Below, piece after piece: positions 1 to 33,716 of a stretch of 33,716 nt of DNA (within the stretch, counting starts at the first letter, position 1; each line of letters opens with the position of its first letter). A program made the position numbers and the translations under genes. Below the pieces are notes generated by a model. That model was not told where the DNA came from and did no database searches. It saw nothing but the letters and a program-made list of their open reading frames with translations. The stretch is from Bacillota bacterium. Its GTDB lineage: Bacteria > Bacillota > Clostridia > Peptostreptococcales > Anaerovoracaceae. Location: the NCBI GenBank assembly GCA_017619385.1, contig JAFZSM010000074.1:1-33716 (forward strand), read 5' to 3'.

Positions 1-1
1 C

Positions 2-511
2 GGCGGAATACAGCTTATGGAGCTTACCGACTACGATCTTCCGGTCGACCTGGCAAAACACATCTGCATGATGTCCAAAACCGACAAAGGAAAACTGATC
101 AGACAGTACTTTATCGACCTTGAAAAGGCGTGGAACTCTCCGGAGCAGGTATTGGCCAGAGCCTTAAAGCTGGCAGACCACACTATAGCAACCTTGAACA
201 CACGCATCGAGGAGATGCAACCGAAGGCAGATTACTTTGATGCCCTGGTAGATAAGAAGCTCAACCTGTCATTCAGGGATACAGCCAAGGAACTCGGAAT
301 AGGGGAAAAGAGATTCATTGAATGGCTGTCAGCTCACAGATACATCTACAGAGATCAGCGGAATGTAATTAAGCCGTATTCAGATAAGTTACAGAGAGGG
401 TTATTTGAACTGAAGGAATATAGCGCGAGGTATTCGGATCATGCCGGTACCCAGACGCTTATCACACCAAAAGGAAGGGAGACCTTCAGACTACTTCTTC
501 AGGGAGAATAA
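2..511 (+). CDS. Phage antirepressor, KilAC-type C-terminal domain (5' partial; frame is open to the window edge)
   Basis: The ORF is open from nt 2. The segment [36 protein letters not shown] resembles KilAC / phage antirepressor C-terminal domains. Stop TAA at 509-511. Confidence 0.6.
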
Positions 512-521
512 GGGAGGATTT

Positions 522-1088
522 ATGAAACAAAGTTGGAAAAACAATCTCATATCAGCATTTATCGGTATTATGATCGGCCTTCCGTGGGCACTGTATGCAG
601 GGGATGAGCAGGAAAAGAACCGCGAAAGGGAAGCTGAGATAAGAAGAGAGATCCACGAGGAGCAGATGATAGCTGAAGCAGAATTTATCCCTCTCGTGGC
701 AACGGAAACCGAAATCATCACAGAAGAACCAAAAGAAGAGCAAAAACCTCTATTCACGATCAGTGAAGAAGAATTCGAAATGATGGCACAGATTGTATGT
801 GCCGAAACCTACGCGGACGACATGGAAGGCAAGCAGTACGTGGCGGACGTGATTCTAAACAGGGTAGATGATCCTCGCTTTGATAATACAATCTCCGAGG
901 TCATATTAGCACCCGGTCAATTCTCTACAGCCAAGAGGCTCGGGGAAATTACCCCCTCCCCCCTCGATTACGGCTGTGTCATATCAGAACTCAACGATAG
1001 AAAGAATACAGAGATAATCTACTTCACCTGCACAGGATACATCGGAACCCCGTGCTTTGAGTGCGGCGGGAATTATTTCGGCAAATAG
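522..1088 (+). CDS. SleB-like cell wall hydrolase (Hydrolase_2 family) with N-terminal membrane anchor
   Basis: ATG at 522 lies 4 nt after the RBS AGGGAGGA (511-518). Hydrophobic N-terminus NLISAFIGIMIGLPWALYA. Motif AQIVCAETYADDMEGKQYVADVILNRVDDPRFDNTISEVILAPGQFS is typical of SleB-type hydrolases. Confidence 0.7.
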   Translation: MKQSWKNNLISAFIGIMIGLPWALYAGDEQEKNREREAEIRREIHEEQMIAEAEFIPLVATETEIITEEPKEEQKPLFTISEEEFEMMAQIVCAETYADDMEGKQYVADVILNRVDDPRFDNTISEVILAPGQFSTAKRLGEITPSPLDYGCVISELNDRKNTEIIYFTCTGYIGTPCFECGGNYFGK

Positions 1089-1102
1089 GGAGGAGAAGAG
1101 GC

Positions 1103-1480
1103 ATGAAAAAAAAGACAGTGTACATCGCCGGACCCGTGACCAACGATCCGGATTACAAATGGAAATTTGCGCGGGCGCAATCAAAGCTCGAACGGAGAGG
1201 CTACAAGGTAGTTAATCCTGTGAGCCTGGCAGCAGCTCTCCCGGACACCTTCACATGGAAGCAGATCATGGAGGTATGCTTAGCAGCACTCTCACAGGTG
1301 GATGAAGCCTATTTCCTTGAAGGATGGGAAGCGAGCACCGGAGCAACCATTGAATTTGAATCCATAAGAGGAAGGATCCCGGTTAAGTACGAGAAGCCAA
1401 AGCCAAGAACAGAAAGCTTTCATATAGAGATACCTGAGTTCTTAAAGAATTTCGGAAAGGACAGAGAAGATGAAGGTTAA
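1103..1480 (+). CDS. DUF4406 / nucleoside 2-deoxyribosyltransferase-like protein
   Basis: RBS GGAGGAG lies upstream of ATG 1103. N-terminus KTVYIAGPVTNDPDYKWKFARAQSKLERRGYKVVNPV matches the DUF4406 pattern (YIAGP..G....N...F......L...G..V.NP). Confidence 0.55.
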   Translation: MKKKTVYIAGPVTNDPDYKWKFARAQSKLERRGYKVVNPVSLAAALPDTFTWKQIMEVCLAALSQVDEAYFLEGWEASTGATIEFESIRGRIPVKYEKPKPRTESFHIEIPEFLKNFGKDREDEG

Positions 1481-1739
1481 TGTATGTGACTTCTGCGGAG
1501 AACCAATCCAGGGAGATCCGATAAAGATAATCCCGTACTTCCAAAAGGAAGGCTTCATGGAGACGATATGCATTCCCTGGGCCGAACAGGTGAACAGGAT
1601 ATATTGCAGAAAATGTACCGCCGAGCTCATATCACTTATGCGGATGCCGGTGGAAACCATGAAGAGACTGCAAGAAGCGGAAGCCAAGGAAAAATCGGAG
1701 GAAACCGCAACAGCGGCAGCAGTTTCTTCTTATATATAG
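1470..1739 (+). CDS. Small Cys-containing hypothetical protein (possible zinc ribbon)
   Basis: Its start overlaps the end of the upstream gene. CDFCG...CRKC spacing suggests a 4-Cys zinc ribbon. No family recognised. Confidence 0.4.
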   Translation: MKVNVCDFCGEPIQGDPIKIIPYFQKEGFMETICIPWAEQVNRIYCRKCTAELISLMRMPVETMKRLQEAEAKEKSEETATAAAVSSYI

Positions 1740-1830
1740 AAGGGAGGGCGGATATGAGAATAAGATCACCAGATTGAAATCTATTCGGTCTCTGGCAAAG
1801 CAAGGATAAATATATCACGGAAAAGGAAAA

Positions 1831-1848
1831 GGGAGGCGCCCGCCTCCC
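1831..1848. promoter_or_regulatory. GC-rich hairpin GGGAGGC-GCCC-GCCTCCC in the 257-nt intergenic region upstream of the Rep gene
   Basis: Perfect 7-bp stem with a 4-nt loop. It is preceded by an A-rich tract and has no downstream T tract, so it is not a canonical + strand terminator. Confidence 0.4.
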
Positions 1849-1877
1849 TGATCCGAAGATACTATGTAAACTAACAC

Positions 1878-1915
1878 AGATATAGTATCACATATCTTTC
1901 AAAGATACAAGATAT
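1878..1915. promoter_or_regulatory. Cluster of AGATA(T) iteron-like repeats, including the 15-nt palindrome TATCTTTCAAAGATA (1893-1907); candidate origin or operator
   Basis: AGATAT at 1878-1883, inverted ATATCT at 1892-1897, AAAGATA at 1901-1907 and AAGATAT at 1909-1915. The cluster lies about 80 nt upstream of the HUH Rep start. Confidence 0.35.
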
Positions 1916-1996
1916 TGTTATCCGGCAGCAGGCGCGGGAGCGCTTTAGTGACTCGATAAAGTTATTATCTTATCGTCCGGAAAGGATTTTACATAT

Positions 1997-2755
1997 ATGC
2001 CATACATAGAAGAGAGATGTAAGGCTGGGAGAACGGTAGAGGTAGTTAAGTATTATTCCTACCACTATGGCAAGCACTGGGTAAGAGGGGAGTACAAGGC
2101 TCCCTCAAAGGAGGCAGTAAAGAAAGCCAACAAGAAGCAGGCGGTAAAGAAGTTAAGGAGACTGCTCAATGCGAACTTCAAAGATGGAGAGGATTGCCTG
2201 ATCACATGCACCTTCAGACCTGAAGACAGGCCGCAGTCCTATCAGGAGCTCCTAAAGATAGCACAGCTATTTGTGAGGAGACTGAGGAAAGAGTATAAGT
2301 CCTATAACTATCCCCTGAAGTACGTGTATGTCCTGGAAAAGGGAAAAGGAAGGAAAGGGGACGGGTCAGACGGAGCCCTACACATACACATGGTGGTCTC
2401 ATGGAATCATGCTCTTATCTTTGCCAAGTGCTGGACATGGGGCTTCCCTCCGAAGGTGGAGATCTTAGGGAGCGACGGTCAATATTCCAAGATAGCAGAG
2501 TACTTCATGAAATACTCGAACAGTACGGAGAAGGTAGTAGAGGAACAGGGAGAGAAAGTAGGCAAGGCCTGGTACCCATCAAAGAACCTGATCCATCCGG
2601 AACCGGAAAAGAAAGTAGTTTACTCCAACAAGTTCCGGGAAAAGCCAAGAGTACCAAAAGGCTACAGACTGGATCCTGACTCCGAGTACAGCGGAATATC
2701 AGAACTTACCGGGATGCCGTTCTACGGCTACACAATAATCAAGATGAGGTGTTGA
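1997..2755 (+). CDS. HUH-superfamily rolling-circle replication initiator (Rep)-like protein
   Basis: Three RCR motifs occur in canonical order: CLITCTF (motif 1, FuTuT-like), ALHIHMVV (HUH motif 2) and AEYFMKYSNS (motif 3, YxxK / ExxxKY). Confidence 0.6.
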   Translation: MPYIEERCKAGRTVEVVKYYSYHYGKHWVRGEYKAPSKEAVKKANKKQAVKKLRRLLNANFKDGEDCLITCTFRPEDRPQSYQELLKIAQLFVRRLRKEYKSYNYPLKYVYVLEKGKGRKGDGSDGALHIHMVVSWNHALIFAKCWTWGFPPKVEILGSDGQYSKIAEYFMKYSNSTEKVVEEQGEKVGKAWYPSKNLIHPEPEKKVVYSNKFREKPRVPKGYRLDPDSEYSGISELTGMPFYGYTIIKMRC

Positions 2756-2757
2756 AG

Positions 2758-3165
2758 ATGCGAGTTGATGCCTATATAGCAACAGACATAAAAGGACCGA
2801 GAAAGAGGAGAGGTATAGCAGTAGGAGCTCTGTCCTGTGTCGTAAACGGAGAAACAAAGTGGGCTCCGGAAGGAATAGGAGTAACAGGCGGAGACAGGCT
2901 GGCAGAAATAACAGCATTGCACATTACCATGAAGCGCCTCTTTCCGAACAAGGGATCCGATGTGTATGTACACACGAGTTCCGGATATCTTACTCACGGG
3001 TTATACAGTATCCACACATGGGAGTCTTCAGGGTGGAAAAGAAAAGACGGAAAGCCCATAGCTCATGTGGAGTACTGGAAAGAAATAGCCAATCATTTAC
3101 ACGGTAACCATATCTCTGTCTTGCCGGAAGATCCGGAAGCAACCGAGAGGCTGCTTACAGAGTAG
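2758..3165 (+). CDS. RNase HI-like protein, apparently lacking two of the four catalytic carboxylates
   Basis: RBS GAGGTG lies 6 nt upstream of ATG 2758. VDAYIATD, RLAEITALH and HTSSGYLTHGLYSIHTWESSGWKRKDGKPIAHVEYWKEI align by eye to E. coli RnhA (FTDGS / NRMELMA / STDSQYV..W..RGWKTADKKPVKNVDLW). Confidence 0.6.
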   Translation: MRVDAYIATDIKGPRKRRGIAVGALSCVVNGETKWAPEGIGVTGGDRLAEITALHITMKRLFPNKGSDVYVHTSSGYLTHGLYSIHTWESSGWKRKDGKPIAHVEYWKEIANHLHGNHISVLPEDPEATERLLTE

Positions 3166-3207
3166 CATCACCCGCAAGGGTGCTCATTCAACGAAAGGAG
3201 AATGTTT

Positions 3208-3690
3208 ATGTTTGAGAAGTTTGGAAACATGACAACAGAAGAATTGAATAAGGCGGCAGCAGGCCTGAAGGAAGAGGGAGACATCCAGTCTTTGAAGACT
3301 CTCGCTCTTGAGAACGGCCTTGATGAGATGGACGCAGAGGATTATGCCGACGGACTCACAGAAGAGTTTGCATCTCCACTCATGGCAGCTCTGGGAAAGT
3401 TAAAGGTCGAGGAAGAAGCCTTGAAGCCGGAAGGGATACTGAATGACTGGATAGGCTATATCCGCTTCCAGGTATCACAGGATCCCGATATGCAGATTGC
3501 GGTCAGAGAAAATAACAAGACCCTTGCCGGATGCATCGGAGCAATCCTTAAGTGGGCTTTCGCTAATCAGTGGACTGTCCCCCAGGAGATCATAAAGGCA
3601 GCAGGCGTGAGTGCATCAAGAGTAACCCTCGGAGAGCCCGATATGAGACAGGCAAAATCTATCATCGCAGAGTACTACGGAGGTAGATAA
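3208..3690 (+). CDS. Hypothetical acidic protein; possibly PcfK-like, based mainly on its position directly upstream of a PcfJ-like gene
   Basis: AGGAG at 3196-3200 is best spaced for ATG 3208 (ATG 3202 is also in frame). Its stop abuts the next gene. Family assignment is tentative. Confidence 0.35.
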   Translation: MFEKFGNMTTEELNKAAAGLKEEGDIQSLKTLALENGLDEMDAEDYADGLTEEFASPLMAALGKLKVEEEALKPEGILNDWIGYIRFQVSQDPDMQIAVRENNKTLAGCIGAILKWAFANQWTVPQEIIKAAGVSASRVTLGEPDMRQAKSIIAEYYGGR

Positions 3691-5277
3691 ATGGACAACA
3701 TGGAACTAAAACCCGTTAAGGGTCTCGAAGAGTACGCCAGAAAACAGTTCACACACAATCATTTTATATATTACAGCCGTAAGGGAGCTTATGCGGAATG
3801 CCATTGCGCAGAATGCGGAAAGAGATATGTGCTCAGAGCTATCGAAACAGAGGATCCTTTTAAGGACATGGCATTGGATATCGAGAAGCCACAGAGAGAC
3901 ATGCCGACAGTATGCCGGGAATGCAAAATAAAAGCTATCTACAAACCCGCCAAACATACAAAAAGTGAGTACAGTTTTGGCAGAGTGTGTGTCGGCCAAA
4001 AAATAGACGATGAGCGTTTTGTCTTTAGAATCTACTACGTAACCCAACAGACAAGGCAAGGGCAGGATACATACTACAGCAGCACAGAAGATCACCGTAT
4101 ATTCCTCGAAAAAGGGCAAAAGCCGTCACGATACGATAATTACGGCACGAAATGGCATCAGAGCTGTGTGGGTGAAAACTGGTATTACATCGTATTTCCG
4201 AAGACATATAAAGAGATAGCAAAGACGGGGATGTTTAAGCATGTCCCTGTGGTCCCGTCCATCATGAATCACTGGAGAGATGATTGTGGGCTCATTTATT
4301 ACTATATTGCAGCTGCACGATATCCGGACTTTGAGATGATCATCAAAATAGGTCTCACAGAATACGCCGACAATCTGGTCAGAAAAATTCCGGTCAATCC
4401 CAATCCGAGAGGAAAGAAGGTAGAAGACAGACTCAGGATAAACAAAGACAGGCTCAAAAGTCTGATTGAGCAGAAAGGCGATAAGAAAACCCTCGAACTT
4501 TATCAGCTCGAAAGAAGACTTAAAGCCCACTGGACAGAAGAAGAACTTGAGATAATCAAAGCCCTTAAAGAGGCCACATACTCAACCGACTGGGAGAAAG
4601 CATCAAAGGCCTTAAAGTATATATCTCCGGTCCGCATGAGAAACTACATGAAGAAGCAGAAGATGTGGATGCCGGGAGAAAAAGCCACATGGCAGGAAAG
4701 GAACCGCCGCCAAGATCTCAGAAGAGAGTATTACGATTACATCTCCATGAGGATAAACGAAGGATATGATATGACAAGCGATGTAATCCTTTTCCCGTCA
4801 GACTTCAGAAGACGCAGGGACGAGATGATTTTAATGGTCGAAAAAGCCAAGATGGACAAGAGAAAGACAGAAGTGCTTGAGAGATTCCCTAAAATCAAAA
4901 CGAAGTACAAAAAGCTGTCAGAAAAGTATTCAGCGGCAGCAGGCGGTTACATCATCAGACCGGCCAAAGATGCAGCCGAGATCGTTGAGGAAGGAAGGAT
5001 ATTGCATCACTGTGTCGGCGGTGACGGATATCTAAGGAGCCATAACGACGGAAGAAGCTTTATCCTCTTCCTGAGAGAGATGAACAAGAAAGACATTCCG
5101 TTTATCACAGTAGAGATCAGGGACAAAGAAATCATTCAGTGGTACGGAGCCTACGATCAGAAGCCCAAAGCAAAACTGATTAACGCATGGCTTAAGACAT
5201 ATACAAAAGAGCTCTCCAAAAGAAAAAGAGAGACCAAAACCATAACAGCAAAGCCAAAAGCCGCAAAGACAGCATAA
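3691..5277 (+). CDS. PcfJ-like protein
   Basis: C-terminal block ILHHCVGGDGYLRSHNDGRSFILFLR....PFITVEI...IIQWYGAYDQKP resembles the PcfJ domain signature. There is also an N-terminal Cys cluster CHCAECG...CRECK. Confidence 0.55.
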   Translation: MDNMELKPVKGLEEYARKQFTHNHFIYYSRKGAYAECHCAECGKRYVLRAIETEDPFKDMALDIEKPQRDMPTVCRECKIKAIYKPAKHTKSEYSFGRVCVGQKIDDERFVFRIYYVTQQTRQGQDTYYSSTEDHRIFLEKGQKPSRYDNYGTKWHQSCVGENWYYIVFPKTYKEIAKTGMFKHVPVVPSIMNHWRDDCGLIYYYIAAARYPDFEMIIKIGLTEYADNLVRKIPVNPNPRGKKVEDRLRINKDRLKSLIEQKGDKKTLELYQLERRLKAHWTEEELEIIKALKEATYSTDWEKASKALKYISPVRMRNYMKKQKMWMPGEKATWQERNRRQDLRREYYDYISMRINEGYDMTSDVILFPSDFRRRRDEMILMVEKAKMDKRKTEVLERFPKIKTKYKKLSEKYSAAAGGYIIRPAKDAAEIVEEGRILHHCVGGDGYLRSHNDGRSFILFLREMNKKDIPFITVEIRDKEIIQWYGAYDQKPKAKLINAWLKTYTKELSKRKRETKTITAKPKAAKTA

Positions 5278-5294
5278 ACGAAAGGAGCAAAAGC

Positions 5295-6551
5295 ATGTAC
5301 GAAATAACAGAACAGCCCTTTGAGACCTACGAGGCCTACAAGAACACGATGGATCAGGCGGTAGGGGCTACGGTCCAGAACATAGTCAAGATCGGATACC
5401 TCTTAAAGGTTGCCCGTGACACCGGTATCCTTCAGGAGTCCGGCTACACAACCATGAGAGACTTTGCACAGGCAGAATACAACATTGACGCATCCACAGC
5501 ATCACGCTTTATCGGGATCAATGACAGATATTCCCTGGGTGGCAATTCCATGATGCTGGATGAGAAGTACACAGGCTTTGAGACATCAAAGCTCGCAGAG
5601 ATGCTTACTCTCCCGGATTCAATCATCGAGGAAATCCCTCCGGAAATGAAGAGGGGTGAGATCAGAGAAATCAAGTCCCAGCTGAAGGGAGAAGAGAAGA
5701 CCTCAGACATGGAAGTCCTGATAGAAAAGTGCGAGACCGCCCCGACAGGAGATTCCGATCTGGCAGCAGTCTTAAGACAGACACTTGAAGAGAACTATGA
5801 GATGTTCAAGGAGGTCGACAAGCTCGTATACGACGGATGCAAGCACGAAGAACTCTATGAGGCACTTGCTCCGGCAGGATATGCAGCTCTTATCGGCAGG
5901 ATTCCCGGCAAGGGAAGAATGATGCTCTCCATCAAGTCTCAGAGCGAGACTCCCGTTCTCATCAACATCAGAACAAATGAGAAAGAGGAGTGTTCCTGGG
6001 ATCAGATATTCGACGAACTCGATTATTTCATCAAGTACCCGAGCGATACTCCGGATCCTGTGGCGGATTACAAAGAGACATTCAGTCACGCTCCGAAGGT
6101 GGAAGAGAAGAAGACTTCCGCAGTGACGGTATCTGAAAAAGCAAAGCCCAAAACGGACAAAAAACCGCAAAAAGCGAACGAAAAACCTCAAAAAGCGTAC
6201 GAAGAAGAGCCAAAAACGGAAGAATTATCAGAGAAATCGGAAGAACCGGAAGAGACAGCAGGCGAGGAAGTACCTTACCCGGATGGAGAAGACCCCGATA
6301 TCACACATGTGTCTCCCGATGACCCTCTCCCGGAAGAAGACTCCGGGGCAGCAGGCGTAGAAGAGGAAATTGCGCCGGCGCAACCCGAAACGGAGCACAG
6401 GGAGCTGACATCATTCCAGAAGCAGGTCATTGATAAGCTGAAACTGGTTGAGAGCATCATCGCAGGCATGGAGACCACAAAAGAGAACTGGAACAAGGTC
6501 AACGATATGCTCCGGGACACCATAACACTTATAAACAAGTCAACATTCTAG
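5295..6551 (+). CDS. Hypothetical protein with a globular N-terminal domain and an acidic Lys/Glu/Pro-rich low-complexity linker
   Basis: Long ORF with RBS AAAGGAG. The low-complexity segment is KPKTDKKPQKANEKPQKAYEEEPKTEELSEKSEEPEE. No family recognised. Confidence 0.5.
   Translation: MYEITEQPFETYEAYKNTMDQAVGATVQNIVKIGYLLKVARDTGILQESGYTTMRDFAQAEYNIDASTASRFIGINDRYSLGGNSMMLDEKYTGFETSKLAEMLTLPDSIIEEIPPEMKRGEIREIKSQLKGEEKTSDMEVLIEKCETAPTGDSDLAAVLRQTLEENYEMFKEVDKLVYDGCKHEELYEALAPAGYAALIGRIPGKGRMMLSIKSQSETPVLINIRTNEKEECSWDQIFDELDYFIKYPSDTPDPVADYKETFSHAPKVEEKKTSAVTVSEKAKPKTDKKPQKANEKPQKAYEEEPKTEELSEKSEEPEETAGEEVPYPDGEDPDITHVSPDDPLPEEDSGAAGVEEEIAPAQPETEHRELTSFQKQVIDKLKLVESIIAGMETTKENWNKVNDMLRDTITLINKSTF
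6162..6203 (+). repeat. In-frame 21-nt tandem duplication (KPQKANE / KPQKAYE)
   Basis: AAACCGCAAAAAGCGAACGAA is followed directly by AAACCTCAAAAAGCGTACGAA, with 19/21 identity. Confidence 0.8.
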
Positions 6552-6560
6552 GAGGAGAAC

Positions 6561-6983
6561 ATGAAAAACATCGGATATTGCAAGTTCTGCGGTAATTCAA
6601 GGATGGTCATGGAGAGCGAGGGCATGACAGAGGAGGACCTGAACAATCAGGCCACCCTCGAATGTGATTGCGAAGGAGCCAAGGCGGAAAGAGAGGTACA
6701 GTACCTCGTATCCACCGGCAAGGCATCGCTCAATTTGATCGTGGCCAAGAAGTCAAAGAAGACAGCCGAGGCTCTTGTCCCATTCGTGGAGCTTATCGCA
6801 AGAGGCAGAATCAAGAAGATATCAATCAATTTTGACGGCATTACAACAGCCAGCATGTACACGACATCTTCCGGTAAGAAGATCGCCGTGGAGACCCGCG
6901 AGACAGTAACCGAATACGCCGACGGGGAGACAGTGGATCTGCTTCCGCCCGATGAGGACGGTGGCAGAACAGAACATGAGTAA
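6561..6983 (+). CDS. Hypothetical protein with N-terminal Cys motifs (CKFCG...CDCEG)
   Basis: ORF with RBS GGAGGAG. No family recognised. Confidence 0.45.
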   Translation: MKNIGYCKFCGNSRMVMESEGMTEEDLNNQATLECDCEGAKAEREVQYLVSTGKASLNLIVAKKSKKTAEALVPFVELIARGRIKKISINFDGITTASMYTTSSGKKIAVETRETVTEYADGETVDLLPPDEDGGRTEHE

Positions 6984-7299
6984 GTCCATATTACACAACA
7001 AGAGCGAAGGAACATGCTTTATCTGTTCGAGATTCCTTGGGGACTATTCCCCAAGGACGAACAGAGACGAACACCACGTATTCGGAGGACCGAACAGGAA
7101 GAAGTCGGAACATTACGGCCTGAAGGTGTATTTATGCCAGGCACACCACGAAGGCGATATAAACGGCTCAAAGGAAGCCGTACACAGACCGGATCAGAAT
7201 AATTACGCCGAGAGGCTTCACATTCTGGCACAACAGGAATTTGAGAAACGATACTCTCATGAGGAGTTCATGAGAGAGTTTGGCAGAAACTATCTGTAG
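6976..7299 (+). CDS. HNH / zinc-finger nuclease-like protein, reminiscent of RecA-dependent (Ref-like) nucleases
   Basis: ATG 6976 overlaps the upstream stop codon. Motif CFIC....(E)HHVFGGPNRKKSEHYGLKVYLCQAHHEG has a CxxC...HH...N...CxxHH arrangement. Confidence 0.45.
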   Translation: MSKSILHNKSEGTCFICSRFLGDYSPRTNRDEHHVFGGPNRKKSEHYGLKVYLCQAHHEGDINGSKEAVHRPDQNNYAERLHILAQQEFEKRYSHEEFMREFGRNYL

Positions 7300-7311
7300 G
7301 GAGGATATGAT

Positions 7312-7746
7312 ATGTCCGCAAGGGAATTGTTTGAAAACATAAGATCAGAGCGTCGGGAGCTCCAAGAACTGAACGACCGCATAGAAGTGATTATGAGCAG
7401 GGCCGGTGTTAAGACTATCCTTCCACAGCCCGTTATAGTTCACACCAACAAGACAGGATCCGTGCTTGAGGACGCGGTTATAGAGGCGGCAGAGCTGACC
7501 GAGGAGCTGGAAAAGCGAAGAAGAGTTCTCTTACAGAACATCAATACGGCTGATCAGGTAATAGCTCAGATCAGATGCTCAGAGTACCGCAGGGTACTGG
7601 CAGCCTACTACCTGACAGGAGATAGACGGGTACGCATGGAGGATGTAGCCCGTAAGATACCCTGTGGAGAGGCTACAGCGTGGCGATACTTCCGCAAGGG
7701 AATGAAGGTAGCAGAAGAGATATATTCAAAAAGTGATAGAAAGTGA
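7312..7746 (+). CDS. Sigma-70 region-4-like (RinA/ArpU-type) transcriptional regulator; candidate late-gene activator
   Basis: C-terminal HTH-like segment YRRVLAAYYLTGDRRVRMEDVARKIPCGEATAWRYFRKGMKVA. It is positioned immediately upstream of the packaging genes, as phage late activators are. Confidence 0.45.
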   Translation: MSARELFENIRSERRELQELNDRIEVIMSRAGVKTILPQPVIVHTNKTGSVLEDAVIEAAELTEELEKRRRVLLQNINTADQVIAQIRCSEYRRVLAAYYLTGDRRVRMEDVARKIPCGEATAWRYFRKGMKVAEEIYSKSDRK

Positions 7747-7789
7747 TAGAGAATGTTATGTTAATATGCTATCGGGAAGGTAGATTACA

Positions 7790-7821
7790 AAAGACCCCCG
7801 GGTGTCCGAAAGACCCCCGGG
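7790..7821. repeat. Direct repeat AAAGACCCCCGGG x2 with a 19-nt period, followed by a T tract; may fold as a terminator-like hairpin
   Basis: Copies at 7790-7802 and 7809-7821. The AAAGACCCC of copy 1 can pair with GGGGTTTT at 7819-7826. Confidence 0.5.
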
Positions 7822-7839
7822 GTTTTGTATTGCCCGGAT

Positions 7840-8017
7840 ATACCCCCATATATTCAATACCCTCCCCCTCCTCCCATATACCGCAGGGGTAGTGATTACC
7901 CCCGCCCCTGCGAATACCGTAGCCCCACAGTGCACGGCATACGAGGAGAGAGAACAGGAAAGGAACTGAGGAAGTGGCAGCGGTTTTATTTAACCCCGCC
8001 CCCCTCTGAAAGATACC
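7840..8017 (+). promoter_or_regulatory. C-rich non-coding tract with repeated ATACC motifs; candidate late promoter/activator sites or packaging-recognition region
   Basis: ATACC at 7840, 7857, 7878, 7914 and 8013, plus ATTACC at 7895. The only ORF across it (7825 onward) would give an implausible Pro-rich N-terminus. Confidence 0.3.
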
Positions 8018-8022
8018 CAGGC

Positions 8023-8367
8023 ATGAGACAGAAGCGCCCCGATCATGAAGGCCCCCAGCGGTCATCGTTCGAGAAGAACAAGAAGAAGATATTATTGTCA
8101 CAGGATGTGTGTGGAATATGTGGCAAACCAGTGAACAAGAAGCTCAAGTATCCTGATCCGATGAGCGCTTGCATTGATCATATTATTCCGATTGATCGTG
8201 GTGGAGATCCATCAGCGATAGAGAACTTACAGCTTGCTCATCTGTCATGCAACAGACAGAAGAGTGATAAGATTCTTCAGTCAGTCAAAGATGAACCACA
8301 AAAGAAGGCTAACAACCGGGATCTTCCGTTGAGCTTTGATTGGGCAAATTACAAGGCGGCTGATTGA
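8023..8367 (+). CDS. HNH endonuclease (packaging-associated type)
   Basis: CGICGKPV....DHIIPIDRGGDPSAIENLQLAHLSCNRQKSDK is a canonical HNH motif. The internal ATG 8023 gives a phage-typical 114-aa protein. Confidence 0.85.
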   Translation: MRQKRPDHEGPQRSSFEKNKKKILLSQDVCGICGKPVNKKLKYPDPMSACIDHIIPIDRGGDPSAIENLQLAHLSCNRQKSDKILQSVKDEPQKKANNRDLPLSFDWANYKAAD

Positions 8368-8444
8368 ATTTCAGGAACCGGGGGAGGGTGACCCGCCCGC
8401 CGGCTGCTCTGACGTCCACGCCGTCACTGTACAAAAAAACACAC

Positions 8445-8470
8445 CTCGCGCGCGAGAATATTTTTTTTGA
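8445..8470. promoter_or_regulatory. 12-nt perfect palindrome CTCGCGCGCGAG followed by a T8 tract, in the HNH-TerS intergenic region
   Basis: Read directly from the sequence. It lies in the GC-rich 124-nt spacer 8368-8491 (GGGGGAGGGTGACCCGCCCGCCGGC), where cos sites sit in HNH-dependent cos phages. Confidence 0.35.
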
Positions 8471-8491
8471 AAGAGGAAATTCTTTATTATT

Positions 8492-8935
8492 ATGACGAAA
8501 GCGCAAATAAGACGAAATTTTATAAAGAAACGCAGTAAGGAAGCGGATTACGACCCTGAAAAGGACCCTACCTTAGAACGAGACGTTTTAGTCACGTTTT
8601 GGTCACAAAAAACCACCGAAAAGATGAAGAATCTGGGTACTTATTTACCCGAATTTGACGATGAGATAAAAAGATATGCCGGATATGTGGCCGACTATGA
8701 ATTGCTCTCTCCGGAGATTAAAGGTCCGGAGGATATGACCACAGAGTCGGCAGCAGGCACAGAGAAAACAAGTCCGCTGGTCAGGATCATCGAGAACCTG
8801 CGGAAGGATATCATGATGGAGGAAGACAAGCTCCTGCTTACAGCAAGAGAATATTATAAATTATTCCCGCCGGAAGGCTCGGGAGACAGCAAAGAGGAGA
8901 AGCTTCAGAGCATTCTCGAAAAGATAAAGGGATAA
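8492..8935 (+). CDS. terS: Candidate terminase small subunit (P27-family-like)
   Basis: Position directly after the HNH gene. Pattern DDEIKRYAGYVADYELL....GTEKTSPLVRIIENLRKDIMMEEDKLLLTAR resembles P27-type small terminases. TerL is not adjacent. Confidence 0.45.
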   Translation: MTKAQIRRNFIKKRSKEADYDPEKDPTLERDVLVTFWSQKTTEKMKNLGTYLPEFDDEIKRYAGYVADYELLSPEIKGPEDMTTESAAGTEKTSPLVRIIENLRKDIMMEEDKLLLTAREYYKLFPPEGSGDSKEEKLQSILEKIKG

Positions 8936-8938
8936 AAC

Positions 8939-8997
8939 ATGGCAGAACTGAAAGGAATTGAATACCTCAAGAAAAAACTGAACGACAAGCGCCCAGA
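8939..8997 (+). other. Probable displaced 5' end of the portal gene (MAELKGIEYLKKKLNDKRP), one nucleotide out of frame with the main portal ORF
   Basis: ATG 8939 has the RBS AAGGGA upstream. In its own frame, the text after codon 19 turns into S/R/T-rich junk and stops at 9083-9085. Confidence 0.45.
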
Positions 8998-10152
8998 GTG
9001 GAGCTTAGGTATGATTATTACGAGCAGAAGCACAAGGCAAGAGATTTCGGCATCTCGACACCGGAAGATCTCATGGCCTTAAGGTATATCAACGGCTGGT
9101 GCACAAAGGCGGTCGATACCCTGGCAGACAGATTACAGTTTGCCGGATGGAGAAATGATAATTTTGACCTCGCAGGGATATTCAACATGAATAATCCCGA
9201 TGTACTGTATGATTCGGCAATCCTCTCCGCCTTGATCTCTTCATGCTGCTTTATAGTGGTTTCTCCCAGCGGATCAGAGATTCCGAGGCTTCAGGTAGTG
9301 GACGGAGCGAACGCAACAGGCATCATCGATGAGTTCACGGGACTCCTTCAGGAAGGCTATGCCGTACTTGAAAGAAATGAGCTTAAAGAAGTAACGCGCG
9401 ATGCGTATTTTACAGTAGACGAGACGATTTATTATGAGCGCGGAGAAGAGATTCAGAGGGTAGCCAATCCGGCACCGTATCCGCTCCTTGCTCCGGTCAT
9501 TTATAAGCCCGACGCAAAGAGACCTTTCGGTCATTCCAGGATATCCAGAAAGGCAATGGAGCTTTCCGACATGGCCGCAAGAACGCTCAAGAGGTCGGAA
9601 ATATCCGCAGAGTATTACTCAATTCCGCAGAAGTATGTTACCGGACTTGCAGAAGACTCCGAGCCGATGGATAAGTGGAAGGCAAGCGCCTCATCAATGC
9701 TCACCTTCACGAAAGACGATGAAGGAGACAAGCCGACGCTCGGACAGTTCCAGGCCGGATCACCGACACCGTTCAACGAACAGCTGACAATGCTTGCCGG
9801 AGAGTTCTGTAGAGAGACCGGCCTTGCAATGTCCGACATGATCATAAACACAGCAAACCCTACAAGCTCAGATGCAATCAAGGCAGAGCATGAGTGTATG
9901 AGGCTGATGGCCCGCAAAGCACAGAAGTGTTTTGGCTCTTCATTCCTCAATGCTGGATATCTGGCAGCATGCCTCAGAGATGACTACCCTTATCAGCGTG
10001 AACAACTGTATCTTACACAAGCAGCATGGGATCCGATCTTTGAACCGGACGCTTCACAGCTCGGAGCTTTGGGCGATGCGATTTTGAAATTAAACCAGGC
10101 AAAGCCCGGTTACCTCGATGAGGATAAGATGCACGATCTTTTAGGGATGTAA
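8998..10152 (+). CDS. Portal protein (SPP1 Gp6-like)
   Basis: The ORF as listed starts at GTG 8998 with no RBS. Motifs RYDYYEQKH..., GLLQEGYAVLE, RPFGHSRISRKAMELSD and IPQKYVTGL, plus size and position, fit SPP1-type portals. Confidence 0.8.
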   Translation: MELRYDYYEQKHKARDFGISTPEDLMALRYINGWCTKAVDTLADRLQFAGWRNDNFDLAGIFNMNNPDVLYDSAILSALISSCCFIVVSPSGSEIPRLQVVDGANATGIIDEFTGLLQEGYAVLERNELKEVTRDAYFTVDETIYYERGEEIQRVANPAPYPLLAPVIYKPDAKRPFGHSRISRKAMELSDMAARTLKRSEISAEYYSIPQKYVTGLAEDSEPMDKWKASASSMLTFTKDDEGDKPTLGQFQAGSPTPFNEQLTMLAGEFCRETGLAMSDMIINTANPTSSDAIKAEHECMRLMARKAQKCFGSSFLNAGYLAACLRDDYPYQREQLYLTQAAWDPIFEPDASQLGALGDAILKLNQAKPGYLDEDKMHDLLGM

Positions 10153-10155
10153 TGT

Positions 10156-11163
10156 ATGACAGATATAGCACCGGAATTACTTGAAAAAGTACAACAGAGC
10201 TTTGAAGCAGAGACCGCAGGGCTCAGAGATGAGATAGCAAACGGCGTAAAGAGCTATGAAGAGGCTTATTCTTACGCAATTCAGGTCGGGGAAGCTCTGT
10301 CCAAGTCTTTCGGAGTGAATATCACACCTGAAGTCCTCCCGGACGGGATGATGTATTACAATATTGCAGACAAAGTGGTCCGCCCGATGCTTCAGGCAGA
10401 GTATGAGATATCTTCTGCGGCAGCAGTACAGGCACAGAGAAGCGCAAACAGGGCAGCAGGCATCGGAATAAAGGCACAGGTACCCGATTTTGACGAAGAA
10501 AGGGCACAGGGCATCATAGATCGGGTGTCTTCACAGCCTTTCGATGAAGTCAGCTGGCTCCTGAATGAGCCTGTTAAGACATTCTCGAAGAATGTGGTCG
10601 ATAACACGCTCCAAAAGAATGTCGAATTTCAGGGCAAGAGTGGATTATCACCGAAAATAAGACGCACAACCTCCGGAGAAACTTGCAAATGGTGTCAGGA
10701 AGTAGCGGGGGTTTATGAGTACCCGAATGTTCCAGGAGATGTCTACAGACGACACGCAAACTGTGATTGTGTGGTGGAATATATTGACGGCGGAAAAGTT
10801 CAAAATGTTCACACAAAACAGGTGCGAAATGCCGAAGAACGTGATAGAATGATTATACAGAGAAGCCAAACATACCAAAGCACACCGTTAAAGTTTGACC
10901 TTCAGTTTTTTGCCAAGAAAACCAAGCATGCAGCAAAAAGGGCAATCGAGAGAGGAATAAGCGACGAGGACATCGATGATGCTTTAGCAAATCCGTTAAA
11001 TGGAGAGGGCGGAGAGCTTGTAATTGATGAGTTTGGAGAAGAAAGTATAAAGTTCATCGGAAGAAAAGTAACAGTTTGCATCAGCACAGAAGAATCGGAC
11101 GACATAGAATATACAGTCTGGAAAACCTCTAAGAGCACGAGGAAAAGGTATGGCGAAGAATAG
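10156..11163 (+). CDS. MuF / SPP1 gp7-like minor head protein with a C-terminal DUF4258-like toxin domain (MuF polymorphic-toxin architecture)
   Basis: The MuF core is TSGETCKWCQEVAGVYEYPNVPGDVYRRHANCDCVVEY. A DLQFFA linker motif follows, then KHAAKRAIERGISDEDIDDALANPL...IKFIGRKVTVCIS...IEYTVWKT, which resembles DUF4258. Confidence 0.65.
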   Translation: MTDIAPELLEKVQQSFEAETAGLRDEIANGVKSYEEAYSYAIQVGEALSKSFGVNITPEVLPDGMMYYNIADKVVRPMLQAEYEISSAAAVQAQRSANRAAGIGIKAQVPDFDEERAQGIIDRVSSQPFDEVSWLLNEPVKTFSKNVVDNTLQKNVEFQGKSGLSPKIRRTTSGETCKWCQEVAGVYEYPNVPGDVYRRHANCDCVVEYIDGGKVQNVHTKQVRNAEERDRMIIQRSQTYQSTPLKFDLQFFAKKTKHAAKRAIERGISDEDIDDALANPLNGEGGELVIDEFGEESIKFIGRKVTVCISTEESDDIEYTVWKTSKSTRKRYGEE

Positions 11164-11347
11164 ATTTAATGAAATGCAGGAAAAATTCTTAATAAGCCTT
11201 GGATTATCGGCCGATTCAGACGCGGCAGACATAGAGGACACTGTGTCAAAAAAACTGATGAGAGAAGGGTTTGGCAAGGGACATAAAACGATAAATCAAA
11301 CAGGAAGAATGTGTGAAGCAATCCTTGATATTATCGGAGAAGAATAA
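11150..11347 (+). CDS. Small protein overlapping the MuF 3' end; candidate immunity protein
   Basis: Its ATG lies 14 nt inside the MuF stop region, consistent with translational coupling. It is 65 aa and is followed by a strong terminator. No family recognised. Confidence 0.4.
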   Translation: MAKNRFNEMQEKFLISLGLSADSDAADIEDTVSKKLMREGFGKGHKTINQTGRMCEAILDIIGEE

Positions 11348-11373
11348 TATACGAGCCATCAGATAGACAACAA

Positions 11374-11400
11374 AGCATCGGAGACCCCGGTGCTTTTATT
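11374..11400 (+). terminator. Rho-independent terminator
   Basis: 8-bp stem AGCATCGG / CCGGTGCT (one G-T pair), loop AGACC, then TTTTATT. Confidence 0.65.
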
Positions 11401-11419
11401 ATGCCCGAAGGAGAATTAA

Positions 11420-11716
11420 ATGATTGTAAACATATGCGGAGTACCGCACAAGGTCGTTGAATGCGAGAACGCATTGGACGGTGCCGTCCAGGGAGAAATC
11501 ACTTATAAGGACTGTCTGATCAAGATCAACAAAGACATGTCTGATTACGAGAAGAAAGAAACACTCTGCCATGAAATGGTGCATGGAATATTCGTACACC
11601 TGGGATACAACGACTACGCCGATAATGAGCAGCTGGTACAAGCTCTCGGAAATGCAATATATCAAGGATTCACAGTAAAGGAGTATAAAGACAATGAGAT
11701 GTGCATTAAGTTTTGA
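11420..11716 (+). CDS. Small HExxH metallopeptidase-like protein
   Basis: RBS AAGGAGA. CHEMVHGIFVHLGY contains an HExxH zinc-binding motif. The protein is 98 aa. Confidence 0.5.
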   Translation: MIVNICGVPHKVVECENALDGAVQGEITYKDCLIKINKDMSDYEKKETLCHEMVHGIFVHLGYNDYADNEQLVQALGNAIYQGFTVKEYKDNEMCIKF

Positions 11717-11993
11717 CGAAAACAAGGATCTTATCGAACAGAAGCTTTCAGCATGGGGAGAGATGCAGTCCCTGGAAGAGGATCCCGCCTACAAGGAAGA
11801 GGATATTAAGGACGAAAAGCAGAAGGAATATTTTATCGGCTACAAGATGGCCTGCGATGAGTTCTGCAAAGACCTTGATAACATGGTTGAGGATGAGATG
11901 ATCTCCGAAGAGGCATCCGACCACCTTCAGGCGCTCATTGCCGGATCCCTGGCAATGCAGCTCTTCAGCATATTGGATTATCAGGAGGAATAA
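11694..11993 (+). CDS. Highly acidic hypothetical protein
   Basis: ORF overlapping the upstream gene. It is rich in D/E (EEDPAYKEEDIKDEKQKE, DNMVEDEMISEEASD). No family recognised. Confidence 0.4.
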   Translation: MRCALSFDENKDLIEQKLSAWGEMQSLEEDPAYKEEDIKDEKQKEYFIGYKMACDEFCKDLDNMVEDEMISEEASDHLQALIAGSLAMQLFSILDYQEE

Positions 11994-12169
11994 TGGACGA
12001 AGTAATCACAGCTCGAAATAAAGCCATTGCAATGGCAATCATCGACGGCCTGGAAGAACAACATATCAGTGTGAGAGACGCACAGGATATTCTTTACCAG
12101 GCACAGGACCTGATCAGAGAAAAGAGCAACACACAGGCTCTTTCTGATATGCTCCACAAAATGCTTTGA
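11993..12169 (+). CDS. Small helical hypothetical protein (58 aa, below the ORF-track cutoff)
   Basis: Hand translation from the TAATG overlap gives MDEVITARNKAIAMAIIDGLEEQHISVRDAQDILYQAQDLIREKSNTQALSDMLHKML. RBS AGGAGGA lies upstream. Confidence 0.4.
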   Translation: MDEVITARNKAIAMAIIDGLEEQHISVRDAQDILYQAQDLIREKSNTQALSDMLHKML

Positions 12170-12242
12170 CAAGGAGACGCTATGAAAAGCAGGAACAGAT
12201 CACCTGATAAGGGAACGACGCTGAACTGAGAAAGGAGGGCTT

Positions 12243-13634
12243 ATGGCACGGATTGGAAGCCAGATGCCCACTCAGTCCGCGATAATTCCATACACGGAGA
12301 CCAAAGGAAACGAGGCAGCGAAGCTCTACGCACTGACCGGCAAAGAGCTTATGGAGTGGCAGCAGGGCGTTCTTAAGAACATGATGGCTGTCACAGCTGA
12401 AGGCTTGTGGACTCACATCAAGTTTGGATATTCCGTATCCAGACGAAACGGCAAGACCGAGATGGTTTATGCAAGAGAGATGTGGGGATTGCTTCACGGA
12501 GAAAAGATTCTCCATACGGCACACCGTACAGATACGGCGCACAGTTCCTGGGAATGTCTTTACGAACTTCTCAAGAAGGCAGGCATTCCCATTGAGCACA
12601 CCTTCAGAGCCAACGGCAGAGAGCATATATTTGTCACCGGCGGAGGCCGCATCGAGTACCGTACCAGAACATCAAAGGTCGGACTCGGCCAAGGCTATGA
12701 CCTGCTCGTGATAGATGAGGCACAGGAGTACCAGGACGATCAGGAGACCGCCCTTAAGTACATCGTCACAGCATCGAAGAATCCGCAGATAATCATGCTC
12801 GGAACACCGCCGACGGCAGTAAGCTCCGGAGATGTCTTCAACCGACTAAGGAGTGAAATCCTTGCAGGCAAGACAACAGATTCCGGCTGGGAAGAGTGGT
12901 CGGTAGAATCTCAGCACGATCCGCACGATGTGGATGCGTGGTACCTGACAAACCCGGCGCTCGGAATAACACTGAAGGAAAGAGATATTGCCGCAGAGAT
13001 TACCGGCGATTCACTTGACTTCAATATCCAGCGTTTAGGCTTATGGATCAAGTACGACCTTAAGTCAGCCATTCCGGAAGCGGAGTGGGAAGCTCTCAAG
13101 GTCAAGAATGTTCCGAAGCTCGACGGAAAACTGTGTGTAGGCATCAAGTACGGTAAGGACGGAGAGAATGTATCAATGTCCATCGCTGTAAGAACAGCCA
13201 CCGGAAAGATATTCGTTGAAGCCATTGATTGCCGCCCGATTAGGAACGGCGATACATGGATGCTGAAGTTCCTTAAGACCGCAGACATTGCACAGGTCAT
13301 CATAGACGGAGCAAGCGGTCAGCAACTCATGAAAGAGCAGATGCATGAGGCAAAGATAAAGCCTATCCCGGTTCTTCCGACAGTCAAGGAGGTCATAACA
13401 GCCAATGCGGTATTTGAGCAGGCTCTGGAAGCCAAAGAAATAAGGCATGCAGGGCAGAAATCACTTACCCAGGCAGTTACGAACTGTGACAAGAGAGCCA
13501 TAGGCTCAAACGGCGGTTTCGGGTTTAAGAGCTTGAAGGAGGATATCGATATCAGCCTCATGGATTCCATGATACTTGCTCACTGGGCATGCACCCGTGT
13601 TAAGAAACGAAAGAAACAAAAGGTAAGCTATTAG
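12243..13634 (+). CDS. terL: Terminase large subunit
   Basis: Walker A-like SRRNGKTE and Walker B LLVIDEAQEY, with a C-terminal nuclease-like half. RBS GGAGGG. Confidence 0.85.
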   Translation: MARIGSQMPTQSAIIPYTETKGNEAAKLYALTGKELMEWQQGVLKNMMAVTAEGLWTHIKFGYSVSRRNGKTEMVYAREMWGLLHGEKILHTAHRTDTAHSSWECLYELLKKAGIPIEHTFRANGREHIFVTGGGRIEYRTRTSKVGLGQGYDLLVIDEAQEYQDDQETALKYIVTASKNPQIIMLGTPPTAVSSGDVFNRLRSEILAGKTTDSGWEEWSVESQHDPHDVDAWYLTNPALGITLKERDIAAEITGDSLDFNIQRLGLWIKYDLKSAIPEAEWEALKVKNVPKLDGKLCVGIKYGKDGENVSMSIAVRTATGKIFVEAIDCRPIRNGDTWMLKFLKTADIAQVIIDGASGQQLMKEQMHEAKIKPIPVLPTVKEVITANAVFEQALEAKEIRHAGQKSLTQAVTNCDKRAIGSNGGFGFKSLKEDIDISLMDSMILAHWACTRVKKRKKQKVSY

Positions 13635-13659
13635 AGAGGAGCCGACAAGGCTCTTTTTT
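13635..13659 (+). terminator. Weak terminator-like hairpin plus T6 after terL
   Basis: GAGCC-GACAA-GGCTC stem-loop, extendable with G-T/A-T pairs, followed by TTTTTT. Confidence 0.3.
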
Positions 13660-13708
13660 AATACAATTTTACGCTCACCACGCGGATAAGTGGGGAAAGG
13701 ATAAGAAC

Positions 13709-14182
13709 ATGGCAGATTTTACACCTATCACAACGCAGGAAGAATTTGATGCAGCAATCAAGGACCGTCTCACAAGAGACCGTGAAGCCCAGGCAAAGAA
13801 GACAGCGGAAAAGTACGCTGATTACGATGACCTGAAGGCCAAAACGGAGGAATATGAGAAGCAGATCGCGGACTATACCGAGAAGCTTAAAGGTATCGAG
13901 GAGAAGGACAAGAAGATTGCAGAGCTCGAAAGCTCCGTGAAGAAGTACGAGACCTCAGCCTTAAGAACAAGGATTGCCCACGAAACAGGACTTGATTACT
14001 CTCTGGCATCCCGTCTCACAGGAGAGACAGAGGACGACATCAGAGCAGACGCTAAATCACTTTCTGAAGCGATAGGCAAAATGAAGACATCTGCGGCACC
14101 GGCAAAGAGTACAGAACCCGCCGGGGCAGCAGGCAAATCAAATGCAGGCTATCAGGCACTGCTAAGCAGCTTAAAATCATAA
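13709..14182 (+). CDS. Capsid scaffolding protein (coiled-coil, DUF4355-like)
   Basis: Charged heptad-like sequence (KAKTEEYEKQIADYTEKLKGIEEKDKKIAELESSVKKYE) placed directly upstream of the major capsid gene. Confidence 0.6.
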   Translation: MADFTPITTQEEFDAAIKDRLTRDREAQAKKTAEKYADYDDLKAKTEEYEKQIADYTEKLKGIEEKDKKIAELESSVKKYETSALRTRIAHETGLDYSLASRLTGETEDDIRADAKSLSEAIGKMKTSAAPAKSTEPAGAAGKSNAGYQALLSSLKS

Positions 14183-14195
14183 GGAGGATTTTACA

Positions 14196-15122
14196 ATGAG
14201 CAGCATTATTTCTAAAGGAACCGGCCTTTTTCCGGAGGAACTTGTTAAGGGTATGGTAAGCCTCGTAAAGGGCAAATCAGCAATCGCTAACCTTTGCGGA
14301 GCAACACCTATCGCATTCAACGGTAACAAGGAGTTCACTTTCGACCTCGATTCCGAGATCGATATCGTAGCAGAGAACGGAGCAAAGTCCAACGGCGGCG
14401 CAACCATCGGCTCAAGAACCATCGTACCTTTCAAGGTTGAGTATGGTACTCGTGTATCTGATGAGTTCATGCAGGAGAACGAAGACTATCAGCTCGGAGT
14501 TCTTGAGGCATTCACAGACGGCTTTGCAAAGAAGCTTGCAAGAGGTCTCGACATCATGGCATTCCACGGTGTTAACCCTAGAACCGGAGCAGCTTCACAG
14601 ATTATCGGCAACAACTGCTTCGACCTTGCAGAGGTATCCAGCGGCGTTCCTATCACTCGTATCCATCACGCTACAGCAAGCGGCGATGCTAACGATCATA
14701 TGGAGGCTGCTATCGCAGCAGTTCAGGGCGCAGAGTGGGAAGTAAACGGTGCAGCAATGGCACCTGCTTTCAGATCCGCTCTTGCAGCTCTTACACTCGG
14801 CAGCGATAACCTTCAGCCTCGTTTCCCTGAGCTCGCATGGGGCTCCGCTCCCGGAACCATCAAGGGCCTTCCTGTTCAGGTTAACGGCACTGTAGCATTC
14901 GGCGGCTCCGATGACCTTACAATCGTCGGTGACTTCCAGAACTGCTTCAAGTGGGGCTATGCTAAGCAGATCCCTGTTAAGGTGATCGAGTTCGGTAACC
15001 CTGACAACGATGCGACCCTCGGAGATCTTCAGGGACACAACCAGGTTTACCTCAGAGCAGAGGCTTATATCGGATTCAGCATCCTCGTACCCGCTGCATT
15101 CGCTATCATCGACAACCAGTAA
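14196..15122 (+). CDS. Major capsid protein
   Basis: 308-aa ORF after the scaffold gene, with a strong RBS AAGGAGGA. Assignment rests on composition and position in the head module. Confidence 0.7.
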   Translation: MSSIISKGTGLFPEELVKGMVSLVKGKSAIANLCGATPIAFNGNKEFTFDLDSEIDIVAENGAKSNGGATIGSRTIVPFKVEYGTRVSDEFMQENEDYQLGVLEAFTDGFAKKLARGLDIMAFHGVNPRTGAASQIIGNNCFDLAEVSSGVPITRIHHATASGDANDHMEAAIAAVQGAEWEVNGAAMAPAFRSALAALTLGSDNLQPRFPELAWGSAPGTIKGLPVQVNGTVAFGGSDDLTIVGDFQNCFKWGYAKQIPVKVIEFGNPDNDATLGDLQGHNQVYLRAEAYIGFSILVPAAFAIIDNQ

Positions 15123-15289
15123 TGTTCACCTACGTAAACGGCAAAGGACAGACCATCACGACCGCCTGTGAAATAACAGGCGGCGGATGGGAGCCTGTGG
15201 CCAAGGAGACCGCCCCGAAACAGAATACGAGGGCTGAAGGGGAGAAGGAAACTAAGACCACAACAGCCAAGAGGAAGAAGAATGAGTGA
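15122..15289 (+). CDS. Small hypothetical protein (55 aa, below the ORF-track cutoff)
   Basis: Hand translation from the TAATG overlap gives MFTYVNGKGQTITTACEITGGGWEPVAKETAPKQNTRAEGEKETKTTTAKRKKNE. It overlaps the next start. Confidence 0.35.
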   Translation: MFTYVNGKGQTITTACEITGGGWEPVAKETAPKQNTRAEGEKETKTTTAKRKKNE

Positions 15290-15695
15290 TTATGCAACAG
15301 TAAATGACATTATAGCGCTTAAGAGACCTCTTACAGCGGAAGAGCAGGAGAGGGCGGCACTACTCATACCGATAGTGTGTGATTCCTTGCGATTCGAGGC
15401 AGAAAAGGTCGGGAAAGACCTTGATGCGCTGGTAGAGGATTCGAGCTATCTGGCATCAGTTGCTAAATCCGTAACTGTAGATGTCGTTATGAGAGAACTC
15501 ATGACATCCACGGAAGGCGAGCCGATGACACAGATGAGTGAGTCGGCACTGGGATACTCAGTATCAGGAACATACCTGGTACCGGGCGGCGGATTGTTCA
15601 TCAAACGCTCGGAGCTTAAGAGGCTCGGTCTTACGCGCCAGAAATATGGAGTGATTGAATTCTATGGTTCTAAATCAGACGACAATACAAATTAA
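15282..15695 (+). CDS. Head-tail connector protein (gp6-like)
   Basis: N-terminus YATVNDIIALKRPLTAEEQERAALLIPIV is typical of phage gp6-like head-tail connectors. Position is after the capsid gene. Confidence 0.55.
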   Translation: MSDYATVNDIIALKRPLTAEEQERAALLIPIVCDSLRFEAEKVGKDLDALVEDSSYLASVAKSVTVDVVMRELMTSTEGEPMTQMSESALGYSVSGTYLVPGGGLFIKRSELKRLGLTRQKYGVIEFYGSKSDDNTN

Positions 15696-15999
15696 GACAA
15701 GGACACAGACAGGAAAGGATGCCTTGAACCATCCGATCTATTCGGAAGTATGGGAAGATGTATCCGGATGCGTAGTAGGTTCACCCAGCTCCGAGGATAT
15801 CGAGAGCGAAATGAACTTATCGGGCAAAAGGATAGCTTACGAGGTATTCCTTCCGAACGATGATGCTCACACATGGGCCGGATCCGAGGTAAAGATCAAC
15901 AACAAGCCCTACAGAGTAATCGGAGATGTGAAAGAGAGTTTTGTCAGCTTCTCTCATATTCCTTGCAACAAGCTGATATCGGTAGAAGCTTATGAGTAA
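15664..15999 (+). CDS. Head closure / head-tail adaptor protein
   Basis: ATG 15664 lies 9 nt after GGAGTGA (the listed ORF starts at TTG 15655). Assignment is by size and synteny. Confidence 0.45.
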   Translation: MVLNQTTIQIKTRTQTGKDALNHPIYSEVWEDVSGCVVGSPSSEDIESEMNLSGKRIAYEVFLPNDDAHTWAGSEVKINNKPYRVIGDVKESFVSFSHIPCNKLISVEAYE

Positions 16000-16231
16000 T
16001 GTACAGTTCAAGCTTAATAAGGCAGGAGTAAGAGAGCTCCTGAAGTCGGAAGGCGTTTATGGAGAATGCAAGAAGGTAGCCCAGAGCGCACTCGCAAAAT
16101 GCGGAGACGGATATGCAGTGCACGATGTAAGATACCCCGAGCGTTCCGGAGCGGCAATAGCCGCAACGACCATGAAAGCCGTCAATGACAACAAGAAGAA
16201 CAATACTCTCTTAAAGGCGGTGGGCGGATGA
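15992..16231 (+). CDS. Neck / tail-completion protein (HK97 gp10-like position)
   Basis: Overlapping ATGA-type junctions with both neighbours. Assignment is by synteny only. Confidence 0.35.
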   Translation: MSNVQFKLNKAGVRELLKSEGVYGECKKVAQSALAKCGDGYAVHDVRYPERSGAAIAATTMKAVNDNKKNNTLLKAVGG

Positions 16232-16578
16232 TTGAAACAACACTTATTGCATATTTGAACGGACAGCTCCCCGTGGAGGCTTATGCGGAATATCCTGAAA
16301 ATGCGCCGGCGCAATTCGTACTGATCGAAAAGACCGGCAGCGGATTGACCAACAGGCTCTCCCGGGCAACCGTAGCGGTTCAGTCCTATGGTGATTCATT
16401 GCTTGACGCAATGGAGCTGAATGAGCAGGTGAAGGAAGTCATGGACGCTTTACCGGATGAGCTTGACAGCATCACACGCTCGAAGCTGAACTCCGATTAC
16501 AATTTCACAGACACAAGTACCCGTAAATACCGCTATCAAGCGGTCTATGACATCACATATTACAAGGAGGATGTGTAA
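16228..16578 (+). CDS. Tail terminator / tail completion protein (DUF3168-like)
   Basis: The pattern LIAYLNGQLPVEAYAEYPENAPAQFVLIEKTGSG...VAVQSYG resembles DUF3168-type tail terminators. It lies directly upstream of the major tail gene. Confidence 0.45.
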   Translation: MIETTLIAYLNGQLPVEAYAEYPENAPAQFVLIEKTGSGLTNRLSRATVAVQSYGDSLLDAMELNEQVKEVMDALPDELDSITRSKLNSDYNFTDTSTRKYRYQAVYDITYYKEDV

Positions 16579-16579
16579 A

Positions 16580-17134
16580 ATGAGCACAGTAGCAAATGTT
16601 TCTGCGGCTAAACCCCGCACAGGCGGCGCAATCTACAGAGCACCTTTAGGAACTACCCTTCCTACAGATGCATCTACAGCAATCGACACCACAGTATTCA
16701 AGGCACTCGGATATCTTTCTGAGGATGGTCTTGTGAACACCAACAGTCCCGAGTCTGACACTGTTAAGGCATGGGGCGGCGATGTCGTTCTGGCATACCA
16801 GTCTGAGAAGGCAGATACCTTCCAGTTTACTCCTATCGAGTCTCTGAACATCGATGTTCTGAAGGCTGTATATGGAGACTCCAATGTCACCGGCGACCTC
16901 TCAACCGGCATCACTGTTACAGCAAATGCAACAGACCAGGAAGAGGCTGTATGGGTATTCGACATGATCATGAGAAACGGCGTTCTCAAGAGAATCGTCA
17001 TTCCCGATGGCAAGATCTCCGAGATCGGTGATATCACATACGCTGATGAGGAAGTAGTAGGCTACGAGACCACTCTTACAGCTATGCCCGATGCTTCCGG
17101 CAACACTCACTACGAGTACATCAAGGCAGCATAA
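16580..17134 (+). CDS. Major tail protein
   Basis: ATG 16580 follows the RBS AAGGAGGA. Size is about 185 aa. It is positioned immediately before the chaperone/tape-measure genes. Confidence 0.65.
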   Translation: MSTVANVSAAKPRTGGAIYRAPLGTTLPTDASTAIDTTVFKALGYLSEDGLVNTNSPESDTVKAWGGDVVLAYQSEKADTFQFTPIESLNIDVLKAVYGDSNVTGDLSTGITVTANATDQEEAVWVFDMIMRNGVLKRIVIPDGKISEIGDITYADEEVVGYETTLTAMPDASGNTHYEYIKAA

Positions 17135-17145
17135 GGAGGCACAGG

Positions 17146-17502
17146 ATGGTAAAAGGACAGACAAAGAGCGGTTTTAAGTATTCGGTCAACGAACAGGTCT
17201 TTGGAAGCTACGATTACGCCAAGATCGTTAAGAAGATAAACGACGCAAAGAAGATTACCGACCCTGAAAAGGTCGGTCTTCTTAATGCGGAACTTACCGT
17301 AACGGTCACAGAGTTAGTACTCGGACCGGAACAGGCCGAAGCGCTGGAAGAACACGTAAGATCCTTATCTGAGAACGGGCTTGTAACAATGCAGGCCATG
17401 TCCGAAGAGGTCAACGAGATCCAGATGCAGGTCGGGGAGAAGATCGGAGAAAAAAACTCGCAGTCCTCATCCGCTACCTTGAAAACGACGAAGAAGCACT
17501 GA
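17146..17502 (+). CDS. Tail assembly chaperone (G-like, zero-frame product)
   Basis: Position between the major tail and tape measure genes. It contains the slippery heptamer near its 3' end. Confidence 0.65.
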   Translation: MVKGQTKSGFKYSVNEQVFGSYDYAKIVKKINDAKKITDPEKVGLLNAELTVTVTELVLGPEQAEALEEHVRSLSENGLVTMQAMSEEVNEIQMQVGEKIGEKNSQSSSATLKTTKKH

Positions 17503-17834
17503 TATGTGACTTTGCGGAAGTATATCACATATATGATTACACCCAGCTACCAGTGAAGCTCCTGGCAACACTGGCAGCTGGTCTCCGCGAAGACTCAAGA
17601 TCGGCAATGTCGGTAAGCGGGATGAGGGTATCCCCCAAAGATTTATTGATGGCAGCGGCAGTAGACAGGCTCTCTCTTTTGGTATGGTCCAAAACAAAGG
17701 ACGCAGAGAAGGGAAGAAAACGGCCGAAGTCTATTGTTGAAGCTCTCACAAAAGAAGAAAAGAAAGAAATTATGACTTTCGCATCAGCGGAAGATTTTGA
17801 AGAAGCAAGAAGGAAGATAATCAATGGCAACTGA
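17146..17834 (+). CDS. Tail assembly chaperone GT-like fusion, produced by a -1 frameshift at 17451-17457
   Basis: The -1 frame is open from 17373 to 17834. It reads ..KKLAVLIRYLENDEEALICDFAEVYHIYDYTQLPVKLLATLAAGLREDSR.., typical of T-domains. Confidence 0.6.
17451..17457 (+). promoter_or_regulatory. Canonical -1 slippery heptamer A_AAA_AAC
   Basis: In the G frame the codons are GAA AAA AAC (GEKN), so A AAA AAC is in X_XXY_YYZ register. Confidence 0.6.
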
Positions 17835-20800
17835 AGTAGGACAGGCATATATACAAATTATACCGTCCGCCAAGGGTATCAGCGGATCCATATCGAGCAT
17901 CATCAACAAAGAGGCGGGTTCAGCCGGCAAGAGCGGCGGAAGTCTTTTGTCGAGTGGTCTTAAGGGTGGAATCTCTGCCTTTACGGTGGCAGCAGGCACC
18001 ATGATTGCCAATATGGCTACCAGTGCGGCTCATGCTCTGGGTAATATTGCCACTTCAGCTATAGCAGTGGGCTCAAACTTTGAGACCTCTTTGGCCAAGG
18101 TTCAGTCTATCTCCGGCGGAACAGCGGCAGAGATGGAAGCATTTTCAAAACAGGTTCTGTCTATGTCAAATGCTACCGCTCAGTCAGCCGATACGATAAA
18201 TGAAGCGGTTTATTCTGTTATATCCGCAACCGGGTCAAGCATGACCGACTCAATGGCACTTGTAGACCAGGCAAATCAGCTCGCAACAGCCGGCTTTGCC
18301 GATCTCGATTCTTCTATATCGGTTATGACCACAGCCATGAACGCTTATCACATGAGCGTCGAGGATGCGGCTCATATTTCAGACTCGCTCATCACTACCC
18401 AGAATCTCGGTGTTACAACCGTGGCGGAATTATCCGCTGCAATGGGTAAAGCAATCGCAACAGGTGGCGCATACGGTATCTCTTTGGAGAATATCGAATC
18501 CGGATATATTTCCCTTACAAAGAACGGTATTAACACAGCCGAAGCAACCACATATATGTCTTCCATGTTCAAGGAACTGGCAGACAACGGAACAGCTGTA
18601 GGACAGATCATCACATCAAAGACCGGAAAGTCTTTCGGTACCCTTATGGCAGAAGGATATTCTCTTGCAGATGTTCTTCAGATCGTATCCGATAGCTGCG
18701 ACGGTGACGCAGAGGCAATGATGAACCTGTGGAGCTCCGCGGAAGCCGGCAAGGCATCAGCGGCTATCATGTCACAGGGTATTGATACTTTCAATGAGAA
18801 CCTTAATACCTTACAGACATCTACCGGTACCACAGCGGCCGCATACGAGACCATGACAGACACGTTTCAGTTCAAGAGCAATCAGCTCAAGAACTCAGTG
18901 TCTAACCTGGGCATTATGATCTATCAGGGAGTAGGCGGACCACTCGCAGAACTCACCGGAATAGCAAACGAAGGTGTTCAGGGAATTGCAGCAGCGTTCC
19001 AGGAAGGCGGTTTTTCCGCAATCGGACCTGCGGTAATGGATTTATTCTCCAATATCGGAACATGGATCATACAGAAGCTCCCGGACATCACCACAGCGGT
19101 AAATACTCTGCTTGAAGGCGTAGGGACCTTTATATCAACAAATCAGACAGCAATAACCACAGCAATCACTTCTGTGGTTTCGGCAATAGCATCAAACATT
19201 CCCGTAGTGCTTCCGACGCTTCTCACAGTCGGAATGTCTCTTCTTCAGGGCGTGATTCAGGGCGTTTTCCAGACGCTCCCGGTTATCATGCCTCAGATGA
19301 TCACTGCGGCGGTTCAGATCGTGACCATGCTCGTGACCGGGCTGGTTGAAAATATCGATCTCATCATAAACGGTTTTATCACATTACTGGACGGCATCGG
19401 ACAGGCCATGTCACAAATCGACTGGGCTTCCGTCGGCTCACAGGTAATGACATCGATAAGCAATGCACTTCAGAACGCATCGCCCGGTACCATAGCAGTC
19501 ATTGCAGGAATCGGAGCACTGATGGTCGGCAAGTTCGCAATGTCTATCGCACCTATCGCATCAAAGGTAGGCGGAGCTCTTACCGGAGTAATCGGCAAGT
19601 TTACAAGTCTCGGATCAGCGGCAAGCACAGCGGCAGCACCGGTATCCTCAGCAGGTTCAGCAATGGGCACATTATCATCCAATGCACTCGGACTTGTGGC
19701 AGCGGGCGCAGGTATTTTACTCGCAGCAACCGGTCTTGCACTACTTGCACAGGCGGCAATCGGAATTGCAGAAGCGGGTCCCGGAGCAGCCATCGCACTC
19801 GGAGCACTTGTAATTGCAATCGCAGGCTTTGCACTTGGAGCGGCAGCCGTAGCACCGGCACTCACAGCCGGAGCAGCTGGTCTTATAGCATTCGGAGCGG
19901 CAATCGCGCTCGTAGGAGCAGGCGTACTTATGGCTTGCGGCGGAATGGCAATCCTTGCCACTCAGCTCCCTACAATTTCGGAATATGGTTTATCCGCATC
20001 TGTGGCAATCGCAGCCCTCGGAGTTTCGATGGGCATATTTGCGCCCGGCGCAATCGCAGGAGGCGCGGCAGCGGTCGTAGCCGGAGCGGGTCTTCTGACA
20101 ATGGCAGCAGGTTTACTTGCAGCCGGAGCAGGAGCACTTGTAGCGGCAGCAGGCGTAGCAGTATTAAGCGGGGCCCTTACATTGCTTGCAGGAGCGATAA
20201 CGCTTCTCGGAGCAGGCTTCACGGCATGTGCGACAGGTCTTCAGAGAATCGGAGCAGTAGCTACAACAGCTTCAATCGGCTTTACTACACTAGCGGCGGC
20301 TCTTGGAGTAGCATTCTTACCTATGGCAGCCGGAGCAGTATCCTGTGGAGCCCTGGCACTGGCAATCGGAGCGCTTGACCTTGCACTCTTAGGTCTTACG
20401 GTAACACTTGCGACATCTGCGGCATCAGCTGCACTCCTCGGAGCGTCAATGGAGCTCGTGGCCGGAGCGGTGACAACTATATGCGACTCAGCTCTTGCAG
20501 CAGGGCAGGCAATGCAGGACATGGTAGCCGGAGTGGACATTGTAAAGAATGGACTGAACGGCCTTAAAGACATGGCAGCTAATGCGGTAGCGGCTTTTGT
20601 AGACAGCTTCACAAAAGCATCACCTACAGCTGTAGCAACGGCCACCACAATGGCAACAGGCATTACCACAGCAATCCAGACGGGCATGACAAAGCTCCCG
20701 ACTATAGCAAAGACATCCATGACCACATTCGTACTTGCAATCACTTCCTCAGTAGGAGCGGCAAGGAATGCAGGTCTTCAGGTATCGAACGGAGTGGCTT

Positions 20801-21330
20801 CCGGAATGTCCGGTATGCCTTCAAAGCTCGCAACGATTGCGAGAACTTCAGCTGTAGCAGTAAGAAGCGCATTCGACTCTGTTAACTGGGAAGGTGTCGG
20901 CATCCAGATTGATAAGGGCATCGCCTCCGGCATGTTATCCGGAGAAGGCATAGGAGCAATCAAGGATGCGGCAAAGGAAGTCGCGCAGACAGCCCTCAAG
21001 GAAGCTCAGGCGGCGCTCAAAATCCACTCTCCTTCAAAGCTTATGAGGGATGAGGTCGGTAGATGGATTCCTGAAGGCATTGCTGAAGGTATCACCGACA
21101 ACATGGATTCCGTATCTGATGCAATGGGGCAGGTGGGCACCTACGCAATGATCAGAGACAGATTAAAGCTCAATGCATTCACTCCCGGACAGCTTCAGCC
21201 TGCATATGCTACAGCAGGCACCACAGTGACACAGACCAACACATTCTATACACATGATTCTTTAAGCGAGAGAGAGTTATGTCAGCAGACTGAGAACATG
21301 GCGGCTCGCTTGAGATGGAAGCTGGGGTAG
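17824..21330 (+). CDS. Tape measure protein
   Basis: 1168-aa ORF after the chaperones, with a long Ala/Gly/Leu/Ile-rich hydrophobic central region. Confidence 0.85.
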   Translation: MATEVGQAYIQIIPSAKGISGSISSIINKEAGSAGKSGGSLLSSGLKGGISAFTVAAGTMIANMATSAAHALGNIATSAIAVGSNFETSLAKVQSISGGTAAEMEAFSKQVLSMSNATAQSADTINEAVYSVISATGSSMTDSMALVDQANQLATAGFADLDSSISVMTTAMNAYHMSVEDAAHISDSLITTQNLGVTTVAELSAAMGKAIATGGAYGISLENIESGYISLTKNGINTAEATTYMSSMFKELADNGTAVGQIITSKTGKSFGTLMAEGYSLADVLQIVSDSCDGDAEAMMNLWSSAEAGKASAAIMSQGIDTFNENLNTLQTSTGTTAAAYETMTDTFQFKSNQLKNSVSNLGIMIYQGVGGPLAELTGIANEGVQGIAAAFQEGGFSAIGPAVMDLFSNIGTWIIQKLPDITTAVNTLLEGVGTFISTNQTAITTAITSVVSAIASNIPVVLPTLLTVGMSLLQGVIQGVFQTLPVIMPQMITAAVQIVTMLVTGLVENIDLIINGFITLLDGIGQAMSQIDWASVGSQVMTSISNALQNASPGTIAVIAGIGALMVGKFAMSIAPIASKVGGALTGVIGKFTSLGSAASTAAAPVSSAGSAMGTLSSNALGLVAAGAGILLAATGLALLAQAAIGIAEAGPGAAIALGALVIAIAGFALGAAAVAPALTAGAAGLIAFGAAIALVGAGVLMACGGMAILATQLPTISEYGLSASVAIAALGVSMGIFAPGAIAGGAAAVVAGAGLLTMAAGLLAAGAGALVAAAGVAVLSGALTLLAGAITLLGAGFTACATGLQRIGAVATTASIGFTTLAAALGVAFLPMAAGAVSCGALALAIGALDLALLGLTVTLATSAASAALLGASMELVAGAVTTICDSALAAGQAMQDMVAGVDIVKNGLNGLKDMAANAVAAFVDSFTKASPTAVATATTMATGITTAIQTGMTKLPTIAKTSMTTFVLAITSSVGAARNAGLQVSNGVASGMSGMPSKLATIARTSAVAVRSAFDSVNWEGVGIQIDKGIASGMLSGEGIGAIKDAAKEVAQTALKEAQAALKIHSPSKLMRDEVGRWIPEGIAEGITDNMDSVSDAMGQVGTYAMIRDRLKLNAFTPGQLQPAYATAGTTVTQTNTFYTHDSLSERELCQQTENMAARLRWKLG

Positions 21331-21333
21331 ATT

Positions 21334-22275
21334 ATGATAGCAACTTACGCATACAAATGTGACGGGAACGAGGTTATCTTTTCACCGGATACCTCGTTCT
21401 GGATCACGGAAATAGCAGGTGAAGACGGACTGGAAATCAATATCAATGAAACACAGTCCGCCGGATCCATCGGAACTACACATGATGCTTCATCGGTCTC
21501 CTCAAGAGATCTTACGATAAACGGACTCATCATCGGAGACTGTGAAGCAGGAAAGAGGAAGCTGAACCTTGCGGTAAGACCATTCACCGAGGCAATACTG
21601 TATAAGACAGACTCAAACGGCGTGAAGTGGTACTTACAGGGAGAAGCAAAGTCCACTCTCCACACAGAGGAGAAGATAGCAGTATCTGCAATCAATGTGA
21701 ACTTCTCAAAGAAGGTACCACAGCTAAGAAGGCAGCAGGCGTTAACGGACCGCATCGGGATTATGCCATTCCAGTTCTCTTTTCACGCATCATTCCCATA
21801 TTGGAGAACGGTAGAGACGGCCACAACGGTCTTAGGAGGCTTAAGTTCCATGTGGTTTCCTACACCTGTCTCCACGGCCGGATCATGGTATATATCATCC
21901 GCAAAGGGAAGCGTGGATACAGATGTGTACAACGAAGGAAACGGCGAAACAGAGTTCAGATTGCATCTTAAGGCAACAGCTCAGTGTACAAACCCGAGGC
22001 TGTACAACCTGGCAACCCGAACCTATATACAGTTAAACAAGACAATGACCGTCGGAGAATCGGCGGTTATTTCCACAGTATCAGGAGAAAGAGGCTGTAC
22101 ATATTATGCGGAGGATGGTTCAGAGTCCAACGCATTCGCTGATCTTGATATCAATTCAGACCTTGAGATGGTATTAAAGCCCGGCTCGAACATATTGAGA
22201 TTTACAGCAGATGCCGGAAGAAACAATGTGACAGCCACAATCAAGGCTCCTTCGGGGGTAGCGTCGAATGTCTAA
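21334..22275 (+). CDS. Distal tail protein (Dit-like)
   Basis: First gene after the tape measure, 313 aa. Assignment is by synteny. Confidence 0.55.
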   Translation: MIATYAYKCDGNEVIFSPDTSFWITEIAGEDGLEININETQSAGSIGTTHDASSVSSRDLTINGLIIGDCEAGKRKLNLAVRPFTEAILYKTDSNGVKWYLQGEAKSTLHTEEKIAVSAINVNFSKKVPQLRRQQALTDRIGIMPFQFSFHASFPYWRTVETATTVLGGLSSMWFPTPVSTAGSWYISSAKGSVDTDVYNEGNGETEFRLHLKATAQCTNPRLYNLATRTYIQLNKTMTVGESAVISTVSGERGCTYYAEDGSESNAFADLDINSDLEMVLKPGSNILRFTADAGRNNVTATIKAPSGVASNV

Positions 22276-23353
22276 TTGTTTATTGTACTCATATCAGAAC
22301 GGCAGAAGAACCGGACTCATTGAGGGTATAGAATCCCTGCAATGGATGCCGGAATGGCAATCCGCCGGCGAATTCAAGTTAGTGTGCTCCTGCTCTGAAA
22401 AGAACAGGAGCCTTTTAACAGACTGGGGCATGTTATACAACCCTGATACCCCAAACATCGCAGCTCTTATCACTTACCTCGACAAGACCATCAACAAAGA
22501 CGGCCGAACAGTCATAGAGGCAAGAGGCGAGTTCACTTCTTGCAGATGGAAAGGAAGAGCGGTCCTCGGAGATGTAGATGTAACAGATGCGGTATCCGGA
22601 ATCCTGAATATCGCAGACGCAAATAAAAGAGGTCTTCAGGTAACCACGGGAGAGTCAGAGGAGCATTCTTCGATTGATTATACGGCATCCTGGGGAAGCT
22701 GCTATGAAGCATTCTGCGATATTGCGGAAGCAGGAGACATAGGTTTTCAACACACCTTCAATCCTGTGACCGCAGAAGAGACTCTGGATATCCTGACCGG
22801 AACAGATAGAAGCGACCAGACAACGGATGATTATGTCGGATATTTCGGTACTCCGCCTCAGAACGTGGCTTCAGCGTCCTCGATACTGGATTATTCAGAT
22901 TACGGAAATGTCGGCGTATGTAACGGGGAAGCCCCTTCAGAGGGAGATACCTTTACCCAGCAGGTCGTATATGTCGGACAGACTCAGCTCACAGGAAACG
23001 ACAGACACGAGATATACATTGACGGCTCCGGAGTATCCCACACCTACCAGGTGGACGATGGACAGGGCGGAACGACACAGGCAACCTATACGGATGCCGA
23101 GTACACCGTCGTACTGACAAATTATGCATGGGCGGCACTGCTTAAGCACATGAACGCTCTCACAATCAAACTGGAAGCCCGGAACACAGTCCCGATATAC
23201 GGAACGGATTACGAGATGGGCGATACAATGCCGATCATCATCAAAGAGATCGGTTTAAGAGCAAAAGCTATGGTCACAGCCGTGAAATTGATTTACGAGG
23301 AATCGGGTAAGTCAATGGAGCTGACCTTCAGCAAATTTGAATTACTCGAATAA
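22268..23353 (+). CDS. Tail-associated / baseplate hub protein (Tal position; Sipho_Gp37-like)
   Basis: Second gene after the tape measure. The N-terminal pattern GLIEGIESLQWMPEWQSAGEFKLVC is reminiscent of Gp37-like proteins. Confidence 0.45.
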   Translation: MSNCLLYSYQNGRRTGLIEGIESLQWMPEWQSAGEFKLVCSCSEKNRSLLTDWGMLYNPDTPNIAALITYLDKTINKDGRTVIEARGEFTSCRWKGRAVLGDVDVTDAVSGILNIADANKRGLQVTTGESEEHSSIDYTASWGSCYEAFCDIAEAGDIGFQHTFNPVTAEETLDILTGTDRSDQTTDDYVGYFGTPPQNVASASSILDYSDYGNVGVCNGEAPSEGDTFTQQVVYVGQTQLTGNDRHEIYIDGSGVSHTYQVDDGQGGTTQATYTDAEYTVVLTNYAWAALLKHMNALTIKLEARNTVPIYGTDYEMGDTMPIIIKEIGLRAKAMVTAVKLIYEESGKSMELTFSKFELLE

Positions 23354-23365
23354 AGGAGGATAGAC

Positions 23366-24352
23366 ATGAACGAACTTGTAGCATGGCCGATGGACGAAAA
23401 GGAATACACAGCCTCCGGACTCGGCGCGGCGTACTCGGCAAGATCAAGAGGTATCTTGCGAGGAACAGACTTCACAGCATCGGCAAACGGCAATCTGACC
23501 GTTACGATCGGGGTAGGCCTTGGATGTCTTCATGTAAATGACTTCTGGGCAATATTCCCGGTATGCTCGACAGCTCAGACGCTTACCTTTGCTGATTCGG
23601 ACGGATCCTTGGACCGTATCGACATTATCGCTCTTCAGTTGGACAAAAATGCCAACACGGCAGGACTTGAGGTTATCAGAGGAACAGCGGCAGCGGTTCC
23701 GGCATATCCGGCAGTCAGACGCAATGATGATTATGACGAAATTTTCTTGTATGCGGTTTACAGAACAGCAGGAACTACAGAGATTACGGCAGCAGACATC
23801 ACAGACCTACGGTTGAACGGTGATTATTGCGGTCTTATGGAGTCTGAACTTGATTCCGTGGACACTTCCGTCATGGAAGCCCAGATAGAGGCTTTTATCT
23901 CAGAAAATGAGACAGCCTTTGCGGCATGGAGACAGCAGCAGGAACAGAACTTCGAGACATGGGAAGGCAATCAGGAAGATTCCTTTGAGGATTGGAGCAC
24001 GAATCAGCAGGCAACCTTTGAAGCCTGGGTAGATTCAATAAGAGACATCCTCGATAGTGCCACAGCCGGACATCTTCAGCTTGAGATTGACGATGCCGAG
24101 ATAAACGACCTTCTCGATCATGGCTTTGCATCATCCGTCACAACAATAAACGGCTCGACCATAACAGAGACCGAACAGATCACGGAAGGCGGAGTCACAA
24201 CGAACGGAAGAAGCATTGTCACAACGACCTCACAGTCGGGAGGCATAAAGACTATCACAAGTATCCTTTACTCCGCGCTCGGAGCAGAGGTAGCAAGAGC
24301 AGTCACCACAGTAAACGGTTCAACCATCACAACGGTTCAGACAAGAGTATAA
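23366..24352 (+). CDS. Tail fibre / baseplate structural protein
   Basis: Assignment is by position. It has a central acidic coiled region and C-terminal TTVNGSTIT repeats. Confidence 0.4.
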   Translation: MNELVAWPMDEKEYTASGLGAAYSARSRGILRGTDFTASANGNLTVTIGVGLGCLHVNDFWAIFPVCSTAQTLTFADSDGSLDRIDIIALQLDKNANTAGLEVIRGTAAAVPAYPAVRRNDDYDEIFLYAVYRTAGTTEITAADITDLRLNGDYCGLMESELDSVDTSVMEAQIEAFISENETAFAAWRQQQEQNFETWEGNQEDSFEDWSTNQQATFEAWVDSIRDILDSATAGHLQLEIDDAEINDLLDHGFASSVTTINGSTITETEQITEGGVTTNGRSIVTTTSQSGGIKTITSILYSALGAEVARAVTTVNGSTITTVQTRV

Positions 24353-24362
24353 GGAGGATGAA

Positions 24363-26261
24363 ATGGGCTTAATATCACCGACATATTTGAATACGGAAGA
24401 CATGAAGGCAGGGAAGTATCTGGGACTCACACCGAAACCCTGCGCTTCCTTAAGAGTCATTCCGGGAGATCAGAAGGTAACGATATATGTTACCGATGCA
24501 TCTGACACTGTTATCGATAATCAGAAGCTGGTTAAGGTAGCAGGAACAAAAGTAATGTACAAAACAGGGTCAGTTCCGGCAGGTCCGGACGACGGCACGG
24601 AAGTATTTACCAGTACTCCGGGACAGTATGACACGACCGGCTACGAACTTACCGGACTGACCAACGAGACGACATATTATTTCGCAGCGTATACAATCTC
24701 TGATCACGGCATGACATGCCTTGAAGGAGTCCAGGCATCCGCCACACCTGATGAGGCAGAAGTGTGCGTGGTAAACGTGGCAACTTCAGATTCCCTTGCA
24801 AGCATTGCAAATGATGTCGTAGCAAGGGTTACTCTTACCGATGCAACATTAGGAACGACACAGGAAGCCGTGATATCCGGCGGAGTAGGAAGTACGAACT
24901 TCACGATTCCGGCCGGAGACTCATATCATATCTCCCTGAAGCTTCAGCAGGTATCCGGAGGAGTATACACCGATATAGCATATTATCAGGGAACCGATGA
25001 TATTCACATCGTGACCGATCCGACATCAGCTGATTATACGGCCGTAGTAGGAAATACGCGCACCGTCAACATGACAGTGCAGCAGGCTCACCTTTACGGA
25101 TACAACCTCGCTAAGAGCAATTCGTCACCTTCAGGAAGAGTGACATATCCTGCGGATGTAAACAATGAGAATTTCACTCCTTTTTCCATGAACTTCTCAG
25201 CAGGCACTCCGAACTATGGAGGATGGTCCGAGTCCCAGGATGACATATTCTTCATGCCTAAGCCTTGCATGCTCAATCCGGACGGAACAGTCGAGTACTA
25301 CTTAAGTATTTCAGACTATTCCAAGCAGGAAGACGGCGTAACGGCAGCAGATATCACCGATTCTGCGAATACCGGCAAGAATGCAATGATGGAGTGGCCT
25401 AAGATCTGGACAAAGAGATGGGAAGAGAACGGAGTATATTACTTCAGATGCTCTGATGTACAGATCGATGAGGATTACGATTGCATCTGCAACTATGACG
25501 CAAATGATCATCAGATCGACCACTTCTATACTGCAATATACTTCGGTTCCAACAAGTCGAGCAAATTGAGATCCGTATCCGGCGGTACCAATATGGTATC
25601 CCAGACCGGAACGACAGAGATCTCTTACGCAAAGGCAAACGGAGACGGATGGGACATTGAAGTACTGGCAGACAGATTACTGATCGCAGACCTACTTGTG
25701 CTCATGGGCAAGTCAACAGATACACAGAGCGTTTACGGATATGGTCATGCGAACTCTTCAAGCGCATACGGACAGGGTACCATGAATGCAAGAGGATTGT
25801 TCTATGCAACCAGCGCAACAGCTGACTGCTATCTGAAGGTCTTCGGCATGGAATTCTACTGGTCTAACCTGTGGAGAAGATGTGAAGGCCTTGTGACGGA
25901 TGCAAACTCTAAGATCCTTTATAAGCTGACAGCAGGAAGACATGATGGCACTACAGCGGACGGATACAACACCACCGGAGCCGGATATAAGACAGCTGGA
26001 ACGGCAGCAGGCACATCCGGAGGATATATCAATGAATGCGCGGTGACAGACGGCGGAAGAATCCCCGTGACCGCATCAGGATCCTCATCCACTTACGAGT
26101 GTGATGGATTATGGTTCGCGGCTTCCTGCTTCGCGATTGTCGGCGGCAACTGGAGCTATACCCTTCTTGAGGGCGCGTTCTACGTGTGCCTGAGCTCCGC
26201 GGTGTCGTATTCCTACACGAGCATTGGGGCGGTGCTCTCTTGTAAACCACTTGCGGCTTAA
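24363..26261 (+). CDS. DGR target protein: fibre-module (putative receptor-binding) protein with an FN3-like N-terminal region and a C-terminal variable region
   Basis: The FN3-like segment is YELTGLTNETTYYFAAYTISDHG. The last ~48 codons (AASCFAIVGGNWSYTLLEGAFYVCLSSAVSYSYTSIGAVLSC) carry the VR. Confidence 0.85.
   Translation: MGLISPTYLNTEDMKAGKYLGLTPKPCASLRVIPGDQKVTIYVTDASDTVIDNQKLVKVAGTKVMYKTGSVPAGPDDGTEVFTSTPGQYDTTGYELTGLTNETTYYFAAYTISDHGMTCLEGVQASATPDEAEVCVVNVATSDSLASIANDVVARVTLTDATLGTTQEAVISGGVGSTNFTIPAGDSYHISLKLQQVSGGVYTDIAYYQGTDDIHIVTDPTSADYTAVVGNTRTVNMTVQQAHLYGYNLAKSNSSPSGRVTYPADVNNENFTPFSMNFSAGTPNYGGWSESQDDIFFMPKPCMLNPDGTVEYYLSISDYSKQEDGVTAADITDSANTGKNAMMEWPKIWTKRWEENGVYYFRCSDVQIDEDYDCICNYDANDHQIDHFYTAIYFGSNKSSKLRSVSGGTNMVSQTGTTEISYAKANGDGWDIEVLADRLLIADLLVLMGKSTDTQSVYGYGHANSSSAYGQGTMNARGLFYATSATADCYLKVFGMEFYWSNLWRRCEGLVTDANSKILYKLTAGRHDGTTADGYNTTGAGYKTAGTAAGTSGGYINECAVTDGGRIPVTASGSSSTYECDGLWFAASCFAIVGGNWSYTLLEGAFYVCLSSAVSYSYTSIGAVLSCKPLAA
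26118..26243 (+). repeat. DGR variable repeat (VR)
   Basis: 126 nt aligning without gaps to 26345-26470 (offset 227). There are 16 differences, all opposite template adenines. Confidence 0.9.
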
Positions 26262-26273
26262 GGAGAGGGTGAA

Positions 26274-26309
26274 TTGCGCCCGGCGCAAGAGGGGGAACCC
26301 TTGGGTTCC
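26274..26309. promoter_or_regulatory. Two GC-rich inverted repeats 3' of the VR: TTGCGC-CCG-GCGCAA (26274-26288) and GGAACCC-TT-GGGTTCC (26294-26309)
   Basis: Read directly. They begin 31 nt after the end of VR homology. Their position resembles the hairpin/cruciform element that assists target recognition in characterised DGRs. Confidence 0.5.
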
Positions 26310-26344
26310 TCCTGATTAACTGAATAATAACAGGGACATATGTG

Positions 26345-26470
26345 GCGGCTTCCTGCTTCGCGATTGTCGGCGGCAACTGGAACAATACCCTTCTTGAAGG
26401 CGCGTTCTACGTGAACCTGAACAACACGGTGTCGAATTCCAACACGAACAATGGGGCGGTGCAATCTTAT
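26345..26470 (+). repeat. DGR template repeat (TR)
   Basis: Non-coding copy of the VR. It contains about 30 adenines and nine AAY codons in the VR frame (NN..N.NN..N.N.NN). It lies 116 nt upstream of the RT start. Confidence 0.9.
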
Positions 26471-26585
26471 CTATTTTCGGAACTGACAACTAAAAGCCAC
26501 ATATGCTCCTCACCCCTTGGTGAAAATAAACTCGATGCAAGCACGGGTCAGTAGCTTGTCGAAAGCCCGTGAGAGGATAAGAGAC

Positions 26586-27689
26586 ATGAAATCCTACAGC
26601 CACTTATATGAAAGGGTGATATCAAGGGAGAACAGGCTTGAGGCCGTAAGGCTCGCAAAGCATTCTCCAAGAATCAGAAAAGCAATCAAGGAATCAGGAA
26701 AAACAGATGAAGAGATAGCAGAAGAGGCTTATGAGTGGATTGTGAATTTCAAGAATGCCCACCATAAGCCTATTAAGATTAAAGACGGAATGTCCAAGAA
26801 GGAGCGGACGATCATTGTTCCGACACTGGAAGAGCTGATAGTACAACATGCACTCATCAACGTACTTAAGCCAATCTTCACAAGGAGCATGTATGAGCAT
26901 TCTTACGCATCACTTCCGGGCAAAGGAGCTCATGCCGGAAAGAAGGTTATTGAGAGATGGATCCGGAACGACGGACGGAATTGCAAGTACTGTCTAAAGA
27001 TGGATATCAGACACTTCTTCGACAGTGTACCACATGACATCTTAAAGGAGAGAATTGTAAAGACCTTCCATGACGAAAAGATATTACGGATGATGCTTGA
27101 ACTCGTGGATGTGACCGAGACGGGATTACCACTTGGATTTTACACGAGCCAGTGGTTTTCAAACTGGTACCTGACACCACTCGACCATTATATCAAGCAG
27201 AGCCTAAAGGCCGAGCATTACATGAGATACATGGACGATATGGTCATATTCGGATCCAACAAGAAGAAGCTCCACCGAATGAGGAAGGACATCCAAGAGT
27301 ATCTTGAAAAGAATCTCGGGCTTACCTTAAAGGACAACTGGCAGGTGTTCAGATTCTCATACATAAGAGGTGGAAGAGAACACGGAAGAGACCTTGATTA
27401 CATGGGATTTCGGTTTCATAGGAACAGAACGACCTTAAGACGGTCGATTATGTTAAAGGCATCCAGGAAGGCAAAGAAGATAGCAAAGAAAGAAAAGCCT
27501 TCGCTTTACGAGATAAGACAGATGCTTTCATATCTCGGATGGATAGATGCAACAGACACCTACAGATTTTATGAGGCCCACATAAAGCCTTATGTAAATT
27601 TTCAAAAATGCAAGAGACGGCTTTCCATTGCCGCCAGAAGGGAGAACAGAAATGGAGTGGAAACATGTAGAGTCCAAACAGTCACCTGA
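26586..27689 (+). CDS. DGR reverse transcriptase
   Basis: RT motifs are CLKMDIRHFFDS (motif A), LPLGFYTSQ (DGR-type [ILV]GxxxSQ) and YMRYMDDMVIFG (YxDD). ATG 26586 follows GAGAGGA; the listed ORF begins at GTG 26517. Confidence 0.9.
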   Translation: MKSYSHLYERVISRENRLEAVRLAKHSPRIRKAIKESGKTDEEIAEEAYEWIVNFKNAHHKPIKIKDGMSKKERTIIVPTLEELIVQHALINVLKPIFTRSMYEHSYASLPGKGAHAGKKVIERWIRNDGRNCKYCLKMDIRHFFDSVPHDILKERIVKTFHDEKILRMMLELVDVTETGLPLGFYTSQWFSNWYLTPLDHYIKQSLKAEHYMRYMDDMVIFGSNKKKLHRMRKDIQEYLEKNLGLTLKDNWQVFRFSYIRGGREHGRDLDYMGFRFHRNRTTLRRSIMLKASRKAKKIAKKEKPSLYEIRQMLSYLGWIDATDTYRFYEAHIKPYVNFQKCKRRLSIAARRENRNGVETCRVQTVT

Positions 27690-27942
27690 GCTTGTAGATG
27701 CAACCTCATGTCCCGGTAAGGTTTATGTCCGCAAGGATGTAAAGGAGATTACCCGCGACGGGGAAACATATTACGAGTATCAGGAAGCCCTCATGTCTCA
27801 GGAACAGTATCAGAGTTATTCCGGACAGAAGATCGAGGGTACCGGCACAAACGACAATCAGACAGTTATCATGAGCGCCCTGGCAGACATGGCTGAGATG
27901 ATCATGGATCTTCAGATGCAGATAATGGATATGCAGGCGTAA
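27652..27942 (+). CDS. Hypothetical acidic protein
   Basis: ATG 27652 follows the RBS AAGGGAGA and overlaps the RT 3' end by 38 nt. No family recognised. Confidence 0.4.
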   Translation: MEWKHVESKQSPELVDATSCPGKVYVRKDVKEITRDGETYYEYQEALMSQEQYQSYSGQKIEGTGTNDNQTVIMSALADMAEMIMDLQMQIMDMQA

Positions 27943-27952
27943 GGAGGAGAAT

Positions 27953-28093
27953 ATGGTTGATTTATACGCACACTTAATCATTGAAAAAGCAAGACCGTTC
28001 GAGAAGGTACCGGACAGGTACAAGGATGCGGTAGAAGCTCGCCTTTTAGAGCTCGGATACGACACCAACGGAGACCCTATCAATGAAGAGTAG
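27953..28093 (+). CDS. Small protein, copy 1 of a tandem paralogue pair (46 aa; resembles CD1375-type mini-proteins of Clostridia phages)
   Basis: Hand translation gives MVDLYAHLIIEKARPFEKVPDRYKDAVEARLLELGYDTNGDPINEE. RBS AAGGAGGAG lies upstream. Confidence 0.5.
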   Translation: MVDLYAHLIIEKARPFEKVPDRYKDAVEARLLELGYDTNGDPINEE

Positions 28094-28160
28094 GAATGTA
28101 ATTACTTTTGTAATTATCATAATAATTCTAATTGCCATTACATGGCGGAAAGGAGACGAC

Positions 28161-28304
28161 ATGGTAGATCTTTATGTAGCACTCATTATCGCGGGAAAGA
28201 GGACTTTCGCAAGGGTACCTGCAAGATACCAGGATGCCGTAAGAGAAACACTTCTCGCACTCGGCCTTGACGAAAACGGCGATCCCATCGAGGACGGTGA
28301 ATGA
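28161..28304 (+). CDS. Small protein, copy 2 of the tandem paralogue pair (47 aa)
   Basis: MVDLYVALIIAGKRTFARVPARYQDAVRETLLALGLDENGDPIEDGE follows the RBS AAAGGAGA. The listed ORF (28083) would add a hydrophobic leader, which is judged less likely. Confidence 0.5.
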   Translation: MVDLYVALIIAGKRTFARVPARYQDAVRETLLALGLDENGDPIEDGE

Positions 28305-28465
28305 GTCCGGAAGAGCTTGAGCGCTTAACCAGGCAGGAACTTATAGATGTCATTCTGATCTTAACCGGAATCCTAAAGGAAGAGGATGCGGTGATAGAAC
28401 AGAATGACATTTTGTTCCGCTCCGAAAAGGTTGAACAGCTCAGAAGGGAACTAAAAAACTTATAG
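28301..28465 (+). CDS. Small helical hypothetical protein (54 aa)
   Basis: ATGA overlap with the upstream stop. Hand translation gives MSPEELERLTRQELIDVILILTGILKEEDAVIEQNDILFRSEKVEQLRRELKNL. Confidence 0.35.
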   Translation: MSPEELERLTRQELIDVILILTGILKEEDAVIEQNDILFRSEKVEQLRRELKNL

Positions 28466-28475
28466 GAGAAAGCAA

Positions 28476-28868
28476 ATGGAATCAATAACTTTTGATGATC
28501 TTGTAAGAATCGCCGTCGTCATCATGGCCATGTGGGCGTTCTATAAGGTCGTAACGGAAATCATCAAAGCCATCACTGCAAGACATGACCGCGAGCAGAA
28601 GTGGGATGATACAGCAAACAATCTCAGAAAGGAAAGACAGGAAGATATGTGTCATTACAATGAGCAGCTTGCGGACATACGGAACCAGCAGGACGAAATA
28701 CGCACTGACTTTGAGGCGAAGGTCCAGGAAGTCAAAGCAGAGCAGTATATCATTGTCGAATGCTTAAGAGCCGTCCTGGATGGCTTACATCAGCAAGGAT
28801 GCAATGGCAAGGTCAGTGAAGCTATAACAACACTTGATGATTACCTGCTCGAAAGAGCTCACAGATAG
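28476..28868 (+). CDS. Membrane-anchored coiled-coil protein of the lysis region
   Basis: N-terminal TM segment LVRIAVVIMAMWAFYKVV followed by a charged helical region. Confidence 0.4.
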   Translation: MESITFDDLVRIAVVIMAMWAFYKVVTEIIKAITARHDREQKWDDTANNLRKERQEDMCHYNEQLADIRNQQDEIRTDFEAKVQEVKAEQYIIVECLRAVLDGLHQQGCNGKVSEAITTLDDYLLERAHR

Positions 28869-28879
28869 GCGGTGATAAT

Positions 28880-29164
28880 ATGACCTACTTTATTGGCGGC
28901 CTCGGAGGATTCCTGATCGGAATAGCTCTCGGGGTTATTTTTATGTACTGGGCAATCGTCCGGCATCACAAAAAGCCGAGCCTTACAAAATACGTGGTCT
29001 TCTCCATAGCCGTGATAATCGTTTACACACTGGCAGAGTTCATCACCACATCCATAACAGGAGTATCACACGACACCTTGACGACATGCTTCTATGCATG
29101 TTTTGGCGGCGAAATTCTCTCCTGTGCACTAATTAAAATATTCAAACTTCGGGAGGAACAGTAA
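28880..29164 (+). CDS. Multi-pass small membrane protein (holin-like)
   Basis: Three hydrophobic segments in 94 aa. It is adjacent to the endolysin module. Confidence 0.45.
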   Translation: MTYFIGGLGGFLIGIALGVIFMYWAIVRHHKKPSLTKYVVFSIAVIIVYTLAEFITTSITGVSHDTLTTCFYACFGGEILSCALIKIFKLREEQ

Positions 29165-29463
29165 TGAAGAAGGAAGATATCTTAAGAAAACTCGCATCGA
29201 GGAAATTCTGGGTAGCCCTCGCAGGGTTCATCGGATCCTTGCTTGTGGCTTTTAACATCGGGGAGAACGATATAGCGCAGGTTACAGCTGTCATTACAGC
29301 TTTCGGTTCTCTCATGGTCTATATCCTATCAGAGTCCGCAGTAGATGCTGCATCAGCATCCGCAAATCAGACTCTTACCCAGACCCACACAGAAAAGACC
29401 ACAGCGACACAGACGGTTCTCTCAAAAGACCTGAATGCGGAAAAAACAGAAAATAAGCAGTAG
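29164..29463 (+). CDS. Putative holin
   Basis: The SRKFWVALAGFIGSLLVAF and VTAVITAFGSLMVYIL TM segments are followed by a polar tail. It lies immediately upstream of the endolysin. Confidence 0.5.
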   Translation: MKKEDILRKLASRKFWVALAGFIGSLLVAFNIGENDIAQVTAVITAFGSLMVYILSESAVDAASASANQTLTQTHTEKTTATQTVLSKDLNAEKTENKQ

Positions 29464-29472
29464 GAGGCACAT

Positions 29473-30660
29473 ATGAAAGATCAGGAACTGGTTCAGATAC
29501 TCAAGAAGATAGCGACTGATTACAAGACGCTCTATGTCATGGGATGCTTCGGAGCTCCCATGAACGACACCAACAAAAAGAGGTATTGCAACAATCACGA
29601 GTACAACCGAAAAGCGGAAAGACAGGCAATGATCAAGGCCGCATCGGCTGATACATTCGGATTCGACTGCGTGTGCCTGATCAAAGGTGTCCTCTGGGGA
29701 TGGTCCGGCGATACATCAAAGACCTACGGCGGAGCAACCTACAATTCCAATGGAGTACCGGACATCGGCGCCGACGGAATGATAAGGTTCTGTCAGAATG
29801 TCTCAACAGACTTCTCAAACATCGTACCCGGTGAAGCTGTGTGGCTCTCCGGCCATATCGGAATATACATCGGGAACGGACTTGCGGTAGAGTGTACCCC
29901 GAAATGGAAGAACTGTGTTCAGATTACAGCTGTGGCCAACATCGGATCCGTCGCAGGATATCAGTCACGCAGATGGACAAAACACGGCAAGCTCCCCTAT
30001 GTGGAGTATTCAGCGCAGACTGCAAAGAAGTCCATTGATGAGATCGCAAAAGAAGTCATTGCCGGAATGTGGGGGAACGGAGTGGCAAGAAAGCAGCTTC
30101 TCACAGAAGCGGGCTACGATTACCGCGCTGTCCAGGATAAGGTCAATGCTTTGATGACCCGCCCGACCACAACAGGCGATGTATATTATGACTATCTCAA
30201 GGCAAGCGGATTTACCGACTATGCAGCAGCCGGTATCTACGCAAACCTTCAGGCAGAAAGCGCAATGAAGCCGACCAACCTTCAGAACTCTTATGAAAAG
30301 AAGCTCGGTATGGATGATGCCACATACACGGCAGCAGTCGATTCCGGAGCATACACCAATTTCGTAAGAGATTCCGCAGGATATGGCCTCGCACAGTGGA
30401 CATATTGGAGCAGGAAGCAGGCACTCTTGAATTACGCCAAGTCACAGGGCAAGAGCATCGGTGATGGCATCATGCAGATGCAATTTCTCGTGAAAGAGAT
30501 GTCCAAGGCCCTCATCACAAAGATGAACGCTGCCAAGTCCGCATCTGAGGCGACAAAGATATTCATGCTTGAATTTGAGCGCCCGGCCAATCAGTCCGCA
30601 TCAGCTCAGAACGCAAGAGCCAAGATTGCGGAAGACATACTGAAGAAGTATGGAGCCTGA
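29473..30660 (+). CDS. Modular endolysin: NlpC/P60-like peptidase + CW_7 (Cpl-7-type) binding repeat + phage-tail-lysozyme-like domain
   Basis: GFDCVCLIKG and SGHIGIYIGNG give a Cys/His peptidase signature. GMWGNGVARKQLLTEAGYDYRAVQDKVN matches CW_7. ANLQAESAMKP...GYGLAQWTYWSRK...FERP is lysozyme-like. Confidence 0.75.
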   Translation: MKDQELVQILKKIATDYKTLYVMGCFGAPMNDTNKKRYCNNHEYNRKAERQAMIKAASADTFGFDCVCLIKGVLWGWSGDTSKTYGGATYNSNGVPDIGADGMIRFCQNVSTDFSNIVPGEAVWLSGHIGIYIGNGLAVECTPKWKNCVQITAVANIGSVAGYQSRRWTKHGKLPYVEYSAQTAKKSIDEIAKEVIAGMWGNGVARKQLLTEAGYDYRAVQDKVNALMTRPTTTGDVYYDYLKASGFTDYAAAGIYANLQAESAMKPTNLQNSYEKKLGMDDATYTAAVDSGAYTNFVRDSAGYGLAQWTYWSRKQALLNYAKSQGKSIGDGIMQMQFLVKEMSKALITKMNAAKSASEATKIFMLEFERPANQSASAQNARAKIAEDILKKYGA

Positions 30661-30661
30661 T

Positions 30662-30775
30662 ATGAAGATAGCGATCACCCTTGCCCTCGTAGTAGCCGGG
30701 GGTATCATGACCCTTGCGTGTCTGGGGATATACGCTATCGAGAAAGCGTGGTCCGAGATCTTCAAGGACCATTAA
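30662..30775 (+). CDS. 37-aa single-pass membrane peptide immediately after the endolysin
   Basis: Hand translation gives MKIAITLALVVAGGIMTLACLGIYAIEKAWSEIFKDH. Its start lies 1 nt after the endolysin stop (TGATATG). Confidence 0.35.
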   Translation: MKIAITLALVVAGGIMTLACLGIYAIEKAWSEIFKDH

Positions 30776-30821
30776 CAATATTCTTGTAAAACTGAATACG
30801 ATACAAAGGATTCTTGTAAAG

Positions 30822-30869
30822 AAGCCCTGGTGACTTTCCATTGGATTGTTGCCGGGGCTTTTTATTTTT
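30822..30869 (+). terminator. Rho-independent terminator closing the lysis operon
   Basis: AAGCCCTGG ... CCGGGGCTT stem (one G-T pair) with a ~21-nt loop, followed by TTTTTATTTTT. Confidence 0.5.
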
Positions 30870-30961
30870 GCAAGAAAATGTTAAATTGCGCCCGCGCAAG
30901 TCCGATATAAATATCACATAGTTATATACAAAGACCAACAAAGACAGAAAAAGGAAAGACA

Positions 30962-32026
30962 ATGAAGGAACCCCGGACATACAAACATCTCACAAAGACG
31001 GACAGGCTACGGATTGAGAAGTGGCTTAAGATAGGTATGCCCAAAAAGGAAATCGCAGCAAAGATCCGCGTGGATGTATCCACCATTTACAGAGAGATCA
31101 ACCGGGGACAATATGAAAGACTCGACGGTGCAACATGGGAGATGGAGACCGCATACAGCCCGGATATCGCTGAAGAAAGATACAGAGCCAACCTCAAAGA
31201 CAAAGGTCCCGACCTTAAGATCGGAAACAATCAGGCGCTTGCGGATTACCTTGAGAAGATAATGACGGAAGATAATTACTCTCCGGCAGCAGCGCTTGCC
31301 AAGGCAAAGGAAGAAGGCTACGAGGTCAACATATCCATTCCGACTCTTTATAGCTATATTGAAAAAGGCGTGTTCCTTCACCTGACAATGCAGAAGCTCC
31401 CTAGGCATGGAAAAGGTTCGCACAGATACAGCAAAAAGAAAGAGACCTCCCGCCCGCCGGCAGGAGAGAGTATAGAGAAGCGTCCTGAAGAGGTAAAGGA
31501 CAGAGAAGTATTCGGACACTGGGAAGGCGATACCGTCTATTCCGGAAAGAAGAAGAAAACAAAGTCCGCTCTCTTCACAATCACCGAAAGGAAGACCAGA
31601 CAGGAGATTATCATCAAAGTGCCGAACCGCGAGGCCGAGACGATAGTAAAGGCAATGGATGCTCTTGAGAGGAAATGGGGACCGGTAAACTTCAGAGCCG
31701 TGTTCAAGTCCATTACCTTCGACAACGGATCCGAGTTCGCTATGTCCGATGAACTTGAGGCATCCTGCATCAATAAGACCATTCCCAGGACGAAAATATA
31801 TTACGCTCATGCATACAGCTCCTTTGAGCGTGGTACCAACGAGAACCAGAATGGAATGATCAGAAGGAAGCACCCGAAAGGCACTGACTTTGATGATATA
31901 TCAAAGGAAGAGCTGAAGGAGACGGAGAACTGGATAAACGACTATCCCAGGAAGATTTTAGGATACAAGAGCAGCAACAAGGCTTTCAAGGAAGAATTAG
32001 AGAAACTGGGTATCAAGGCAGCATAA
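30962..32026 (+). CDS. IS30-family transposase
   Basis: N-terminal HTH (EIAAKIRVDVSTIYREINRG). DDE region is HWEGDTV ... ITFDNGSEF ... GTNENQNGMIRR, typical of IS30. Confidence 0.9.
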   Translation: MKEPRTYKHLTKTDRLRIEKWLKIGMPKKEIAAKIRVDVSTIYREINRGQYERLDGATWEMETAYSPDIAEERYRANLKDKGPDLKIGNNQALADYLEKIMTEDNYSPAAALAKAKEEGYEVNISIPTLYSYIEKGVFLHLTMQKLPRHGKGSHRYSKKKETSRPPAGESIEKRPEEVKDREVFGHWEGDTVYSGKKKKTKSALFTITERKTRQEIIIKVPNREAETIVKAMDALERKWGPVNFRAVFKSITFDNGSEFAMSDELEASCINKTIPRTKIYYAHAYSSFERGTNENQNGMIRRKHPKGTDFDDISKEELKETENWINDYPRKILGYKSSNKAFKEELEKLGIKAA

Positions 32027-32107
32027 AGCATACGGACGATATGTTCTGATATGCTTTATCGGCATGTCTTCATGTAGTGCAATGTATGGCAGATGTCCCA
32101 CGAAAGA

Positions 32108-32145
32108 AAGGCAGCAGTAAAAAATTACTGACTGCCTTATTTTTG
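32108..32145 (+). terminator. Rho-independent terminator after the transposase gene
   Basis: AAGGCAGCAGT - AAAAAATT - ACTG(A)CTGCCTT stem-loop with one bulge, followed by ATTTTTG. Confidence 0.55.
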
Positions 32146-32350
32146 TGCAAAGCCATATTGTATGCGGGTTAGAGACACACCACAACATATAGAAATAAAA
32201 TTTTATAAAATTTCTTGCATTAAGTACTTGACTTTTGTTAATGGATGCGAGTGACGATTAAGTATGGCATTAGGGCTCGTGATTTGATAAAATATAATAT
32301 TATGTAAATTATGAATAAGAACCATTTTATGTTGAAAGGGGAATTCACCG

Positions 32351-33316
32351 ATGAGTGATGAATTTGTAACACAGACAGAGGAAGCCGTTGATACAGCTGC
32401 CGAAACATTTGAATACACTGCTGAAGATGCTGCTGAAACAGAAGAAACAGGAAACCTGGCTGACTACGAGGCTCCCAGGACAGGTAAGGTCGGAGCATAT
32501 CTTTTCGGTCTGCTCGTATTCCTGGTACTTACCGTGGCAAGCACCATAGTTTCAATGATAGGAACATTTCCGCTGCAGCAAAGAGCAGTGCTTGCATCAG
32601 GAGGAGATGTAGCCAAGGCTCAGGAACTTCTGCTTGCCGAAATGGAAAATTCACCGCTTGTTCCGATAACGCAGTTTTTTGCTTCATTTATCATGTTCGT
32701 GATCGCCGGATTATGGTATTTCTTTAAGTTTTATAAGCCGGCAAAGGAGGAGGGAAGGGTAACCCCGATACTTCCGAAGATCATGAACCTTAAGACCATA
32801 TTGCTTATAGTATTCGGAACAACGAGCGCATATGCCCTTGCAGTACTTCTTCAGTATGGAATGACTCTTCTTATGCCTGACTATGCCAGCGCAATAAATT
32901 CCGTTTTGGGAAGCGCACTTAACGGAGTGATGGGTATCATCGCCGGTGTTCTGCTGGCGCCTCTTGCAGAGGAGATAGCAGTACGTGGTCTTATATTAAG
33001 ACGTGCGGAAAAGTCATTCGGACTCGTTGGATGCATGATCATTTCGGCCGTATTTTTCGCTGTTTTCCACCTTAATCCGATACAGAGCGTTTATGTGATT
33101 CCAATGGGTCTGTTCTGGGGATATATCGGATATAAGTATAAGTCAGTTATTCCGTGCATCATCTGCCACCTTGTAAATAATCTGATAGCTGTAATTATTT
33201 CCTCATGGGCAGATGGCATAAATGTGCGTAATGCGATCATTTTTGCAGCAATTTTTGTTGTCTGCGGAGTTATAACATTCTTTGCGATAAAGATGCCTGA
33301 AAAAGAAACAGCCTGA
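32351..33316 (+). CDS. CPBP-family intramembrane glutamic endopeptidase (CAAX protease-like), host gene
   Basis: Multi-pass membrane protein with LAEEIAVRGL (EExxxR), FAVFHL (FxxxH) and CHLVNN (HxxxN) motifs. Confidence 0.8.
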   Translation: MSDEFVTQTEEAVDTAAETFEYTAEDAAETEETGNLADYEAPRTGKVGAYLFGLLVFLVLTVASTIVSMIGTFPLQQRAVLASGGDVAKAQELLLAEMENSPLVPITQFFASFIMFVIAGLWYFFKFYKPAKEEGRVTPILPKIMNLKTILLIVFGTTSAYALAVLLQYGMTLLMPDYASAINSVLGSALNGVMGIIAGVLLAPLAEEIAVRGLILRRAEKSFGLVGCMIISAVFFAVFHLNPIQSVYVIPMGLFWGYIGYKYKSVIPCIICHLVNNLIAVIISSWADGINVRNAIIFAAIFVVCGVITFFAIKMPEKETA

Positions 33317-33333
33317 CTTAATAACGAGGGTTT

Positions 33334-33716
33334 ATGGATAACAAGGATAACAGGAAAGAAATAGTCTTTGACTATGGAACGATCGAGAATATCGAAGAAT
33401 TCCAAAGTCCCGAGCAACTGTACCGGGACCTTCTTTCGCGTGTCCGCAGATATCATCCGTCCGAGGACCTTTCTCTAATTGAGAGGGCATATCAGGTAGC
33501 CTACAGGGCTCATCTTGATCAGAAGAGAAAATCCGGTGAACCCTATATAATTCATCCCCTCTGCGTGGGTATAATCCTGGCTGACCTTGAAATGGATCAG
33601 GAGACCATAGCTGCGGGACTTTTGCATGATGTCGTAGAGGATACCATTTATACTGCGGATGAGCTTAAAGAGCAGTTCGGAGATGATGTGGCTCTGCTTG
33701 TTGACGGTGTTACCAA
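33334..33716 (+). CDS. relA: RelA/SpoT-family (p)ppGpp synthetase/hydrolase, 3' partial at the window edge
   Basis: Hand translation gives MDNKDNRKEIVF...LIERAYQVAYRAHLDQKRKSGEPYIIHPLCVGIILADLEMDQETIAAGLLHDVVEDT (HD hydrolase domain). There is no stop before the window end. Confidence 0.85.
   Translation, partial: MDNKDNRKEIVFDYGTIENIEEFQSPEQLYRDLLSRVRRYHPSEDLSLIERAYQVAYRAHLDQKRKSGEPYIIHPLCVGIILADLEMDQETIAAGLLHDVVEDTIYTADELKEQFGDDVALLVDGVT

Follow-up and report, generated by a model that had tools for sequence, protein, structure and literature searches.

Diversity-generating retroelements (DGRs) are, to our knowledge, the only system found in nature that hypermutates proteins of prokaryotes and their viruses in a targeted way; in phages they drive switches of host range. 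The accessory protein Avd is found in 74% of DGRs and is not universal; in Bordetella phage BPP-1, whose reverse transcriptase (RT) requires it, Avd tethers the template RNA to the RT for primed cDNA synthesis. The BPP-1 cassette runs mtd-avd-TR-brt, and the RNA motif RT-10 was placed in its spacer by Weinberg et al. (PMC5737381). Architecture A1, with the order target-VR, TR and RT and no accessory gene, accounts for 75 of the 372 DGRs surveyed by Wu et al. (2018; PMC5758913). The lack of Avd is a known trait of Architecture A and RT Lineage 3 DGRs, Avd-independent homing has been inferred for the avd-less group, and CH1, an acidic protein of 160-169 aa without motifs, is restricted to DGRs that lack avd (PMC5758913). 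In the same survey, 34% of DGRs have, downstream of the VR, an inverted repeat rich in GC (PMC5758913). A literature search found no experimental proof of the mechanism for Architecture A / Lineage 3 DGRs.

The window analysed here, the whole stretch of 33,716 nt, covers most of a metagenomic phage contig of 35.6 kb and very probably carries a DGR of the accessory-gene-free layout, in which a target gene with a 3' VR, a TR and an RT gene follow one another on the plus strand. The target gene (24363-26261, 632 aa) holds the VR as codons 586-627 (26118-26243), and the non-coding TR (26345-26470) lies 83 nt past the target stop codon and 115 nt ahead of the RT gene (26586-27689, 367 aa). As in BPP-1, TR-to-VR transfer appears adenine-specific, a tail-fibre gene carries the VR at its 3' end, a GC-rich block precedes VR-specific bases in an IMH/IMH*-like arrangement, a GC-rich inverted repeat lies past the VR, and a structured RNA lies between TR and RT. 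Unlike BPP-1, there is no avd, and the gap between VR and TR is 101 nt, whereas that of BPP-1 holds a whole gene. The gene order is that of Architecture A1, and the likeness to RT Lineage 3 of Wu et al. (PMC5758913) is one of gene layout and published descriptions rather than of tree placement. The DGR is a clean but ordinary instance of an already described accessory-gene-free type. The reading of the region as a DGR in the earlier note was borne out by mismatches confined to TR adenines, a DGR-like RT, a C-type-lectin-like target fold and a VR that varies among relatives, and its word "complete" holds for an avd-less Architecture A1 element, no Avd homolog being detectable. Its term "prophage" is unsupported, because the phage contig carries no host flank; near relatives of the phage are all on contigs of 33-36 kb.

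The closest cultured relative found is Butyrivibrio phage Arawn (MN882550, genus Arawnvirus), which differs in host and genome but has TMP, Dit, Tal, a 328-aa protein, target, TR, RT, small ORFs and endolysin in the same order. Identity is 42% for the RT and 35% for the C-terminal module of the target, and the TR/VR mismatches of Arawn are at adenines in nine of nine cases; in its GenBank record the RT bears only the name "putative reverse transcriptase", and the target is called hypothetical. A megablast search with the cassette returned no matches among GenBank phages. The parent clade is very large and consists of gut and rumen Clostridia phages, in which loci number in the hundreds and protein clusters hold thousands of VR variants. 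The compact layout and adenine-biased mismatches recur in 126 of 130 related loci (2113 A versus 111 non-A mismatches). No study of the mechanism of this avd-less Clostridia phage clade was found in the literature.

Re-alignment of the VR and TR gave 126 nt without gaps and 16 mismatches, all at TR adenines and at exactly the positions listed in the earlier note. The TR has 30 adenines in 126 nt, and the chance that all 16 mismatches would fall on them is about 2e-12 (hypergeometric). Homology ends at both edges of the 126-nt segment, and no additional VR-like copy was found within the window when both strands were searched. Read in the VR frame, the TR contains ten AAC/AAT codons rather than the nine first counted; the nine changed ones do encode S, Y, C, S, S, Y, Y, S and I, and the AAC at codon 596 is the sole one unchanged in the present allele. 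An ORF at 26342-26554 (70 aa, GTG start) was considered as a gene and rejected, as it is the TR read in the VR frame, spans the TR and the RNA motif and has no matches. The minus-strand ORFs of the region are short and unsupported.

This pattern bears directly on the idea of an ordinary duplication, in which two copies were kept alike by recombination while positive selection acted on the fibre tip, with no reverse transcription involved. Phage tail genes are indeed mosaic, diversifying selection often acts on receptor-binding tips, and the N-terminal parts of this target do recombine, as 632-aa and 640-aa forms adjoin the same RT. However, such a process cannot restrict changes to the adenines of the non-coding copy in 16 of 16 cases here and in 2113 of 2224 over the 130 loci, silent adenine sites change as well (for instance GAA>GAG at 26398), and the non-coding copy always adjoins a DGR-type RT. 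We give this explanation next to no probability.

The 3' end of the VR (26226-26243) has a putative IMH, in which the GC-rich block GGGGCGGTGC (26226-26235) is followed by the VR-specific TCTCTTGT; the IMH*-like end of the TR (26453-26470) has AATCTTAT after the same block. Three of the 16 mismatches fall here (TR positions 26463, 26464 and 26469), where AA..A in the TR stands against TC..G in the VR. Because these differences are fixed in eight of eight related TR/VR pairs of the sub-clade, including one at a synonymous site, they are best read as IMH/IMH*-type boundary differences that mark the end of the tract and not as current mutagenesis. The synonymous site is the third codon position of a Leu and is always C, on which ground the reading of the last three mismatches as mutagenised sites kept by selection was rejected. 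An equivalent fixed pattern of C/G versus A is present at the 3' end in the sub-clade whose RTs are 64% identical. The rewritten tract would extend at least over 26136-26224. It had been suggested that about half of some 30 adenines differ; the 30 adenines were confirmed, and with the three boundary mismatches set aside 13 of the 27 available adenines differ.

Downstream of the VR are two GC-rich inverted repeats, read from the sequence, the first at 26274-26288 (TTGCGC-CCG-GCGCAA) and the second at 26289-26312 (GAGGGGGAACCC-TT-GGGTTCCTCC), which has no subsequent T-run and was not called as an intrinsic terminator. The hairpin at the position equivalent to the first repeat covaries in relatives (CTGC-GTAA-GCAG, CCTC-GTAA-GAGG and GACGGC-GTA-GCCGTC). 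Support for these hairpins is a per-locus count with controls over 72 loci, in which GC-rich perfect hairpins were found past the VR in 47 and past the TR in 7, with 2.5 expected from shuffles. RNAalifold on a MAFFT alignment of the region downstream of the VR returned no structure, this indel-rich region having failed to align.

Comparison with relatives shows a directional flow from TR to VR. The VR is hypervariable in close relatives and the TR conserved; at the DNA level the related contigs hold eight distinct VR alleles, five of them from more diverged relatives, and contigs that share an identical RT differ hardly at all in the TR. Non-adenine differences are few, with one within the tract in locus L155 and one at the last aligned base in L157, and the rare TR polymorphisms are mirrored in the cognate VR (A>C at 26363, C>T at 26416, and AAT>ATC in L154-L156). 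In a protein cluster built at 90% identity, the 15 members listed have 16 of 17 variable sites of residues 586-632 at TR-adenine codons, with up to nine residues per site, and 36 variable sites in residues 1-585, mostly two-state. From these sequences the element appears to have been recently active, rewriting what is probably the receptor-binding tip of a gut-phage tail fibre.

Evidence of activity comes from comparison between samples, and that diversity was seen only in this way counts in favour of a relic, a cassette that has lost retrohoming and keeps the TR/VR pattern from the past activity of an ancestor. Against this, the RT reading frame is unbroken and retains every catalytic motif, and neither the TR nor the RT-18 RNA nor the hairpins are damaged. 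Three of the eight VR alleles, with mismatches at TR adenines only, adjoin RTs of 100% identical protein sequence, and 14 different VR peptides were present among the 15 listed cluster members of at least 90% identity. Several assemblies also break precisely on the TR's first base, the outcome to be expected if the assembler is confused by a repeat or a variable copy. A relic is thus improbable here, and an element that was active in the recent past remains the preferred reading.

The RT (pI 9.9; RVT_1, E 9.6e-20; PHROG 1423, E 5.9e-102) most likely starts at the ATG at 26586 and not at the TTG at 26517 of the mechanically called ORF. The motifs LGFYTSQ and YMDD that had been reported are present, the former conforming to the DGR motif 4 pattern [I/L/V]GxxxSQ, and both motifs are shared with the BPP-1 RT. 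The protein aligns end to end with the 328-aa RT chain of PDB 8ub7, which we take to be the Bordetella phage bRT, at E 4.6e-31 compared with 2e-18 for group II RTs, and in the alignment R74 and I181 of that chain correspond to R and L here. Unlike the BPP-1 RT, it is 367 aa long and runs on past the 328-aa chain in a basic C-terminal extension of some 40 aa. Matches in a tblastn search with the RT include DGR-bearing crAss-like and Bordetella phages, and by its database matches the protein is nearer to DGR RTs than to other classes.

An RT from another retroelement or defence system, such as a group II intron, a retron or Abi/DRT, lying near a repeat by chance, would account for the fact that generic models match the palm and fingers (TIGR04416 at 116.6 bits; PADLOC RT, DRT and retron models). 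All these matches, however, are far under the curated cut-offs, and the RT scored below every curated NCBIfam cut-off for group II intron, retron, Drt and AbiA RTs (116.6 versus 300 for TIGR04416, and 77.6 versus 200, 73 versus 235 and 25 versus 250 for the others). No maturase domain or intron RNA domain was found, RT-18 being the sole Rfam match, and the best full-length match is the 8ub7 RT chain, with the DGR-specific motif 4. The chance of such an origin appears very small, and the protein is treated here as a DGR-type RT.

The spacer between TR and RT holds a predicted structured RNA, Rfam RT-18 (RF03021), at 26511-26583 (plus strand), which scores 51.9 bits against a gathering threshold of 41.3 over the full model (1-84). 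It differs from the RT-10 of the BPP-1 spacer, stops 2 nt upstream of the RT start codon and takes in the ribosome-binding region. Of 20 loci scanned, 14, among them an identical-RT copy, have RT-18 or RT-17 in this position, and compensatory changes support the RT-18 consensus structure in nine of ten RNAalifold pairs (35 loci). A search for a promoter-like site upstream of the TR was negative, and for this reason the TR is assumed to be co-transcribed with the fibre gene. The locus connects two Rfam orphan motifs, RT-18 and RT-17, with the template-spacer position of DGRs.

The target (PHROG 5302 "tail protein", E 3e-81) is, as first described, the last structural gene of a TMP/Dit/Tal/fibre block. 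AF2 modelling of the full-length protein with 66 close homologs alone gave pLDDT below 50 at residues 460-632, and a usable model was built by adding a second, distant homolog set. In the AF2 models residues 1-250 form beta-sandwich domains and residues 251-632 a predicted receptor-binding module resembling Mtd and TaqVP. The C-terminal 382 residues reach a pLDDT of 96.4, and the modelled fold of this VR-bearing domain is C-type-lectin-like, in agreement with the earlier expectation, resembling the DGR variable proteins TaqVP and Mtd and then FGE and C-type lectins. TaqVP and Mtd were the sole PDB matches in Foldseek at E<=1e-3; weaker ones included FGE, ovocleidin-17, TvpA and snake-venom C-type lectins, and the BFVD matches were gut-phage tail collar fibre proteins. 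Thermus aquaticus TaqVP (PDB 5vf4) is the top match, over its full 381-residue chain (E 3.4e-9, probability 1.00), but with a TM of 0.46 and identity of 12-14%, and it is a cellular rather than a phage variable protein. The module also aligns over the entire chain of BPP-1 Mtd (~380 residues), although identity is ~10%, the TM is 0.31 and the target here has ~250 extra N-terminal residues. Searches of Pfam and NCBIfam with the target and its C-terminus, and of PDB sequences with a family HMM profile, gave no meaningful matches; the fold was recognised by structure comparison alone.

The absence of Avd, and of any other recognised accessory protein, was counted against the DGR reading, given the need of the BPP-1 RT for this protein, and it is consistent with the known Architecture A. 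No gene of the phage had an Avd-type Pfam match, and there is no room for an avd gene between VR, TR and RT. The sole small basic ORFs encode a DUF5361 tail chaperone and, 19 kb away, a weak DUF1492-like protein, for which no PDB match to Avd was found. Past the RT, and overlapping its 3' end by 38 nt, is a small acidic ORF (27652-27942, plus strand; 96 aa, pI 4.4). Its homolog lies directly 3' of the RT in 84 loci, and a small acidic ORF occupies the post-RT position in almost all loci. The 96-aa protein had no Pfam, PHROG, PADLOC or NCBIfam match and no tblastn match among GenBank phages, and a word-based homolog search recovered 41 close relatives only, all in DGR phages. By description it resembles CH1 as a small acidic protein after the RT, but it is shorter, and versions of 161-163 aa, with a tail-assembly-chaperone domain, occur only in some distant relatives. 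Some post-RT small ORFs in relatives have Phage_tail_APC or XkdX C-termini, and the more probable reading of the acidic ORF is as a tail or fibre-assembly gene rather than a part of the DGR. A tentative and rather unlikely proposal is that the work of Avd is done here by the RT-18 RNA together with the basic C-terminal extension of the RT and/or the small acidic protein. If true, the acidic protein would be a new DGR accessory factor and the orphan RT-18 would gain a function.

By homology with Bordetella phage BPP-1, we infer that the RT would bind a transcript that contains both the TR and the structured RT-18 spacer, and the roles given here to cDNA synthesis, priming, the RNA, the hairpins and receptor binding follow the same homology. 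The RT would then make a TR cDNA, copying C, G and U faithfully and inserting any base opposite adenine, and this cDNA would replace the VR as far as the GC-rich block GGGGCGGTGC. The VR-specific bases past this block and the downstream GC-rich inverted repeats may single out the VR rather than the TR as the recipient. As an outcome, 16 codons would be rewritten on a C-type-lectin-like fibre tip, for up to about 3e15 peptides, most likely altering which host surface receptor the phage binds.

To summarize, this example brings no new principle to DGR biology. Its new details are an RT-18 RNA with covariation in the TR-RT spacer, GC-rich hairpins after the VR and a clade-wide acidic ORF that overlaps the RT. 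With a TR, an RT-18 RNA and an RT, with or without the 96-aa protein, in about 1.6 kb, the locus offers a compact test case for Avd-independent mutagenic retrohoming.

The element formed by the target gene, the variable repeat (VR), the template repeat (TR) and the reverse transcriptase (RT) is a genuine, recently active diversity-generating retroelement (DGR), diversifying an Mtd/TaqVP-like tail-fibre tip. Compared base by base, the 126-nt segments at 26118-26243 (VR) and 26345-26470 (TR) align without gaps and differ at 16 positions, all of them adenines in the RT-proximal copy, exactly as listed in the earlier note, and their similarity ends at both borders. Of the TR bases, 30 are A, 34 are C, 33 are G and 29 are T; 16 mismatches placed at random would hit only adenines with a probability of 2e-12. 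A search of the window for the TR on either strand, with A as a wildcard, revealed no further TR-like copy. The nine AAC/AAT codons that had been counted in the VR frame of the TR are in fact ten, of which nine are changed to S, Y, C, S, S, Y, Y, S and I, as claimed, while codon 596 is still AAC in the window's VR allele.

Not every mismatch is a product of mutagenesis. The last three (TR 26463, 26464 and 26469; AA..A in the TR, TC..G in the VR) are identical in all eight TR/VR pairs of the sub-clade, and no homolog departs from the Leu-Ser-Cys encoded at the VR 3' boundary. At 26464 the VR always has C, although this is the third position of a Leu CTN codon and every base there would be synonymous. 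Since a silent site would not stay fixed under mutagenesis with subsequent selection, the three bases lie outside the rewritten tract, and 13 of the 16 mismatches, at 13 of the 27 available adenines, reflect mutagenesis. The three bases are preceded by the GC-rich GGGGCGGTGC, and in BPP-1 the 3' boundary elements IMH and IMH* are likewise placed after a GC-rich block (PMC5758913). Relatives whose RT is about 64% identical have a like boundary design, with GGCGCGGCTC followed by TCTCTTGT in the VR and TATCTTAT in the TR. The VR of one related locus (L072) carries the TR-type base at an otherwise fixed boundary position (CTA, not CTC), which may represent a rare homing event reaching further 3'.

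Related contigs provide further evidence of activity. An RT protein of identical sequence is encoded on eight metagenomic contigs, and the VRs of those with both repeats, namely the window and the close copies L001 (the same as L008) and L004, differ from one another. Each VR differs from its own TR at 16 (window), 18 (L001) or 17 (L004) positions, every one a TR adenine. At two places (26363, A>C; 26416, C>T) a TR polymorphism also occurs in the cognate VR, indicating that sequence is transferred between the copies and that scrambling is limited to adenines. A like pattern is seen in five relatives at greater distance (L151, L154-L157), including a TR change from AAT to ATC mirrored in the VR, with non-adenine exceptions at one site within the tract in L155 and at the last aligned base in L157. 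Three of the eight contigs, independent Logan assemblies of this phage (L002, L003 and L005), start exactly at TR base 1, as happens when an assembler meets a repeat; in practice, TR/VR pairs thus seem to break up short-read assemblies and to leave DGR targets under-assembled.

The encoded proteins are similarly variable. Among the 13 closest target homologs, residues 400-590 are almost invariant and the last 40 hypervariable, and the 15 listed members of the target's own 90% cluster carry 14 different VR peptides, so the VR is far from invariant in relatives. Within this cluster, residues 586-632 vary at 17 sites, with as many as nine residues at a single site; 16 of these sites are at codons with a TR adenine, and the remaining one, F606Y, is seen in a single member. 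Residues 1-585 contain 36 variable sites, mostly two-state and with linked counts. At AAC/AAT sites, all observed residues fall within the 15 amino acids reachable from NNC/NNT. In theory, the 27 adenines that lie 5' of the boundary allow about 3e15 peptides. Among clusters of related targets at 90% identity, P0081 and P0086 have 5235 and 6359 distinct member sequences, far above their neighbours, which would fit massive micro-diversity of the VR across public data.

The RT (26586-27689, + strand; 367 aa) matches RVT_1 and PHROG 1423 (E = 5.9e-102), and most likely starts at ATG 26586, after a GAGAGGA ribosome-binding site, rather than at the mechanical TTG 26517. Among solved structures it is closest to 8ub7_A (328 aa, 'Reverse transcriptase'; alignment over residues 3 to 329, E = 4.6e-31), which we take to be the Bordetella phage bRT from the bRT-Avd-RNA cryo-EM work (bioRxiv 10.1101/2023.10.23.563531). 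The previously noted YMDD and LGFYTSQ motifs align to YMDD and IGSLTSQ, respectively, with an Arg aligned to R74 and a Leu to I181. Membership of another RT class was weighed: group II intron RTs are the next solved relatives (E = 2e-18), but scores against the NCBIfam group II intron RT/maturase, retron, Drt and AbiA models are all far below the curated cut-offs (116.6 vs 300, 73 vs 235, 77.6 vs 200 and 25 vs 250), and Rfam found no intron or retron RNA. Clade RTs range from 339 to 479 aa. Residues 328-367 of the window RT (27570-27689) form a basic C-terminal extension of about 40 residues (pI about 10) without counterpart in the 8ub7 RT chain.

The target (24363-26261, + strand; 632 aa; PHROG 5302 'tail protein', E = 3e-81) lies downstream of tape-measure (PhageMin_Tail), Dit (SPP1_Dit), Sipho_Gp37/Tal-like and 328-aa structural genes. 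Sequence methods find nothing in its C-terminal domain, and an initial AF2 model based on 66 close homologs was of no use past residue 460. Across the clade, divergence of the C-terminal 380 residues tracks that of the RT. After the addition of 120 distant homologs, found with the target of the related locus L036, residues 251-632 were remodelled from 126 sequences (mean pLDDT 96.4, pTM 0.95). At E<=1e-3, a PDB structure search with this model returned only DGR variable proteins, TaqVP 5vf4 (3.4e-9) and five Mtd variants (about 1e-4), each covering the whole of the approximately 380 residues; formylglycine-generating enzymes, ovocleidin-17, TvpA and snake-venom C-type lectins come next, beyond that threshold. 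BFVD gave 41 matches (TM up to 0.93), mostly gut-phage 'tail collar fiber' proteins and crAss-like tail fibres. As such, the model supports the CLec-type, Mtd-like fold proposed in the earlier note. Separately, several targets of the 64%-RT sub-clade (L011, L070, L088 and others, at about 3950-4450) have within them a direct repeat with a length of about 185 nt and an identity of about 60%; its mismatch spectrum is unbiased, and it is probably a tandem duplicated beta-sandwich domain unrelated to the DGR.

The TR-RT spacer is predicted to be structured: across 35 diverse spacers, RNAalifold predicts 10 pairs, nine of them kept through changes on both sides. The RNA motif RT-18, or the related RT-17, was found at the same spacer position in 14 of 20 loci scanned, one being an identical-RT copy of the phage. 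Weinberg et al. (2017; PMC5737381) linked RT-10 alone to a DGR, in the BPP-1 spacer, and left the other RT motifs to speculation. In the present avd-less DGR, RT-18 occupies the equivalent place, and its assignment to the DGR spacer position is a useful by-product. Two inverted repeats follow the VR on the + strand, at 26274-26288 (TTGCGC-CCG-GCGCAA) and 26289-26312 (GAGGGGGAACCC-TT-GGGTTCCTCC), and relatives have hairpins at matching places with different but complementary stems, many with a GTAA loop. Counted per locus as perfect GC-rich stems of at least 6 bp within 100 nt after the repeat, hairpins follow the VR in 47 of 72 non-redundant loci and the TR in seven (2.5 expected from shuffles); the post-VR region is indel-rich. 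No T-run follows the hairpins, a terminator scan does not call them, and no sigma-70-like promoter was found between target and TR; we infer co-transcription of the cassette and the fibre gene.

None of the phage's genes has an Avd-type Pfam match, and the space between VR, TR and RT is too small for a gene. The only small basic ORFs are a DUF5361 tail chaperone and, 19 kb away, a DUF1492-like protein with no match to any solved Avd. An acidic ORF (27652-27942, + strand; 96 aa, pI 4.4) overlaps the RT 3' end by 38 nt and by description recalls CH1 of Wu et al.; a homolog directly follows the RT in 84 loci, and a small acidic ORF (pI 4.1-4.9) occupies this place in nearly every locus, even where RT identity falls to about 30%. 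Since every detectable homolog belongs to a DGR phage, co-occurrence cannot separate an accessory role from that of a phage neighbour. Versions of 161-163 aa carry a Phage_tail_APC (tail assembly chaperone) domain, and one carries Phage_XkdX, which fits an ordinary gene following fibre genes in Firmicutes phages, and an accessory role in the DGR seems unlikely.

The window makes up the first 33.7 kb of a metagenomic scaffold of 35.6 kb. The label 'prophage' is not established, as genes are phage-like throughout and every near relative is a contig of 33-36 kb, never a segment of a long bacterial one, though the presence of integrase-type genes points to a temperate phage. The protein of one relative takes its name from a Mogibacterium sp. 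MAG, and the closest genome match is a 28-kb contig binned as Bacteroidaceae, which may be an artefact. After the endolysin, an IS30-like protein (30962-32026, + strand; 354 aa, HTH_38 and rve) is encoded where L154 has a tyrosine integrase and HTH repressors in the opposite orientation (12685-13692, - strand), and is either a swapped lysogeny module (DDE-type integrase) or an inserted IS. A 321-aa protein (32351-33316, + strand) with a CAAX protease/Rce1-like (CPBP) domain (E = 1.2e-19), not found at the corresponding position of L001-L003, may be a moron for, e.g., immunity or superinfection exclusion. The replication region encodes REP_ORF2-G2P-like (1997-2755, + strand; 252 aa) and PcfJ-like (3691-5277, + strand; 528 aa) proteins. 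The latter was rejected as large terminase. The likely TerL-like gene is at 12243-13634 (weak TerL_nuclease match), with HNH (7825-8367) and small-terminase-like (8492-8935) genes both well upstream.

Relatives of the RT number 60 in species-representative genomes, mostly gut/rumen Clostridia and including Clostridium leptum DSM 753, and more than 300 in IMG/VR. The order VR, TR, RT holds in 126 of the 130 loci with enough upstream sequence (median gaps 106 and 159 nt), and mismatches in related loci fall on 2113 adenines vs 111 other bases. In L039 (RT 32% identical), 139-nt repeats in the VR/TR positions (5066-5204 and 5340-5478) have 15 non-adenine and two adenine mismatches, and may be a decayed or non-canonical DGR. 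The closest cultured phage, Butyrivibrio phage Arawn, shares the gene order, with an RT 42% identical and annotated as putative only, and nine of nine TR/VR mismatches at adenines. This layout without accessory gene is that of Architecture A1, accounting for 75 of 372 DGRs, and RT Lineage 3 is avd-less, with Avd-independent homing inferred (Wu et al., 2018; PMC5758913). The window DGR is a member of this already known avd-less architecture, and its locus offers a compact candidate system for studying Avd-independent retrohoming.
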